Shown here: one piece after another, positions 1 to 64,000 of the stretch
Layout of the letters: every line of letters starts with the position of its first letter
Numbering within the stretch: the first letter of the stretch is position 1
Virus record (IMG/VR): IMGVR_UViG_3300006204_000001
Reading direction: 5' to 3' (one strand)
Source: a virus
Taxonomy: Duplodnaviria; Heunggongvirae; Uroviricota; Caudoviricetes
DNA length: 64,000 nt
Made by a program: the position numbers and the translations under genes
Notes under the pieces: generated by a model
What the model was told of the DNA's origin: nothing
Database searches by the model: none
Seen by the model: the letters and a program-made list of their open reading frames with translations, nothing else

Positions 1-1
1 T

Positions 2-1399
2 ATAGAGATAGTAGTAGAAAATGGAGCTGAATTTAATATTTATGGATTAATTGATATACCATTATCAGAAGTTAATAAATTTCTTTCTATACCTCATATA
101 AATATTGATAGTATAGCTGTTATGGAAGTTGATGGTTTAGATCAGTTAGGAGATAGAATTTATAGTATGACTGATTTTTATACAGAAATGAGTCAAAGAA
201 TAATTAACTTATATACACAAGGGGAAAAGAATTTTCCTTATGGTAGATTAGGTTATACATGGACAGGAGGTAATCCATCTTATAGATCACAATGTATAAA
301 AATATCTACATTATGGGGTACTTCTATATTAGGTGATTTCAAATTATCTGTATTAGGTATGCCTGAAGATAATATAATAGATATGCAAATAGTAACACAA
401 TTAGATATATTAAAAGATACTACATTATTGATACAAGAATCATATTATGACTATCAATATGTAAGACCAGAATTATATATAGGGATAATTTCAGAAAATA
501 ATATTACTCCTGGAATATGTAATATTGATGGACATATAATAGTAGATGGACCTAATTGTATGATTACATTAGATAGAGGAGGATCCATACATATTAATGA
601 AGGTGGAATATTAGAATTAAGAAATGATTCTATAATTAGAAGTACGTATAATGATGAAGGAGAAATTTTATTCATAGATGGTACATTAATAATTGATAAT
701 ATAGAACAAATAAAAACCTTTACACATGATAATATTGTTATAGGTGATACAGGAAAAGTTATTATAATAAATCCTGATACAGGAAATAAAAAATTATTAT
801 TCTCTACTCCTAATGGAATATTAACATCTACATTATATAGATTATTTAGAGATAGAATAGATCATATAGAATATCATATTTCAAATAATAATGGTATACG
901 TATAGATCAATATTTTGAATTCTATAACAGACAAATGACAAAATGGTTTGGGGATAGGAGAATAGAAAAGGCTATTAAAGATGGAATATTAGTATGGCAT
1001 GATGGTGGATATATTGAATTAGATCATGATATTATTCCATGGGTAAATATGAATTGTACATTATTGCAAGCTTCTAGATTATTTAAAACATTTGGATCAT
1101 ATGATAATGAAAAATTACAAGAATGTGTAGATAGATTAACATATGCTGGATGTGGAGATATTATATTTAGATTTATATGCGGTAACGAAATAAAAGAAAT
1201 TACATTAACATTGAAATCTGTAGAAATGACTAATGTTATTAATCATCCTCTAACTAATATGTATGTTGTTACAGCAGATTCGGATGGTACTTTATTTATG
1301 AGAAATAAATTAGGATCAGTATCAGAAGAAAAAATAATAAATAAAGAATCTAGATCATTTTTAATACAAAAGAAAGTTGTCGAGTTTCCATTAGAATAA
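2..1399 (+). CDS. 5'-truncated hypothetical protein, possibly virion-associated
   Basis: The frame of ORF 122..1399 stays open back to base 2 (IEIVVENGAEFNIYG...), so the gene begins before the window. No recognisable catalytic motif. Confidence 0.7.
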   Translation: MEIVVENGAEFNIYGLIDIPLSEVNKFLSIPHINIDSIAVMEVDGLDQLGDRIYSMTDFYTEMSQRIINLYTQGEKNFPYGRLGYTWTGGNPSYRSQCIKISTLWGTSILGDFKLSVLGMPEDNIIDMQIVTQLDILKDTTLLIQESYYDYQYVRPELYIGIISENNITPGICNIDGHIIVDGPNCMITLDRGGSIHINEGGILELRNDSIIRSTYNDEGEILFIDGTLIIDNIEQIKTFTHDNIVIGDTGKVIIINPDTGNKKLLFSTPNGILTSTLYRLFRDRIDHIEYHISNNNGIRIDQYFEFYNRQMTKWFGDRRIEKAIKDGILVWHDGGYIELDHDIIPWVNMNCTLLQASRLFKTFGSYDNEKLQECVDRLTYAGCGDIIFRFICGNEIKEITLTLKSVEMTNVINHPLTNMYVVTADSDGTLFMRNKLGSVSEEKIINKESRSFLIQKKVVEFPLE

Positions 1400-1404
1400 A
1401 AATA

Positions 1405-1433
1405 ATAAGAAGGGAGTTATACTCCCTTCTTAT
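1405..1433. terminator. Bidirectional intrinsic terminator
   Basis: ATAAGAAGGGAG-ttata-CTCCCTTCTTAT between convergent genes. Confidence 0.8.
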
Positions 1434-1443
1434 CTATTATCTT

Positions 1444-2688
1444 TTATGGTACTACTAATACCATTATGTGATCATGCGCAAGTCTTTTAATCACTCTATA
1501 TTTAGTTTTTGTTTCAGATTTAGTTGCTATACCATCCATACTTGGATTCACGTATCCACCTACAACAGCAGTCTCATCATCGCGTACAACTAATTTACCT
1601 AACATACCAATACATGCCCATTCTTTTCTCTGTGATCTAGGAATATATTCCTGATTAGGATCATATGTATCAGATAACTTAGGTCTGATTTCTGTATGTT
1701 CTGGTGTTACTACCATTTCAATAGTATGTGTAGCATCATCTGGATCCATAACATTTACTGTTTCTGCTTTTACAATAACTTGTTCAAGTACTATTCTATT
1801 ATAGATATCTCTTGAATATTTACCTGACCAATTATCATCAAAAGAATCACCTATAACAGATGGATTACCTGATACAATTCCAATAACATCATCATCTGAA
1901 GATTCTGATAATTCAATCTTATCACCATTCAATTTTACAAATCTTCCAATACGATCAGTATTATCAGGATTACCATCAGTCCACTCGAAATATTCACCGT
2001 AATCGGCACCATTTGTATTATATGCTCCTGATATAAACAATCCTTCATTTGCATTCATTCTAAAACAATTATTTCTTAATGTATTAGAAGTACCATTGCC
2101 AATGATAAGATAATCTGCATTATTTTTTGTTTCTTTATTATATTGCCCTCTAACTGTCTGAAAGTTGTTTGCAATATTATAAAGACCACCTACATCAGAA
2201 TATCCACCAATTGCCTTATTATTACATCCATCTGCATGTGCATACATTCCAGTTACGGTATTATATCCTCCATTAGTAGATGAATAATCTCCTATAGCTG
2301 AATTTAATGATCCATGTGATGATGCATACATACCTACAGAAACATTTCCTGTTACAGGAACTCCTGATGAAGAATATGTTCTTTCTCTGTAATCATTATG
2401 AATTTCAGCACCAGCTTTAGCCGAACCTCTCTTATCATATGTATACTGAATATTATCTCCTGAAACTTGTTTACCTGTCTTTTTATTCCAGTTAGTTTTT
2501 TCAGTCTCATTCACATGATTATTAGTATTCATTTTATGATTACTAATAGCTGAGTCAAGTTCACTAATACTATTTTCATAGTTTCCATGTCTATGATCTA
2601 AATCAGATTTTTTATTGATTTCAATCATAACTTGTCTCATTATTTGTTTTACAGATTCTTTTGGTATAGAAAATAAGTTATTAAACAT
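1444..2688 (-). CDS. Tail fibre/appendage protein with C-terminal Peptidase G2-type intramolecular chaperone (autocleavage) domain
   Basis: YadA-head-like G/S/A/N repeats (ASSHGSLNSAIGDYSSTNGGYNTVTGMYAHADG), then ADYGEYFEW...IGIVSGNPSVIGD...YIPRSQRKEWACIGMLGKLVVRDD, typical of phi29/GA-1 appendage-type chaperone domains. Start moved to ATG 2688, which follows RBS AAGGAGGG. Confidence 0.8.
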   Translation of the reverse strand: MFNNLFSIPKESVKQIMRQVMIEINKKSDLDHRHGNYENSISELDSAISNHKMNTNNHVNETEKTNWNKKTGKQVSGDNIQYTYDKRGSAKAGAEIHNDYRERTYSSSGVPVTGNVSVGMYASSHGSLNSAIGDYSSTNGGYNTVTGMYAHADGCNNKAIGGYSDVGGLYNIANNFQTVRGQYNKETKNNADYLIIGNGTSNTLRNNCFRMNANEGLFISGAYNTNGADYGEYFEWTDGNPDNTDRIGRFVKLNGDKIELSESSDDDVIGIVSGNPSVIGDSFDDNWSGKYSRDIYNRIVLEQVIVKAETVNVMDPDDATHTIEMVVTPEHTEIRPKLSDTYDPNQEYIPRSQRKEWACIGMLGKLVVRDDETAVVGGYVNPSMDGIATKSETKTKYRVIKRLAHDHIMVLVVP

Positions 2689-2735
2689 TTTAACTATAAC
2701 CCTCCTTTTCTTTAATCTTATCATTGTGTAAAAAA

Positions 2736-2765
2736 ATAATAAGGGAGAATTAACTCCCTCATTAT
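2736..2765. terminator. Intrinsic terminator
   Basis: AAGGGAG-aattaa-CTCCCTC hairpin with A/T flanks. Confidence 0.65.
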
Positions 2766-2768
2766 TTA

Positions 2769-3566
2769 TTATCTTGGTATATCACAGTTAGTTTGTTTAA
2801 CTAATTCTGTCTCTATATCTTTCCATCCAATTTTACCACCAAAGTATTCATATATGTCATATGTCAATATGGCAATTGCATCCGAATAAATCCTTATTAA
2901 TTTATCTGCTTTTTCATCATCGTGAATTTTAGATGGATCTATTATTTCATAATTAAAGAAATCATAATTTTGGAATTTCTTGTTGACATTAGTGCATATA
3001 GCTAATGATAATCCACATCTTTTATCAATTAAACTAGTCACATTAATTCTTTTATGATTATTGATTATAAATGGATTTTCTTTTCTAGATGGTAGAGAAA
3101 TAGTATAAATTGGTGGTGGAGTACTCATGTCTTTAAAACCAATCATTTGCATGAATAACTTATTTTTAGTAATAAATTCATGATCTGCATAAATGGTTGA
3201 ATTATTGTTATTTATCATTTTTACCAATTTAATTATATCATCATATAATTCATTAGTTATTATCCATCGCGCATCAATAATAGTATAATCTATTTCTTCT
3301 TGTTTATTGTTAAGCAATTCAAGAAATGAATTCTGTTTACCATCCTCAAAAATCATTTTATTTAATTCATTACATACAATAGCTATTGTATATAATCTAT
3401 GAGGTATATTCCAATATGGTTCAATATAATCATCAACTGATGGATCATGAATATATTCTTTCTTTTGTAACCAATTATACATTTCTTGCCATGTTGGCAA
3501 TTCTTCTTTTGCATATGTTGATACAATATATTTATCGTTTCCATTACAATCTTTAATCCACGGCAT
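2769..3566 (-). CDS. Hypothetical protein
   Basis: 265-aa ORF overlapping the upstream gene by 14 nt. Confidence 0.75.
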   Translation of the reverse strand: MPWIKDCNGNDKYIVSTYAKEELPTWQEMYNWLQKKEYIHDPSVDDYIEPYWNIPHRLYTIAIVCNELNKMIFEDGKQNSFLELLNNKQEEIDYTIIDARWIITNELYDDIIKLVKMINNNNSTIYADHEFITKNKLFMQMIGFKDMSTPPPIYTISLPSRKENPFIINNHKRINVTSLIDKRCGLSLAICTNVNKKFQNYDFFNYEIIDPSKIHDDEKADKLIRIYSDAIAILTYDIYEYFGGKIGWKDIETELVKQTNCDIPR

Positions 3567-4173
3567 TATTTTCTTCCTCCTCTTTTGTATTTTCTAATCC
3601 ATTTTTATGTTTTATTTTACCATTTTCAAAATATACATTACAATCAAACAATGCTTGTATATCTGATAATATTGTATACATAATTCTTTCAGGTGAATTA
3701 GGATCTTCCATTGCTTTACTATTTGCTCTAGCTAATGAAGCTGCACCATGCATAATAGCTTTATAAAACATAGGTTCTAATTCCTCATCTACATCTATAC
3801 GTAAATCCTTATATCTGAAAGTAGGTTCATATCTATGAGACCAATCTTCAACTTCTTGTTCTGTAGCTAATGACCAATGAGTTATAATTGTATTGTTGAT
3901 CAATTGATCTTGTTGACTTAAAGGGGATGCATCATATTTTGGAAATGGTCCCATAATAGCCCATTGTCCACCATCTGAATTATAATTTTTAATATATTTT
4001 GCCATTTTAATATCTTCAGCATAATAAATCTCATTTTCTGTTTCTACATAAATGTATGATTTATTATATAACCTGACCATTACAGGTGTATTTTCTGGTA
4101 CCTTTTCTTTATTGATATCATGCCAGTCTCTTTTATTCATTAATACATTTGAAACTTCTTTTTTCATTTTCAT
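3553..4173 (-). CDS. Hypothetical protein
   Basis: 206-aa ORF with RBS AAGGAG upstream. Confidence 0.75.
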   Translation of the reverse strand: MKMKKEVSNVLMNKRDWHDINKEKVPENTPVMVRLYNKSYIYVETENEIYYAEDIKMAKYIKNYNSDGGQWAIMGPFPKYDASPLSQQDQLINNTIITHWSLATEQEVEDWSHRYEPTFRYKDLRIDVDEELEPMFYKAIMHGAASLARANSKAMEDPNSPERIMYTILSDIQALFDCNVYFENGKIKHKNGLENTKEEEENNAVD

Positions 4174-4199
4174 ATTTTTATTCTCCTTATAATAAAAAA

Positions 4200-4227
4200 G
4201 TATAGAGGGATTTAAATCCCTCTATAC
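4200..4227. terminator. Perfect 28-bp palindrome, probable bidirectional terminator
   Basis: GTATAGAGGGATTT|AAATCCCTCTATAC. Confidence 0.75.
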
Positions 4228-4235
4228 AATATTTC

Positions 4236-4748
4236 TTATGATTTATAATTAAATCCTGAATACATATTAAATTGTGACATAATATCACTATTTTCTCTAT
4301 TCCTCTCCCAAGCCTGCCTCTGATTAACTGCTTTCAATACATGTTTAGCAACTTTCTCAAATCTTGGAAGATCCGTCTTTAATTTCAAGAACATCTTAGT
4401 GTCCTCTGCATCTCCACCAAGCTTAACGGCATAAAACTGAATCTGATTTACTAATTCAAGCATTTCTTCTGTAGCTTTAATATATTCAGATTCTTTCTTT
4501 GGAACAATCGGAAATGTCTTTTGACAAATTGTACATCTCCAATGATCAGTACCATCAACTGTAACTGTCGGCACTTCTTTACCTTTTCTGATAATGAAAT
4601 GTACACATGTTTTCTTGATCTTTTTTACAGTTTTCTTATTTTTACTTTTAAACTTATATCGATCGCCTTTCTTTTTTACAATATCAGAAATACTCTCTAT
4701 AAGTCTATAAGTTTCTTTCTCGATTTTTTTATTCTTTTTCTTAGCCAT
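4236..4748 (-). CDS. Basic hypothetical protein with putative Zn site
   Basis: TCVH...WRCTICQKTF motif, RBS AAGGAGGA. Confidence 0.75.
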   Translation of the reverse strand: MAKKKNKKIEKETYRLIESISDIVKKKGDRYKFKSKNKKTVKKIKKTCVHFIIRKGKEVPTVTVDGTDHWRCTICQKTFPIVPKKESEYIKATEEMLELVNQIQFYAVKLGGDAEDTKMFLKLKTDLPRFEKVAKHVLKAVNQRQAWERNRENSDIMSQFNMYSGFNYKS

Positions 4749-4775
4749 GATACTATTATATCCTCCTTACATAAA

Positions 4776-5780
4776 TTATGACAAATATAATTCATTTTCA
4801 CTTTTTGTTTCAATAAGATCTGTTACAACCTTTTTGATATTTGTATATGGTGAATTTGAATTTGCATGATCTGTAAACTTGATCACACGTTTTGTATCAT
4901 TTTTATACTCTTCTGCTGTCTTTCTTCTTTTGATATATGTCTTTAAGATTTCTCTTAATTTCTTAGATTTCAAATTATCTAAGTAAACTAATGCACGTTC
5001 AACAAGTGCATTATGAAGTTCTTTCTGTGTATCTGTGAACTTAGCAGATTTGTTTGTATTTTTCTGAAGAATGAATTCAGAGAAAAATCCTTCTAAGAAG
5101 TCTTTCTTGCTAATTGCCTTTTTCTTATCAATCTTCATTACAGCTTTAATAATGTCATCTACTTCAACTTCTTCTGTTTCAGCAATATTATATAAGGCCT
5201 GTATCAAAGTCTTGTACCAATGTCTATTACCTCTAAATAACTTTGCTGTAGGAATGATAGTTGCTATTTGGAATGCGATCTTTTCCTCAAGACCCATCTT
5301 TTTATATTTCTTAATTTGCTTTTTAAGAATCTTTTCACAGAATGTTACAAGTTCATCTTTATCAAGAGCTTTTCCAATCTCCTTCTCTTCATCTGATAAA
5401 TTCTCCTGTGAATAATATATGAGTGTATTCATAATCATATTCGGCAAGAAAATCAGATTACTATAATTATCAGGATGCTTTTTATAAATTTTTGCAATCC
5501 TATTCATTACTGCAGGATTTGAAATGATATTATCAACACCATTTCTCACCTTATTTAATTTCTTATCAGGATTCTCTGCCAGGATTTTTACTGCTTTATT
5601 CAATCCGTTAATAGCTGCTTCTGAATACTCCTGTTTCAATTTCTTCATATTATGTTTCTTTTCTTTCTTTGATACGTGTTTACCTTTCACACGTATATTG
5701 TGTTTCTTCGCATATTTCTTTGGAGACATACGAAGATCAAGGACACTTTTAGGTACCTTAATTTTCTTTTTCTTAGACAT
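4776..5780 (-). CDS. Lysine-rich hypothetical protein
   Basis: 334-aa ORF, RBS AGGAGG. Confidence 0.8.
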   Translation of the reverse strand: MSKKKKIKVPKSVLDLRMSPKKYAKKHNIRVKGKHVSKKEKKHNMKKLKQEYSEAAINGLNKAVKILAENPDKKLNKVRNGVDNIISNPAVMNRIAKIYKKHPDNYSNLIFLPNMIMNTLIYYSQENLSDEEKEIGKALDKDELVTFCEKILKKQIKKYKKMGLEEKIAFQIATIIPTAKLFRGNRHWYKTLIQALYNIAETEEVEVDDIIKAVMKIDKKKAISKKDFLEGFFSEFILQKNTNKSAKFTDTQKELHNALVERALVYLDNLKSKKLREILKTYIKRRKTAEEYKNDTKRVIKFTDHANSNSPYTNIKKVVTDLIETKSENELYLS

Positions 5781-5840
5781 AAATAATTCCTCCTATATAT
5801 TTAAATGTTTTTAATACATTCGTAATTAGAATATATACTT

Positions 5841-6407
5841 TTATTTTAAACTATTTTTCCATTTTTCAATTTCATTAATTTCCACATAATCATATGCATA
5901 TAAATAAAATCCATTTATATTTATAAATTTAGATTTTGTACATATCTCATATAATGGTGCCTCTGATGTAGATGGAAATACATCTGGATGTTCAAAAAAT
6001 GTCTCTGTTCCTCTTATAATTTTAATCTTATCATTATCAGTAATCCTCTCTATATTTTTTAATACATAATTGTATTTTCTTTCTCCATGAAATCCGATTG
6101 TATAAGTTTCATCATATACAGGAATAAGAGCATATTTATCTACAGTAATATAGTTATCTCCTGCTTTTAATGTTATACGAATAGAATCATTATTCTCATA
6201 TTTTGTTATTTTAAGAATTTTAGTCCATCCATCTGAATCACGTGTAAGGATATTAATACCATTAGCTATCATCCTATACTCATTATTTACCCTTCGTTTA
6301 AAATATTCAGCATAACTTCTAATGAAATTACCAATGGTATCTTTTTTAGCTGTAGCTGTACTCTTATCAACATCCATCCATTCGATTATAGAACCTTCTA
6401 ATATCAT
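5841..6407 (-). CDS. Free-standing Hint (intein)-fold protein lacking splicing residues
   Basis: By eye it follows mini-intein blocks: ILEGSIIEWMD (A), NILTRDSDGWTKILKITKY...RITLKAGDNYITVDKYA (B), LYEICTKSKFININGFYLYAY (F/G). No N-terminal Cys/Ser, TxxH or His-Asn. Confidence 0.6.
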   Translation of the reverse strand: MILEGSIIEWMDVDKSTATAKKDTIGNFIRSYAEYFKRRVNNEYRMIANGINILTRDSDGWTKILKITKYENNDSIRITLKAGDNYITVDKYALIPVYDETYTIGFHGERKYNYVLKNIERITDNDKIKIIRGTETFFEHPDVFPSTSEAPLYEICTKSKFININGFYLYAYDYVEINEIEKWKNSLK

Positions 6408-6409
6408 AA

Positions 6410-8521
6410 TTACCCTCCTAAATTTAATAATTTATTTGTTAATTCATCTATAGTAATTATTGGAATATTATGATTGATAGCATTTGATACTGTAGATGAT
6501 TCATAACCTTCTCTGGGTATAACAATACATTTTGCATTATTAGACCATCCTCCTGTTTCATAAGAATAATTCTTTAATAAATCTTTCATTTCTTGAGATG
6601 GTCTACATCCAGTAAATACAATTCTTCCTTTAAAAACAATATTTGAATATGATTGTTTTAAATTAACTTCTTTCATTAGTTTCTTTAAGAAAGAATAATT
6701 TTTAGGATCTTTAAAATGATTAATTAATTTATCTGCTTTTTCAGGTCCTATCTTGTCAACCATAATCAAATTTGCTTTTAATAAATCCCAATTTTTTAAT
6801 TTAAACAAATTCAAGAAATCATTCAATGGTATTTTTTTAAATATACCTTCAAATGTTTTAATGTGTAAACCTTCTATGCCTAAAGATCCAAAAAACTCAG
6901 CATCTGTTAATTTACGCTTTGATTCAATTTCTCTTATAATTTTTCTTGTCTTTATTTCACCAAAACCATCAAGATTTTTTATTTGATATGATTTCTTTTT
7001 CAACTTATATAAACTTATTAATCCATCATCTAAAAATCCAGCTGAATATAATAAGTCTATAGTAGAATATCCTATATATTGCATTCTTAATGATTGACAA
7101 TAATTAAGAATTCTACCTATAATTCTTGATGGACAATTAGAATTCTTACATTGTACTGCTGTTACATTGAGATTTAGTTTCTCATGACACATCGGACATC
7201 GATCAATAAATTCAATTTTTCTACCATTAGGTATTCTTTTACATTTTTCATCAAGAGTAACATATGGTATGATATCATATAGCACTTTCACTTCATCTCC
7301 ATATGATAAATTTAATTCATCAAATCTTTCTTTATTTGATAAAGAAATATGATTAACATTATTACCTTTCATCGTTAAATCATTAATAACAACTACTGGA
7401 CATATATAACCAAAGTCTGATGTATTAAATTCACAACCTTTTACTTTTGAATATGCATATTCTTCAGTAAATTTATATGCTACTTCAAAATTATTAATAT
7501 TATTCTCTCTTCCTAATACTTCTTTAATGTGTTCGTCTAGTATAGTCATTACTACACCATCTGTACGTAAACGTTTACCATTATAATTTACATATCTATT
7601 ATGATTTGCAAATTCTTTAATTTCATCGCGATCTCCAAATGTACATATTTTTGTAGGAAACTTTTTTATTAAATCAGGATTAACAACTTCTGATTTATCA
7701 CCCTTACGATAAATTCTTAAAGGTACTAATATCATATATTCAATTTTAAAATCGGCTTCATTTGAATTTACTACTGCCGATACAATTTGTCTTGAATTTC
7801 TATATGGATGATGTTGATAAAATTGATTTATTATATCTTTATCATCTTCAGAACACATACATTCAAATTTTATTCCTGTATGATAATAATTTTCATAATC
7901 ATCATTAAATACATTCATAATATGTGTTACATCAGATGCTAAATTATTACGAGTATCACCTCGAGTAATCCATCGCATCTTATCATCAATTTCTAATATA
8001 ACAGATACACCATCAAATTTGGGTTGTAACATTATTTTTACTTTATCCATATCAATACGTTTTCCAGTCTTATTATAATATAATAATGATATAGAGGCTA
8101 ACCATTCATCCAAATATTTCCTACTCTTATTAACCCTTTTTTCATCAGTAGTGAGATAATAAACCTTATCTAAAGTACCACGTAATTTTGTAAATTTACC
8201 TGATACTTTATTATTATCATTAATTTCAATATTACCTGATAACCTTGGTATTCCATCTGATATTAATAATTCCTGCAATATATCATAAGTCAAATCATCT
8301 ATAGGAGAATCCACGGATGAATTATATAACGTTTGACATATATTTACTATCTGAATTAATTCTTGTAATTGAATTTCATTTAGTGGTTCAGATGAAATAT
8401 TTCCAATATTTTTATAATAATTAATCTTTTTTGTAATATCAGATTTTTTCATCATATTATAAGCATCTTCTGGTTTTATCTTTCCTGATGTTAATTGAGT
8501 ATTAAGTAATTCTAATGTCAA
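6410..8521 (-). CDS. ligA: NAD-dependent DNA ligase
   Basis: KFDGVS adenylation motif, ITRGD, DGVV, AYKF, OB region, Cys4 Zn finger (CPMC...CKNSNC), HhH repeats, BRCT-like C-terminus. TTG start. Confidence 0.95.
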   Translation of the reverse strand: MTLELLNTQLTSGKIKPEDAYNMMKKSDITKKINYYKNIGNISSEPLNEIQLQELIQIVNICQTLYNSSVDSPIDDLTYDILQELLISDGIPRLSGNIEINDNNKVSGKFTKLRGTLDKVYYLTTDEKRVNKSRKYLDEWLASISLLYYNKTGKRIDMDKVKIMLQPKFDGVSVILEIDDKMRWITRGDTRNNLASDVTHIMNVFNDDYENYYHTGIKFECMCSEDDKDIINQFYQHHPYRNSRQIVSAVVNSNEADFKIEYMILVPLRIYRKGDKSEVVNPDLIKKFPTKICTFGDRDEIKEFANHNRYVNYNGKRLRTDGVVMTILDEHIKEVLGRENNINNFEVAYKFTEEYAYSKVKGCEFNTSDFGYICPVVVINDLTMKGNNVNHISLSNKERFDELNLSYGDEVKVLYDIIPYVTLDEKCKRIPNGRKIEFIDRCPMCHEKLNLNVTAVQCKNSNCPSRIIGRILNYCQSLRMQYIGYSTIDLLYSAGFLDDGLISLYKLKKKSYQIKNLDGFGEIKTRKIIREIESKRKLTDAEFFGSLGIEGLHIKTFEGIFKKIPLNDFLNLFKLKNWDLLKANLIMVDKIGPEKADKLINHFKDPKNYSFLKKLMKEVNLKQSYSNIVFKGRIVFTGCRPSQEMKDLLKNYSYETGGWSNNAKCIVIPREGYESSTVSNAINHNIPIITIDELTNKLLNLGG

Positions 8522-8641
8522 TTAATCATCATCTCCTTTCGATAGACTTATCATTGCACATATTCCAAATATCACAAGTAATACTATAGTAAATATTGTA
8601 TCTGATATATTACTGAAATGCATTTGTATTATATTATTCAT
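8522..8641 (-). CDS. 39-aa single-pass membrane peptide (not in ORF track)
   Basis: AAGGAGG RBS, MNNIIQMHFSNISDTIFTIVLLVIFGICAMISLSKGDDD*. The stop abuts the ligA TTG start. Confidence 0.6.
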   Translation of the reverse strand: MNNIIQMHFSNISDTIFTIVLLVIFGICAMISLSKGDDD

Positions 8642-8657
8642 GATTCCTCCTTTTGAT

Positions 8658-8689
8658 ATATAATGGAGTAATTAATTACTCCATTATAT
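8658..8689. terminator. Perfect 32-bp palindrome, probable terminator
   Basis: ATATAATGGAGTAATT|AATTACTCCATTATAT, immediately after the gyrA stop. Confidence 0.75.
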
Positions 8690-11527
8690 TAATTTTACTT
8701 TTACAATATTATTTGATACTGCATTCTTTTCTGTCATTTTCTTTGGTTCCATACTCATTGTGCTTTCCTCCATTGTTGATAAATCTATTGTTTCTGATGT
8801 TCCATCTGTATAGTACACAGATACCTTATCAAACTTATTACATCCAACTATGTTAAGTAATCTATCTCTCTCATTAATATTTATCAATGATACCATTTTA
8901 TCATGTTTACTTTCTCTTGTAGGTAAATAGGAAATATTATTTAATCTCATTTTACCTTTCATGGTTACATATAATAAATATTGATTTTCATCAGGATCAA
9001 TACGATAACAACCTATAATTTCATCATCATGTAATAACTTAAATCCAGGGATACCTTTTGCTAAAACACTCGTTATTCTTATGCTATTAGGATCAATTCT
9101 TTGACCCATTCCTTCTTTAGTGAATACAAGTATATCCTTAGATGATTTAACTTTAGTTACTATTCCTTTAACTAACTTATCTTCATCTGATAATGCAATG
9201 AATGGTTTCTTTGTTGGTTTCATCTCTGATATTTTAAATCGTTTAATAATACCTTTTTTACTTATCAAAGTGCATGTTTCTGTAGAATCAATATCAAATG
9301 GTAACATAGCAATTATATTACCACTAATATGGTTCTTTCCATATCTGTTAACAGGAACCTCATAATCAAATGGTAATTCGCTTACTTTAATAAATGAATG
9401 ATATGCATTCTCATCTATAATAATAAATGATGAATTATTATCACATATAATTGCAAATCCATTTATATCTGTCGGTATTGGTTCAAAATCAACATTTGTG
9501 CATATATTTCGTTTTATCGTACCATCAGAAGATAATTGTAATAAACTATAACCTTCATTCTCTGATTCCGTTTTTATTGTATATGGAATAACATTACTTC
9601 TTCTTGGTACCCCATATTTCTTTGCACCATCCCTCAATTCTGCTATAATAAGTTTATCAATACCTTCAGGATCATTAAGAGTATCTTCAACTTCTTTTAA
9701 TTCTCCTTCAAGTTTTTCTCTCTTATCTAGACACTTATTATATTCATCTTCTGTTAATTGTATAAATCTCATCTCTGATATAGTACGAGCTTGCATTGAA
9801 TCCATTTTGATTTCACTATTATGGTATGTTTCCATTAAACGCTTTTCAACTTCAGTTCTATTTTTAGATGATCTGAATATATTTATTGTCTTCTCTAAAT
9901 TTTCTTTATTAAGAATAAATAATTTAACTTCATTTTCATCTTTTTCTGTTAACAGACGAGAATGTTTATGATTTACTACTACGCGTTTTTGTTCCCTTCT
10001 CCATTGTATCCATTCTAATAAAATACCAGATATTGAATAATCTACAGTCTGATATTCATTTACTGCTGTAATAGTTACAGGATATGGTTGTTCTAAGTCT
10101 TTAACCTCCTTTAATAATTTCTTCATTAACTTATATGGATTTACATCGTCTCTAATGAATAATTCGATCTTAGTTCCTTCTTCATTAGTTTTATCATTCA
10201 TATCATTTATTTCTGGTAATTCTCCTTTTTCTTTTAAATCAGCAATAGATGATCTAACATTATTTGCATAACACATATACGGTAAATGCGTTATAGTAAT
10301 AATATTATTTTTTGGATCTATCTCATATTTGCATCTCATTTTGTATGATCCAATGCCAGTTTCACATATTTTACCAAAATCAGTTTCTATTATATCAGCA
10401 CCAGTTGGACTATCAGGTATCAATATAATTTTTGCATTTGGATTTCTCATAAGAGTAATAGTTGCATTTATTACTTCTTTAAAATTAAAAGGAGCAAAAT
10501 TTGCACTCATACCATATCCTATACCTAAACATCCATTCAATAAAATATTAGGATATTTAGCTGGTAGATACATTGGTTCCCATGTTTCTTCATCGGCGCC
10601 TAATGTCATATCAACTACACTATCTTTCCAGTCTTCAAAGAAACATGATATAGCATAATCTGATAGTCTAGCAGTAATATATCTTGATGCACCTGCTTCA
10701 TCTCCACCTATAGAATTACCTGATACCAAAATAAATCCATTTCTTCTTGTTACTAATGTATGATATGATGGAACTTTAGCACAATATACTTTACCTTTAT
10801 AATGCTCATGGTGAATGTGTCTTCTATTATCACATTCCATAACATCTTTTTCTATATCAATATGATCTTTAGTAAATATATCTTCTTCTGTTACTTTAAA
10901 CATTTTAAAATGTACAGGTAACATATATGCTTCTGTAAATTTCCATGTTTCCAATGGTGCATATTTTTTAGTATAAAATTTATGAATCATCATTTTATGA
11001 TTAAGAGTAACTTTAAAATCTAAAAATTTACATCTACCAATAATCATTTCGCCATCATAATCATAGGAATATAATTTAGTAGGTTTTTCAAATATAATTT
11101 TACCTGTCTTTGGATCTATAGATGCAAATTCATCATCCATGGTAGCATCAGGCCAAAATTTCCACCCATTCTTTGTAAGTACCTCTGTCTTACAATCATG
11201 ACAACCAAAATTGCCTCCACCTTCAATAAGAGGTATAGTATTTTTCCATGGTTGTTCAATACCGACTACGGCATTATCTATAGATGTAATAGCATGAGGA
11301 TGTATTTTCCCAAATGTATCACCAGATATAGATGCTAACTTTCTAAATTTCTTTCCTCCATACTTATCCGTCGATAAGATATATAATGTGCGTCGCTGAA
11401 CTGGTTTTAATCCATCGATTACCATTGGACTAATACGCGCAATATTAACATTAGCACCTCTGATCTTATCATATTCCATGCATAATTCTCCAATATTTTT
11501 CTCAATAAATTTTTCTGTGAATTCCAT
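8684..11527 (-). CDS. gyrA: Type IIA topoisomerase subunit A (GyrA/ParC-like) with intein
   Basis: DGLKPVQRR, HPH, GNFG^S, ASRY catalytic Tyr, LLNGCLGIGYGM, C-terminal beta-pinwheel-like repeats. No QRRGGKG GyrA-box seen, so it may be ParC-like. Confidence 0.9.
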   Translation of the reverse strand: MEFTEKFIEKNIGELCMEYDKIRGANVNIARISPMVIDGLKPVQRRTLYILSTDKYGGKKFRKLASISGDTFGKIHPHAITSIDNAVVGIEQPWKNTIPLIEGGGNFGCHDCKTEVLTKNGWKFWPDATMDDEFASIDPKTGKIIFEKPTKLYSYDYDGEMIIGRCKFLDFKVTLNHKMMIHKFYTKKYAPLETWKFTEAYMLPVHFKMFKVTEEDIFTKDHIDIEKDVMECDNRRHIHHEHYKGKVYCAKVPSYHTLVTRRNGFILVSGNSIGGDEAGASRYITARLSDYAISCFFEDWKDSVVDMTLGADEETWEPMYLPAKYPNILLNGCLGIGYGMSANFAPFNFKEVINATITLMRNPNAKIILIPDSPTGADIIETDFGKICETGIGSYKMRCKYEIDPKNNIITITHLPYMCYANNVRSSIADLKEKGELPEINDMNDKTNEEGTKIELFIRDDVNPYKLMKKLLKEVKDLEQPYPVTITAVNEYQTVDYSISGILLEWIQWRREQKRVVVNHKHSRLLTEKDENEVKLFILNKENLEKTINIFRSSKNRTEVEKRLMETYHNSEIKMDSMQARTISEMRFIQLTEDEYNKCLDKREKLEGELKEVEDTLNDPEGIDKLIIAELRDGAKKYGVPRRSNVIPYTIKTESENEGYSLLQLSSDGTIKRNICTNVDFEPIPTDINGFAIICDNNSSFIIIDENAYHSFIKVSELPFDYEVPVNRYGKNHISGNIIAMLPFDIDSTETCTLISKKGIIKRFKISEMKPTKKPFIALSDEDKLVKGIVTKVKSSKDILVFTKEGMGQRIDPNSIRITSVLAKGIPGFKLLHDDEIIGCYRIDPDENQYLLYVTMKGKMRLNNISYLPTRESKHDKMVSLININERDRLLNIVGCNKFDKVSVYYTDGTSETIDLSTMEESTMSMEPKKMTEKNAVSNNIVKVKLI
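10715..11203 (-). mobile_element. 163-aa mini-intein in GyrA/ParC
   Basis: GNFG|CHDCKTEVLTKNGW...KVTLNH...VYCAKVPSYHTLVTRRNGFILVSGN|SIGG. Cys1, block B TxxH, terminal Gly-Asn, +1 Ser; no endonuclease domain. Confidence 0.9.
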
Positions 11528-11649
11528 ATTATCTTAATACCTCCTATAAATAAATCATTAATATAATATATATGTTGATAAATGAAATTATATATTATTA
11601 TAAAGAAATAATATATCATTACATAATATATATGAAAGGAGAAATAAAA

Positions 11650-12429
11650 ATGGAAGATTTATATTGTATTGATAATTTAAGAGATCCTAAAGATGAATGT
11701 ATAGAGGTGATACAAAAATTACCTTTAGAACATTATCCTATCCCACCTTGCGAAAGTAAAAATATTGATCAAAAAATTATTAACATTTCATATTCAAATA
11801 ATTGTGGAATCGTTATGAGAAATCATTCATTTGGTATAAATAATATTATACCAATCAATTCTAGAAATACTTTTAGACAAAATTATTTTTTAGGATATGA
11901 ATGGGATTCACAATTAGCAGAATATAAATATTGGATTTATATTAATATTATAAATACAAATCGTTTTGATTGGGGATTTAATACTACTATTGTAAAATTA
12001 CAAGAATATCTTGATGAAAAATCTGCATTAGAAACATTAAAATATCTTAATAAAAGAGGAACTCATTTATTCATAGAATTAAAAACATACAAAATGGCAT
12101 TGAAATATATAATGAAAGAAATCAGTATTACAGATTTACTCATTAACATTTTTGCATTATATGGATATAAAGATGATATGAGATTGCAGAAACTTATTAA
12201 AATTAAAGATAATTTAATAAATAACACCAATCGAAATATTAACATTGAAGAATATCCAGAAGAAATAAGAATGATGATTGAATCATCATTAATGATATTG
12301 AGTTATATAAAAATATTTTTAATTAATGAACACGATTCAATATCTATTGGTAAGTTTTTAAAATATATTACTGAAGAAATGTGTAAATGTATATTAAATG
12401 ATTACTTATATAAACCTCGGAAATTATAG
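11650..12429 (+). CDS. Hypothetical protein
   Basis: Start moved to ATG 11650 behind GAAAGGAG, in frame with ORF 11572..12429. Confidence 0.75.
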   Translation: MEDLYCIDNLRDPKDECIEVIQKLPLEHYPIPPCESKNIDQKIINISYSNNCGIVMRNHSFGINNIIPINSRNTFRQNYFLGYEWDSQLAEYKYWIYINIINTNRFDWGFNTTIVKLQEYLDEKSALETLKYLNKRGTHLFIELKTYKMALKYIMKEISITDLLINIFALYGYKDDMRLQKLIKIKDNLINNTNRNINIEEYPEEIRMMIESSLMILSYIKIFLINEHDSISIGKFLKYITEEMCKCILNDYLYKPRKL

Positions 12430-12512
12430 TATATTTTAGTATTAAAATGATATATTATAAATATGAGATATAAAAAGAATTGTTTAATTTAACACATAGG
12501 AGGTGAAATAAC

Positions 12513-12887
12513 GTGTTATTAGAGGTACCTGGAAATTTGTCTATAGATGGAGTTAATTATATTGAAAATCTGTGGATAAAAAACAAAAAGAACCAAAATC
12601 AATTACGATGTAAATTCACAGTAATTGATTCAGGTGTAAAACACAATATTGATATAATAATATACCGGTATAGTGTACCTTCTTTAAAAAATCTCGATTA
12701 TTCTATTTCTTTTAATGGGAAAGAATTAAATAGGAATAAAACATTTAATTTAGACATAACATATATTCCTATTAGAGGAAAAATAAAAATAACAGGAGAG
12801 ATTGATTCAAAGAAAATTAAAGAGACTTTATCATTAGATTTAAATAATAATGATAAAGTCTTAGAATTATTAAAAATGTTTTTATAA
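12513..12887 (+). CDS. Hypothetical protein
   Basis: GTG start with AGGAGGTG RBS. Confidence 0.75.
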   Translation: MLLEVPGNLSIDGVNYIENLWIKNKKNQNQLRCKFTVIDSGVKHNIDIIIYRYSVPSLKNLDYSISFNGKELNRNKTFNLDITYIPIRGKIKITGEIDSKKIKETLSLDLNNNDKVLELLKMFL

Positions 12888-12908
12888 AAAGAAAGAGAGG
12901 AATTTATT

Positions 12909-13592
12909 ATGTTGCAAAGTAAAAAATCAAAATTTAAAGATGGAATGGAATATGTAAAGAAACTGGTAGAAAAAGATCTTGAAAAAATATTAAAAGATCC
13001 GGATTTGGATGTTGATGAATATATTAAAGATAGCAGACTGAAATTTAATCTTGCAGCTATTCAATTAGCTACAGGATCAACTATCACTTCAAGCGATAAA
13101 TCTGAATCTGGCTTTAAAATTAAATATAACGGTAAAGTACCAGGGGTAAGCGAAATAATGCCTCTGTGCCAGTTAGCGGATAAGCTTGTAGACATGGAAG
13201 AAGCTGCCGGAATAATTATCGATTATGATCCTGATTTTCCGCCTGAAGAAAACAGATTCGGAATAACTAAGTTATCATTTAAAAAAATGAGAGATATTAT
13301 CATAGGTAAGAATGGATCAGCTATAACCTATCAGTTGAATTCACTCGATATCATGAACTTGGTAGGATTAGGCCAGCAGATTCATAAGAAAAAGAATTTG
13401 ATAACAACGCTTGTAGTTGGCGGAAGTGTTATTACTGTGCTTGGGGGGATTGCAATAGGAATGGCAGTTCATGAGAAGAAAAAGAAGAATAACATGGAGG
13501 TGTATGAGCTCGATGAAGTCATTGATCTTGATCCTGAAACAGATGATGACATCGAAGTGGAAGTAGATACTCCACTTGTAGAAATGTCTTAA
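12909..13592 (+). CDS. Hypothetical protein with C-terminal membrane anchor
   Basis: Hydrophobic LITTLVVGGSVITVLGGIAIGMAV followed by KKKK and an acidic tail. Confidence 0.75.
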   Translation: MLQSKKSKFKDGMEYVKKLVEKDLEKILKDPDLDVDEYIKDSRLKFNLAAIQLATGSTITSSDKSESGFKIKYNGKVPGVSEIMPLCQLADKLVDMEEAAGIIIDYDPDFPPEENRFGITKLSFKKMRDIIIGKNGSAITYQLNSLDIMNLVGLGQQIHKKKNLITTLVVGGSVITVLGGIAIGMAVHEKKKKNNMEVYELDEVIDLDPETDDDIEVEVDTPLVEMS

Positions 13593-13595
13593 TCG

Positions 13596-13625
13596 ATAAA
13601 GGGTGGTTTATAAACCACCCTTTAT
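13596..13625. terminator. Perfect 30-bp palindrome, probable terminator
   Basis: ATAAAGGGTGGTTTA|TAAACCACCCTTTAT followed by a T tract. Confidence 0.8.
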
Positions 13626-13692
13626 TTTTTTCCATTATATATTCTAATAATGTAATATTAATAAATATTTTTATTTATAGGAGGAAAATTAT

Positions 13693-13908
13693 ATGAATTA
13701 TTCTATCAAAGGCCCTTTAATGCACAAAAAATGTCCACAACGACTTGGTACTGTATATGATGAATCGATTAAATTCATGGATAGTCTTTATAAACAATAT
13801 GATGAACAGATTGAATCTGTTGATATTATTACAACAAATAATAAGGTCAAAGTAACAATTAAATTCAGGGATGATAAAAAAGATGATAATGACTCTAAAG
13901 AGATTTGA
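13693..13908 (+). CDS. Small hypothetical protein
   Basis: 71 aa, RBS AGGAGGA. Confidence 0.7.
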   Translation: MNYSIKGPLMHKKCPQRLGTVYDESIKFMDSLYKQYDEQIESVDIITTNNKVKVTIKFRDDKKDDNDSKEI

Positions 13909-14123
13909 TTAGATAAAGTTAGACCTAATATAAGGAGAAATAGTATATGGGAACACAGCAAAGAAATATAAATAATAAAAAGAAAAAAGTTTATAATTAT
14001 CAGAATATAAATCGTAAAGAGTTTCATGAAAATCCTCATTGTGATTTTATTTATGATATTGAAAGGAAAAAAAGATTAAGTGAATTAATTAATTTATTTA
14101 AAACAAAAAGGAGATAATACATT

Positions 14124-14639
14124 ATGCCAGATATGAATGAAGTAAGAAGATGTATGGTTGAAGCTGCTAATAGAAGAAAAGAATATATAAATAATAATTT
14201 TACATTTTATAGTTTTGATTCAGATACTGATGATATATTTGTAAAATCCATAGTTCAAAAATTTGGTTTAGAAAACTTGAATGCAAGGAGTTATTCATTA
14301 TCTCCATTTGTATTAAGAGAGATCGAAATGGTAAAGAGAAAATCACCATTTACGATTATTTCAAAATTATTTGAAAGCTTTATTTATTTCATCAAACATA
14401 GTTATTATAGATTGCCATTAAAAATGGTATTAAAAGGATTAAAAGAAGATCCTTTTGGGTTTATATCTTATGAAATCCATAAAGCAGAAATAAGATTCAC
14501 ACAAGAACATGTTAACTATATTTATGGGACTATGTATAATGATAATTATTACAAAGATATGATTAAACATATTAGAAATAGTATCAAACTATCAAATATA
14601 TGTTATATTGCTGCATTAGAATTACAATTAAGTAAATAA
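14124..14639 (+). CDS. Hypothetical protein
   Basis: 171 aa, RBS AAGGAG. Confidence 0.75.
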   Translation: MPDMNEVRRCMVEAANRRKEYINNNFTFYSFDSDTDDIFVKSIVQKFGLENLNARSYSLSPFVLREIEMVKRKSPFTIISKLFESFIYFIKHSYYRLPLKMVLKGLKEDPFGFISYEIHKAEIRFTQEHVNYIYGTMYNDNYYKDMIKHIRNSIKLSNICYIAALELQLSK

Positions 14640-14640
14640 T

Positions 14641-14671
14641 ATAAAGGTGGGGAGTTTAATCCCACCTTTAT
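14641..14671. terminator. Bidirectional terminator
   Basis: ATAAAGGTGGG...CCCACCTTTAT between convergent genes. Confidence 0.75.
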
Positions 14672-14673
14672 TT

Positions 14674-14907
14674 TTATATTATTTCATTAATACCAACAGG
14701 TGATAATTCAAGATATGGTTTTCTATAGAATTCAGATTTCTTTCTATTAACAAATATTTGATTATAAGGAAATCTAACTTTATCATCTTCTATTGAGTGA
14801 AATTGTACTATCTTTCCATTATTGTTACATGATGGATTATTACATATATAATGACTCATTCCTATAGGTGTTACAAATTCTTCTGAAAAACATATTGGAC
14901 ACGTCAT
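14674..14907 (-). CDS. Small Zn-ribbon protein
   Basis: CPIC...CNNPSC, RBS AAGGAG. Confidence 0.7.
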   Translation of the reverse strand: MTCPICFSEEFVTPIGMSHYICNNPSCNNNGKIVQFHSIEDDKVRFPYNQIFVNRKKSEFYRKPYLELSPVGINEII

Positions 14908-14925
14908 ATATTATCACACTCCTTT

Positions 14926-16005
14926 TTATACAGTTACTGCATTCCATAATGCTTGTATATCTGCTGCAGTATATTCGGTAAGGTTAAGATAAGAATCATC
15001 TATTTTTGTACTAGCATTAAGTGGAGCTATACCATTTGCTTTACCTTTTGAATTAGTAAGATTTGCAATATTAGTTTTATTGGTAGCAATATTGGTAGTA
15101 TTAGTAGAAATATTTGTTCTATTTGTATTAATAGCAGTTTCTGCTGTACTTACTTTTGTTTTTAATGAACTAACATCTGTCTGTAATGTATCTATTTCTC
15201 TTTCTGCTGTTGTAACTCTTGTAGTTAATGTATTTAAATCTGTTCTTAAACCAGATAATGATGTATCAACATTATTATTTATTTTTGTCTCTAAATCAGA
15301 TATCTTAGTATTTATTGTATCAATAGAAGTATTAATTGTACTATTGATAGTAGTTTCTAATGCTTCTATATCATCAGATAATGATTCTTGTGCAGCTGCA
15401 AGATTAGCATCAGTTGTATCTATCCTTGTTGTTAAATCACTCTTAGCTGTATTTAACTTACTTTCAATATCTGTTTTATTCCCACTTATAGTTGTATTTA
15501 ATGTTGATACCGCATTGGCTAAATTAGTAGCTGTATCAGATTCTAAATCATCAATAGCTGTTGTTAATTCAGTTTTAGCAGTAGTAAGTTTTGTCTCTAT
15601 ATCAGTTTTATTTGCTGATATAGTATCATTAAGATTATCTACAGCATCATTTAATGCTGTAGTAGTTTTTGTATCTAAATCATCTATTTTATTAGTGAGA
15701 TTAGTAGATAATGTTTGTAAATCTGATGCAGTATCATCTGTTAATGATTGTAATGCAGTATTCAATTCATCCACTGCATCTGCTAAATCTTTGTCTATAT
15801 TTGTTTTATTTTCATCTACTTTTGCTTCTAATTGATCTAATAGATCTTTAAGTACTTTACCCTGAGATGCAGATAATGGTAAATTTGTACTTTCATTAGT
15901 TAACGCTGAAACTAGATCTGTATAGTTAATCTTAAGACCTAATTCACCCTTTATAATATCCATTAAGGCTGATAAAGTTCTACCACCAGTATATTTTTTT
16001 GCCAT
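14926..16005 (-). CDS. Coiled-coil tail fibre/virion protein
   Basis: N-terminal LVSALTNESTNLPLSASQGKVLK motif common in tail-fibre repeats, long T/D/L heptads, C-terminal KGKANGIAPLNASTKID. Confidence 0.7.
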   Translation of the reverse strand: MAKKYTGGRTLSALMDIIKGELGLKINYTDLVSALTNESTNLPLSASQGKVLKDLLDQLEAKVDENKTNIDKDLADAVDELNTALQSLTDDTASDLQTLSTNLTNKIDDLDTKTTTALNDAVDNLNDTISANKTDIETKLTTAKTELTTAIDDLESDTATNLANAVSTLNTTISGNKTDIESKLNTAKSDLTTRIDTTDANLAAAQESLSDDIEALETTINSTINTSIDTINTKISDLETKINNNVDTSLSGLRTDLNTLTTRVTTAEREIDTLQTDVSSLKTKVSTAETAINTNRTNISTNTTNIATNKTNIANLTNSKGKANGIAPLNASTKIDDSYLNLTEYTAADIQALWNAVTV

Positions 16006-16137
16006 AACTATTACTTCCTTTCTCCCTTATTATAGTTTTAATTTATTAAGGGGTTTACGAATTAATACCGTATTTTCCAATATATAAGTAAAATTCAAAT
16101 TACAGCTTCTTAACATTAAGAAAGGAAGGATTATATC

Positions 16138-19100
16138 ATGTTTAAAAATGAAATTGATTATGCTGATATTAGTTATGGAGCATATATTTTAGATGGACCA
16201 TTTGGATCATATGAAGAAAGTGTTAAACTTGTTTCTGCAGATTTTAGTAAATTATATACACAGAAAGTTTTACTTCCAAATGGAAAAGGAAATATAATTT
16301 ATTTATTATCAAATAATTTTGATAATACTATTCAAATGGTTAGTAATAAGAAATTTATAGCTCCAGGATCATATCGTAGAATAATGTATCCATTAACAAT
16401 GTATGGAAAATTTTTTGGTAGAAGATTTATTGTAAATAATAAATCACATAGTAGTGAAAGAAATAAATTAATTAAAGAAAAGACAAATTTAATACCATAT
16501 GGATTATTATCATTACCAATACCAAATATTACGTCAGATAATGTATTTGTAATATTATCTGATATATATGAAAAAATTACTCCTATTATAGAAAATTTTG
16601 GAATAAAAAGAATATTTACTGAATTCTATTCTGAATTTAATACTATAATAGATAGATTTAATCCAATTAAAACAATTGATACTGATGATAAAAATTCCAA
16701 TAATAAAATATTACTGATTGATTGTGAATCATTCTTTTTTAAAAGTGGGGCATCATTAAATGAAAATAAATCTAATCCATTATTTTTATTATATTTAGCA
16801 TATTTAAGATTACATGATTTATCTAAATTAGGCATTGACATAGATATGTTAATATGTTATAAAAATCTATTTATGAAATTTAATCCTGCTAAAATTACTA
16901 ATACTACAGAATGGAATAAATTTCGTAATGCTTTATTTAGAATAATGAATGCTAATCTTGATGATTATACAAAACAATTATCAAATGATGAAAAAGTGGA
17001 TCTTGCTATAGATGGTGGAGAACATTTAGTATCAAAAATAGTAAGTGATACTGTAGAACCATATACAAAAATGGTATCACCTGAGACAAAAAGTACATTA
17101 ATCAATGCAATTGATAAATCTTTTAAAAATAAAATAAAAGATATTAAAAGGCAAGATAGTGAAATTAAGAAAGCAATAGGTGATAAATTTGTAAATGAAC
17201 CTCAAGTAGATATATTTAAAAATTCATTACCTGTATCAATGAGGCAATCATTAATTCATCAGAATCCGATAAAGAATCCTCTTGATGGTAACAAAGAAAA
17301 ATTATATAAATCAATAGGATCAGATTATACTCCATTAGCAGTAAAAATATCAAAATCATTAGATACTGAAGAAGACAAAGAAGAAGATATCGAAGATGAA
17401 TTTGATGATTATAATAGAAAAGATATTGAAGGATATGAAGATGAAATAAAATCTGATGTTGAAGAAATATTAACTGATGAAGAAGAAATAGCTAAAGAGG
17501 TATTAGATGATATACAAGATAGAACAGTACCATTGAAAAATGAAAATACTGCTCCTATTAATAGTGCACGTGATAAGAAGTTACGAGAACAACAAAAGAA
17601 AGTTATAGTAAAGAATGAAACAATAGAACAGATTTTATCACGTGATATAGAAAATGTTCCAATAGAAGAAAGTGATAAATCACAAGTATTGCATACAACT
17701 AATACAAATATGCATACAGTTAAATTTGCTAATTGGGATAAAACATATTTGGAAAAATTATATGATAAAGATATCATAGCATGTTTTGATTCATTACAAT
17801 ATAAAGAATCTCCATTTTATATCACTTCTGTAGAAGTTAAAGATACATCAGATTCATTAAATTTAAAAGATACATGGACTGTGAAAATGAGAGATGAAAA
17901 TAATAAGCTCCATACGATTAAAGTTGATATACCAAAATTTCAAGATAACAGATTTATGTTAATTAATGGGACTCGTTGGATCATACTAAAACAGAATTTT
18001 TATAATCCATTAGTTAAAGATACACCAAATACTGTTATATTGACTACTAATTTCAATAAAGTTACTATTAATAGAACATCAACTAAATCAATTGGTAGTA
18101 CAGAAAGAATATTTGCTCTATTAAAGAAGACAGGTGATACAAAAATATTTACATCAGGTGATTCATCACGTGGTAATATTAAATATATTTCTTCATTAGA
18201 GTATGATGAAATATCAAGAAAAATATTCAAATTTAGTTCTGATGGATGTAATATATATTTCTCTCGTGATTATATAAATGAGAATCTATCTGATATTATT
18301 CCAGCTGATTCAAAAAATGATATTAATCCTATTAATGGTAGTTCAGTAAAAGGTAATGAATTCTTTATTGGTACTGAAGGCAATACTCCTATTATGATTA
18401 ATGAAGATACTGGATTAGATAGAAGTGGCAGAACAATATCCGATATTATTGAGATGCATTTACCTGATGAATATAGATCATTATATCAATCAATAAAACC
18501 ACCTAAACAATTGATGTATGCCGAATGTAAAATGATAGATGAAAATATACCTTTAGTATCAGTATTAATTGTATGGATTGGTTTAACAAAGACACTTGAT
18601 AAAATGGGAATATATTGGAAATTTGATCCATCTGCTAAACGTGTTCCTATGAGTACATCATCACATAAATATATTAAATTTGCTGATGGTATACTTGAAT
18701 ATGAATATAAAACATTTGCCGAATTAATATTAAATGGATTAACAAAAATGAAATGTGATAAATTTAATTTCAATGATTTTAATTCAGAGGTCGGATATGA
18801 AGAGTTCATAGTAACACAATTTGGTACATATAATGGAATAAATGAATTAAAACGTTTTTATTCATTCTTATTAGATCCTATAACAGAAAGATATTGTAAA
18901 GATTTATTTTTACCTACAGATATTTCTGAATTAATGATATATGCAGTTAAATTATTATCTGACAATGCATATAGATCAAAAGCATCAGATCAATCATATA
19001 GAACACGTTCTATAGAAATTATACCTGCTATATTATATGAAGCATTAGGTGCTCAATATAAAGTTTATATCAGAAATGCTAGAAGAAATCCAATGACATT

Positions 19101-21124
19101 AAATCAAAAATGTGTCATAAATAAATTAGTATCTGATATAAAAACTGTAGAACCGTATTCAACATTAAATCCAGTAGTAGAAATGTCTAAAACACATTCA
19201 ATATCTACTAAAGGTTTCAAAGGTTCTAATTCAGAGCATTCATATGATGAAGAAAAAAGATCATATGATCCATCGGCAGTAGGTAAAATAGCAATAACAA
19301 CATCGGCTAAAGTATTTGCATTGGCCGAATAAAACTTTTTGAATTGCGGGAAACTCCTTAGAGTCATTATTACTAAACTATTTATAGAAATATAGTAGTG
19401 GTCTAGAGTAATTAACTAGAGTATAGTAAAAAGATAATGAATTGGACAATCCGCATTTTTATTTTATAATAATAAAGAAACCAATTATTTGATATCTAAA
19501 GAAATATATAAAAGTATTAAACTCAAACGATCGAAAAAAATAGATTCAATGATATCGAATAATAGACATAAATATAGAAATATTATAAATGAAATTCAAC
19601 GACCATCGAAAGATAATAACTCAGAAGAAATAATAATAGAAGAAACAATTTTATTTGGATATGAGTTAGAATCGAATAGAGTAGATGTATTATTTAATCG
19701 AAGTGAAAAGGATAATAATTTATCATGATATGGTCTATATTTTATTGAATAAATAAAATTATTTAAAGGATGCAAATGTAGGTATTAATAAAAATTTAGT
19801 AGTAGAACCAACACTAGCTAATAGTAGAGGTTATAGAGAACAAGTAGATGATGTTGAAACATTAAAAGATGTAAATTTATTTTCTCCTGTAGAATTATTA
19901 ACTCCAGGAACTATATGTGTAGATGATCCAATTCGTTCTGCTATTGCTGCTAAACAATCAGCCCATGTTGTACCAGTGAACGATTCAATTCCATCATTAG
20001 TTTCAAATGGTTTCGACGAGGCAGTTCAGTTTTATTTATCATCTGATTTTGTTATTAATGCAGATGAGGATGGTAAAGTAATTGATGTAAATGATGAATT
20101 GGGATTTATTATGGTTGAATACAAATCTGGAAAGAAACGTGCTATAAATACAAATCCTGATATAGTACGTAATTTAGCAGGTGGATTTAATCTTGCTAAT
20201 AAATTAACTCCAGTGTATACTAAAGTAGGTCAAAAATTTAAAAAAGATGAACCATTAGCATACCATCCAAAATATTTCCAATATTCTCCTATTAATGGAT
20301 TACGATATTCATTTGGTCCATTAGCAAAAGTAGCTTTTATGTCTACATATAATACATATGAAGATGCAGGATTGACACATGAAAGTTTTTCTGATAGAAT
20401 GGCAACAGATATTGTTTATCAAGAAAAAGGTATGTTTAAACGTAATAACAATATTTTGAGTATGGTTAAAATAGGTGATCATGTTGCTATAGGAGATCCA
20501 TTAATAAAGTTTGATGTATCTGTAGAAGACGATATATTATCTTCATACTTAGTACATTTATCTGATGAAAATGCAGAATTATTAGCTAATGAGACTAAAT
20601 CAGAAATTAAATCATCACATGCAGGAAAAGTAATAGATATAAAAGTATATAGTATATTAGATCCATCTAACTTGTCTCCTTCTTTAGCTAATATAGTACA
20701 AGCATATTTTGATAAAGGAAATATGAAAAAAGAATATTTGGAACAATTTGATGGTACTCCAGGTATTATAAAAGCTGGCTATATGGTTACTGATACTACC
20801 GAGCCAATTAAGAATAGATATAATAGTATTAAAGGAAATAAGGGGGTAGATGTTTTAATAGAAATTTATATAGAACATAAAGATGTGATGGGTGTAGGTG
20901 ATAAGGTTGCATTATATGCAGCTAATAAACAAATTATTTCTGAAGTTATTCCTGAAGGATTTGAACCATATTCAGAAATAGAACCAGATGAGCCTATAGA
21001 TTTATTTACAAGCCCTGGAACAATTGCGAGGAGAATGACTCCAAGTGTAGAACCTATATCTGCCGCATGCAAAGTACTAGTATATCTAAAAAGAAAAATA
21101 AAAAAAGAAATCAAATATTCATAA
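16138..21124 (+). CDS. Multisubunit RNA polymerase beta-like subunit, join(16138..19308,19769..21124), about 1508 aa; probably virion RNAP (phiKZ gp178-like)
   Basis: Beta-type motifs in both exons (DIPKFQDNRFMLINGTRW; spliced ITTSA^DANVGI; YNTYEDAG; GDKVAL...NKQII; TIARRMTPS). Exon 2 is open from 19769, in frame with ORF 19976..21124. The virion assignment is inferred from the long N-terminal extension and from beta N and GDK regions being in one chain. Confidence 0.85.
19309..19768 (+). ncRNA. Group I intron (460 nt, no credible ORF) in RNAP beta
   Basis: P1 UCGGCU/GGCCGA with U.G at the splice site. P10 pairs loop AUUUGCAU with 3' exon AUGCAAAU. P AATTGCGGGAAACTCC, Q AATCCGCA, R TTCAACGACCAT, S GATATGGTC, terminal G at 19768. 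Splicing restores the frame. Confidence 0.9.
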
Positions 21125-21131
21125 TATTATA

Positions 21132-21162
21132 AACAATAGTCCGGAAATTTCGGACTATTGTT
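21132..21162 (+). terminator. Hairpin after RNAP beta
   Basis: AACAATAGTCCG-gaaattt-CGGACTATTGTT. Confidence 0.65.
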
Positions 21163-21303
21163 ACTAAAAGATATGCTAAATATGAAATAACGACAATTGA
21201 TAATAAAACTCATTTCTATCATAATGATGAGAAAGTTTTATTAATACCTGGAATATAAAAATATAACCATGATGAAATAATTAATTTACATGGGCTACAA
21301 TAA

Positions 21304-21340
21304 AAAATAAAGGAGTGGTTTATTTCCACTCCTTTATTTT
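21304..21340. terminator. Bidirectional terminator
   Basis: AAAATAAAGGAGTGG-tttattt-CCACTCCTTTATTTT. Confidence 0.8.
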
Positions 21341-21354
21341 TATTTTTTTGGCTC

Positions 21355-24300
21355 TTAATTATCTGAAAGGATCGCTATAGAAATGTTTTCTAACGCGCTA
21401 AGATCTAATCGAATCGATTGATCCACCCTATTTATGAGCATATTAATAGGACTAAATCCTTCAAATAATTCCCAAAGCTCTTCGAGTGGTAATCCTAATT
21501 CATTCAAAACATCTCCGTCAATTTTTTATTAATTTCTCCACAATTAATTAGTTTTATTAAAAAGTTTTTTAGTATAAACAATGATGTAACAAAATAATAT
21601 TATAGGAGGAATAACTTATGTTAACTACTAATGAACTTTTAAACAATAAAAACACCATTTCTAATTTTTTAATTAATCGACCAATACCAGAAAAATATCG
21701 ATTGACAGTTGATAAGATTCCTTTTGGTTATATCTACTGCATTGAGAATAAATTAACAGGTATGAAATACATAGGTTCTACATACTCAGTATGGGCCGGT
21801 ATACAAAAGCCAAGACCTTATACTTCATTATCAAAACGAGCTTCACATTATTTATATGAATATAACAAAGCTATGAAATCTATTACAGCTGGTAACAAAG
21901 TTACATATAGACCTATTATACAAGCTATGATAGATAATGGTTTTGATAATTTTATTATGTATCCTATTTGTGAAACTACTCCTGCTAGTCATACTGGAAT
22001 GGAAAATTATTTCATAGATATTTATGATACTATTAAAAGTGGCTATAATGTTTCTAGAGCTGGTGTACCAACTGCAACTGGTCGAGTATTAACTGCTAGA
22101 GATAAGCAGATTAGATCAGAAGGTATTATAGCTGTTAATATGAATGATAAAAAACTTGTAGTATCTGAATCCATGAAATTATTAGGTGACTATATTGGTA
22201 CTACTAAAGATCAAATTAAAAATGGTAATCGTAATGGTAAACCAGTAAAAGGTTGGTTTATATTTTATTTAAATCCAGATAAACGACATGAAATATTATT
22301 TAAGAATGTAATCCATGATCAAAATAAGCGTAAACAAGAACGTCATTCTGATAAAGCAAAATCATTTTATATAGGACTATATAATGCAATAGAATTACAT
22401 CTAAATGAAACATATCATAGTGAATATTTTCCTGGTTTTGAAAGATTACCTAATCTGATATATACTGATTAATTATGGAATTATTAATAACATAGACCAT
22501 ATCTTTAGAGGAATATATATGCTACTATATATTCCTCTACTTCTGTTTAGATTTAAGGGGTGCCAATCCCACTTATTTTTCAATAAGCCCTACTCTACTA
22601 ACTATATACATCATATTCATTATAGTTATTTCGATGGTCGTTGAACTCATGTGCGTTTTAATGTGTCTGGAAAACATTTTGGACACAAAGATATTTTCAA
22701 TTCAAACTCTGCAGGTTTTGCCTGAAATTTAGTACCACATGGTTTATGTCTGTATTGTACTATACATTTAGGAGTATATAGTTTATAGTCTGATAATAAC
22801 TCATACTCTTCTGCATGTGGAATCTTTTTCAATTCTCTTAAATACATTTCCTTTGTGATACGTTGTTTTGGTTTGTTAGCTAATGTTGGTCTGTTTCCAG
22901 ATGCATCCAATTCTATGAATGCTTGTTGTTTCTCAGCTAATTTCTTTTTACGTGCAATCTTTTTTAATCCTCTTTCTGATGGGATTAAACTACGTGGTAT
23001 AGGCATATTATATTACCTCCTTTCTATACTATTATAGAATATATATTTAAATTGAAAATATTTTAAACGTACACTTTGCTGCGTCGATTGTATCTAATTA
23101 ATACCTTTTTACTATACCTTGAGATATTGCCTCTTGCCATTATTATATTACTATAATAATTTAGTAGTATTAATATTAACGATAGTTTCCCGCAATTAAA
23201 ATAATTTAAGCAGACCTCGACAGGCATGTTAAGTCTGCATTTAGCGTATTATTCATATACTATTATATTAGTATATCGAGCTTTTAACTCTGCCCTATAT
23301 CTCTATAGGATACTAGACTATATCTTCAATTAATATAATATTAATTGCCATTCATTTCCATAATTTATTTATGTACTCTACTAATTACATATTGTAACTT
23401 TGGATAGTCGTTGAAGCTAGTAATTTTATTTTTCTATCAATTCGTTTAACCATTTCAAAATTTTTATTATTTAAATCTAAATTAAGTATATCTAATATTT
23501 CAGCTTTATCATAACCTGCTAAAAGAAGTTCTTCAACATATAATTTCATATCTTTAGGATATTTTTCTTCTGGTATGTTATATAATTTTGATATATGTTT
23601 CCATCTTCTACCTTTCTTTATATCAGTTATATATTTTCTTTCAACACCAGTTAATTCTGAAATTATATTATTAGGAGTTCTTTGTTCTAGGAGTTTACAT
23701 ACTTCATGGATTTGTTTATCTGTATAATGACTTAAACTATTAGATGATCCAACTATAGCTGTTTTTAGTCCAGTCCTAAATGCATGCAATATATTTTCAG
23801 ATGTAGTAGACCATTCTAAGTTTAAATCTACATTAATATACTTTTTACCATTAATATGATTTACTTCTGGTTTATTATCAGGATTAGGAATAAAAGCTGT
23901 AGCAACAAACCTATGTATTCCTGGATGATATTGGCTACCATTAGGTCTAACTATAGTTGAATGTAAATATCCGTCTTTATCCATATATTTAGATAAAATC
24001 TTTTTAGTTATAGCATTTCTTACATCACCTATATTAGATACTTCATAATTAGTTTTCATACCATCAATTATGATTGGTTTCCATTCGAGATTAACTAAAT
24101 AGATATAATCTCCTATTTCAAAAATATTCATATAAATATCCTCCTGTATATCATATTTATATGAATAATATATAATTACTTTACCTGCGGATTGACTATA
24201 TATCTTTAACCTTTTTACTATACCTTCCACATTACTGGTTGCCACTACTATATCACTATAATAGTTTAGTAGTTAAAGCTCTTAAGCATCCATATATTAT

Positions 24301-25856
24301 ATAGATAGAATTTAGGCAATTCTCTTTCCCGCATAATTGAATGAATAGGCCGCCTTTTGACCTGGCAGGATTGCTGATGGTATTGCTAAACTATAATCAT
24401 CAGAATCTTTCTTTACCTTTCTAATTCGCATCAAAAGAATACTTCCAAATGTTATTGTAGGATTACGATTAATTATAATTTGCGGAGCATCTTCTTTTAT
24501 AACTCTACACATTATATCATATACATATGGATCGAAATTAAATTTTGATGCTAAAAAGTTTTGTGCTCTTGTTATTGTCCATCCTTTATCTTTTATAATT
24601 CTACGTAAAATGTTACCTTTATATATTTCAATAAATTGTTTATATGGTACATCTACTTCATCCATCTTTAAAGATGAATCTAATACAATTACGCTTCTTG
24701 ATGAGTAATTAAACTCGCCACCAAGAACATTTGCCCTAGTCCAACCATGCTTTCCATCAATTAATGAGAAATTTATCTGCCATAATTCATTTGCTCTCAT
24801 TTGAGCTTGATATAAATAAAGAGGTACTTCTATAGCAGTTGCTTTCTTCAAATTAATTGATATATGAGTTAAAGGATGAATATTTTTATCAAGTGGTGAG
24901 AAATAATACAATTATCTTATCTTTATATCTCTATAAACGTTGAGACTATATCTTTATAGAATCTATTATAGTAATCTATATCTTTCGTTTCCATTATATA
25001 TGTACTATACTCATATCATTATTGATATTTTCTATAGTCGTTGAACTATATTCACACAGCTACTGATTATCCCAAACTTATTTGATTTTACTATCCTATA
25101 TCCATTACGATATATGCTAACTTATATTATTACTAATATAATGCAGTTAAATAAGATAAAAGGAACTTCCAGTAATTATGAAAGAAAGAGCTATTATTTT
25201 CAACTCTCAGTTGTTATCCCCTGTGGTCTTAATACAGTAGAATATACAGGTAATTTAGAAGTCCATACTAAATCTTTATCCTGTATTAATGAATCTATTA
25301 ATTCTGCTTTCTGTTTTCTTTTACCTTTATAATAGGTCATAATCTCTTCATAATTTTCATAGAATTCTTGTAAACCTAAATTATGATATTTCAACATAGA
25401 TTTCTTAACTTCTATATCATCATTCTTATGTCTAATAATACCAGCGGATGTAATGATGTTTTCATTAGAGATTATATTCTCTAAAACTTTAGTAGATAAA
25501 GCAGACTTTAACCGGAAGAAAAAAAGCGGATTGATTATTTTAAACGGAGAAAAATTGAGCCACCCTGTATATAGAATATCTACATCACGATGTTCTACAG
25601 GCTCTCCACAAAATATACATTTTTCACCTTCAAACTCAGCTCCTATAGTTCTTCCGCATTTACAACGATATCTATCCATGAATTCATTAGCATCACCATA
25701 TGTAGTTCCATATCTAGGTGATCTAGGTCCATTCATATTTCGAATAGTTTTATCAACATCAGAGAATGGTATATCTGAAATTAAAAATCCTCTGTTATTA
25801 ATAATATCATTATAACATTCTGCCTCTAGATTCATCTTTTTAAATGAAATTCTCAT
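21355..25856 (-). CDS. RNA polymerase beta'-like N-terminal catalytic subunit, join(25856..25203,24908..24360,23244..23232,21521..21355), 460 aa; probably non-virion RNAP (phiKZ gp55-like)
   Basis: Zn finger RCKCG...CIFC, LPVYSTVLRP, GGEFNYSSRSVI, IINRNPT. Splicing yields IPSAILPG^LNADF^DGDVLN, the NADFDGD metal-binding motif. Exon lengths 654+549+13+167=1383 nt keep the frame. Confidence 0.88.
21618..22472 (+). CDS. GIY-YIG homing endonuclease, antisense inside intron P9
   Basis: GYIYCIENKLTGMKYIGST, conserved R (KRASHY), E (MENYFI), N (GYNVS), NUMOD1-like C-terminal segment. Own RBS AGGAGGA. Confidence 0.9.
   Translation: MLTTNELLNNKNTISNFLINRPIPEKYRLTVDKIPFGYIYCIENKLTGMKYIGSTYSVWAGIQKPRPYTSLSKRASHYLYEYNKAMKSITAGNKVTYRPIIQAMIDNGFDNFIMYPICETTPASHTGMENYFIDIYDTIKSGYNVSRAGVPTATGRVLTARDKQIRSEGIIAVNMNDKKLVVSESMKLLGDYIGTTKDQIKNGNRNGKPVKGWFIFYLNPDKRHEILFKNVIHDQNKRKQERHSDKAKSFYIGLYNAIELHLNETYHSEYFPGFERLPNLIYTD
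22647..23006 (-). CDS. Intron-encoded basic Zn-ribbon protein, no nuclease domain seen
   Basis: RBS GAAAGGAGG. YELLSDY...RHKPCGTKF...CPKC resembles Zn-ribbon repeats found in phage homing endonucleases. The stop codon abuts the R element. Confidence 0.7.
   Translation of the reverse strand: MPIPRSLIPSERGLKKIARKKKLAEKQQAFIELDASGNRPTLANKPKQRITKEMYLRELKKIPHAEEYELLSDYKLYTPKCIVQYRHKPCGTKFQAKPAEFELKISLCPKCFPDTLKRT
23245..24359 (-). ncRNA. Group I intron (1115 nt) carrying an HNH endonuclease
   Basis: Exon ends CCAGGU (short P1 AGGU/GCCU). Q AATCCGCAGG, R CTTCAACGACTAT, S GAAGATATAGTC, P9.0 GUAU/AUAC just before terminal G 23245. Confidence 0.88.
23385..24131 (-). CDS. NUMOD4-HNH homing endonuclease (I-HmuI-like)
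   Basis: YEVSNIGDVRN (NUMOD4), HRFVATAFIPNPDNKPEVNHING...NLEWSTTSENILHA. Start moved to ATG 24131 behind AGGAGGA. The 3' end overlaps the intron R element. Confidence 0.9.
   Translation of the reverse strand: MNIFEIGDYIYLVNLEWKPIIIDGMKTNYEVSNIGDVRNAITKKILSKYMDKDGYLHSTIVRPNGSQYHPGIHRFVATAFIPNPDNKPEVNHINGKKYINVDLNLEWSTTSENILHAFRTGLKTAIVGSSNSLSHYTDKQIHEVCKLLEQRTPNNIISELTGVERKYITDIKKGRRWKHISKLYNIPEEKYPKDMKLYVEELLLAGYDKAEILDILNLDLNNKNFEMVKRIDRKIKLLASTTIQSYNM
24909..25202 (-). ncRNA. Group I intron (294 nt, ORF-less)
   Basis: P1 GAGAGU/GCUCUU. P10 UAUUAUUU/AAAUAAUA. P ATTACTGGAAGTTCC, Q ATAATCAGTAGC, R GTTCAACGACTAT, S AAGATATAGTC, terminal G 24909. Splice gives TTES^YYFSP. Confidence 0.9.
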
Positions 25857-25876
25857 TTAATATAAAATCCTCCTTT

Positions 25877-26335
25877 TTATTTAAATATTTTATTTAAAAT
25901 TACTATTATAATTCTAATTAGTAGAATAATAGCAAATAATAAATAACCAATTTGAAACATAAATGAAAATACTTTTTCAAGAATTATCTTAAATGTATTT
26001 AAATTCGGATAATCAATACATGCATAATTTACTAATATTGACATAAAATATGATTCCATTGATATTATTAAAAAGATAAATGATAATTTTGACATTGGGT
26101 GTTTTAAAAACTTATCAATGAAATATGTTAATATTGTGCCTGAAAAAGATATTGGTAATAATAACGATATTGTTTTAAAGATATTATGATCAACCCCGAA
26201 CATAATATTAGCAATTAATAAAGAAAATATACTAACTAATATAAATTCTTTCCATCTTATATATTTCATAATATCAACAATATCGTCTATTATTATAGTA
26301 AACCTATTATTTTCTTTTTTATTCTTTATTTTCAA
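25877..26335 (-). CDS. Multi-pass membrane protein
   Basis: About four hydrophobic segments. TTG 26335 behind AAGGAG is preferred because the longer ORF start spans a terminator. Confidence 0.65.
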   Translation of the reverse strand: MKIKNKKENNRFTIIIDDIVDIMKYIRWKEFILVSIFSLLIANIMFGVDHNIFKTISLLLPISFSGTILTYFIDKFLKHPMSKLSFIFLIISMESYFMSILVNYACIDYPNLNTFKIILEKVFSFMFQIGYLLFAIILLIRIIIVILNKIFK

Positions 26336-26360
26336 TTTTTTAAATCTCCTTTCAATAAAT

Positions 26361-26395
26361 AATGATATTGGGAGTAAATTACTCCCAATATCATT
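26361..26395. terminator. Near-perfect palindrome, probable terminator
   Basis: AATGATATTGGGAGTAA-a-TTACTCCCAATATCATT just after the stop of 26400..26603. Confidence 0.7.
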
Positions 26396-26399
26396 TATC

Positions 26400-26603
26400 T
26401 TATATTTTACATTCAATTATAGAATTATCATTCTTATTAATGAATATCAGATAATGTGTCTTAATTGTATCACGTGATAAAGAACCACCTCTGTATTGTT
26501 CAGTCTTTGATTTCAGATACAAATAATCATCTGGATTATATCCATTAATATTTAATATGTTTCTTTGTGATCTTGTAGGTTTTGTTCCTCTATATCTTGA
26601 CAC
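26400..26603 (-). CDS. Small hypothetical protein
   Basis: 67 aa, RBS AGGAGGA. Confidence 0.65.
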   Translation of the reverse strand: MSRYRGTKPTRSQRNILNINGYNPDDYLYLKSKTEQYRGGSLSRDTIKTHYLIFINKNDNSIIECKI

Positions 26604-26621
26604 TTATTTTTTCCTCCTATG

Positions 26622-27257
26622 TTAAATGTATATTGAAAAGCATAATTTTATTATAGCAGCATCCCATAATGAATTATGTTTAAGAATTTTGCCATCTTCT
26701 CTTTTTAGAATAGATGGTACAAGATCTTCCAGTTGGCAACATACATGTTCTTTAGCAAATTCTTCACGTGAATAATCAGCATCTTCATATTTACTTTTGA
26801 ACTGCAATAATGTTGATAAATCCATCGGTATATAATAGATTTCATCTGGCAAATTAATAGCTAAACCATCTTTACATAATAATTTATTCATTAACATCCA
26901 ATCATATGCATAACAATCTGAACAAAATTGTACTTTATCAGCAGATGTTATTATTAATTGGCTATGAATCCATTTCATTAATATATCTGCTATTTCTGTT
27001 GATGATCCTTTCATTTGTATTGATGTATTTATCTTATCAGGATAATCATTTGTAAATATAAATTTACTATCATTAATAAATAAAAGGTTATCAATTACAT
27101 GTTTCTCAATCCATTCATCAATTTGTTCCTTATCATAGTCTATGAACTCTGCATAAAAGTATGCTCCTGTTTCGCTAACTATACCTAAACTGATTAATGT
27201 TGTTTCTGAATGTAATCCAGTAAATTCAGTATCAAAATATAATTTACAAAGTTTCAT
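26622..27257 (-). CDS. DEDDh 3'-5' exonuclease (Rv2179c-like exoribonuclease family)
   Basis: LYFDTEFTGL, YFYAE, DCYAYDW, HNSLWDA. Confidence 0.8.
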   Translation of the reverse strand: MKLCKLYFDTEFTGLHSETTLISLGIVSETGAYFYAEFIDYDKEQIDEWIEKHVIDNLLFINDSKFIFTNDYPDKINTSIQMKGSSTEIADILMKWIHSQLIITSADKVQFCSDCYAYDWMLMNKLLCKDGLAINLPDEIYYIPMDLSTLLQFKSKYEDADYSREEFAKEHVCCQLEDLVPSILKREDGKILKHNSLWDAAIIKLCFSIYI

Positions 27258-27275
27258 ATTACATAACTCCTTTCA

Positions 27276-29387
27276 TTATGCTACAGAATCAAATTCGTTT
27301 GCTGTTTCTAGAGTAATATTTGTATTAGACAATACTAAGAAATCTAACATTTGATCTATCAACTCTCTCTTGTTGATTGTGATTTCTTGATCCAATAATC
27401 CTTGCTCTTCATATAATACAAATTTATATTTACTATTAGCAAATGTAATCAAGAATTTCTTTATGATATCTTCTTTGATATCTACAATGGTACTATAAAA
27501 CTTTTCTGTTATAAGTTTATAGGTTTCATTATCTTTTAAATATTTAATATCTTTCATATACATTTTTTCTCCTACAGGAGTTTCTTCTATGTTAGATGTT
27601 AATATCAAAGATAATGTAGAATCCAATAGAGTATCTTTTGTTACGTTGAATCTTCTCATGATATCTTTACGCATTATCAATAATAATGTATACCAATCAA
27701 GATTACGTAATAATGCAAATTCTGCAGATGATCTAGTATAATTAAAGAAATAAATTTCTATCATTAACTGATGTAACCTGCTAGGTTTCATATTACGTCT
27801 ATAATACTCTAATTCTTCTGTAGTAATTTCATTTGCATATTTCTGGTATAGATTCTTTACTAAGTTCTTCATATCCATAGAACATGTGATTACATATTCT
27901 TCATTCATCTTCATCTTATTTGCTCTATATCTATCATTCTTACTATTACCCTCTGCATCAGGAATAATACTGGTTTCGATGAGATTTCTTCTAAAGACTT
28001 GGATGATGAAGATACTAATATGTGTGTTAACAATTGATGCAAGAAAACTTAAAACTCTTTCACGAGGCTGTTCTTTTACACTATCCCATGTCTGACATAT
28101 TTGAAACTTAATAAAGTTATCTATAATGACATTTCTTGTCATCAATTGATTGATAATAATTGATATATCTTTTCCTTCGATCTCTTGTTGTTCGCAGTTA
28201 TCTTAACTCTACATCTCTATAGACGCTGTGACTATATCATTATAGTATTTATTATATTACCTATATTATGAGCTTCCATTACATATGTACTCTACTAACT
28301 ATATTTGATATACGTATTTCTCGTATATCATAGCTTTTCGATAGTCGATGAACTTTTATCTATATAATAGATACTTAACTACCTATGATCTTCTCTACTA
28401 ATATGATTTTACCATCCGATAGTCGTTATACTATCTGCTAACTTATATTATTACTAATATAATGCGGTTATATTAGACTAACAAGAAGTTCCGGTAATCC
28501 ACATAATTTATCCATCTCTAAACTCTTTCAAATATTAACTATTCTTTTGATAAGTTAATCTTGAAAGTATAAATTGATTTCAAGATGCTTTTATTAAAAT
28601 TATAAGAACTATTGCATTTGTTCTCTATATAACTCCATATTTTATTATAAATATTAAAATCATGCTCAAAGACATTAAACATATCAATATAGAATCTATA
28701 AAAGATTTCTATATTCTTTTGAATATTTATTGATCTCATTACTGCAAAATGATTTATAATAAAAGACAGAATCTTTATTCCAAATGAAATTTCTAACATA
28801 GCTTTTACATGTACATTTAGAAATTCCAATGATTTTTTCTTACGTTGCATAATTGATAACATATCCGGATTGCTCATATTTCTAACATTTTCTGCTTCAA
28901 TATCATCCACATAATTTTCTTCAATCATGCGTGTAATTTTTTCTTTCATCGATTCCGTAAAAATTGTTTTATAACAAAGATCTTTAAATGCATCAAAGTT
29001 TTTCATTGTATATGATACATTATCAGCATCTATCAAATATTTAATTCTGAATAATGCTGTTATTAGTTCACCTTCCTGATCATACATTGTCTCAAAGAAA
29101 TTTAATTCTTCACACATACGAGGAAGATAAGATGAGTATGATAATTTTGTTACTTTAAACTCATTAAGTGCAGCTATATTCTCATTATTTACTTTATCTA
29201 ATTCCTTGTTAAATTTAACAATCATTAATTTAGGTAAACAAAAGAACCTAGCATCATCTGGATATAATTTCCACTTAATCCAATAAGAAGATTTACCATT
29301 AGGAAATGAATTCTTTTTATATTTCCATCTCTTTAGTTCAACAATCTTCTCGATTGGTTTTATTGCTGTCAGTTGTAACATTACCAT
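27276..29387 (-). CDS. Intron-split protein, join(29387..28582,28194..27276), 574 aa; possibly the non-virion RNAP promoter-specificity subunit (phiKZ gp68/AR9 gp226-like)
   Basis: Splicing gives NKSIF^EQQEIEGKDISIIINQLMTRNVIIDNFIKF in frame, 806+919 nt. The functional call rests on size, helical character and position between the DNA polymerase and beta' genes, and is tentative. Confidence 0.6.
28195..28581 (-). ncRNA. Group I intron (387 nt, ORF-less)
   Basis: P1 CAUCUU/GAGAUG (U.G) enclosing a side hairpin. P GATTACCGGAACTTC, R GTTCATCGACTAT, S ATGATATAGTC, terminal G 28195. Confidence 0.85.
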
Positions 29388-29426
29388 CCTCCTTTTTCAT
29401 TATTCTATTCATATATTCGTCTCTCA

Positions 29427-30176
29427 TTATTTTGTCTCCTTCATTGATATAAACGATTCTACTAATTGGAATTTATTAACAGACTCTGTGATACCTATTC
29501 TAACATATGGATGTTCTTTCATTAGTTTAGTTAAATCATATTTGAATATTTCAATAAAATCAATATAATTATATCTATAATCTGCTGATAGTAGTATATG
29601 TGAACAGGTACCCATTAATATTTCCGATGATCTTTTAACCAATTCGATGTCTGAAAATATATATGTAAAATTTTCTGTAGTTTGTTTCAAACATTCGGTC
29701 AAATCACCAAAAATATATTTTACATCCATACCGGAGAAAATATTTTTTATATCTTCTTTTATATATGGCTCTTCTTTTTCACTATATACAAATATAGGAA
29801 TTTGAATATTCTGCTTTTTACATTGATCCAATATAATAGAAATATTTAATGCTGGGCTTAACTGATAGATGGTTTTATCATGTAATAAATAACCCCATAA
29901 CATATTATCTAAAATATCATCAGTAAGTTGATGGTTATAATCTAAACATTTAAATGGATTAATATATCTTCGATTCATATACCATTCAATAATTGAAATT
30001 ATTGACATATTTTTGATAATGTTTATTGGTAATCCAAATGAATTTTTAGTAGCAATCATTTTTACTATTGCATATAAATAAACAGGTTTTATTATATCAT
30101 GATATTGTATAAACATACCTGCACCGCCAGCAAATAATTCATTTGTATTGAAATTATTATTATCATCAGTAAGCAT
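29427..30176 (-). CDS. Hypothetical protein, possibly degenerate HAD-like fold
   Basis: Alpha/beta pattern (FIQYHDII, IFVYSEK, YIFSD) without a DxD motif. Confidence 0.6.
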   Translation of the reverse strand: MLTDDNNNFNTNELFAGGAGMFIQYHDIIKPVYLYAIVKMIATKNSFGLPINIIKNMSIISIIEWYMNRRYINPFKCLDYNHQLTDDILDNMLWGYLLHDKTIYQLSPALNISIILDQCKKQNIQIPIFVYSEKEEPYIKEDIKNIFSGMDVKYIFGDLTECLKQTTENFTYIFSDIELVKRSSEILMGTCSHILLSADYRYNYIDFIEIFKYDLTKLMKEHPYVRIGITESVNKFQLVESFISMKETK

Positions 30177-30212
30177 TGTGTATAAACCTCCTTCCTTATT
30201 ATTTTATTTATA

Positions 30213-30248
30213 TTAATATGGATGAGGAATTAACCTCATCCATATTAA
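30213..30248. terminator. Intrinsic terminator
   Basis: TTAATATGGATGAGG-aattaa-CCTCATCCATATTAA. Confidence 0.75.
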
Positions 30249-30257
30249 ATATCTTTT

Positions 30258-30977
30258 TTATGTCGGATTATATGTGCTCATATCCTGTTGTTTCCATCCC
30301 TGTTGATTATTGTTATTATAATTATTACCATTATAAGATTTCTTATTGTAATTATTATTGTATGGCTTCTTATAATTACTATTATTATTAAACTTATTCT
30401 GATAATTACTATTGTTATTTTGTGTATTATTACCATTCTTATTTAAAGAATTAACATAATCTTCTGTGAGCTTATCAAGATGACGATCTGCATTAATTCC
30501 TGTAGAATATCCTTTTACAATACTCAAGAATGATTTTAATCCACTCTCAACTACCTTAGTAACTATTTGACCATTCTCTTTAACCTGAATAGTCATAGTC
30601 TGGAACTTAAATGGAATTGTAACACCATTTTTAGATATACTAAATATTGTTTCCATAGTTCCATTTTGCCCAAGTTTTCTTTCAAGATTTAAAGATGCAC
30701 CGCCAGCACATGGAATAGGTAGATTACATTCTTGAATTTTACCATTAATAATATCTTCAATAGTTAACTCTAATGCAGCTGCACCTTCAAAATTAACAGT
30801 TGTTACTTGACCATTTTTCATATCATATGAGCTTTTTCCTAAATTATCTTTTGAGATAAATGGATATAAACTAAATGATAGATTAGTATTGAAGAATTTT
30901 ATATTCATATATGACATTCCATCTGAATATAAATTTCTTATCTGGGTAGTAGTATTTGTATTAATAGTTTCTGACAT
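30258..30977 (-). CDS. Hypothetical beta-rich protein with N/Q/Y low-complexity tail, possibly ssDNA-binding
   Basis: Located in the replication block. C-terminal about 55 aa dominated by N, Y, Q, K. Confidence 0.65.
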   Translation of the reverse strand: MSETINTNTTTQIRNLYSDGMSYMNIKFFNTNLSFSLYPFISKDNLGKSSYDMKNGQVTTVNFEGAAALELTIEDIINGKIQECNLPIPCAGGASLNLERKLGQNGTMETIFSISKNGVTIPFKFQTMTIQVKENGQIVTKVVESGLKSFLSIVKGYSTGINADRHLDKLTEDYVNSLNKNGNNTQNNNSNYQNKFNNNSNYKKPYNNNYNKKSYNGNNYNNNNQQGWKQQDMSTYNPT

Positions 30978-30978
30978 T

Positions 30979-31758
30979 TTAAATTCCTCCTTCTGGATTT
31001 GTGATTTTGTTACTAAGTTGATGTAATAGATCTATATCACTTATAATATCAACTTCTAATTCATTATTTTCGTATAACTTTGGTGTATATTTTCTCATAA
31101 AATTACCAGATATATCCATATTATCATATAATTCTATAATATCTTCATCTGCTGTATATTTTAGGAAATCTATTGGTGTCATTTTTAATAGAGGAGAATA
31201 TTCTTGTATTAGATTTCTTGTCAATGTAAATAATTCGTCCTCTACTAATTCTTGTGGTATTTTTGTCATCATATCTTTAGCAATAACATTCCTGAAATTG
31301 TTTCTAGCATTTAATATAAAAAACTCGTATGATTTTCTTATAGCAAATTCTTGTTCATCAACATCAGGAGTAGATTGATCATCTAATGCATTAATATTTA
31401 ATGCTAATCTATTTTTAAATAAATTTGAAATATGATCAATAAATTTATCTTTTATATTATCTAATACTTCAAGTTCTTCTTGTTTATGAATGTCATCATC
31501 ATCTGATATTACTTTTTCATATGAATAATTATATTGAGTATAAAAGATATCGACATAATCAGTTTTATCCTCAGTTCTAATATAATTTTGAAATTGTTCT
31601 GTTAATCCCTCTATAATAGTATCCATAGGATAATCTCCCTCAAATACAGAATCTCTAATTAAATCTGTATAATCTAAGGGAGATTCATAATCTCTTGCAT
31701 CAAAATCTTCATCTTCATCTACCATTATACCAGAATATTCCATAAATGCATTAATCAT
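30979..31758 (-). CDS. Acidic hypothetical protein
   Basis: 259-aa D/E-rich ORF, RBS AAGGAG. Confidence 0.75.
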   Translation of the reverse strand: MINAFMEYSGIMVDEDEDFDARDYESPLDYTDLIRDSVFEGDYPMDTIIEGLTEQFQNYIRTEDKTDYVDIFYTQYNYSYEKVISDDDDIHKQEELEVLDNIKDKFIDHISNLFKNRLALNINALDDQSTPDVDEQEFAIRKSYEFFILNARNNFRNVIAKDMMTKIPQELVEDELFTLTRNLIQEYSPLLKMTPIDFLKYTADEDIIELYDNMDISGNFMRKYTPKLYENNELEVDIISDIDLLHQLSNKITNPEGGI

Positions 31759-31809
31759 ATCTTATTCTCCTTTTATTTTGTTTAATATTGTTCTTAACAA
31801 TTTATGTTA

Positions 31810-33876
31810 TTATAAGCTAATAAGACATGAATTAATAGCTGCATCTCCATTTGGAGTTTTATAATACATTTCTTCTATATTTAATGCATCTAATACAGAA
31901 CGGAATGATGATATAACATCAGATATGATTATATCATAATCAATTAATGGAATTAACCAATCAGGTATTTTCTTTACACTCTTTGGAATACATATTACTT
32001 TTAATCCTGCTTTTCTTATTTCAGGTTTTTCTGAATGATAAATCTTATTAACTACCATATTATATTCATTAGGAAATGTATTCTTTATTTTCTCTAATGC
32101 CTGTTCATTAACTGTTATAAGTTTAAGGATATTTACTCTATCTAATGAATAAATTTTTCTAGATGGATATAATTCATTCCATATAGATGATCCTCTAAAT
32201 ACCGGTAGTTGCCAAGCTTTTTCTACTGATTTATATCCGCTTTCAACCTTATATGCTTGCTGTTTAAGATATTTCATTCCTCCTATCTTTAAATCATGAT
32301 ATATTTCTTTTTCAAATCGTTTTAAATCATCCATCAAAGCATGTAATTCAAGTTCTTCAGAAAATAGGATATGTTTTTCTAACATTTTTGTGAATCTATC
32401 CGTAACGTCTTTAGTTACTCCTGCCTTTATAAAATCCATTCCTTTTATTTCAAGTTTAAAAGGCATCATAATATTTCCTTCTCTTAATACAATGGATGCC
32501 GCATATCTTTTCTTCTTTGTCATAATAAAGAATCTTCTAAACATAAATTCATTCTTCATTGTCAATTCTGCTCTTGCTTCTGGACCCATATGATGTATTC
32601 TTCCATAATAATCTAATAACTTAGCTACAGAATCATCTAACATATTAGCTAATATATTTACTAATATCATTTCATTATATAATCTCTTTCTACCAAATGT
32701 TTCATGTGGAAATATTTGATGTATAATAAATGATACAAATAAATCAGCATTAATAATATTTGAATCTGTATCTACTAATAATACAGTATTTCTATAATGA
32801 TTATTTAGTTTAACTATACTATCTGGGGTACAATATTCAACATATATAAATTGATGTAATAATTCTCTCAATCTCTTCATAGGTTCTACTATACAATCTG
32901 GAACTGTATATGGATCAAGAAACATTACTTTTGATACCCATTTATTATATTTATCAACATCACTACTTGTTGCATCAGATTCAAACTTCCCTCTAAATTC
33001 TATTGGTAATTCTTTTTCTACTGCTTCAAAGTTAGGTAATGTATATAATACTTGTCTTATTAAATCTATAACTTCTTCATGATTTTTTATGAATGATCTT
33101 AAATTATTTGCATAATATAAATAAATCAATTCATCTTTTGATCTATTTTCTATATAACATTTTAATCCATCATAATCACTTCTATCAAACATGTAAAAAT
33201 GCTTTACTATTCTATGGAATACATCAATATGTGTTGGGCATTTAACCCATTTAGGTACTTTATCTTTCTTTTCTAAAACTTTATTCATCCAATCATAACA
33301 TTCATTAACATGAAAGAACTTTTGGTTATCTCCTACATATGATTCAAAGAATGCTGCCATTGTTGTAATAATACTTTGAGCCATTAATGTTGTTGCTGCA
33401 GGTGAATATTTTGTATAAAATGCTGCAGTTGGTGCACCAGAACCACCATAATCTGCATTCATAATAACTTTCTTATTAGCTTGATCTAAATCAAGCATTG
33501 CATATTCATCACTATTAGGATTATATTTAAACATTTCTTTTTTAACTGCTTTACGACCTTTCTTTAATCCTCTTAGCATGCTTGATGTAGGTGATTCTAA
33601 TTCTTCTGGTTGGCAATAGAATGTTGCATTGCCTGATACAACTGGATTTCTCTTTTCAATCCAATTACACATTTCAGTCAAAGTTATAGTTGCACCATCC
33701 CCTGTAACATTATTATCCATAATAATAGTTGGATCTTTCATCCGTTGTTTAACCATTCTAGTTACAACTTGTTTTATATCTTCTTCATCCATATTAGGTT
33801 CAATTCGTTTTATAGTTTCTATGGTAGATGTAATGAAATCCTTTTTTATAGCCATAAATTTAATTTTCCTTTCCAT
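31810..33876 (-). CDS. polB: Family B DNA polymerase, polymerase-domain subunit of a split enzyme
   Basis: KKVIMNADYG (motif B), VDTDS (motif C), KKRYA, KGMD. No exonuclease domain or motif A, as in phiKZ-like split PolB. Confidence 0.85.
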   Translation of the reverse strand: MERKIKFMAIKKDFITSTIETIKRIEPNMDEEDIKQVVTRMVKQRMKDPTIIMDNNVTGDGATITLTEMCNWIEKRNPVVSGNATFYCQPEELESPTSSMLRGLKKGRKAVKKEMFKYNPNSDEYAMLDLDQANKKVIMNADYGGSGAPTAAFYTKYSPAATTLMAQSIITTMAAFFESYVGDNQKFFHVNECYDWMNKVLEKKDKVPKWVKCPTHIDVFHRIVKHFYMFDRSDYDGLKCYIENRSKDELIYLYYANNLRSFIKNHEEVIDLIRQVLYTLPNFEAVEKELPIEFRGKFESDATSSDVDKYNKWVSKVMFLDPYTVPDCIVEPMKRLRELLHQFIYVEYCTPDSIVKLNNHYRNTVLLVDTDSNIINADLFVSFIIHQIFPHETFGRKRLYNEMILVNILANMLDDSVAKLLDYYGRIHHMGPEARAELTMKNEFMFRRFFIMTKKKRYAASIVLREGNIMMPFKLEIKGMDFIKAGVTKDVTDRFTKMLEKHILFSEELELHALMDDLKRFEKEIYHDLKIGGMKYLKQQAYKVESGYKSVEKAWQLPVFRGSSIWNELYPSRKIYSLDRVNILKLITVNEQALEKIKNTFPNEYNMVVNKIYHSEKPEIRKAGLKVICIPKSVKKIPDWLIPLIDYDIIISDVISSFRSVLDALNIEEMYYKTPNGDAAINSCLISL

Positions 33877-33929
33877 TTTTTGTTACATAAATAATATACA
33901 TTTAAAAATCTGATCAAAAAGTAAATAAA

Positions 33930-33964
33930 AATTATCTAGAGGGATTAAATCCCTCTAGATAATT
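33930..33964. terminator. Near-perfect palindrome, probable terminator
   Basis: AATTATCTAGAGGGATT-a-AATCCCTCTAGATAATT. Confidence 0.75.
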
Positions 33965-33967
33965 ATA

Positions 33968-34828
33968 TTATTCATTTATTTCAGTATTTTCTTCTATTTT
34001 CTTTACGCCTATAATAGATGAAATTACAATCTGATTGAGATTACCTGATCTGATCTTAAATGTAATTGGATCTGTTGTTCCTTCTCTAACTTCATATTCA
34101 TCTCCTGATGTGTCAACTTCTTCAATTTCCGTATTAGTTACAAAAGGAATATAAGATCTAACCTCTTCATTATCAAGAATTTCTTTATTTAATTGAATAG
34201 GACACATGGCCGATTCACAACTAATTGTAAGAATTTCATTATCTGTAATCTTAATATCCATATTACTTGGAGGAAACATAATTTTTCTTTCAAGGGAAGG
34301 TAATAATTGCATTAATTGTAATACAGATTCTTCTACAATATATTCATATGTCTTATCAGATACTTCATATCCTTCTTCAAAAATATTTAAATCTCTATCC
34401 TCAAAAAATATTTGATTATCTTCTTTATTGAGAGAAAATTTTCTAATAATAGAAGATACAATTGATTTTTGGATATTAGGAATAATATAAAGATCAAATA
34501 TTGTTTTAAGTAATTCAATATTTTCTGGTTTGAATAATATTAATTCAGGTATATCAATATATTTCTGGATATAATGATTATTACTCATTTCATCTATTAA
34601 ATCATATGATAAATGTTTAATAAATTCTCCATCTGGATTTAAAAAATCAGATACAGATTTCATATTTGGACAGAATATAATTTCACGTTGTTTTACAATA
34701 TGTTTTAACTTCATAAGATAATTTGGATAAACATATGAAGCTACTCCATTAATTATTGACCATTGTAACAATTCGATCTTCGATTTGTGGTCTTCCATAG
34801 CAATTTTAATTTTTTTATTGAATCCCAT
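33968..34828 (-). CDS. Hypothetical protein
   Basis: 286-aa ORF. Confidence 0.75.
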   Translation of the reverse strand: MGFNKKIKIAMEDHKSKIELLQWSIINGVASYVYPNYLMKLKHIVKQREIIFCPNMKSVSDFLNPDGEFIKHLSYDLIDEMSNNHYIQKYIDIPELILFKPENIELLKTIFDLYIIPNIQKSIVSSIIRKFSLNKEDNQIFFEDRDLNIFEEGYEVSDKTYEYIVEESVLQLMQLLPSLERKIMFPPSNMDIKITDNEILTISCESAMCPIQLNKEILDNEEVRSYIPFVTNTEIEEVDTSGDEYEVREGTTDPITFKIRSGNLNQIVISSIIGVKKIEENTEINE

Positions 34829-34884
34829 AATTCAATCCACCTTTCTTTAAAATCTAATAAATATATGTAAAGGAGATATTTAAA

Positions 34885-36177
34885 ATGTATAAACCAATTA
34901 ATCTTCCAAAAATAGAAAATAACAAAAATAAAATTGAATTATTTAGTGAGAATACTGGATTTGATATATTCACAGAAGCAGTATTTTTAAATGGCAAAGA
35001 AACCATTGCTCCTATAGTCGATAAATTAAAAATTATAAGAGATGAATTATTAAAAGAAATAGGATTACAAAAATCAACTTTTAATACTCAGAATAAACAG
35101 ATATTTGTACCAAAAGAATTTTGGAAACATCAATACTTCAAAGATTTAGAAAATACTATACAAGAAATATTTGGATTTAGAGCTGTAATGATTAATCCAT
35201 GGATAGAAAAATATAATCATAGAACAGATGAATTTGAATCTAAGGAATTAAATTGCATGGTATATAGTCATGATAGATACCCAATTGATGGATTAGTTAC
35301 AGAAAAAGGATTTTATGATACAACTCATTCATGTATAATGGAAATATGGATATCTTTAGGTTTAATTAAAGTTTTAACTCCTGAAGAGATACTCGCAATA
35401 ATACTACATGAATTTGGTCATAATATTGATCCTGCTATAGTAGATATAAAATATGCTGAGACTAATATTTTATCTAAATATCTTACTGATAGAGAAGCTG
35501 AAATGAATCCAGCGGAAAAGAAATTAAAGAATATTACTAAATATCCATTTATGGATTCTATATTAGATTATATGGGTAATAATATAAAGAAACTTACATT
35601 TAGTTTACAACAATTTTTCAGTAAAGATAAATTTATAAATAATCCAACAATACATAATTTTTCTTTAAAAGATATTTTTACATCTCATAATAAAAAGATA
35701 CAAAAACGAATAGATGCTATTCAAAATCAAATCAAAAATGAAAAGAATCAATTTAATTACCATTTATATAGTGAAGCATTTGCAGATAATTTTGTAAGAA
35801 TGTATGGATATGCAGTCTATTTATCATCTTCATTTCAAAAGATGAGTAAAGATACTGATAATTATGTAAAATCAAGATATCAAAAAGAAAAAGAAAGACA
35901 AAAGATTATTTTAGATATGACGGAACGAGCTTTATCAGATGTACATAAGACTGATATCCATAGAATTCATGCATTAATAAATGAATACAGAAATGATTTA
36001 AATGATCCTAATATACCAGCAGAAGTTAAAAAACAAATGCAAGATGACATTAATGAGATGATGGAAGTATTAAATGCTTATACAAAAGATTTTGATTCAT
36101 TCCAGAATCAAATTAATAAAATTATTAATGAGGAATTAAGCAAAATAGATGGATTAAATGATATAATAGAAAATTAG
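34885..36177 (+). CDS. Putative virion protein with HEXXH zinc-metallopeptidase motif
   Basis: LAIILHEFGHN, downstream EAFAD. N-terminal FTE^A resembles jumbo-phage head-protease processing sites. Confidence 0.6.
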   Translation: MYKPINLPKIENNKNKIELFSENTGFDIFTEAVFLNGKETIAPIVDKLKIIRDELLKEIGLQKSTFNTQNKQIFVPKEFWKHQYFKDLENTIQEIFGFRAVMINPWIEKYNHRTDEFESKELNCMVYSHDRYPIDGLVTEKGFYDTTHSCIMEIWISLGLIKVLTPEEILAIILHEFGHNIDPAIVDIKYAETNILSKYLTDREAEMNPAEKKLKNITKYPFMDSILDYMGNNIKKLTFSLQQFFSKDKFINNPTIHNFSLKDIFTSHNKKIQKRIDAIQNQIKNEKNQFNYHLYSEAFADNFVRMYGYAVYLSSSFQKMSKDTDNYVKSRYQKEKERQKIILDMTERALSDVHKTDIHRIHALINEYRNDLNDPNIPAEVKKQMQDDINEMMEVLNAYTKDFDSFQNQINKIINEELSKIDGLNDIIEN

Positions 36178-36189
36178 TAATAAAAGATA

Positions 36190-36223
36190 AGAAGAAGAGG
36201 GATTGATTAATCCCTCTTCTTCT
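36190..36223. terminator. Bidirectional terminator
   Basis: AGAAGAAGAGGGATT-gatt-AATCCCTCTTCTTCT. Confidence 0.8.
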
Positions 36224-36334
36224 ATTTGTTATCTTGTAATAGTAGTCTTCACAAAAATAATTACTTCATATCAATGTCAATAAATAATGCTTTTCTTGTC
36301 ACAAAAACGTATTCAATAAACATCGTTAAGTTTC

Positions 36335-36480
36335 TTTTTTGCGGTTCAATTCCCATTTCAGAACCGCGATCTTTCACACTCTTTGTATCCGGCCGGACAC
36401 CTATCTCTTTTCTTTTCTGTGGGCACCGCACATCCCCAGCGGCACTCACTCTCTTCTTATACCGCTATACTTAGCGCAAT
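36335..36480. other. GC-rich structured intergenic element, candidate ncRNA or cis-element
   Basis: Roughly 50% GC in a roughly 25% GC genome. Stems GCGGTTC/GAACCGC and AGCGGUA/UGCCGCU (minus strand), near-palindrome GTATCCGG|CCGGACAC. Confidence 0.4.
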
Positions 36481-36510
36481 TTGATCTTTTTTTGAAAATA
36501 TTATAGGTAC

Positions 36511-36693
36511 CTAACCATAGTCATGTTTAAAGAATCGCCTGTAAATGTCGATCGTAATACATCGACTCAATTCTTTAATGACATAATGAATTTTGAGATA
36601 GATATATGTAATAATCTTTATTCCATCTGCAGTTAAAATAAATATACCACATATACCTATGAACGTTAATATTATAAAAATCCACGTAGTCAT
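36511..36693 (-). CDS. Small membrane protein
   Basis: MTTWIFIILTFIGICGIFILT behind RBS GGAGGG, in frame with ORF 36511..36744. Confidence 0.6.
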   Translation of the reverse strand: MTTWIFIILTFIGICGIFILTADGIKIITYIYLKIHYVIKELSRCITIDIYRRFFKHDYG

Positions 36694-36880
36694 TTTTAGC
36701 CCTCCTTTCGAATTATTACCATAAATAAAAAATACTGTATACATCTGCTATATCTAATATTGATGGTTTAATATATTATGTATATATAAAAAACTTTTTA
36801 ATATTTTATCTAATATTATATTAATTTCTATATACATTTTTTATTATAAAAAATGTATATAGGAAAAGAGGTATAACAAT

Positions 36881-37360
36881 ATGAAACAATTAAAGGATAA
36901 TGGTATAAAAGAATTAATAAGATTAGTTAAAAATGAATTAAAAGGATATAGTAAAACAAATCATACTCATAGTAATTATTCATTAGCTACACATAATCAT
37001 GATAGTGTATATAGTAAAACAAATCATACTCATAGTAATTATTCATTAGCTACACATAATCATGATAGTGTATATAGTAAAACTAATCATACACATGATT
37101 ATAGTAATATATATGCAGCTAAAGGTCATGTTCATGATGATAGATATATAACTACTGAAGTTACAGGACAAGATCAAAAGCATTTAGGAGATTTAACTAT
37201 TATGGATAAAAACATGATACATATGTATGATGATTATAACGATTTACCTAGTACACGTATTAATGGTAATTGTATTAATTTAAGACAAAATGGGAAAACC
37301 GTAGTTACCATAACACCACTTGGTATAATATCTAATGGTAAATTTGTTGTAAATTTTTAA
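36881..37360 (+). CDS. His-x-His repeat protein, tail-fibre-like
   Basis: KTNHTHSNYSLATHNHDSVYS repeats, KGHVHDDRY. Confidence 0.7.
   Translation: MKQLKDNGIKELIRLVKNELKGYSKTNHTHSNYSLATHNHDSVYSKTNHTHSNYSLATHNHDSVYSKTNHTHDYSNIYAAKGHVHDDRYITTEVTGQDQKHLGDLTIMDKNMIHMYDDYNDLPSTRINGNCINLRQNGKTVVTITPLGIISNGKFVVNF
36947..37096 (+). repeat. 63-bp tandem repeat, two exact copies plus a partial third
   Basis: Unit TATAGTAAAACAAATCATACTCAT...CATGATAGTGTA starting at 36947, 37010 and 37073. Confidence 0.9.
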
Positions 37361-37546
37361 AATTATATTAAATACTATTATTAAGATACTAGGATTTGGG
37401 ATTCATATACTTAGTAATTTTAATATAGATAATAAAATGGCAGTAATATTTATAGAAATCATTATAAGTTTACATATTACTAGGAATTACAATATTATAT
37501 TAATATAATATTAGAGAAAAATAAAGTTATTTCAATAAATTAAATA

Positions 37547-37577
37547 AATAATGGGTATCATAATGATACCCATTATT
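37547..37577. terminator. Near-perfect palindrome, probable terminator
   Basis: AATAATGGGTATCAT-a-ATGATACCCATTATT. Confidence 0.75.
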
Positions 37578-37598
37578 ATATATTTTATTTTAACTTTA

Positions 37599-38471
37599 TT
37601 AAATTCTTATTACATCCTTTTCTTGTACGATAATATATTCATAATCACTTACTTTGGATTCCATATTAATAGTATATGAACGCATCTCGCTATTCCTTTC
37701 AATTACATATCCATAACATATACTACCATCTTTTTTTCTTATTTTTACTCTATCACCATGTTTAAAATCATTATTCTCATCTTTATTTATGTTTTTAGAT
37801 ATTTGAAGATTATCAGTAGAATATGTTTTATAATATAATTCTAAAACATATAATGCATATTGTAATGGTATAAATTTTACATTTGTCTTAGTAGTTTTAA
37901 TTATTCTTTGTTCCATATTTTCTTCATCAGATATAATAAATCCTTCTATATCTGATATTTTATTTCTCAGTGTAGCATCATATATACTTGCAACATTTCC
38001 TCTAACAATGATTTTAACAGCTGATATGTTATCTATAATTATACTATCTTCACCATCTTCTTCACGTTTATCTATTATATATAATCTATTCTCCTTTACT
38101 TTATTCTGATAATTTTCAATTATGTATAACATGAATTTTTTAATGGTGGTTTTAAATAATGGATTAATTTCATCCCAATATGGAAATTTATCAATGTAAA
38201 ATGTTTTTGAATATTTCTTAAGTTTATCATTATCATCATATACCCCAAATTGGCAATTAGCTATTTCAACATAATCTTTGTCATCATAATCATATATGAG
38301 TAATATAGTCTGATAATGTTCCAATGTAAAAATACACAAATCAATCTGGTTGGTATTTTTATCATAGTATAACATGAATCTATCATTATTAAAAACAATA
38401 GGATCATTTTTGATATTATTTTCTTTAAAGTATTTAGCTGCAATTACAAAATCATATATTGTATAATTCAT
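37599..38471 (-). CDS. Hypothetical protein with C-terminal KOW/Tudor-like module
   Basis: FKHGDRVKIRKKDGSICYGYVI. The N-terminal domain resembles 38486..38860. Confidence 0.7.
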   Translation of the reverse strand: MNYTIYDFVIAAKYFKENNIKNDPIVFNNDRFMLYYDKNTNQIDLCIFTLEHYQTILLIYDYDDKDYVEIANCQFGVYDDNDKLKKYSKTFYIDKFPYWDEINPLFKTTIKKFMLYIIENYQNKVKENRLYIIDKREEDGEDSIIIDNISAVKIIVRGNVASIYDATLRNKISDIEGFIISDEENMEQRIIKTTKTNVKFIPLQYALYVLELYYKTYSTDNLQISKNINKDENNDFKHGDRVKIRKKDGSICYGYVIERNSEMRSYTINMESKVSDYEYIIVQEKDVIRI

Positions 38472-38485
38472 TTATATTATTCCTC

Positions 38486-38860
38486 CTATATATTCATTAT
38501 ATATTCAATAAACTTTTTAAGTATATCACCATAAACTTTATTCTCTTCTTCCCACATAATTTTATTAAGCTTTACATCTAATGACATCATTGTTACCATT
38601 TGTTTTAGATTAAATGAATTATTTACATAACCATATCTTGTAGGATGATAGAATTCAAAATTATCTCTAATATAATATAAAAGACAAATGCATTTATATC
38701 TACCTTTAACTTTGAGACATATGTCAATCTCATTATTATGATGCAATAAAATTCTAAACATTTTCTTTTCAAGTATAACATCATAATACTTATGATCATT
38801 ATTACCTTTCTTACAGATAGATCTTACCTTGTCAAATAAATCTCTAAAAGTTCCTTCCAT
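38486..38860 (-). CDS. Hypothetical protein
   Basis: 124 aa, RBS AAGGAGGA. Confidence 0.75.
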   Translation of the reverse strand: MEGTFRDLFDKVRSICKKGNNDHKYYDVILEKKMFRILLHHNNEIDICLKVKGRYKCICLLYYIRDNFEFYHPTRYGYVNNSFNLKQMVTMMSLDVKLNKIMWEEENKVYGDILKKFIEYIMNI

Positions 38861-38908
38861 ATATAGATTCCTCCTTAAAATATATTTTTATTACATTATA
38901 AAAATATA

Positions 38909-41230
38909 TCATTTAGAATCATATCCTATTTTCTTTGCTATAGCATATGATTCTAATAATTTTAATTCATCTAATTCATTTTGATCTATTACTAATAATG
39001 ACCATTCATCTGGTATCACTAGATGTCTTACATCCAAATTGAATTCAGGATGTTTAACTATCAATCTATTCCAATAATAAACATTTGCTAAATGTTCTGC
39101 ATACATCTGTATACAAGTAAACATAACACGTTTATTAGGAGTATTAAAAATAGTATGGTTTAATGCTAAACAATATTGACAGCTATTATTTATAGGACAC
39201 TCATAACAAATATCATTTGTACTACCTCTTCTTGTAACATTATCTAATATCTCTGTAATTTCATTATTATCTGCTCTACTAATAACTCCATTATCAATAT
39301 TACCTATACATAGATCTTTAACATCATTACCAACACTAGTTGGCATATATCTAATACATGGATAAAAATCTCCATTAGGTCTAATTGCAAACATTGAAAG
39401 TTCTCCGCCGCAGGCTGCACCATCCATAGATTTTTCACTAGGACCTTCTTGTCTATCTCTAAATATAGCAATATAAATATTATATAGATCATTATCAATA
39501 ATATAGTCAGCTAATTTCTTTAATTGATTATATTCTTCTAATGCTGTTTCCTGATTCCATCCTTCTTCGAATATGCAATTTAAATTAATAGACATCATTC
39601 CTTTATTAATAAAATCTATTACTGATTCATATAAATATTTCATGTTAGAAGGTGACAATGTCATTTTACTATTTCTTTCAGATGTATAATTATCATTAAA
39701 ATGATTTAATGCCAGCATATCAATATCATATGATCCTTCTCCATTTGGTTGAATCCTACACGTATCATGTAATTCTCTATTACCATCTATAGATATATTA
39801 AATGAAATATTTTGAATGTAATCTTTAAAGAAATCTTGTACATCTTTTTCAAAATATGCCAATCCATTAGAGCATATAGATAATCTATGTAATTTAAACC
39901 ACGGATGATTTAAATCATAACATCTATCAAGAAAATATTCATATATTTGTCTGATTAGTTTAATTTCTAACAAAGGTTCTCCACCTATAAATTCTATTAT
40001 TATAGCAGGAGAATTATATCTATTAATATATCCATATTCATCATTCAATAATTTATCAATAAATTTCTTAGCAGTTTCAAATTCCATTCTCATTGGAGTT
40101 TTATTGAACTGATAACAATTATGCACCAATAAGTTATTTGCTATATACGTATGAGATTCAGTTTCAAAATTATATACATCTTTTTCTCCTAAATCATAAC
40201 TACATTCTATATTATACCAACCTGGCTCAATATAGATAGGAGCACAAGTATATGATCTCTCAAACCCTTTAACTGCCTTTCCTATTTCCATTTCTTCTAA
40301 ACATACCAAAGAATCTTCTGTTTCATTTATTTCATCAATTCGTTTCCAACCTTTACTTGTTAATATAGGATGCTCTTCAGTAATAAATATATGAATATCA
40401 CCACTATGATTTAGTTGTAATTCATTTTTTCCTCCATATATAGTAATCATGAATACCTTACTTTTTCTATGGAATAATTTAGTTACTTTAGTAGGATATA
40501 ATTTATTTTGACTATCTAAATCTTCATTGAATCCTAATACTATATCTCCTACTTGAATATCTTCTATTTTCTTTGTACTATAATCTGCCATCTTTATATC
40601 AGTACCTTTAATAAGGCAATATGTACATTGTAATGAACAACGTTCAGTAACTTGAAAAGTTAATGAATGTGTAAATACCTCCTTATCGGCACCTGTGCCT
40701 ATTATATGTTGCTCTTTATTCTCAAATAATTCAGGATAAGCTTTAGCTATAGCATCATTATAAGAATCAGTGTTATACCTAAAATAATCATTAGGAAATA
40801 TATTTAATACTTCATTGTCTTCTAATGTATCATTTAAATAATTTATATATTTTTCATTTTCTGATATGATATCCATATCAAATCTAACATTAATACTATC
40901 TATCTTTACATCTCGTATTAATATGTCTTTAATATAATATTTTGGATTACCTATTTCAGGTGGTGTATATAATACATCTAATAATAATGCATGACAGAAT
41001 TCTCCAAATAAATTTCTTAGGTCGATTGCTTTAGCGGTAAATTCTTTTTGTAAATCAGGTAATGTAATTTGGTTCTTATTATGATTTATCATATATTTAA
41101 TTCTAAATAATAAACTATCTAATTCTAATGATGTACGATCTAAATCATATCCATTAAATAATTTAACACACATTGTATCAAATTGGTGTTTATATAAAAC
41201 TATATTTTTTGTAAGTTTATATACATTCAT
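38909..41230 (-). CDS. Radical SAM/SPASM enzyme resembling CXXX-repeat peptide maturases, with intein
   Basis: TFQVTERCSLQCTY^CYQ, MEFETAKKFID, EFIGGEPLLE, NHPWF, SNG, ISIDG, SPASM Cys pattern (ACGG...YPCIRY...CYECPINNSCQYC). Confidence 0.85.
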   Translation of the reverse strand: MNVYKLTKNIVLYKHQFDTMCVKLFNGYDLDRTSLELDSLLFRIKYMINHNKNQITLPDLQKEFTAKAIDLRNLFGEFCHALLLDVLYTPPEIGNPKYYIKDILIRDVKIDSINVRFDMDIISENEKYINYLNDTLEDNEVLNIFPNDYFRYNTDSYNDAIAKAYPELFENKEQHIIGTGADKEVFTHSLTFQVTERCSLQCTYCLIKGTDIKMADYSTKKIEDIQVGDIVLGFNEDLDSQNKLYPTKVTKLFHRKSKVFMITIYGGKNELQLNHSGDIHIFITEEHPILTSKGWKRIDEINETEDSLVCLEEMEIGKAVKGFERSYTCAPIYIEPGWYNIECSYDLGEKDVYNFETESHTYIANNLLVHNCYQFNKTPMRMEFETAKKFIDKLLNDEYGYINRYNSPAIIIEFIGGEPLLEIKLIRQIYEYFLDRCYDLNHPWFKLHRLSICSNGLAYFEKDVQDFFKDYIQNISFNISIDGNRELHDTCRIQPNGEGSYDIDMLALNHFNDNYTSERNSKMTLSPSNMKYLYESVIDFINKGMMSINLNCIFEEGWNQETALEEYNQLKKLADYIIDNDLYNIYIAIFRDRQEGPSEKSMDGAACGGELSMFAIRPNGDFYPCIRYMPTSVGNDVKDLCIGNIDNGVISRADNNEITEILDNVTRRGSTNDICYECPINNSCQYCLALNHTIFNTPNKRVMFTCIQMYAEHLANVYYWNRLIVKHPEFNLDVRHLVIPDEWSLLVIDQNELDELKLLESYAIAKKIGYDSK
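40118..40618 (-). mobile_element. 167-aa mini-intein inside the CxxxCxxC motif
   Basis: CLIKGTDIKMAD...KIEDIQVGD...ITEEHP...VYNFETESHTYIANNLLVHN|C. Canonical Cys1, TxxH and HN; the +1 Cys is the third Fe-S ligand. Confidence 0.93.
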
Positions 41231-41285
41231 AATGTTATCCTCCTAATTAATATAATTATATTAATATTGTATAAAATGAATAAAA

Positions 41286-41320
41286 AATAATATATGGAGA
41301 TATTATCTCCATATATTATT
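41286..41320. terminator. Near-perfect palindrome, probable terminator
   Basis: AATAATATATGGAGATA-t-TATCTCCATATATTATT. Confidence 0.75.
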
Positions 41321-41465
41321 AATCATTATTTTCATTTAACATAGTAATATATGTATCACATTTATCTTTATTAATACATATATTGCATTGTTCTATAATA
41401 ACGTATTCTCCATTAGGTTTATTTGGACAAGGGAATTTTATATTATTTTCTTTATTCATTTCCAT
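41319..41465 (-). CDS. 48-aa Cys-containing peptide (not in ORF track)
   Basis: RBS AAGGAGGTG, MEMNKENNIKFPCPNKPNGEYVIIEQCNICINKDKCDTYITMLNENND*. Confidence 0.7.
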   Translation of the reverse strand: MEMNKENNIKFPCPNKPNGEYVIIEQCNICINKDKCDTYITMLNENND

Positions 41466-41498
41466 TACACCTCCTTTTATGAATAACGTTATTAATAT

Positions 41499-42317
41499 TT
41501 AATCTATAAGCTTTATTTCTTCTGGTACATATTCTTTCTCCTTTATTGTATTATATTTCTCTAATATCTCTTTTACTTTCAATCTTACTTTATCTGATAC
41601 ATTATCGATTTTACCTTTATCAATCATAGTCAATGCATTATATTGAGTAATACAAGGTTTACATCTTTTACATGGTACATTATATTCTGATGGGTTTTCA
41701 CATGTCCATGTCATATCAAATAAATCATACTCTATAAGTTTAATAATAATCTTATATTTTTCCATCATTAAATATGGCTCTCTCAAAATTAAATTCTTTT
41801 TTAATAGTCCATTGATTCCTTCAAAAAATTTTTGGTATGATGCCTGATTTGTATAAAATGTTAAATCATCATCTTTAATAGCTCCAGTATAAATATATGC
41901 ATTATCACATGAATATACTGATGCCAAAGATAACCAAAATACTGATTGACCATATCCTGCATTCAAATGAAATGGTCCAGTCATACCTGTAGATTTATAA
42001 GACATGGTTAATGTAAAATGTCTAAATTGAGAATAATGATCTCCTAATCTGTCACAATATGATTTAAATAATTCCCTAGAAGCATTTTCATTCTTAATTT
42101 TCATTGGTAATAAACATTCAGGTTCAAATGATACTGCAGTAACATGATTTGATCCGTATTTCTGTAATAATTCATATAACAATAAAGTTGAATCTGTTCC
42201 TCCACTCCATAAAACAAAATGATGTTGGTGTTTATCGCTATAATCATGATATATTAAATCTAATAAATTATCTTTACCACTAGTAAATACGTCTATATAT
42301 TTTCTTTCTACACACAT
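41499..42317 (-). CDS. QueC-like PP-loop ATP pyrophosphatase
   Basis: VLWSGGTDST, PYLMMEK, TWTC...PCKRCKPC Zn motif. Confidence 0.8.
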   Translation of the reverse strand: MCVERKYIDVFTSGKDNLLDLIYHDYSDKHQHHFVLWSGGTDSTLLLYELLQKYGSNHVTAVSFEPECLLPMKIKNENASRELFKSYCDRLGDHYSQFRHFTLTMSYKSTGMTGPFHLNAGYGQSVFWLSLASVYSCDNAYIYTGAIKDDDLTFYTNQASYQKFFEGINGLLKKNLILREPYLMMEKYKIIIKLIEYDLFDMTWTCENPSEYNVPCKRCKPCITQYNALTMIDKGKIDNVSDKVRLKVKEILEKYNTIKEKEYVPEEIKLID

Positions 42318-42340
42318 AATAATTCTCCTTAAAATAAAAA

Positions 42341-42368
42341 TAAAGAAGGTTCATATGAACCTTCTTTA
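42341..42368. terminator. Perfect 28-bp palindrome, probable terminator
   Basis: TAAAGAAGGTTCAT|ATGAACCTTCTTTA. Confidence 0.75.
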
Positions 42369-42399
42369 ATATAGTTGGGTTATCGTTTTATTCGAGGGA

Positions 42400-42693
42400 T
42401 TAACACGGTTCACAAAAACTATTCAGATAGTCTTCTTTAGTGAACCGTAAGGCATATGACTTAATGTCATTTAATCGTATACAATCTTTGAATACAGGTA
42501 TTCCCTCATTATACCTATAACCTTCAACTGTATACGTAGATGCAATCTTTTCATTTGGATACATTTTAAGATAGAATGTTTTAAATCTTAAAATAAATCC
42601 ATTTCCAATACCAGTAGTTTTTACCATGGTATGAGGTAAAATAAAACACTCACTTATTTCATTTTCCGATTTAAATCGTATATATGTTGCCAT
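42400..42693 (-). CDS. Hypothetical protein
   Basis: 97 aa, directly downstream of 42695..43267. Confidence 0.65.
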   Translation of the reverse strand: MATYIRFKSENEISECFILPHTMVKTTGIGNGFILRFKTFYLKMYPNEKIASTYTVEGYRYNEGIPVFKDCIRLNDIKSYALRFTKEDYLNSFCEPC

Positions 42694-42694
42694 T

Positions 42695-43267
42695 TTACTT
42701 TACTACGTTTCCGTTAAGATCCTTACGTACCTTAGAAACAATACATGGCTTTGGAACAGGAGACTTAGTTCTTACCTGAACATAATCCTTAGTTGTTGTT
42801 GTTACCGATCCTACAACCTGCTTAGAATTAATATCCCTTACATCTGATGTCTTGATTTTACCTTCAACAGGTGCAAGATATACAGAACCCTGTACAGTAG
42901 GCATATTTGGAAGATCAAACTTTTTACCAGACTTAAGCTGTTCCATAACAATATAAGGAATAGCTTCTGCCAATCCGGTTGTAACAATTTCTGTTGTCTT
43001 AAGAACATCTGCTTCAGACTTCTGAGGCCACTTAGCCTTTTCCAATGTCTTCTGTAAATCAGATCTGATCAATTCAGAAATATTTACTGTCTCTGTCTCA
43101 TTTCCATCCTTATCAAAAGTTTTGATACCGAAACTTGTGTCATTAGCCAATGCACTTACAGTATTACTGAATCCAACTTTTGAAAATGACCCTTTACCTG
43201 TCATAATCTCATTGATCTTATCCTGGCCCTTAATTGAACCAAGAACATCGTTTACCATTTTACTCAT
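42695..43267 (-). CDS. Probable HU/IHF-like DNA-binding protein with N-terminal extension
   Basis: AIPYIVMEQLKSGKKFDL...GSVYL...KTSDVRDINSKQVVG...VQVRTK resembles the HU helix plus beta-arm. RBS AGGAGG. The function call is tentative. Confidence 0.45.
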   Translation of the reverse strand: MSKMVNDVLGSIKGQDKINEIMTGKGSFSKVGFSNTVSALANDTSFGIKTFDKDGNETETVNISELIRSDLQKTLEKAKWPQKSEADVLKTTEIVTTGLAEAIPYIVMEQLKSGKKFDLPNMPTVQGSVYLAPVEGKIKTSDVRDINSKQVVGSVTTTTKDYVQVRTKSPVPKPCIVSKVRKDLNGNVVK

Positions 43268-43420
43268 GATAAAATTCCTCCTATTAATTTTTATTTAGTT
43301 ATTGCCCAATATATTGAACAATTTACATTATTGGTATATATTGAAATAATTTTTATATAGTAATTACTGCTAATAATATAAATAAATTCAATATATCCCA
43401 TTAATAATATATATGTGAAA

Positions 43421-43455
43421 ATAAAAGCTCCTGGGATTTTCTCAGGAGCTTTTAT
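43421..43455. terminator. Intrinsic terminator
   Basis: ATAAAAGCTCCTG...CAGGAGCTTTTAT. Confidence 0.75.
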
Positions 43456-43486
43456 TTAACTATAAAGGAAAAAGATCTTTATTACT

Positions 43487-43909
43487 TTATTTATTATTTT
43501 CTAATCTTTGTATTTCTTCTTGGAACTGTTCAGTCATATCTAATACTATAGCATATTCCCTATCCAGTTCTTCTTTTTCTTTCTTTAATTCAATAAATTT
43601 TTCTTTTAAATTTTCAGCATCTTCAAATATACCATCATCTATATAATGAGCATTATTTGTAGTTCTAGTATTTTTCAATATAGCCATATTGGTATTCATG
43701 ATTAATAGCATCATGTCATGAGCTAAAAATTGTATTTCTTTATCCTTTTTTGAAAGTTTTTGTTTTAACTTTTTTTCTTTCTCAATAAATGTACTTTGTT
43801 CATCTATTTTATTTATTACCTTATCTTGTCTCTTCTGAATTATCAATGTAATCACTGAGAATACAGATGTGATTAAAGCGATAATTACTGCTGATGTCCA
43901 TTCGTTCAT
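43487..43909 (-). CDS. N-terminal TM plus coiled-coil protein (holin-like topology)
   Basis: WTSAVIIALITSVFSVITLII followed by a charged coiled coil. Confidence 0.6.
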   Translation of the reverse strand: MNEWTSAVIIALITSVFSVITLIIQKRQDKVINKIDEQSTFIEKEKKLKQKLSKKDKEIQFLAHDMMLLIMNTNMAILKNTRTTNNAHYIDDGIFEDAENLKEKFIELKKEKEELDREYAIVLDMTEQFQEEIQRLENNK

Positions 43910-43936
43910 ATTTTATCTCCTCCCTCTAAGTTTTCA

Positions 43937-44554
43937 TTACGACATAATTCTATATCTTATTTCTGAAGAAAGAGATCTATGTATTCTCACGCTTTCTTCA
44001 TATTGTTTTAATTTAATTTTTATAAGTAAAATAAAAATTAAAATGAGAATTATACAACATACAAAAGTAAATACCCAAATATTTTTTACTTGATGTTTAC
44101 TCATGTATATCATTACAAGACATTTATTATTTTGATTATCAGTAATCCATCTAAAATAAATATCTTCTTCCATATCATTTATTCTTATACATGTATGGCC
44201 TTCTTCATGTTCCTTTAATAAATCTATTAATCCAGATTCATTTCTTATATCTTTACTAATATATTCATCATCTTCTTTAAATTGAATACGAAAAATTTGT
44301 TCAAAATCTTCAGAATACATTTCAATCATTTTATATGAACCAGGTCTAAATGAAATAATCTTCTCAGCAAATTCATTATGTAAATCCATATTAGTTTCAC
44401 TATGGACCATTAATAATTGCTCCTCATTAGATATAATTATTTCATTCATTTTAGATCTAGTAAAGTACATCAAATAACAAATGCATATTGCAATTAGAAC
44501 TATAATTCCAATTTCAAATTTATAATTGTTACTTCTTGACTTCATATTAGACAA
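43937..44554 (-). CDS. Two-TM membrane protein with extracytoplasmic domain
   Basis: TM near residues 14-31, about 130-aa loop, TM near 160-185, short basic tail. Confidence 0.7.
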   Translation of the reverse strand: MSNMKSRSNNYKFEIGIIVLIAICICYLMYFTRSKMNEIIISNEEQLLMVHSETNMDLHNEFAEKIISFRPGSYKMIEMYSEDFEQIFRIQFKEDDEYISKDIRNESGLIDLLKEHEEGHTCIRINDMEEDIYFRWITDNQNNKCLVMIYMSKHQVKNIWVFTFVCCIILILIFILLIKIKLKQYEESVRIHRSLSSEIRYRIMS

Positions 44555-44595
44555 CTCCTTTCTTTATAATATTCTATTTACATGACTGTAAAAAT

Positions 44596-44627
44596 AATAA
44601 GAAGGGGAATTAATTCCCCTTCTTATT
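44596..44627. terminator. Perfect 32-bp palindrome, probable terminator
   Basis: AATAAGAAGGGGAATT|AATTCCCCTTCTTATT. Confidence 0.8.
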
Positions 44628-45607
44628 TATCTTCCATATAATCTATAAATAGCTTGTACTGAATCTCCATCTGTAAGAGCTATAGACGGTCTAGTAAAAT
44701 GTGTAAACATTCTAATTGATTCATAATCCCCTAATTGGTTATTATACCATCCTGATACTAATGCTAATTCATTTACACGTGGTATAGAATTAGTAGTAGT
44801 AAACCATCCCCTGCCATCATCAAGATCAATAGATATATTCATCTCTACATATGATTCAATTGGTATACTAGATGTTGATGCAAAAACGGTATCATCTACT
44901 ATAGAAAATTCTTTTCTATTACCAGTAGCCCATACATGTACAATATGCGGTTTAGGATTATCAAATGTTTTTATATATGATGAAGTAATAATTTCGTTTG
45001 ATCCTTGTTTTACAGATTTTGCATTACCAAAATATTTTCCTTGTGGTAAATCAAAACCATCATTTGACATTCTAAACGGTACCGCTCTAAATAAAGTTCT
45101 ATCCTTATAATTAGGAGCTATAGCAGTTGTACCATCACCTTTAGCTCCTCCATCTCCCATCATAAAACCAAATATAAAATTATTAGCTGATATATTAATA
45201 CCAGGATTAATTTGCATTGCTCCATTAGTAATAGAACATTCAGCATTATAATGAATTGAATTATATTGTTCTCTCTGTACACCTATCTTCATTAGTGGTG
45301 CTTCGTCATTAAGATCTCCAACTCGTAATGTTGTTTCCTGATCTAATCCAATATTAAATAGTTTATCAAATGCAAATTGATAACCTCCTATAGGAACTAT
45401 ATTTGGTAATATTTCTGTTACTTCATCAAATTCAGTTCTATAATTTTCATTTCCATATGGATCAATATAATGAACTACATGTCTTCCTTTACCAAATATT
45501 ACTTCACCTTTAAATCCGCCTAATTCTTTTTCTGTTGTTGATACTTTATCTCTTATATTAATTCTTTTTATTCTATTTTTTCTATTCCATTTATTTGTTG
45601 AGCCCAT
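44627..45607 (-). CDS. Putative virion structural protein
   Basis: 326-aa beta-rich ORF ending THFTRPSIAL...AIYRLYGR. Structural role is inferred. Confidence 0.55.
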   Translation of the reverse strand: MGSTNKWNRKNRIKRINIRDKVSTTEKELGGFKGEVIFGKGRHVVHYIDPYGNENYRTEFDEVTEILPNIVPIGGYQFAFDKLFNIGLDQETTLRVGDLNDEAPLMKIGVQREQYNSIHYNAECSITNGAMQINPGINISANNFIFGFMMGDGGAKGDGTTAIAPNYKDRTLFRAVPFRMSNDGFDLPQGKYFGNAKSVKQGSNEIITSSYIKTFDNPKPHIVHVWATGNRKEFSIVDDTVFASTSSIPIESYVEMNISIDLDDGRGWFTTTNSIPRVNELALVSGWYNNQLGDYESIRMFTHFTRPSIALTDGDSVQAIYRLYGR

Positions 45608-45684
45608 CTTTATTCTTTCCTTTCTATACTTATAATTTAAACGTTACTCTTAGGTTTATAAAAACTCGCAAAGGAGATTTATAT

Positions 45685-47004
45685 ATGATTGAAAAAAGTG
45701 AGCATCCATTATCAGATGCAAAAATATATTTAACTAAATATCGTGTAGAACAATTAGTTTTTATGTTAGGGGAAACTAACCTTTCTATGGATCATACAAA
45801 TATTATATCTGTAGAATATTGTGCCGATTATGATTTCAATATACGAGCAATATTAAAAATATCCTTACGTATAGATGGTCGACAAAAATTATGGTTATTA
45901 CGTAATAAACGAAATATAACCTGTAAATTCCAATTTGTTAAATTTGGTATGGATGCTGAAGTTAATGAATCAGTAACGACATCAGAATATGTATGGAATC
46001 AAGATTTTAAAATCTATTTTTCTGATGCCGATGAAGCTATTGATACTAATTCAATGGAACAGCGATTAGATATTAATGAAGGATCATCTTATGCTTCTAC
46101 CGATATAAACAATGAAAACTATTATGAATCACAAAATTTATTAGATGTATTTTTATTTGATCAAGAATTATTAAATGCATCTAATATGATATTTAATGAA
46201 ATATTTACAAGTAATCTTCTTCAAACATGTGTAGGAAGATTATTGACTGCTACGAATCATAATAAAGTTTTAATGAGTCCATTTGAAAATGATGAGATAT
46301 ATAATGAATTGTTAGTACCTGCATTTCCAGCATGGAAATCATTGATTTATTTAGACCAATATTATGGATTCTATAAAACTGGTGCATTAATATTCTATGA
46401 TGTTGATATGCTTTACATAATAAATAGTAATGGTCAATTAACAGCTAAACGAGAAGGTGAATGGCCAGAAACTTCTATATATGTAACTACTCTTGATTAT
46501 AGCATTCCTGGAAATGGAATGTTTAGAAAAGAGCAACCAATCAACTATGTTTCTGTTAGTGAAATGGATTGTAACCCACATAACTTTTCAGAATCAAAAA
46601 ATGAAGAATTAGGTAGTGAAGCAAAGATAGTTGTAGCTGACGATATTAATGTAAATATTGCAGCTGCAAATCAATCTGTTATAGATCAACGTAATGAGAG
46701 TATTATGTATTCTAAAAAAGATGATAATAAATATCTTCCATATATTGTAATTGCACGTATGGAAGAAAATAAAGGTCAAATGTATATAACTTCACATAAT
46801 GTTGATATAACTGCATTCACACCTAATAAAATTTATAATATGATATATGATGATACTATTAAACAAGAAAATTATGGTAACGATAAAACATATCGTTTAT
46901 CATATGCATATCATTTATTTCAGATTGAATCTGGTGAATTTATGTCATCTACTCATAGAATAGTATTAAAACAACGAGTATCAGAAGAATCATTAGAAGA
47001 TTAA
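45685..47004 (+). CDS. Putative virion structural protein (baseplate-hub-like size)
   Basis: Start moved to ATG 45685 behind AAGGAG, in frame with ORF 45595..47004. Function tentative. Confidence 0.55.
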   Translation: MIEKSEHPLSDAKIYLTKYRVEQLVFMLGETNLSMDHTNIISVEYCADYDFNIRAILKISLRIDGRQKLWLLRNKRNITCKFQFVKFGMDAEVNESVTTSEYVWNQDFKIYFSDADEAIDTNSMEQRLDINEGSSYASTDINNENYYESQNLLDVFLFDQELLNASNMIFNEIFTSNLLQTCVGRLLTATNHNKVLMSPFENDEIYNELLVPAFPAWKSLIYLDQYYGFYKTGALIFYDVDMLYIINSNGQLTAKREGEWPETSIYVTTLDYSIPGNGMFRKEQPINYVSVSEMDCNPHNFSESKNEELGSEAKIVVADDINVNIAAANQSVIDQRNESIMYSKKDDNKYLPYIVIARMEENKGQMYITSHNVDITAFTPNKIYNMIYDDTIKQENYGNDKTYRLSYAYHLFQIESGEFMSSTHRIVLKQRVSEESLED

Positions 47005-48191
47005 GTTATAATAGTTAACATTCTTTTTGCTCGTGTTATAGCAGTATATATTAATCGTTTTTGTAATTCATCATCATATTCTTCATTAGGATCAGTTATC
47101 AATGTAACTTTATCCCAATGAGATACACGTGTTAATGGTACAGGTAATGCATAGGCATACTTGAATAATATGGTCTCATCTGGTATTATTTGTCTACTGT
47201 TAAATTCTATATTATTTAAGTAATGTCTATCCATTACTAAATCATCAAATGATTCATCATAGAATTGTGGTTTAAAATCAATTGGTACATATTTTGTATT
47301 TAACACATGATGATTACATTTTGTCAATGTACCAACTGTTCCTTTAGTTAAAAATACTTTAACTTTTTTTTCAGTTTTATTGACTAATTTATGTTTATAT
47401 AAATTATTCATTACTATTAATCTTTCTCCAACCACATTAATTATATTTTGCCTTTTTAATATCCTTTCTCTATATAATCTATTTACTTGATCACTTAAAA
47501 CATCTGATAAAGTTATAATCATTTCTGATGATCTTAAATTATATAAATTCATTTGTTTCCTTGGTACTATTGATACATTATCATATGTACCTATTTTCCA
47601 TTTTTCATTATTCAATACTTTATGTGCAAAATATACTAATGGATTTCGTGATAAATCTGGATGTGCTTCTCTTAGTATAATATTTGCATCTCTTAAAAAT
47701 GTATATGTATCAGGTACTGGTAATAACATTGGATCTCTAATCAATATTATAGGTAGACCAAATGATGCTAAATCTGTTACAGTTTCTACATTTAATAACA
47801 TTGAATCAAAAACTATAATCAATTTGTATCTTGGATCTATTTTCTTTCGTACTGATTTTTTCCATTCATATTCTATTGCTTTACTATATGAATTTATAAC
47901 TGGTAATGTATCAAAATCTACAATCCTTGTATAATTATATATTATACTATTAATATAGTAAGCATGATATCTTTTATAAGCTAAATTTAACACTTGATGT
48001 TGATCATATGATAGATACATAATTTCTCGTTGTTGTAATTCAACATTATCAATGAAATTTTGTAATAGTTGCCATATACCTGTACCTGTTACTCCAGAAA
48101 TTTCTATAATTTGATGTGTTGATTTATAATACCACCTTTCGAGATTATGTAATCCTTGATATTGATCGTTAGTTAAAAACACATTAATCAC
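47001..48191 (-). CDS. RecD/Dda-like SF1B helicase homologue with degenerate ATPase motifs
   Basis: LTNDQYQG Q-motif, ISGVTGTGIW (Walker A without K), VFDSML, RDPMLLP, YAYAL, IYTAITRAK. Confidence 0.75.
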   Translation of the reverse strand: MINVFLTNDQYQGLHNLERWYYKSTHQIIEISGVTGTGIWQLLQNFIDNVELQQREIMYLSYDQHQVLNLAYKRYHAYYINSIIYNYTRIVDFDTLPVINSYSKAIEYEWKKSVRKKIDPRYKLIIVFDSMLLNVETVTDLASFGLPIILIRDPMLLPVPDTYTFLRDANIILREAHPDLSRNPLVYFAHKVLNNEKWKIGTYDNVSIVPRKQMNLYNLRSSEMIITLSDVLSDQVNRLYRERILKRQNIINVVGERLIVMNNLYKHKLVNKTEKKVKVFLTKGTVGTLTKCNHHVLNTKYVPIDFKPQFYDESFDDLVMDRHYLNNIEFNSRQIIPDETILFKYAYALPVPLTRVSHWDKVTLITDPNEEYDDELQKRLIYTAITRAKRMLTIIT

Positions 48192-48236
48192 CTCACTTTT
48201 ATTTATATTATGACGTTATGAAAGGAGAAATATAAA

Positions 48237-48632
48237 ATGGAAGAAATTTTATTAACAAATGATCAGAAAAACAAAATTAGAGAATTTTTCAAATCCAGTT
48301 TATTTGAAAAAGATAAAGATTTAAATAATGAGCAGATATGGTTATCATTTAAACAGTTAATGTATAGAACATCAGAATTTACATATAATGAATTAAATGT
48401 AGTGCAAAAAATTTATAAAAATTTAATGAATCTTAGACTTGTTAAAGATTATAAATATTTTCCTAATAATTTAAAAATTATTTTAAACTCTGAATTTGGA
48501 TATAAACATTATATCAATATGAATATACTTGATGATCTAAAGAATCTTAAATATATGCAGTATATTTTTGATGTATTTAAGATTACTATGAGAGTAGAAA
48601 ATAATCTACTATGTTTAGAGATGGTTAAATAA
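48237..48632 (+). CDS. Hypothetical protein
   Basis: 131 aa, RBS GAAAGGAG. Confidence 0.75.
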   Translation: MEEILLTNDQKNKIREFFKSSLFEKDKDLNNEQIWLSFKQLMYRTSEFTYNELNVVQKIYKNLMNLRLVKDYKYFPNNLKIILNSEFGYKHYINMNILDDLKNLKYMQYIFDVFKITMRVENNLLCLEMVK

Positions 48633-48694
48633 AATAAAATAAAAAAGATATTACGTACTTACTATATTATATTTTAAATTTAGGAGGAAAATAT

Positions 48695-49099
48695 ATGTTT
48701 GGTTTAAATGAACTATTAACTGGAGGAAATGATTTTCATGTATGGCAAGATACATTCACATTGTTTTTATTTTATTCATCAATTGGTATATTAATAGGAA
48801 TTATATCATTAAAGATTAAGAAGATAAAAAGAAAACCAGGAATTTCACTTGTAACAAATTTTACTTTAGCAATATTCATAGTTCTTACATTGGTAGGATC
48901 TATTTCTTGTCATAGTGAAAAATCTTATAGAAGAGATATGTTCAAAGCAAGTCAGTTATTTGATCAAGGTGAATATCTAGAAGCATATTATATTTATGAT
49001 CAATATGCAGATACAGACAAATCAGAAATAAATGTTAATAAAAGAAAATGTGTAGAAGCTTTAGCAAAAGGAGGATATTATTATGATAAAAATGAATAA
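48695..49099 (+). CDS. Two-TM membrane protein with TPR-like C-terminus
   Basis: Two hydrophobic helices, then ASQLFDQGEYLEAY. Confidence 0.75.
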   Translation: MFGLNELLTGGNDFHVWQDTFTLFLFYSSIGILIGIISLKIKKIKRKPGISLVTNFTLAIFIVLTLVGSISCHSEKSYRRDMFKASQLFDQGEYLEAYYIYDQYADTDKSEINVNKRKCVEALAKGGYYYDKNE

Positions 49100-49577
49100 T
49101 ATGGTTATAGCTGGTTTATTAATGAACAGAAATTTCTTTGTTCAATTAAGAAATATAGGTTTATCTATTTTGGTAATAAGTATTTTTATTTGCTTTTTAT
49201 ATTCTATCATCTTAATTTCCATTAAAATTAATAATAGATATAAATCAACAAACAAAGATCCAAAAAGATTAAGAAATAAAATATCTACTAAAAAAGTTAT
49301 AAATAATTTCTATTTTGTAATTTTAATTTCAGTATTATTTAGTATATTTCTGATATTATGGAAGAATGATTATGATATATCATATGAAACATATAAATCA
49401 GCTGAAGAATTATATTACGATGGACAATATTTAGAAGCATATAAATTATTAAAGAAATGGTATGTTACTTCAGATTATGATATTTATAACGATTATAAGT
49501 TATTAGAATATCTTGTAGAACTTAGAATAAAAGAAGTATATATGAAAGGAAAGGAAGTAATTGAAAATGATAAGTAA
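49083..49577 (+). CDS. Two-TM membrane protein, paralogue of the previous gene
   Basis: Two hydrophobic helices, then AEELYYDGQYLEAY. Confidence 0.75.
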   Translation: MIKMNNMVIAGLLMNRNFFVQLRNIGLSILVISIFICFLYSIILISIKINNRYKSTNKDPKRLRNKISTKKVINNFYFVILISVLFSIFLILWKNDYDISYETYKSAEELYYDGQYLEAYKLLKKWYVTSDYDIYNDYKLLEYLVELRIKEVYMKGKEVIENDK

Positions 49578-49863
49578 AGATGCTATCTATGATATGGATA
49601 AAGCACAACATGAGATTGCAGATAAGAAATTATTGCTCGATGTAAAAGTTGAGACCCAAGTTATTTTACAACTTCTTGTAGAGAAGGGAATATGTACTAG
49701 GGAGGAGGTATCTAATACACGTGAAAAAGTAAAATCACAACCACATTATGCTACATTATATCAATATCTAGATAATAGTGCAGAAAAAGCTCAATATCTA
49801 AAAGACAATCCAGAAAAACATTTAAAAGGTTTATTCAATGCGAAACTAAAAGGAGATTTGTAA
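49561..49863 (+). CDS. Hypothetical protein
   Basis: 100 aa. QVILQLLVEKGICTREEV is a common small phage protein motif. Confidence 0.75.
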   Translation: MKMISKDAIYDMDKAQHEIADKKLLLDVKVETQVILQLLVEKGICTREEVSNTREKVKSQPHYATLYQYLDNSAEKAQYLKDNPEKHLKGLFNAKLKGDL

Positions 49864-49864
49864 A

Positions 49865-50566
49865 ATGTATATCGATTATAACAAATATAATTTTAAAGGT
49901 AAAATTGTAACTATTTCATCTTCTTTAAAATTTAAATCAGAAATAAAATCAATAAAAAAATATTTAATAAAAAAAGGTGCAATAGTACATACCCCTGAAT
50001 CATGGAAAGATTTATTTAATAAAGAACCATCAAAACAAGAATTAGATCAAATAGTTAAAAATTATGATAAGATGATTTCTAAATCTGATGTTTTATTTGT
50101 AATAAATAAAAATAATTACATTGGAGATTCAGTAGAACATGAAATTGAAGTTGCAAAAAATATAGTAAATGGACCAGATATAATTTATTATGAACCAACT
50201 ATATTTGTTACATTAATTGGATCTGAAAAATTCAGTAAATTATTTTATGATGTTCAATTAACATTTATTTCTCAAAAGAATATTCATTATGTAATATTGA
50301 GACCCGAGACTTTTAAAGTTAGAGAAAAGTCTGTATTAAGTAATGAGGAATGGGAAAAATTTCATAAATTACATCAAATAAAAATGGATCTAGCTGATAT
50401 AATTTATGTTATAAATCCAAATGGTTATATTGGCCCAGATACACAAAGGGAAATTGAATATTGTAAATCATTAAAATACGATATACATTATTTTTATAAA
50501 GATGATGATCCATTTAATTTAATCTTTAAAGATTTAAAAGATAATTTAGATATGAAAGGAGTATAA
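49865..50566 (+). CDS. Tandem nucleoside-deoxyribosyltransferase-like (NDT-fold) protein
   Basis: Two repeats: VTISSS...KMISKSDVLFVINKNNYIGDSVEHEIEVA and VTLIGS...KMDLADIIYVINPNGYIGPDTQREIEYC. Confidence 0.65.
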   Translation: MYIDYNKYNFKGKIVTISSSLKFKSEIKSIKKYLIKKGAIVHTPESWKDLFNKEPSKQELDQIVKNYDKMISKSDVLFVINKNNYIGDSVEHEIEVAKNIVNGPDIIYYEPTIFVTLIGSEKFSKLFYDVQLTFISQKNIHYVILRPETFKVREKSVLSNEEWEKFHKLHQIKMDLADIIYVINPNGYIGPDTQREIEYCKSLKYDIHYFYKDDDPFNLIFKDLKDNLDMKGV

Positions 50567-50567
50567 T

Positions 50568-51260
50568 ATGCAAGCGTTTAAGTTTAATTTAGGAAGTAAT
50601 GTTTTTATAAGAAATAGAGATAGAGAAGGTATATTTGGTATAGTAGATAAAATATATCCAGTAGATCCGGAAGATAATATTAATGAAGTAAGATATAGGG
50701 TTGCGTTTCCTACAGGGTATATTATTACCGGTGAATCTAATCTTATATCTATTGAAGAATATGAATCAAAATTAGATGGCAATATAAGTTCTATACAAAC
50801 ATTCAATATATTTGATTATCTCTCTGAAGATGAAATAAAACGTATTGTGACTGAAAGATGTAAAAATGCAGTTACTGAAAAAATCGATGGTATCTTAAAG
50901 GTTAGACAAGATGCTAATATTTCTTTAGTAGATCAAATAATATCTAATGTAGCTAAAGAATATGCAGATAAATTATATCCAGATGTAAATCCAGATGTAT
51001 TAGATATCATAAAAGATATTATAAATAAAAAGTCTGAAAATGAAGATGATTATGATAATTTTAGATACCAATTGAATTATAGATTACAAAATGTTGTAAA
51101 AGAATACATAGAGAAAAATAAAGAGTATTTATTTACTCTTATAAAAGATTCTGTAGAAAGTGCATGTAAAACATTGGCTATGGAAACATTTATAAGTAAA
51201 TTAATCAATGCTATGGACTTTAAACAAATCATATTGGATATAATAAAAGAATCTGAGTAA
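50568..51260 (+). CDS. Hypothetical protein with N-terminal SH3/KOW-like module
   Basis: FKFNLGSNVFIR...GIVDKI...YRVAF. Confidence 0.7.
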   Translation: MQAFKFNLGSNVFIRNRDREGIFGIVDKIYPVDPEDNINEVRYRVAFPTGYIITGESNLISIEEYESKLDGNISSIQTFNIFDYLSEDEIKRIVTERCKNAVTEKIDGILKVRQDANISLVDQIISNVAKEYADKLYPDVNPDVLDIIKDIINKKSENEDDYDNFRYQLNYRLQNVVKEYIEKNKEYLFTLIKDSVESACKTLAMETFISKLINAMDFKQIILDIIKESE

Positions 51261-51287
51261 AATAAGGGGGATTAAATCCCCCTTATT
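51261..51287. terminator. Near-perfect palindrome, bidirectional terminator
   Basis: AATAAGGGGGATT-a-AATCCCCCTTATT between convergent genes. Confidence 0.8.
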
Positions 51288-52347
51288 ATTTTTTCTTCAT
51301 AGAAATATAAATTTTATCTATAGTTTTATTCATTGTATTAATATCCGCCATAATATATTTAAGTATCACTCCAATTACATTAATACCAACACTTATATTC
51401 TGAATAGTATTAGTAACTAATTTTTGTTGTCCATGTGATAAATTAGCGAATGTACCATTAGCTTGCGTTTCTGAAAATTTATTACCTAAATCTTTTTGTA
51501 AATTTTCTAATGGTTTCACAAAAATAGATAATTCTTTTGATAGATCATATAATGCTTCGATATAGGTTGATTCATGTTTTTTACCATGTAAATCAACAAA
51601 TGTTATTGCTGTGTTACTACCAAAATATAGATCTACTACTGATTGAGATGACATTTCTATAGTAGTCTTAGTAAATCCTAGATTTTTTATTCTTTTCAAT
51701 TCATCATCAATTTCATTACATAATTTCATATCTGTATTAGATGTAATTATTCTAGCAACAAAGTTATTCTCACTATTAGTTACGGTTTGTTTTCTACTAC
51801 CTTTGAAAAATGTTGTCCACATATCTCCTTTAGATAATTGAGTTACTAATTCAATAAAGTTACTCATATGCAATATAAGATCTTTATTATATAAATCAGC
51901 AATATCTTCTGCCGTAATATATAAAGAAATATTTCCTTTTATTTTGTTCCTTACATTTTCTGGAATTTCATTTATTTTTATCACTCCTTTATTTATTGCT
52001 TTAGGAATTTTTTCTATCCATTTATATACAAAACCAGTAATTTTAGTTATTAAATGTATACTATTTATTACTAGATCCCAAGTAGATTTAATTAATCCAG
52101 CTTTAGAATCAGTGATATCATCATAAACATTAGCAACCTGTTTTGTTGTTTGCTTCGTATTGGAAATTATATTGTTTATCTTTCTTATTTTACTTTCACC
52201 TTTACCTGTAACTGCTTCAAGTATTAAGTCATTAGATGTTAATAAATATAACTCATCTAATGAATTGCAAAATTCTTTAAACTCATTACTATTAATAACT
52301 GAATTTAATATTAATGGATCTATTACATCTAAATTTATATTTTTCAT
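51286..52347 (-). CDS. Putative internal head protein
   Basis: Helical 353-aa protein with ILE^A near residue 45, resembling head-protease propeptide sites. Confidence 0.5.
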   Translation of the reverse strand: MKNINLDVIDPLILNSVINSNEFKEFCNSLDELYLLTSNDLILEAVTGKGESKIRKINNIISNTKQTTKQVANVYDDITDSKAGLIKSTWDLVINSIHLITKITGFVYKWIEKIPKAINKGVIKINEIPENVRNKIKGNISLYITAEDIADLYNKDLILHMSNFIELVTQLSKGDMWTTFFKGSRKQTVTNSENNFVARIITSNTDMKLCNEIDDELKRIKNLGFTKTTIEMSSQSVVDLYFGSNTAITFVDLHGKKHESTYIEALYDLSKELSIFVKPLENLQKDLGNKFSETQANGTFANLSHGQQKLVTNTIQNISVGINVIGVILKYIMADINTMNKTIDKIYISMKKK

Positions 52348-52435
52348 TATTTATATCCACCTTCCATATTAATATATTTTTTATCATCGAGTTCATGAAT
52401 ATATATTCTCTATATAGAGAAAGGAGAATAAAAAT

Positions 52436-52606
52436 ATGAAAGCAATTGAAAGATATGAACAATTTAAAGATAATTCATTCGACCAAGTTTTACTTTATAT
52501 CAAAACAGGTAAAATCAAATGTGGTCGTTATGCGAATTTATTTAAGATTCAAAAAAATAAAATAATAAAAGAAAAGGAGTTATTTAAAAATGGAAAAAAT
52601 GATTGA
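52436..52606 (+). CDS. 56-aa hypothetical protein (not in ORF track)
   Basis: RBS GAAAGGAG, MKAIERYEQFKDNSF...KNGKND*. Confidence 0.55.
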   Translation: MKAIERYEQFKDNSFDQVLLYIKTGKIKCGRYANLFKIQKNKIIKEKELFKNGKND

Positions 52607-52751
52607 TAACATTATGGAAACTGTGGGAAGAACAATTAAAGCAAATAAAGATAATGATTTACTTTTTAGAAAAGATCTACCTAATCAAAATAAAAATTAT
52701 ACAGAATCTGAAAATGATACTACAAGAAAAATTGAATATTTTACTGATTAG
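52590..52751 (+). CDS. 53-aa hypothetical protein (not in ORF track)
   Basis: RBS AAGGAG, MEKMIDNIMETVGR...EYFTD*. Confidence 0.55.
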   Translation: MEKMIDNIMETVGRTIKANKDNDLLFRKDLPNQNKNYTESENDTTRKIEYFTD

Positions 52752-52764
52752 AGGGGGCTCTTAA

Positions 52765-53379
52765 ATGATGATAAATGAAATGAAAACAAAACTAATTGAT
52801 CAAATGAAAAGTACTATATCTAAACTTGTAATTATTACTAGACATACATTAGCTAAAAAGTTTGATGTTGAAAACGAAGAATCTGAATTTTATAAATATA
52901 CAGGATTATGTATTGAATCTTGTTTAATTATGGATGAGAAATTAAGAGATATGCATAAAAAGGCATTTAAAATTCAGAAAGAAAACTATATTGAATTTTC
53001 AATAAAAGAAATACATGGTGAATTAAATCACATATCAAAAATAAAATCTGAATATTGGCCTCTTCAACATTCATTAATTCAGTTAGATGTAATAGATAAA
53101 AGAGATGGATCTAAATTATTTTCTATATGGATAGATCCTACATCAGAACAATTTCAACAATATTCAAATTATATACCTGCAATGTATATCGATACAAAGA
53201 AACCATGGTATTTCTTACCAGATCGTAAAAATCCTGCATTTAATGGAATTAGTAAAAAATTGAATGAGAAAATTAAAATAACATATAAAGTAGACGATAG
53301 AAAAGTATCTGAAGGAATTGTCGAATTTTATCAATATGGAATTATTGGACCAATAAAAGATTTACTTCATAGATATTAA
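52765..53379 (+). CDS. Putative papain/transglutaminase-fold protein
   Basis: GLCIESC ... QHS ... WIDPTSEQF suggests a Cys-His-Asp triad. Confidence 0.5.
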   Translation: MMINEMKTKLIDQMKSTISKLVIITRHTLAKKFDVENEESEFYKYTGLCIESCLIMDEKLRDMHKKAFKIQKENYIEFSIKEIHGELNHISKIKSEYWPLQHSLIQLDVIDKRDGSKLFSIWIDPTSEQFQQYSNYIPAMYIDTKKPWYFLPDRKNPAFNGISKKLNEKIKITYKVDDRKVSEGIVEFYQYGIIGPIKDLLHRY

Positions 53380-53387
53380 TTAAAAAA

Positions 53388-53415
53388 AGAAATAGGGACA
53401 CTAGTCCCTATTTCT
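53388..53415. terminator. Bidirectional terminator
   Basis: AGAAATAGGGAC-acta-GTCCCTATTTCT. Confidence 0.75.
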
Positions 53416-56400
53416 AAAATCTTTCCAACCATCTAAATCAACTTCATTATTATTTATTTTTGTCTCTTTCTTTCTAGCCATCATAAGAATATTATCTTCT
53501 TCTGACCATCTACCTGTATTAGGTTCACCGTTAAACCATACTGATGAATATTCATTAGGATCTATATCATGTTGATTCTTAAAGAATTTAACTTCATCTA
53601 CCATATGTAATGAACCCATTCTTTCTTCTCTAACATGTGCATCGAATCCTTCTGTTGTCATAGTTAGCATTTCAGACCTATCTTTTATAATAATACTATG
53701 TTTCATTCGATGTTCAGTATCATATAAGCCAAACTGCGATTCATATCCTCTATTAGCTAATGTAATAAAGTTAATAACAAAATTGACATCATCAAATAGC
53801 TTAAACATATTTGAATTTCCACCAGAATCAATTTTATCATCAAATATAAATCTTAATCCAGTTTTAGCAATATCAACAAATGAAGATTTAAAATGTTCTA
53901 TTAATGATATTAATGGTCTAAAGAATGATTCTTGTCCTAATATAGATTGTTCAAAATATTTCATATGCAGATCTAATTCAGTTTCTATGGATAATATTAA
54001 TTTCATTATATCTTCCATCCATGCAGATTTATTAAGATTAAATCTATCATCTTTATATAATAAATCATATAAAGTACGATTTTTTCTATATAAATATTCC
54101 TGATATGTTGTAGGAGCTTTAGCAAATCCACTAACATCCATTAATATCTTTTCTTTTAATATTTGCTTATAAATAGATGATCTTATATTAGATGGTAATC
54201 TTTCACCTTTAGTATATGACAATCCATTACTATTGAGAATTGGTGTGTTAACTTGAAAGAATGCATTAAACAATCCTTCATCTGGGAGTTTATCTATTAA
54301 TTCAATAGCTTTATTTACTGCATCTTCATTCACTTCCCATCCAATTTCATCATCACTATAATCCATGAATATTCTCATATGATCATCAGGTTGATCTTGG
54401 AATGATTCAAGTTCTCTTATATCCTCACAATTTAATATATCATGAAAATATAAGTATCCTCTATCATCTTCACCATATGGAGTATCTAATGTTATATGAA
54501 TAAAATAAGGAATCTCATTACCTTCTGATACAAATGGTGAATGGTAACGTGATATGCCAAATGATTCAACTGTTACTACTTCGCCTGTAATTGTTCTTGG
54601 ATAAAAGTGTTTATATGCCTTTATTTCATCTGATGTTATGTTATATTTTTTACATATGGTGATTAAAGGTAATTCATAATCATCCAAAAAGGTATTATGA
54701 TTAATATCATATGTATATAATGCTCTATATATACTTTCATATTCTACATATTCATGTCTATTAGTTGCATTAACAATTTTACTTTCTAACCATTCTCTCA
54801 TTGGATATAATACTTCATTAAATAATCTATTTATATCTGTTTTATCGGTAATAGTAAGATTATTTAAATACTTTATTATCCTATCTCTATCAACATATTT
54901 AGTTGTATCTAGAAATTCATTAAATGAATCAAAATTAAGTTCAAAATTAAATCCTGCTGTTGATAATAATTTTGTTTCATTTGTAATTATTTCTCCAGGT
55001 AAATCATTGATCATACACATAGCTGATATAATAGTAACCATAATATCATATATAGATATCATTTTTGTACCAAATAACTCTGGTATCTCAATATAGAATG
55101 TATCTGTAGATGATTTATTATCCAATATCATACGTGAGAAATATATAGATTCAAACATATATTCCATTTGATGTATAACTGCTTCTATTGTTATATATTT
55201 AGAATCGCTTATTGAGTAATTAGATTCCTCTAATATTTTTTGTACATCGGGAGTATCCCACCAGGTAGGATCATTACTAACAATAGACTCATAACTATAT
55301 ATAGGAGCTTTTCCATTTGATATCGTATCATAAATATTTTTATCTTGTAAATCAATTTGTAAAAAGTATGGTTTTACTTTATCTTTTACTTTATAATTAT
55401 CATCTTTATCAAATTGCTGACCTTTCATCAATAATAGTTTACTGATAATAATATCTTGATAACCTAATATCTCTATTAGATCATAATAAATATCATCTGT
55501 ACCACGTTCACGTATTAATTTTAACATATTAATACATAAATTCCTTCTAATTTCATTTGTTAATAGAAGTTTATTGTCGATACCATATGTTGATAACATT
55601 ATATGAAGTATAGCATCATCTAAAAATTGTTTACTTGTAATTGATTCTAATGCTTTATTTGGTATCTGCATTAAAGTAAACATCATTATTAGTGATCCCA
55701 TAAAATTTCTATAACCTTCAAATACATCTTCAAGCTGTTTATTATAAAGAGTAGTCATTACATATTCTCTATAGCTTGCATATAATTTACTAAATGTATC
55801 TATAAGATTAGGATTAATATCAGATCTGTTCAATAAATATCTTATAATTTCAAAATCCTTGGCATTTCGTGCAACAAAGATATCTATTTTATACATACCT
55901 AAATATTTTAGATATTTTTTATCAGGATTATTCTTTAATACTTCTTTGTATTCATCCGTACTCATATAATTATTTTGTATCAATGGAGATAGTAGATGTA
56001 CAGGATCATTAGAAGCATGTAATTGATTTCTGATAGGTTCACTAAGATATATAAAATCTTCCTTCTTAGTATCAATTGGAGGTAATCCATTTAGCATTCT
56101 ATAATATTCATTCTGCTCTTCATATTGTGACATGAACTTTTTACGTCCAATTTGAAGAAGATGATCTCTATAAATCATAGGAACTGTAAATGGATTACTT
56201 TTATATTGATTATATTGATCATAAGATAAATTTGTAACTATAGATTGAAACATTCCAAAATCCCAATATTCACTATATGTAGAATACTGATCTTTTTGAT
56301 ATTTTGCATTCATCCACATAGCTGCTAATCTTTTAATTTCTGGAGTTTCAAATTTATTTGCTTCGGCTTCATCTTTTAATACAATATAATCTAATATCTT

Positions 56401-56460
56401 TTTTATATCATTAAAGATATTTTGAAGTGGATCTATTCTATTAGAATCATTAGATGCCAT
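53401..56460 (-). CDS. Large putative virion structural protein (baseplate-like)
   Basis: 1019 aa, YYRMLNGLPP, IRERGTD. Structural role is inferred. Confidence 0.55.
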   Translation of the reverse strand: MASNDSNRIDPLQNIFNDIKKILDYIVLKDEAEANKFETPEIKRLAAMWMNAKYQKDQYSTYSEYWDFGMFQSIVTNLSYDQYNQYKSNPFTVPMIYRDHLLQIGRKKFMSQYEEQNEYYRMLNGLPPIDTKKEDFIYLSEPIRNQLHASNDPVHLLSPLIQNNYMSTDEYKEVLKNNPDKKYLKYLGMYKIDIFVARNAKDFEIIRYLLNRSDINPNLIDTFSKLYASYREYVMTTLYNKQLEDVFEGYRNFMGSLIMMFTLMQIPNKALESITSKQFLDDAILHIMLSTYGIDNKLLLTNEIRRNLCINMLKLIRERGTDDIYYDLIEILGYQDIIISKLLLMKGQQFDKDDNYKVKDKVKPYFLQIDLQDKNIYDTISNGKAPIYSYESIVSNDPTWWDTPDVQKILEESNYSISDSKYITIEAVIHQMEYMFESIYFSRMILDNKSSTDTFYIEIPELFGTKMISIYDIMVTIISAMCMINDLPGEIITNETKLLSTAGFNFELNFDSFNEFLDTTKYVDRDRIIKYLNNLTITDKTDINRLFNEVLYPMREWLESKIVNATNRHEYVEYESIYRALYTYDINHNTFLDDYELPLITICKKYNITSDEIKAYKHFYPRTITGEVVTVESFGISRYHSPFVSEGNEIPYFIHITLDTPYGEDDRGYLYFHDILNCEDIRELESFQDQPDDHMRIFMDYSDDEIGWEVNEDAVNKAIELIDKLPDEGLFNAFFQVNTPILNSNGLSYTKGERLPSNIRSSIYKQILKEKILMDVSGFAKAPTTYQEYLYRKNRTLYDLLYKDDRFNLNKSAWMEDIMKLILSIETELDLHMKYFEQSILGQESFFRPLISLIEHFKSSFVDIAKTGLRFIFDDKIDSGGNSNMFKLFDDVNFVINFITLANRGYESQFGLYDTEHRMKHSIIIKDRSEMLTMTTEGFDAHVREERMGSLHMVDEVKFFKNQHDIDPNEYSSVWFNGEPNTGRWSEEDNILMMARKKETKINNNEVDLDGWKDFRNRD

Positions 56461-57606
56461 TTACATCACCTCAAGTTCATATATTTCATCAAATTGTCCT
56501 TTAACAGTTTTATCTTTTTCATTAAATACTAATCTCTTTGGATCAGCTTCAGGTGTAGGACAACCAATAATTTCTTCTCCTGTATTAGTGTTAATTGCTT
56601 TAAACCTTGCTTTATCTTCATCTTTATGCCATTCGACTACATATTTTTTTGGAATATTCTCATATATAACTGAATTACTTGAATCTAATTCAGGACCATC
56701 CCATGTAGATGGATCAAAATTATTGCTTAATACAGAATTAGATGCCTGCGGGGTATTTGGTCTAGTACCTGTAACTTGATAAAATCCATTAGGATTATAA
56801 CTATCTGGACCACTTGATGTTGTTATATTCACATTTGATTGCATTGGCTGTTGTACAGGTGGTTGTACTGGAGGTTGCGCAAATTGACTACTTGTATCTC
56901 CAAATAATGATGATGCTATACTAGATCCTAATAATCCAAGATCATTACTATCACCTACAGAAGATGAACCGCCAAGTTCAGAATCTAATTTCTTTTGTCT
57001 CATATAAAGATCAGCAATATTCTTTTTCAAGTTACCAATTTCTCTTAAATAACCTAAAGAATTAGATCTTGATGCATTTACAGCTGCAGCTAAATCTACC
57101 ATTGTTTTATTTAATGGCATAGCATCTTTTGTGTTAGGCCCAGCCATATTTTGAAATCGTTTCTGTAATTCAATAGTAAATCTATTCTGATCTGCTACTA
57201 AATTTTTTAACATATTTAATTCAGCATTGAATTCCTTTTGGAAATTTTTCTTTTTAGGTTTTTTAGGTTTAGCTACTGTAATATCAGATGTTATATCATC
57301 ACTAATCCATTTTTTATATTTCTTTTTTCTTTTCTTTTCATCTGAATATTCAAGATCATCTCCAGTTAACCCATATAATACTTCTTTCCAATTATCTAAA
57401 TCTCTTTCTCTTTTTTCTTTTTTAGACAATTTTGTACCATCTTCTTTTTTATTTTTCTTTTCTTTCTCTTCTCTTTTCTTTTCTTGTCTCTCCATTCGTT
57501 CAATTTCTTTTTGTTCGCGTTCTTGTAAACGCTTTTCTAAAAGACTAGAATATATAGAGTGAACTGAAGACTTTACATCGTCTTCTGTATGATTATTTTT
57601 ACTCAT
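56461..57606 (-). CDS. Hypothetical protein with K/E-rich N-terminus
   Basis: 381 aa, stop abuts the next gene start. Confidence 0.75.
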   Translation of the reverse strand: MSKNNHTEDDVKSSVHSIYSSLLEKRLQEREQKEIERMERQEKKREEKEKKNKKEDGTKLSKKEKRERDLDNWKEVLYGLTGDDLEYSDEKKRKKKYKKWISDDITSDITVAKPKKPKKKNFQKEFNAELNMLKNLVADQNRFTIELQKRFQNMAGPNTKDAMPLNKTMVDLAAAVNASRSNSLGYLREIGNLKKNIADLYMRQKKLDSELGGSSSVGDSNDLGLLGSSIASSLFGDTSSQFAQPPVQPPVQQPMQSNVNITTSSGPDSYNPNGFYQVTGTRPNTPQASNSVLSNNFDPSTWDGPELDSSNSVIYENIPKKYVVEWHKDEDKARFKAINTNTGEEIIGCPTPEADPKRLVFNEKDKTVKGQFDEIYELEVM

Positions 57607-57705
57607 TATTGTAACCTCTCTTTCTTTTTAAACGATATATTCTGTTATTAGGATAGTTTAATAGGCTATTCTATATAATTATTATAATAATAGGAGGAAT
57701 TTAAA

Positions 57706-58755
57706 ATGTCAAATGCAAAAGAATTGGATTCTAAGGTAATTACAGCAGGAGGTATTATAAAACATATCTCAGAACTAAAAGAAGGAGAAAATGTGATTGA
57801 TTATGTAACAGGTGAATTATTACATGTAGAAAGCGTAGAAGAAGAACCAGGATTAAGATTTACAATGTTAACATATAATGATCATAGAACACAGATAGTT
57901 CCATTAAATGGATTAGTGTATACTGGTATTAACATAGTACCATTATTGAATATACTAGATAAATCAAAGAACAATCCTCAATTTTTAAGTATATTTAAAA
58001 AATTTTATCAAGTATATACTAAGACAGAATTATCTACTATACAGATTACAAAATCACCTTTCTTTATAGGTTGTATAGTTGTATATGGTGATGATAGTAA
58101 ATGCCCATTTGTATCATTTAAAATGGAAAAGGAAGAATTTGAAAATATTTTAATAAGATCTAAAATGAATGAGAAATATGGCTGTACAGATAAAGATGAA
58201 AATGGTAATGTAATATTACAATATAAAGATGGTCATACTTTAACATGGTCACAATATTTATCATCAGATATAATGTTTTATGATATGGAGAAAAAAGAAA
58301 TACCAACATATTTTTATTTAGCTAGAAATGATATTAAAGAAGACTTTATATCAGGTATGATAGAAATGACATTTAATCCAAAATTGGTAAATGATGGTAT
58401 AACATTATCATCAGATGATAATGAATTATTAATTCAAATAAGAAATTATTTATATCATATAGGTATTATATCAATATTTGAGATAAATAATAATCCTGCT
58501 TCTAATTTTAATTATAATCTTATTATAGTTGGATTATCAGAAAATAATTGGCCTAAATTCTTTGATAATATTCCAGTATTAAATAAATATATAGAAACAT
58601 ATGGTAGACAAAGTGCTGGTGATTTTGAATTAAGATTATCATCTATCAGAGCTATAAATTTATCAAATGTAAAATCATCATATAATATTAAAGTAAAGGA
58701 AGGTAAAAATAAAATTATCTTAACAAGTAATTATTTACCTAGAGTAACATTATAA
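57706..58755 (+). CDS. Free-standing intein-derived protein (Hint plus degenerate LAGLIDADG)
   Basis: AKELDSKVITAGG..HISELKEGENV (block A), PFFIGCIVVYGD (C), KEIPTYFYLARNDIKEDFISGMIE (D/E), LSSDDNELLIQIRNYLYHIGI (H), SYNIKVKEGKNKIILTSNYLP (F/G). No terminal HN. RBS AGGAGG. Confidence 0.65.
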   Translation: MSNAKELDSKVITAGGIIKHISELKEGENVIDYVTGELLHVESVEEEPGLRFTMLTYNDHRTQIVPLNGLVYTGINIVPLLNILDKSKNNPQFLSIFKKFYQVYTKTELSTIQITKSPFFIGCIVVYGDDSKCPFVSFKMEKEEFENILIRSKMNEKYGCTDKDENGNVILQYKDGHTLTWSQYLSSDIMFYDMEKKEIPTYFYLARNDIKEDFISGMIEMTFNPKLVNDGITLSSDDNELLIQIRNYLYHIGIISIFEINNNPASNFNYNLIIVGLSENNWPKFFDNIPVLNKYIETYGRQSAGDFELRLSSIRAINLSNVKSSYNIKVKEGKNKIILTSNYLPRVTL

Positions 58756-58764
58756 AAATATACA

Positions 58765-58787
58765 AAAGGGAGACTAAATCTCCCTTT
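58765..58787 (+). terminator. Intrinsic terminator
   Basis: AAAGGGAGA-ctaaa-TCTCCCTTT plus T tract. Confidence 0.7.
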
Positions 58788-58884
58788 ATTTTTTTTATCC
58801 TCTTTTAGATAATTATATATTTTAAACTTGATACTTAATCTAAAAATTATAAAAATAATTTTATCTTAAGGAGGATTTAAACAT

Positions 58885-60192
58885 ATGGCAACAAAAAAAG
58901 CAGTGGATATAATAGCTGATCAATTAGATATAATGCAAACATTTAATCCACTATCTGTAGCATTGAAAGAAAATGATAAAAAGAATCTATTCAATACTAA
59001 TGCAATTACAGCATTTATTAGAACTGGATATCCATTAATAGATTATTATTTTGGATCATTGATAAATGTACATGATGAATTAGGAAAATTAATTAGACAA
59101 GAACCAAGAATAGGCCAAGCAGCAGGTACATTTAACCTTATAGTAGGAGCCAGTGGTTCTGGAAAAAGTACATTAGCAGAACAAATTGCTGCATATATAC
59201 TTAGGCAATTTAAGTTAGCAAATGTTATTCATTTTGATACAGAACAACGTACAGATATTAGTAGAATTGAATCTGTAACAAAATTACCAATACAATATTT
59301 TGCAAGTAAAGATGGTAGTACTCCAAGATATATGTTAAAAAGTGGAGCAGTTAGTTTATCTATGATACAAGCTATGTTGGTACAAATGGCTGTAACTAAG
59401 ATAAGGCTTAGAGAACAAATAAAAATTAATATGGGATATAATGATGAATTTGGTAAACCTGTAATTATACTACCTCCTACCATAGTTATTATTGATTCAA
59501 TTACATCTGTTATAGATGAAACATTCAATGTTGATAATTCTAAAGAAGTAAAAGATGCAGAAAAGATGAGGAGTAATACTGAAGGAGCAAGAGATGCAAA
59601 GACTCTTAAAGGTTTCTTTAAAGATATACTTCCACTATGTAAAGAAGCCGATATTATCATTTATGGTATTAATCATATTAACACTAATATGAGTATGAAT
59701 GCATTTACTCCAGTAGCTAGACAACAAAATTATCTTAAACAAGATGAAAGTATACCAGGTGGAAAGACAATGTTATATTATCCGTATAACATTATTAAAT
59801 TAACAGCTTTGCCATCTGATAACTTTACAATGGAGAGTGATGGTTTTGAAGGTCATTTAGTTAGATTTGAACCAATTAAATCATCTTCTAATCAATCAGG
59901 CAATGATAGTAAGGGTATATCTTTTGAACAAGTATTTTCATTTAAAGAAGGATTTGATTCATTACGTTCATTAATATTATATGGAAGGGAAAATGGATTC
60001 ATAGAAGGTAATAAGACAAGATATAAATTTAAAAATGATCCAGAATGTACTTTCTCATGGAAAAATATTTATAACGAATTAAATGAAAAACCTATATGGA
60101 AAAATACTAAAGAAATAATTATTCCACATCTTGAAACACATTTACCATGGATAGAAAATAAAGAATTCAATGATTGTCTATTAGATTATTAA
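58885..60192 (+). CDS. RecA/UvsX-like recombinase
   Basis: RTGYPLID, GASGSGKSTL (Walker A), FDTEQ, VIIDSITS (Walker B), INH, PGGK. Confidence 0.8.
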   Translation: MATKKAVDIIADQLDIMQTFNPLSVALKENDKKNLFNTNAITAFIRTGYPLIDYYFGSLINVHDELGKLIRQEPRIGQAAGTFNLIVGASGSGKSTLAEQIAAYILRQFKLANVIHFDTEQRTDISRIESVTKLPIQYFASKDGSTPRYMLKSGAVSLSMIQAMLVQMAVTKIRLREQIKINMGYNDEFGKPVIILPPTIVIIDSITSVIDETFNVDNSKEVKDAEKMRSNTEGARDAKTLKGFFKDILPLCKEADIIIYGINHINTNMSMNAFTPVARQQNYLKQDESIPGGKTMLYYPYNIIKLTALPSDNFTMESDGFEGHLVRFEPIKSSSNQSGNDSKGISFEQVFSFKEGFDSLRSLILYGRENGFIEGNKTRYKFKNDPECTFSWKNIYNELNEKPIWKNTKEIIIPHLETHLPWIENKEFNDCLLDY

Positions 60193-60227
60193 AAATAAAG
60201 GGTGGTTTAATTCCACCCTTTATTTTT
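60191..60227. terminator. Bidirectional terminator
   Basis: AAAAATAAAGGGTGG-tttaatt-CCACCCTTTATTTTT. Confidence 0.8.
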
Positions 60228-60288
60228 ATATTATTTATATGATAATCCTAAATGCAGTATGTTTATTATAATCGACATAATATAAACT

Positions 60289-61122
60289 TTATAAATATTT
60301 TATAATGTAACCATCAAAATCAGCTCCAGTAATTAATATTTGTTCACATAATTTTTCGATTGTATCTTTATCAGTAACCTGTATCGTATTAAGTTTCTTA
60401 TATGATTTTTCTTTTTCATTATTTTCTTGGAATAATTGAGAGTATTTTATGGAACCATAATCAAAATCATTAGGTCTATTATATACAAATAAATCACATA
60501 TTTTTTTGCATTCTTCTTCAGATTCAGCTAATACAAACATAATATCATTAAATGATATTAATGGATAATGTACTACTAGCCAAATATTTTCTTTAGTATA
60601 ATAAACCTTATCATCAGAAAAAGGAACACTTATAGCACATTTATTATCTTTCTTAAGATTAATAATATTTATTGATGTTTTATAACCAAATTTTGTCAAA
60701 ACATTAATAACATGATTCGAAGATTCATTAGTTATTTTATTAGATACATCATCTTCAGATATATTTTCTTTTATTAATTTTGGAAAATTAATAAATTTAT
60801 AATTATCATGAAATGTACGTTTATCAAATATATGTATCTTAAATATCATTTCTGCTTCTTCTTGTGACATTGCAAATATGAAAAATACTTTTGAAATTTT
60901 ACTTGATGGATATGGAGCAACTAACCATAGATCATCTCTATAATAAGTAATAGCAACACTATTACTATTAACTACAACTATTTCTTCATTATTTATAATT
61001 TTATCATAGCCAATTTTTACACAAGTACCAAATTTAGTCATAATGCTCAAAGTTACTTTATTAAAATCTTTATTAGCTTTACTTATTTCATCAATATATT
61101 CATTTATAATATTATTTAACAT
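60289..61122 (-). CDS. Hypothetical protein with internal duplication
   Basis: MTKFG...YYRDDLWLVAPYP...FAMSQEEA versus LTKFG...YYTKENIWLVVHYP...LAESEEEC. Start at M6 behind GGAGG. Confidence 0.75.
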   Translation of the reverse strand: MLNNIINEYIDEISKANKDFNKVTLSIMTKFGTCVKIGYDKIINNEEIVVVNSNSVAITYYRDDLWLVAPYPSSKISKVFFIFAMSQEEAEMIFKIHIFDKRTFHDNYKFINFPKLIKENISEDDVSNKITNESSNHVINVLTKFGYKTSINIINLKKDNKCAISVPFSDDKVYYTKENIWLVVHYPLISFNDIMFVLAESEEECKKICDLFVYNRPNDFDYGSIKYSQLFQENNEKEKSYKKLNTIQVTDKDTIEKLCEQILITGADFDGYIIKYL

Positions 61123-61147
61123 TATAATTACCTCCATAAAATAAAAA

Positions 61148-61177
61148 TATTAGAGAGGATTCAAATCCTCTCTAATA
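61148..61177. terminator. Intrinsic terminator
   Basis: TATTAGAGAGGATT-ca-AATCCTCTCTAATA. Confidence 0.75.
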
Positions 61178-61193
61178 AATTTGTATGTTTAAT

Positions 61194-61613
61194 TTATTTT
61201 TTCTTCACGGTCTTCTTCTGCGACACTGGTTTTGTGTTTTTTGTAGTCTTGTTATTTAAAGGCTTTGTAGGTTTATTCTGATTACTGGGTTTATTGTTAA
61301 TAAGCTTTGTTTGTTTCTGCCTATTATTAGCAGGAATCTTTTCTTCTTTTGTAACCGGTACATCACCCATTACAACATTTGAACATATAGGTCCATTTTC
61401 ATTTTCACCAGTAACATTAAATGATACTTCAGCTCCTTTATCAAGACCTGTATATATACGACCTTTTGTGATACCAGAATGATGGACAAAATATTGTTTT
61501 CCATTTTTGTCTTCAATAAACCCATATCCTTTTTTAATATCAAACCATTTAACTTTACCAGTCAATGTTTGATTTTTGATTGCCTGATTGATTTTGTCTT
61601 TCATTTCTCCCAT
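61194..61613 (-). CDS. csp: Cold-shock domain protein with basic C-terminal tail
   Basis: TGKVKWFDIKKGYGFI (RNP1), YFVHHSGI (RNP2), K/N/P-rich tail. Confidence 0.9.
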   Translation of the reverse strand: MGEMKDKINQAIKNQTLTGKVKWFDIKKGYGFIEDKNGKQYFVHHSGITKGRIYTGLDKGAEVSFNVTGENENGPICSNVVMGDVPVTKEEKIPANNRQKQTKLINNKPSNQNKPTKPLNNKTTKNTKPVSQKKTVKKK

Positions 61614-61638
61614 ATAAATTTACTCCTCTTATATTAAT

Positions 61639-62421
61639 TTATTTAATTTTCGCCTTTTCTTCGCCTGCAATAATCTGTCTTACATGTGAATTTTCTTCAT
61701 ATTCTTTCAAATAAGGATCCTGAATAACTGAAAATTCAATGATATCATTAGAAATCCGATAAATATCTTCAATCTTAATTGTACCATCTACTTTCTTTGT
61801 ATCTTTATCAGCAAGCATATCATAAATAATAGGCTCAATAGCTGCAGAAAATGCAATCCATACAGATCCATTCTTAGCCTTAATTAATTTAGGATAAATA
61901 TATTCTTTAATATCAAGAATATACTTTTCATCCATTCCAAATGCTTCTTCAAGATTATCAAGAACTTTATAATCTTTCAACCATTCTTTTACCTTATCTG
62001 CATTAAACTTATAACGTTCCACAAGATTTTTCATCTCACTATTAACATATTTAATGTTATCAGAAGATGCTCCAATCTTACCATACCATCCAAAGTCTTC
62101 ATAATTTTCAATAATCTGATGACTGAATGCAATACGTAATGATGCATATGATCTATGTGGTTCAAATGATTTCTTCTTTTTCTTTTCACAATAGATTGGA
62201 ACAACCTCAACTTTCACATCTTTAACAAAAACACGTGATGTTTCAATCAGAAAATTTTCAATATCTTTTGATGTGATTCGATATGGAAATTTAACACCAA
62301 CAGGCATTATTCGTGATCTATTCTTTGGAGCAAACCCCATAAGATCAACTTCCATAGAAATATCATTCACTTCTCCACATGCACCACACACAATGGAACT
62401 ATTAATTTTTTCTTTATGCAT
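61639..62421 (-). CDS. Hypothetical protein adjacent to the RNAP subunit
   Basis: 260 aa, N-terminal CGAC. Confidence 0.75.
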   Translation of the reverse strand: MHKEKINSSIVCGACGEVNDISMEVDLMGFAPKNRSRIMPVGVKFPYRITSKDIENFLIETSRVFVKDVKVEVVPIYCEKKKKKSFEPHRSYASLRIAFSHQIIENYEDFGWYGKIGASSDNIKYVNSEMKNLVERYKFNADKVKEWLKDYKVLDNLEEAFGMDEKYILDIKEYIYPKLIKAKNGSVWIAFSAAIEPIIYDMLADKDTKKVDGTIKIEDIYRISNDIIEFSVIQDPYLKEYEENSHVRQIIAGEEKAKIK

Positions 62422-62522
62422 TGCGTATTCCTCCTTTTATTTGGCAATGTTTATTTTGTTAATCACCTTGTATCATATATAAAAAGTTTTTATTACATGA
62501 TACAAATAAAGAATATATCATT

Positions 62523-63919
62523 TTATTCTATATCTTCAATTATATCATCTGGATTTAATGTATATAATGTTACTACACTGACATGCTTTGCTTTCAATGC
62601 CAAATTTAAATCAGCATGTGAAATTTGTATACCAAATAATCCAGCATATTCAATATCCAACATATAGAATAGTCTACCTGCACACTTCTCACATATACAT
62701 TCATCTTTGCATGACATAGGTGATCTCATTTTAACTGTTTTACCTACATATTTATTTATATTATCTTTGGTTAATAATACAAGACTATCACCTTCTGCAA
62801 TATATGTATATAATACATTATCTTTATTCTTTTTAGTAATTTTTAATGGTATAAGATTTTTAGTACCGCAGTCTGTTCCTTCTGCTGCACATCTCATCAT
62901 CTGTAATAATGCCAAAATCTTCTTTCCAAGATATCCAGCATCAGCAGTACCAATAGATGCTGGGAATTGAGATGCTAATATACTATTAGCATGTGCAGGT
63001 ATATCATGTACATCTATACCATCCATAAATGATGTACCAATGAAATCATATTCATTAGTAATTTTATTTAATACTGCACCTTTGATAATAGAATTATTTT
63101 TATAATTATTAGCAAAATCAAGATCACCTGATAAATATAAATCCATACCAGGATCATCTTTTAATAATTCTTTTGCATAATCAATTAATTCTTTACTAAT
63201 ATTAGTCATAACATCTACATTACCACTAGCTAATTCTTTTTCATATTTTTTAATTAATTCTTTCTTTTTAGCTGTTATCTCTGGTAAGGGACTTAACATT
63301 TTTTCTGATAATGTATGTGCTAACATTCCATTCAACCAATAACCAAGATTATCTCGTCTATCTACATAAGCATTAAATTCTTTTTTACCTATTTTATTCT
63401 CTTGCCATAATTGAGCAATCAAATTATCAAGATCACCTAGTTTACCCTTATTTATAACTTCATTGATATAATGAGTTAAAGATATAACTCCTGATCCTTC
63501 TAATAAGAATTTATTCATAACGAATCTACCTATAGTAGTATCAATCTTTGGTTGATTATTATAGAAATAATTTGCAGGTACTACAAATTTATCCCATGTA
63601 TTATGTTTGCATTTAATTTTCTTAGTAGAATTACCATTAGTACAATCCACTCTATCAGCAAACATTTTTGTTAGAAAAGATAAAGTAAAATTATCTGGAT
63701 TCATATTTATATAAGTTAAATGATCTGATTCATTTACTAACTTAGCTTCTTTTCCATCTTTAGTTAATTCATAGAAAGAGTTAAATACCTCTTTAGCTGT
63801 TACTTTAGCATTAGTACCTGTTATAGCTAAACAACTCATTTTAGTACCCATAATCATTTCTGCTTCAGCATTAGCTTCATCAGAATATATACCTCTTTCT
63901 GATACCTGATCTCCATCAA
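62523..63919 (-). CDS. 3' exon of a second RNAP beta'-like catalytic subunit, probably virion RNAP (phiKZ gp180-like)
   Basis: The frame is open upstream of the track start to TT GAT GGA GAT CAG (F/x-DGDQ), then stop-closed with no start codon. Bridge helix TADAGYLGKK, DCGT, RSPMSC...CEKCAG Zn site. Confidence 0.85.
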
Positions 63920-64000
63920 CATATACAAGAAACTTTTTTATTTATATATTATATTTATCGAGCATATACAGTATAATAAGTGAAGAGATAGTCTACCAGT
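63920..64000 (-). ncRNA. Probable 3' end of a group I intron at the DF^DGD site (truncated by the window)
   Basis: G at 63920 precedes TTGATGG, the same phase-1 junction as the 21522..23231 intron. The core is not visible in the window. Confidence 0.55.

Follow-up and report, generated by a model that had tools for sequence, protein, structure and literature searches.

A split gene for a polymerase beta' subunit

The window analysed here, a stretch of 64,000 nucleotides that would belong to an uncultured mouse-gut jumbo phage of about 289 kb, carries on its minus strand a gene divided into four exons. Exon 1 (25203..25856) begins with an ATG at 25856, encodes residues 1-218 and ends in ACT GAG AGT, at the boundary GAGAGT|tgaaaa. 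Exon 2 (24360..24908, residues 219-401) ends in ATC CTG CCA GGT. Exon 3 (23232..23244) is a mini-exon of 13 nt, CTAAATGCAGACT, which codes for Leu-Asn-Ala-Asp and opens a Phe codon with its last base. Exon 4 (21355..21521, residues 406-460) starts with TTGACGGAGAT (TT GAC GGA GAT ...), that is, with the rest of the Phe codon, and continues as DGDVLNELG... up to the stop at 21355. Joined together, the four exons form a coding sequence of 1383 nt that encodes 460 amino acids with no internal stop. This four-exon arrangement had been proposed in the initial annotation, and every sequence given there lies on the minus strand where it had been placed; the boundary of exon 1 at 25203 had not been stated.

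The spliced product aligns without gaps to intronless relatives of the same length (460 aa, 74-77% identity), in which AILPG-LNAD-FDGDVLN is uninterrupted (...AILPGLNADFDGDVLN...). It also aligns over its whole length with AR9 gp270 and with rpoC_2 of Listeria phage LPJP1, and the alignment over NADFDGD, which had been set as a check, was obtained with all of them. Both large exons match phrog_2987 (exon 1, 2e-16; exon 2, 5e-29). Exon 2 is 75-79% identical to the 460-aa relatives and contains PF00623 (Rpb1 domain 2; 29.3 bits, cut-off 25.3), while exon 4 aligns with the C-termini of the intronless relatives, AR9 and LPJP1. The junction between exons 1 and 2 corresponds in relatives to RPQG(I/V)T(T/V)ES|YYFSP. 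In AR9, the annotation of the orthologous gene is that of a non-virion RNAP subunit. The gene probably encodes the beta'-N subunit of a jumbo-phage non-virion multisubunit RNA polymerase, homologous to AR9 gp270.

The Mg-binding loop NADFDGD is present in the spliced product only, and the claim that G-LNAD-FDGD comes into being after splicing is borne out by the gapless alignment to the intronless proteins. When the six frames of the 289-kb genome were searched with the patterns D[FYWLIM]DGD or DGD+2, exon 4 was the sole site with a contiguous DGD motif. Introns interrupt the two beta' genes of this genome at the same nucleotide phase. Because the genome's sole contiguous DGD motif lies in exon 4, and the other beta' gene is split as well, the subunit is expected to be essential. 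ORF calling recovers the gene as fragments only, here and in its relatives, with truncated ORFs of 199-416 aa; exons 3 and 4 are missed by gene callers, as had been noted before. They are thus blind to the catalytic loop of a phage polymerase that is expected to be essential, and surveys of jumbo-phage polymerases will miss or misread active sites.

Three group I introns and a 13-nt exon

The three intervening sequences share group I features. At each 5' splice site a U.G wobble is formed with the internal guide sequence (IGS), and the three cores have the form CAACGACYAU...AGAUAURGUC, with a J8/7 of AGAUAUAGUC type. RF00028 gave no match at gathering score anywhere in the window, which is likely explained by large ORF inserts and a G+C content of 27%; a partial match (23 bits against a cut-off of 50; E 7e-4 in a small search) covers P8-P7'-P9 of intron 1 at 24923-24994. 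Judged by homology and covariation, the three sequences are supported as group I introns with functional junctions, and we infer that the RNAs self-splice. The phage is present in about 20 runs from 9 studies, and none of those with the stretch is recorded as RNA.

Intron 1 (24909..25202, minus strand) is 294 nt long, has no ORF and ends in ...aattG. Its IGS, GCTCTT (25191-25186), pairs with the exon as GAGAGU/GCUCUU, a P1 of 6 bp including the U.G, and P10 has 8 bp (UAUUAUUU/AAAUAAUA); P7 and P7' lie at about 25039-25034 and 24950-24945. Intron 2 (23245..24359, minus strand; 1115 nt) ends in ...aatacG and has homologs at the identical site in the relatives L006, L008 and L015. Its P1 is short (AGGU/GCCU, 4 bp, with the IGS at 24350-24347), and relatives show the compensatory change GGGU/GCCC; P7 is at 23413-23402 and J8/7-P7' at 23324-23312. 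It contains, on the same strand, an HNH/NUMOD4 homing-endonuclease ORF (23385..24131; 248 aa from its ATG) that matches NUMOD4 (28.3 bits, cut-off 23.4) and the HNH endonuclease family phrog_59 (3e-38), with HNH_3 below cut-off (13.6 against 24.8).

Intron 3 (21522..23231, minus strand; 1710 nt) has homologs in introns of L004, L008, L015 and L024. One contiguous 14-nt guide, CTGTCGA|GGTCTGC (23223-23210), provides both P10 and P1, of 7 bp each. P6 pairs 23074-23065 with 22658-22649; P7 lies within 22640-22632, P8 at 22537-22508 and P7', ATGGTC, at 22500-22495. Both guide helices covary, P1 being GCAGACU/GGUCUGC here and GCUGACU/GGUCAGC in L015, and P10 UUGACGG/CUGUCGA here and UUGAUGG/CUAUCAA in L024. 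The core varies likewise (P7 GACCAU/AUGGUC versus GACUAU/AUAGUC), and P3, P4, P6 and P7 covary across the five members of the family, as read by eye on their alignment. The loop of P6 holds a sense ORF of 119 aa (22647..23006, minus strand) with a CxxC...CxxC pattern, which has a weak match to phrog_559 (5e-7), no Pfam match and no detected nuclease domain. In L007 and L008 the corresponding position holds ORFs that are 74% identical to it, and in L004 a homologous one.

The 13-nt exon lies directly 3' of the terminal G of intron 2 and contributes its last 7 nt to P1 of intron 3. Its flanking introns occur separately or together among relatives: L006 has intron 2 alone, at the same site; L004, L014 and L024 have an intron-3-type intron alone; L015 has both, around a mini-exon of 13 nt (CTTAATGCTGACT) to which its IGS is altered to match; L008/L018 has both, around 15 nt; and L013 and L019 are intronless. 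Given this distribution and the covariation of P1, P10, P3, P4, P6 and P7, the mini-exon is, on sequence comparison, real and not a chance match, as the initial annotation had it. Of the 13-mers in the 2838 nt between exons 2 and 4, only five follow a G and code for xxxD+T, and a single one codes for LNAD, residues that are invariant in relatives. The alternative, a chance 13-mer within a single large intron or non-intronic insertion that extends over 24359-21522, has the missing Rfam match at gathering score and nothing further in its favour; we consider it effectively refuted by the two separate cores, each with its own P1, the single-intron relatives, the unique LNAD candidate and the out-of-frame product that would remain, and its probability practically nil.

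Skipping of the mini-exon would shift the frame and remove four invariant residues, which would be lethal. The downstream intron does take 7 of its 13 bases for P1, in a 7-bp helix with the U.G at the splice site, as had been proposed. The accompanying claim of a necessary contact with the upstream intron fares poorly: for P10 between intron 2 and the mini-exon, this genome and three relatives alike offer one C-G pair. For that reason, ordered or interdependent splicing is a conjecture. With 7 of the 13 nt taken up in P1 of the intron that follows, the locus would be a natural test of how two ribozymes share one substrate and avoid skipping.

The 3' end of intron 3

The terminal G of group I introns is near-universal and is used in the second splicing step. 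It is present in introns 1 and 2. Intron 3 ends in ...AAUAAAAAA, aaaaaA|TTGACGG, its last base being A21522. Six homologous introns (in L004, L008, L015, L024 and L034, and in the virion-polymerase beta' gene of the same genome) end in G; the L011 intron, like intron 3, has no G there. Positions 21522-21530 are unchanged in DNA contigs from four further runs of four studies (covering 21300/21355-23128/23165), which differ from the window elsewhere by 2-18 bases in about 1.8 kb. The G-binding pair in P7 is canonical in appearance. By textbook chemistry, ligation at a 3' site without the terminal G should be very poor. The initial annotation had spoken of three ribozyme reactions; the group I assignment stands, but the third reaction would not be canonical, as its 3' splice site follows an A.

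Two features could place the 3' site. One is the 7-bp P10. The other is a closing helix whose 5' strand (22468..22490, minus strand) starts 4 nt past P7' and whose 3' strand (21526..21548, minus strand) is followed by AAAA (21525-21522) and then by exon 4. The duplex has an energy of -20.2 kcal/mol, against a background minimum of -15.6, and none of 300 shuffles was as low; L011 (-29.4) and L015 (-14.7) have helices of different sequence at the corresponding position. Within the 3' loop lies a putative GIY-YIG homing-endonuclease gene (21618..22472, plus strand; 284 aa), antisense to the polymerase gene. Its translation contains GYIYCIENKLTGMKYIGS (GYIY...YIG) and matches phrog_5123 (2e-8), with the Pfam family SegE_GIY-YIG at 15.4 bits against a cut-off of 25; 67 homologs were found. 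The antisense placement recurs in L011, L015 and L034, as well as in the G-ending virion-polymerase intron of the same genome.

Our explanation of the locus as a whole, a beta'-N gene invaded by three group I introns and spliced to a 460-aa product, appears to us quite likely from the comparisons above. Three mobile introns would have invaded the gene, two of them inserting 13 nt apart within the codons of the Mg-binding loop and leaving the mini-exon between them. Each intron would align its own exons on its internal guide sequence, and excision of all three would give an mRNA for a 460-aa protein with a canonical NADFDGD. In intron 3, the 23-position helix would close a P9-like loop of about 0.9 kb that carries the antisense GIY-YIG gene, returning exon 4 to the core. 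As a working proposal, ligation would occur at A|UUGACGG, guided by P10 and the closing helix, and may be inefficient or assisted. The reading that intron 3, as a group I intron of a phage, ligates its exons after A, at a site placed by these two helices, is tentative, and we give it a little less than even weight.

A canonical end would be regained if intron 3 ended at G21519, with which the GAC codon begins, 3 nt downstream of the A|TTGACGG site, with exon 3 joined to ACGGAGAT.... The frame would be kept, and the product, of 459 aa, would read LNAD-Y-GDVLN. The close relative L011 (..atcG|ATGGAGAT) would also yield Tyr (TAT there, TAC here), and the P10 pairs A-U, C-G, G.U and G-C could still form with a 3-nt spacer. 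However, the D-x-D-x-D Mg-binding triad would lose its middle Asp, a residue invariant in 8 of 8 aligned relatives, AR9 and LPJP1. From what is established for multisubunit polymerases, an enzyme without it should be inactive. Moreover, the register of P10 and its covariation with L024 and L015 set the exon start at UUGAYGG, stacked on P1, and the homologs that have a terminal G splice at G|TTGAYGG. We therefore think it unlikely that the intron ends at G21519.

It could also be argued that a G-to-A change killed ligation, leaving beta'-N crippled or dead in a lineage that is decaying or helper-dependent. In established ribozyme chemistry, the second step normally fails once the terminal G is lost, and the record comes from metagenome assembly rather than from an isolate. 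Against this, the same 3' end is found in the four further runs despite their differences elsewhere, and in L011 the G is also absent, although its GIY-YIG protein is 62% identical and its closing helix different. The exons, the guide sequence and the closing helix are all intact, and the genome has no second copy of the motif, so that a dead gene seems very unlikely.

Two polypeptides might instead be made, an N-part running to near LNADF after splicing at G22491 and a C-part of 54 aa initiated at AUU/AUC before DGD. G22491 follows P7', about where related introns end (5 nt past P7' in L004), and an in-frame Ile codon (ATT, ATC) directly precedes GAY GGA GAT in both the window and L011. But no conserved ribosome-binding site precedes this codon, the tail is not conserved (...NADF-INNSIINQYISD and then a stop here, versus a stop directly after ...NAD in L011), a Mg-binding loop split over two chains is not known, and neither the P10 of 7 bp nor the conservation of the closing helix would be accounted for. 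We regard this arrangement as highly improbable.

Should ligation after A prove true, intron 3 would be the first group I ribozyme known from bacteria or phages to do without the terminal G, in an essential gene and beside a 13-nt mini-exon. Literature searches turned up no phage or bacterial group I intron lacking it. With a canonical G-binding helix and a terminal A stable across samples, intron 3 would test whether the terminal G is dispensable outside mitochondria.

Relation to known introns

Introns at this motif were already known in jumbo phages, as the initial annotation stated. In Bacillus phage AR9/PBS1, the orthologous non-virion beta'-N gene g270 (36% identical in the part that corresponds to exon 2) is interrupted within the same Mg-binding motif by a group I intron, which contains an HNH/NUMOD ORF. 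The gene differs in having one intron, which ends in G and lies after DYDG^D, 8 nt downstream of the intron 3 site, and in having neither a mini-exon nor an antisense gene.

Mini-exons between group I introns are likewise known. Twort orf142, of a Staphylococcus phage, has three group I introns, the second and third of which are separated by a 23-nt exon, and the Coxiella burnetii 23S rRNA has a 34-nt exon between two (PMC10136302); both raise the same question of inclusion versus skipping of a short exon. The exon described here is about half the length of Twort's, encodes active-site residues and shifts the frame if skipped. The flanking introns of Twort are highly similar, whereas introns 2 and 3 share a single 66-nt stretch at 82% identity. 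In mitochondria, a 1-nt exon lies between group I introns of placozoan cox1 (PMC5436844) and, according to PMC8971849, a 3-nt exon between fungal ones. There too, a second group I intron was inserted beside the first and splicing restores a catalytic residue, but these exons are organellar, even shorter, and neither viral nor in a polymerase. The 13-nt active-site exon thus adds a variant to a known class, and the intron without terminal G is the main puzzle. Its closest counterpart is the hexacoral mitochondrial intron ND5-717, which has no terminal G and a very large insertion, with exons perfectly ligated in vivo (PMC6545197); unlike intron 3, it is mitochondrial, has its insertion in P8 and is thought to rely on host factors or back-splicing.

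The position and strand of the GIY-YIG gene have separate precedents. In T4 sunY/nrdD, I-TevII lies downstream of the catalytic core and ahead of a distant 3' splice site. I-TevII is the ORF of that intron (PMC3984707), and antisense homing-endonuclease genes occur in nuclear rDNA group I introns at position L2066 (PMC9548176). In both cases a peripheral loop carries the homing-endonuclease gene, antisense in rDNA and between core and 3' site in sunY, whereas here both features are combined, with a GIY-YIG gene, in a phage protein gene, and twice per genome, once in each beta' gene.

At least eight insertion sites are found in this one 460-aa gene across the clade, which is, on sequence comparison, an intron hot spot. 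Competition between homing endonucleases has been shown for PhiPA3 gp210 (PMC11620839), and with so many sites, and both beta' genes hit at the same phase, the clade would be well suited to the study of competition of that type.

Exon structure of the beta'-N gene

The gene for the N-terminal part of beta' (beta'-N) in the non-virion RNA polymerase is likely, judging from its aligned product, to comprise four minus-strand exons, the third being a 13-nt mini-exon. Exon 1 (25856-25203) matches phrog_2987, 'RNA polymerase beta subunit', and exon 2 (24908-24360) matches phrog_2987 and Pfam RNA_pol_Rpb1_2 above cut-off. They are followed by the mini-exon (23244-23232) and exon 4 (21521-21355), and the four pieces joined make 1383 nt, or 460 aa. 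The exon 2 protein, used as query, matched dozens of proteins of 460 aa in uncultured phages related to this one, at 70-79% identity. These proteins are uninterrupted through ...RPQG(I/V)T(T/V)ES-YYFSP... and ...AIPSAILPG-LNAD-FDGDVLN.... Of the named relatives, AR9 g270 ranks best; its annotation is beta' N-terminal subunit of the non-virion polymerase. The spliced product aligns with the 460-aa relatives without gaps over residues 1-459, and its alignments with AR9 gp270 and the protein of Listeria phage LPJP1, whose gene has no introns, span the full length. LNADFDGD is invariant in all eight aligned relatives. The 2838 nt separating exons 2 and 4 contain just five 13-mers that follow a G and encode three residues, Asp and a final T; LNAD is encoded by a single one of them, at 23244. 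Across the joined motif the predicted peptide reads AILPGLNADFDGDVLNELGLPLEELWELFEGFSPINMLINR, the expected junctions being GAGAGT-TATTAT (exons 1-2), CCAGGT-CTAAATGCAGACT (exons 2-3) and GCAGACT-TTGACGGAGAT (exons 3-4). No second copy of the motif or of exon 4 was found elsewhere in the genome. The initial annotation had proposed this exon structure, with a catalytic motif that exists only after splicing; the gapless alignment and the unique LNAD 13-mer bear it out, and the 460-aa product aligns over NADFDGD with the relatives, AR9 gp270 and LPJP1.

The window belongs to an IMG/VR virus record of 289,059 bp that is rated complete and has direct terminal repeats; its G+C content is 27%. The phage occurs in about 20 runs of mouse and gut metagenomes from nine studies, none of them on record as RNA; the one marked 'RNA?', X4, looked like DNA in its contigs. 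None of the contig joints was a splice junction; they coincide with breaks of the contigs at repeated intron sequences.

Group I introns around the mini-exon

Cores of the type CAACGACYAU ... AGAUAURGUC (P7, J8/7-P7') number at least a dozen in the genome, three of them in the beta'-N gene. A simple-pattern P7/P7' scan of the whole genome gave at least 12 group I cores, several near-identical to one another, and metagenome contigs break at such near-identical core repeats (23079-23165 and 24909-24997). Intron 1 (294 nt, no ORF) has P1 GAGAGU/GCUCUU, an 8-bp P10 with the first bases of exon 2 and a terminal G; its P8-P7'-P9 gave a sub-threshold match to Rfam RF00028 in a 351-nt search. Intron 2 (1115 nt) has P1 AGGU/GCCU and a terminal G, and contains a NUMOD4/HNH endonuclease gene. 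Intron 3 is 1710 nt long; its uninterrupted 14-nt guide, CUGUCGA-GGUCUGC, faces the ligated GCAGACU-UUGACGG, forming a 7-bp P1 with a U.G pair and a 7-bp P10. No group I match reached the Rfam gathering score in the whole window, which we attribute to large inserts and extreme A+T content, although formally the test failed; none was obtained at E<=1 over 6 kb either. The RNAalifold consensus of the ORF-deleted introns recovered P1, P4-like, P5 and P6 helices and not the full group I fold; P3, P7 and P8 were annotated by eye.

The region had no megablast match among INPHARED phages, and a viral_contigs scan with exon 2 alone was empty too. Alignment-based scans then returned six viral and 11 metagenome loci. 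L021, apparently chimeric beyond its intron, was omitted from the comparison. Among the relatives every intron combination at the catalytic motif occurs. L013 and L019 have no introns there; L006 has only intron 2, at the identical site (ggt/...acg/CTC AAC GCT GAC TTT GAT, slashes marking splice sites). Only the intron 3 type is found in L024 (303 nt, phase as in the window, end atatG/TTGATGG) and in L004 and L014, the L004 insertion lying 2 nt downstream (GACTTT/...G/GATGGAGAT). Both introns are present in L015, from a 289-kb phage, with a 13-nt mini-exon CTTAATGCTGACT, and in L008/L018 (292 kb), with a 15-nt one. The pairings covary: in L015 the mini-exon GCA becomes GCT and the intron 3 guide changes from GGUCUGC to GGUCAGC, in L024 a P10 C-G becomes U-A, and in P1 of intron 2 an A-U becomes G-C along with the Pro codon. 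P3, P4, P6 and P7 covary among five members of the intron 3 family in an alignment read by eye.

As an intron hot spot, the beta'-N gene has insertions near residues 110, 161, 218-225, 288, 368-370, ~392, 401 and 405/406. In the clade including L018, L029, L023 and L015, some genomes have four or more introns in this gene, up to four or five. Insertion sites in that clade number at least eight, one at the conserved NRNP/T motif (truncated proteins P0064, P0076 and P0079). Introns are established in jumbo-phage polymerase genes, by AR9 and by PhiPA3 (PMC11620839), and gut jumbo phages have them in abundance (PMC12880540). Published examples of a short exon flanked by group I introns are the 23-nt exon of Twort orf142, the 34-nt exon of Coxiella (both PMC10136302) and mitochondrial exons of 1-3 nt (PMC5436844, PMC8971849). 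The 13-nt exon is thus of a kind already known, but it lies within an active-site motif and, among phages and bacteria, is the shortest we found.

Bases 7-13 of the mini-exon are held by P1 of intron 3. The proposal that the upstream intron must also engage this exon, which had suggested ordered or interdependent splicing, is weak: the P10 of intron 2 is a single C-G pair, in the window and in three relatives, and direct base-pairing competition should therefore be minimal. Either splicing order is conceivable on steric grounds. Were the mini-exon skipped, CCAGGT would be followed directly by TTGACGG, out of frame. A hybrid-ribozyme route to skipping was proposed for the similar introns of Twort (PMC10136302); since introns 2 and 3 have in common only a 66-nt stretch (82% identity), it appears less likely here.

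The 3' end of intron 3

The missing terminal G of intron 3 is more surprising than the mini-exon. A G directly precedes the exon in all six readable homologs (L004, L008, L015, L024, L034 and the intron of the virion-polymerase beta' gene), whereas intron 3 of the window ends in A, ...AAUAAAAAA/UUGACGG. We put the junction after A21522, where the reading frame, the covarying register of P10 and the invariant DFDGD agree in placing it. Positions 21522-21530 are unchanged in contigs of four further runs from four studies, which differ from the window at 2-18 positions elsewhere over ~1.8 kb; consequently, the A cannot be put down to misassembly or to a mutation private to one assembly. The close relative L011, whose GIY-YIG is only 62% identical, reads ...UUUUAUA/UCGAUGG, its contig covering the 3' part of the intron only, with the 5' half beyond the contig end and neither the guide sequence nor the exact junction readable. 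The G-binding pair in P7 of intron 3 is unchanged. The hexacoral ND5-717 intron has no terminal G, yet its exons are ligated in vivo (PMC6545197); we found no phage or bacterial group I intron of this sort in the literature. Intron 3 is apparently a functional, conserved phage intron without a terminal G, and our confidence in the mechanism of the last ligation is lower than in the exon structure.

Three alternatives are less probable. Splicing at G21519 would create the junction GACT-ACGGAGAT and a NAD-Y-GD product that loses one catalytic Asp, and it conflicts with several observations. So does a two-piece protein, with splicing at G22491 and the junction GACT-TTATTAAT. A defect in intron 3 that leaves the beta'-N gene defective is likewise at odds with several of them.

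Genes within intron 3 and neighbouring polymerase genes

The P6 loop of intron 3 holds a Cys-rich ORF of 119 aa (22647-23006, minus strand) with two Cys pairs, 74% identical in L007 and L008. No nuclease domain was detected in it, and it may be what is left of an endonuclease, retaining DNA binding, or a maturase-like factor. A 284-aa GIY-YIG gene (21618-22472), on the plus strand and thus opposite to the polymerase gene, lies between P7' (22500-22495) and exon 4. A helix of 22490-22468 with 21548-21526 closes the ~0.9-kb loop that holds it, at -20.2 kcal/mol versus about -6.5 for the background, and no shuffle was as low. The same layout, with other helix sequences and diverged endonucleases, is found in L011 (-29.4 kcal/mol), L015 (-14.7) and L034, and in the other beta' gene of this genome. 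We also considered 22490-21522 as an intron of its own, and rejected it on finding no core motifs of a second ribozyme; outside the antisense ORF this segment has just 8 and 96 nt to spare, and no contig aligned to the region skips it.

Sigma-70-type promoters around the GIY-YIG gene were not above expectation (15 versus 11.3 in shuffled sequence). Seen from the plus strand, P8 of intron 3 (22506-22539) forms a terminator-like hairpin ~35 nt past the GIY-YIG stop codon, so that one structure could serve both strands. A 1-nt deletion at 21973 in run X16 would shift the GIY-YIG frame; it may reflect endonuclease decay in some strains, or a contig error. GIY-YIG homologs in L011, L012 and a 31-kb JGI contig are also on the strand opposite to neighbouring genes, and this endonuclease lineage may favour antisense positions. 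Antisense endonuclease genes are known from nuclear rDNA introns (PMC9548176).

The second beta' gene, that of the virion polymerase (phrog_2986 at 1.5e-75), occupies 63774-64000 of the window and extends beyond it (genome 183389-186308, minus strand). A paralogous intron with an antisense GIY-YIG after P7' interrupts it in the same nucleotide phase (GCC GAT T/...tatG/TT GAT GGA GAT); unlike intron 3 of the window, this intron has the terminal G. In the RNA polymerase beta gene, a GACCAU/AUGGUC-type group I core (19597-19790, plus strand) lies just upstream of a 382-aa ORF (19976-21124), which we therefore take as a terminal exon; the intron ends ...tatttaaagG. Between the convergent beta (plus) and beta'-N (minus) genes, a 16-bp hairpin with A and T runs alongside (21303-21341) looks like a bidirectional terminator.

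Follow-up and report, generated by a model that had tools for sequence, protein, structure and literature searches.

A group I intron apparently ending in adenosine within the catalytic motif of a jumbo-phage RNA polymerase gene

The split beta-prime gene and the contents of its third intron

The window, by which we mean the whole stretch of 64,000 nucleotides analysed, is part of a 289-kb metagenomic contig of 26.9% G+C (JGI 3300006201). Between positions 25856 and 21355 its minus strand carries a gene of four exons and three group I introns, which is, by homology, the N-terminal beta-prime subunit of the non-virion RNA polymerase of an AR9-like jumbo phage. The nearest named relatives of this gene are phiR1-37 g274, Listeria phage LPJP1 rpoC_2 and AR9 gp270 (non-virion RNAP beta-prime N-terminus). 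Its parts are given below in the order in which they are read; here and throughout, a caret marks a splice junction.

25203..25856, minus strand: exon 1, amino acids 1-218, with a Zn finger; its junction ...ITTES^YYFSP... agrees with intronless homologues
24909..25202, minus strand: intron A, group I, without ORF; last base G (24909); U/G by the automated junction finder
24360..24908, minus strand: exon 2, amino acids 219-401, ending ...AILPG (CCA GGT); homologues carry Pfam PF00623
23245..24359, minus strand: intron B, with an HNH/NUMOD4 homing-endonuclease ORF at 23385..24245 (Pfam NUMOD4, E 2.7e-6); last base G (23245)
23232..23244, minus strand: micro-exon of 13 nt, CTAAATGCAGACT, encoding LNAD and the first base of a Phe codon
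21522..23231, minus strand: intron C, group I, 1710 nt; last base 21522, an A
21355..21521, minus strand: exon 4, TT GAC GGA GAT ..., encoding (F)DGDVLN...ILSDN, stop included

The 3' end of intron B, ...aataatacG^CTAAATGC, was read from the sequence and checked against the junctions of relatives, and an identical micro-exon arrangement is found in a related phage locus, L061. The C-terminus encoded by exon 4 agrees with phiR1-37 g274, LPJP1 rpoC_2 and AR9 gp270. When joined, the four exons amount to 1383 nt and 460 amino acids, and intron C interrupts the catalytic motif (DFDGD) of this essential RNA polymerase gene. Searches of 50,697 phage records with the region and with exon 4 (megablast and tblastn) returned no close relative, only the distant AR9, phiR1-37 and LPJP1. 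A scan of IMG/VR with the exon-2 protein alone and the exact exon-4 DNA pattern gave no match, a look-up of the 50-aa exon-4 ORF gave no entry on record, and tblastn at E 1e-3 detected no second copy of this gene in the genome.

Intron C contains the following elements.

23210..23223, minus strand: internal guide sequence from the pairing table, CUGUCGA (P10 part, 23223..23217) followed by GGUCUGC (P1 part, 23216..23210)
22647..23006, minus strand: sense ORF of 119 aa in the P6 loop, basic, with a Cys-rich C-terminus and no Pfam hit
22631..22646, minus strand: R element GUUCAACGACCAUCGA, with the P7 5' strand GACCA (22639..22635) and the guanosine-binding G, 22639
22491..22506, minus strand: S element AAAGAUAUGGUCUAUG, with the P7 3' strand UGGUC (22499..22495) and the guanosine-binding C, 22495
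22468..22490, minus strand: P9 5' strand UUAUUAAUAAUUCCAUAAUUAAU, from the fold, beginning 4 nt after P7
21618..22472, plus strand: putative homing-endonuclease gene of the GIY-YIG (SegE-like) kind, 855 nt, antisense to intron C and lying in the P9 loop
21526..21548, minus strand: P9 3' strand AUUAAUUGUGGAGAAAUUAAUAA, from the fold, then AAAA (21525..21522), of which the final A is omega

The P6 stem, GUGUACGUUUAA/UUAAAACGCACA, appears in the folds, and a homologue of the 119-aa ORF lies inside the L053 intron. In the translation of the antisense ORF a GIY-YIG motif, FGYIYCIENKLTGMKYIGST, is visible, while its Pfam score is below the cut-off of 25 bits (PF19835, E 0.023, 15.4 bits; 18 bits for the homologue in L008). 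This ORF is 49% identical to the antisense ORF of the L008 intron, and the P9 bracket together with a homologous antisense gene is common to L008, L013/14, L019, L061 and the paralogous intron of the window. The P9 stem of intron C is 23 bp long, loops out the antisense gene and ends 4 nt before the splice site; for the AAAA that precedes the splice site no convincing P9.0 pairing was found. In the folded model the 3' splice site, almost 1 kb off in sequence, is held by the core through P9 and a P10 of 7 bp.

Position of the 3' splice site

At the end of intron C the minus strand reads ...gtggagaaattaataaaaaa^TTGACGGAGATGTT..., the final intron a being 21522 and the first exon T being 21521. 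The first-pass annotation had placed the 3' splice site after 21522, with A as the last base of the intron, on the strength of the frame and of the P10 register, and both lead to the same position in our analysis. The 460-aa spliced product aligns without gaps to many intronless metagenome homologues of 460 aa at 72-77% identity. Across the intron C junction (LNADFDGDVLN) the intronless homologues read ...AILPGLNADFDGDVLN... and ...PSAILPGLNADFDGDVLN..., and the ligated exon junction expected in the mRNA is AATGCAGACT^TTGACGGAGATG. On the RNA side, P1 is formed by exon GCAGACU with guide GGUCUGC (7 bp, with a U.G pair at the 5' splice site) and P10 by exon UUGACGG with guide CUGUCGA (7 bp, including two G.U pairs), P10 directly adjoining P1. 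Since the guide segments of P10 and P1 are contiguous, the ligation junction is fixed at U^U, which is the same junction as that given by protein homology. Furthermore, in 11 related introns P1 and P10 were found to co-vary with synonymous codon changes in the exons, for which the guide compensates; the P1 pairing tracks the third positions of Ala and Asp codons, and compensatory P10 changes are present in L017, L036 and L013.

The A at 21522 is preceded by AAUAAAAA, and the nearest upstream G lies 15 nt inside intron C. An upstream G (GUGGAG) as terminus was rejected, as it brings a TAA stop in frame. G 21519 was rejected as well; on re-reading, its use again gave D-Y-G-D, with a catalytic Asp lost and the motif destroyed, just as the earlier reading had it. 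No junction ending in G preserves both the frame and DFDGD.

It could be argued that the register is slid by one base, so that ligation takes place after GACUU with exon UGACGG, in which case the intron ends in U, or after GAC with exon AUUGACGG, which gives D-I-D-G-D. The T runs on both sides permit the first of these shifts without any change in the protein, the automated junction finder returned a U/U tie for L019, L013 and L036, and in the Rfam alignment of L017 the terminal G of the model sits on the U before the A. However, the intron terminus is still not G under either shift, at the 5' splice site a U-A pair takes the place of the conserved U.G wobble and the contiguity of P10 and P1 is broken, and Ile at that position occurs in no homologue, all of which makes such a slide highly improbable.

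A base-call or assembly error, the real base at 21522 being G, had also been put forward as an explanation, and the fact that this base follows a run of A in a metagenomic contig speaks for it. The antisense endonuclease protein of intron C was found on ten contigs. Four further assemblies (L077, L078, L079 and L080, from JGI 3300006149, JGI 3300006203, Logan ERR2497922 and Logan SRR27143748) have the same sequence, ...AAUAAAAAA^UUGACGG (in DNA, ...attaataaaaaa^TTGACGG, with the exon start TTGACGGAGATG). One of them, L080 (SRR27143748), is a variant strain of 99.2% identity, in which about 1.8 kb of sequence shows 11 mismatches and a P8 loop in flipped orientation, but the A at the intron end and all core helices are kept. 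Agreement thus extends over five assemblies, which come from five samples and three data sources and include the diverged strain, and an A stands at the homologous position in two other phage lineages; these observations refute the error, for which we see practically no chance left. An assembly artefact arising from mixed intron-plus and intron-minus reads was likewise rejected, as it would be expected to give T or G at this position and not A.

The ribozyme core and sister introns at the same site

Judged by its sequence, intron C is a genuine group I intron of phage IA-like type, with a core of P1, P3-P8, P7.1/7.2 and P9. No group I hit was obtained with Rfam for the whole window at the gathering threshold, nor for 19-30 kb at E up to 1, and a focused scan of intron C with RF00028 (Intron_gpI) gave 15.6 bits (E 0.27). 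This score is low because the two ORF inserts, in P6 and P9, interrupt the model; with the same model the ORF-less relatives at the same site reach 61.2 bits (L036) and 46.3 bits (L017, E 1e-9). As intron C scores weakly in Rfam, its group I membership rests on alignment to relatives, with which its 5' half, P4/P6 and its P, Q, R and S elements align, the L053 intron being the closest.

RNAalifold recovers P7 as GACCA/UGGUC, and the guanosine-binding pair in it is the standard G-C, formed by G 22639 with C 22495, in keeping with the canonical pair noted in the first pass. The same GACCA/UGGUC is present in P7 of the beta-subunit intron of the window (19309..19768, plus strand), which ends in ...AAAG, as had been stated. 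In all three A-ending introns of our comparison (intron C, L017 and L019) the nucleoside-binding pair of P7 is G-C, and L019, which ends in A, has R and S elements and P7 strands identical to those of L013, which ends in G, with near-identical cores. The idea of a pocket retargeted to A-U, that is, of an adenosine-specific ribozyme, was therefore rejected; the P7 pair being a normal G-C, the pocket is not retargeted, and the engineered adenosine-specific ribozyme has no natural equivalent in intron C. Been and Perrotta are said to have found in 1991 that the Tetrahymena ribozyme with a terminal G-to-A change ligates its exons only when the pocket, too, is altered to A-U. Given this behaviour, the G-C pocket of intron C counts against easy ligation.

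About 60 related loci from uncultured jumbo phages were gathered by protein and DNA searches, and among their beta-prime genes a dozen insertion sites of group I introns were recognised. The site of intron C (GAY U^UY GAY GG) is occupied by eight intron lineages, of which three end in A and five in G; C or U was never seen as the last base among them. The A-ending lineages are intron C, L017 and L019, and the A-terminus thus recurs when the same intron is compared in related phages, a comparison that had been proposed earlier. The L017 intron is ORF-less, 280 nt long and ends ...CAUCCAUA^UUGAUGG, while that of L019 has an antisense GIY-YIG gene and ends ...CUAAUAUA^UUGAUGG; exact-pattern scans of IMG/VR for the L019 and L017 junctions gave no match. 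All three beta-prime genes that bear the A are otherwise intact, with no stops and no frameshifts. The G-ending lineages are L006/L022, L013/L014, L036, L061 and the paralogous intron in a second beta-prime gene, at 63920, which ends ...GUAUAUG^UUGAUGG and so has the G that the first-pass annotation reported for this homologous junction. The sister introns L013/L014, L061, L036 and L006/L022 share with intron C the site, homologous 5' halves and guide sequences, yet they end in G. L013/14 and L061 also resemble it in their P9-bracketed antisense GIY-YIG gene, and L061 in its 13-nt micro-exon.

In L017 and L019 the terminal A lies opposite a C that would pair with a terminal G, and in the G-enders L013 and L036 a G lies opposite the equivalent C; from this, the A terminus looks like a derived G-to-A transition. 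Two associations of the terminal A were considered and rejected: with the antisense endonuclease, which L017 does not have, and with the micro-exon, which is absent in L017 and L019 and is present in L061 along with a G. At the other insertion sites every resolved junction was compatible with U/G. In a rough count, 3 of the 8 lineages here had a terminal A, compared with none of about 20 at other sites (Fisher p ~0.02), the automated junction finder behind this figure being imperfect; it is unreliable at micro-exons and double introns, where only some of the rows were checked by hand.

Tolerance of the terminal adenosine and known omega-A introns

Taken together, these data make it likely that intron C is a working omega-A intron, which would be excised from the essential beta-prime pre-mRNA exactly at GACU^UUGACGG. 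We infer splicing from the persistence of the allele, its recurrence, the lack of C or U at the terminus, the intact gene, for which tblastn at E 1e-3 showed no second copy, and published precedent. Protein homology supports the rare omega-A intron in an essential gene, one of the readings offered at first, and so do the P1/P10 register and the two A-ending relatives at the same site. A spliced or cDNA-like copy of the gene of this strain was not found among 5.8 billion proteins, in which the best full-length match was 79% identical. In the mechanism we propose, the first step would be ordinary: exogenous guanosine would bind the unchanged G-C pair of P7 and attack just behind the P1 U.G pair. 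What places the 3' splice site for the second step is probably for the most part geometry, imposed by P9 and P10, and not recognition of the terminal base. The 23-bp P9 stem would return the distant 3' end to the catalytic core, the terminal adenosine would occupy the guanosine pocket without base-specific hydrogen bonds, and exon ligation would then probably be slower but sufficient.

Exon ligation may instead need a protein cofactor, be it the basic, Cys-rich intron protein of 119 aa, some other protein of the phage or an RNA chaperone or helicase from the host, which docks the A-ending site. The guanosine pocket is not adapted to A, and the P6 of intron C harbours an ORF that is not a nuclease, both of which would suit such a dependence; moreover, the omega-A intron of hexacorals is thought to splice only in vivo, and in vitro assays of it have been called for (PMC8146996). 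On the other hand, a homologous small ORF is also present in the G-ending L053 intron, and the L017 intron, which ends in A, is devoid of ORFs. In addition, the Coxiella intron Cbu.L1917 reportedly self-splices in vitro despite its terminal A, which counts against the need for a cofactor, and we consider this explanation unlikely. Still less probable, in our opinion, is a defective or poorly spliced allele, in which the second step is crippled and the phage is either on its way to extinction or sustained by trace amounts of beta-prime or by co-infecting relatives whose gene has no intron or a G-ending one. In laboratory ribozymes a change of the terminal G does abolish exon ligation, and samples of the same kind contain near relatives whose alleles lack the intron. 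However, the same allele was found in five samples and in two strains diverged by about 0.8%, the beta-prime gene shows no decay, and the genome has no second copy of it by the tblastn search described above (E 1e-3). Besides, an A in three of the eight lineages with C or U never found is more in line with a tolerated purine than with random damage.

Returning to a working omega-A intron, one may tentatively go further and picture a whole family with a relaxed need for the terminal base, in which the clamp of P10 and P9, instead of base recognition in the guanosine pocket, would drive ligation and an omega A would be neutral or even favoured; we regard this as possible but rather doubtful. If it is true, the A might suppress 3' splice-site hydrolysis, circularisation or reverse splicing in an intron-crowded gene, and the A/G sister pairs (L019 vs L013; intron C vs L061 and L053) would be a ready system for asking what the terminal G is for.

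A terminal G is treated as a defining, near-universal trait of group I introns, also by annotation software, and pipelines that demand it would mis-call the present beta-prime gene as broken. Intron C shows that an intron with a terminal A can last inside the catalytic motif of a viral RNA polymerase gene, even an essential one, the A arising repeatedly at one site while sister introns keep the G. Matched A and G alleles with unchanged pockets offer a clean natural experiment on the choice of site in the second splicing step. No new principle is involved, as the Coxiella and hexacoral introns already show the exception, and intron C is a rare case of an already known kind. What makes it valuable is that its target is essential, that the A recurs at one site and that matched A and G sister introns are available. 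In the literature we found no report of a phage group I intron that ends in A.

The intron in gp270 of Bacillus phage AR9 (KU878088.1) is likewise a group I intron with a homing endonuclease (HNH, g271) in the same catalytic motif of the same gene. Its insertion point, after DYDG, is 5 nt downstream of that of intron C, its last base is G (...ctaaatG^GACGTA) and its HNH ORF is on the sense strand. The AR9 gp270 protein is only about 36% identical to the beta-prime protein of the window. As to engineered ribozymes, the Tetrahymena G264A:C311U variant, attributed to Michel et al. in 1989 and to Been and Perrotta in 1991, reportedly ligates exons after a terminal A (G414A). Its pocket must, it is said, be A-U, and adenosine is then also used in the first step. 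Intron C, with its G-C pocket, is not the natural counterpart of this ribozyme.

The likeness to coral mitochondrial introns that was drawn at the outset is apt, as the hexacoral (sea-anemone and coral) ND5-717 group I intron has A as its last base and is documented to splice (PMC8146996; PMC6545197). Its authors proposed that the terminal A avoids 3' splice-site hydrolysis and circularisation (PMC8146996). Intron C shows the profile of natural omega-A introns, namely a terminal A, an unaltered G-C pocket and an intact flanking gene, and it has in common with ND5-717 the terminal A, a conventional core, an essential protein gene as its target and a large cargo in a peripheral loop. They differ in that ND5-717 belongs to a eukaryotic organelle, is vertically inherited and fixed, and carries host genes as its P8 cargo, whereas intron C is mobile and polymorphic, with A, G and intron-less alleles, and carries putative homing-endonuclease genes.

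For the 23S rRNA intron of Coxiella burnetii, Cbu.L1917, Raghavan et al. are said to have described in 2007 a terminal A together with splicing in vitro. By the title of the paper, this intron is self-splicing and 'lacks the canonical Omega G' (Raghavan, Miller, Hicks, Minnick 2007, J Bacteriol 189:6572; cited in PMC3428280). It adjoins a 34-bp exon that it shares with a second intron, an arrangement comparable to the 13-nt micro-exon beside intron C. Cbu.L1917 lies in rRNA and has no endonuclease genes, while intron C lies in a protein-coding gene and has G-ending sister introns with which it can be compared. Cbu.L1917, a bacterial intron, is a closer precedent for intron C than the coral introns are.

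Antisense endonuclease genes in the P9 loop

In at least five lineages, group I introns inserted at the DFDGD site of the beta-prime gene carry, in their P9 loop, a putative SegE-like GIY-YIG endonuclease gene in antisense orientation. The genes were located as follows:

window 21618-22472, + strand: SegE-like GIY-YIG gene, antisense within the P9 loop of intron C, the intron ending in A
L008, L013/L014, L019 and L061 (loci of related uncultured phages): SegE-like GIY-YIG gene, antisense in the P9 loop of the intron at the DFDGD site
genome 183749-184345 (window about 64134-64730, outside the window): SegE-like GIY-YIG gene of the paralogous beta-prime intron

The last of these lies in this genome's second beta-prime gene, a paralogue whose intron likewise holds the antisense GIY-YIG gene (68% nucleotide identity). 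In every lineage with the gene, it is bracketed by a long P9 stem and its start codon lies about 100-145 nt from the 3' splice site.

When the L013 and L019 introns were compared over their whole length, near-identity was observed across the ribozyme core and on through the part of the antisense gene that encodes the C-terminal half of the endonuclease. Sharp divergence follows in the part for the N-terminal half, in the 3' tail and in the exon's first bases. The pair is a recombination mosaic with a breakpoint within the endonuclease gene. L013 has this gene broken into two ORFs, and L014 has it intact.

Strain and assembly variants of the locus

Between the window and L080, the 99.2% variant strain (SRR27143748), nine substitutions fall in the 119-aa sense ORF of the P6 loop and only one in the 855-nt endonuclease gene. 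In the P8 hairpin (window 22520-22525) all six bases of the 6-nt loop differ on an unchanged stem, and the L080 loop is apparently flipped relative to the window. L078 (JGI 3300006203, Ga0081181_1001748; positions 3533-4075), another assembly carrying intron C, matches the window without a difference from exon 4 into the HNH ORF of intron B, past which a GyrB/Toprim gene stands in place of beta-prime exon 2; this join is either a chimeric assembly via intron repeats or a sign that the gyrase gene has a related HNH intron.

Micro-exon and intron distribution

window 23232-23244: 13-nt micro-exon between two group I introns

This micro-exon encodes LNAD of the catalytic NADFDGD motif, and an equivalent 13-nt micro-exon between two group I introns is also present in the related 289-kb phage IMGVR_UViG_3300035498_000877 (L061 around 6625). 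Many more copies of the intron family of introns B and C are spread through the genome outside the window, with 74-82% identity to the intron C 5' core or to intron B, and the phage has a heavy load of introns:

genome about 6400-8200, 232100-232700, 273930-274060 and 275380-275455: further intron-family copies

In the 460-aa beta-prime N gene, about a dozen positions are interrupted by group I introns across relatives, the majority of them coinciding with conserved motifs (NYSG|R, NRNP|T, ILPG|L). In L042 (around 542-950), directly ahead of an intron at the +2 site, the sequence of the LNAD region is AACGCT-ATTG-GACTTT, where ATTG looks like a frame-breaking 4-nt insertion; the apparent break could be an error or a pseudogene, or something unexplained. 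The intron sites across relatives are:

residues about 111, 161, 219, 225, 289, 369, 401, 403/404, 406 and 407: intron sites in relatives' beta-prime N
inside the third Asp codon: further intron site, as in AR9 and the related locus L050
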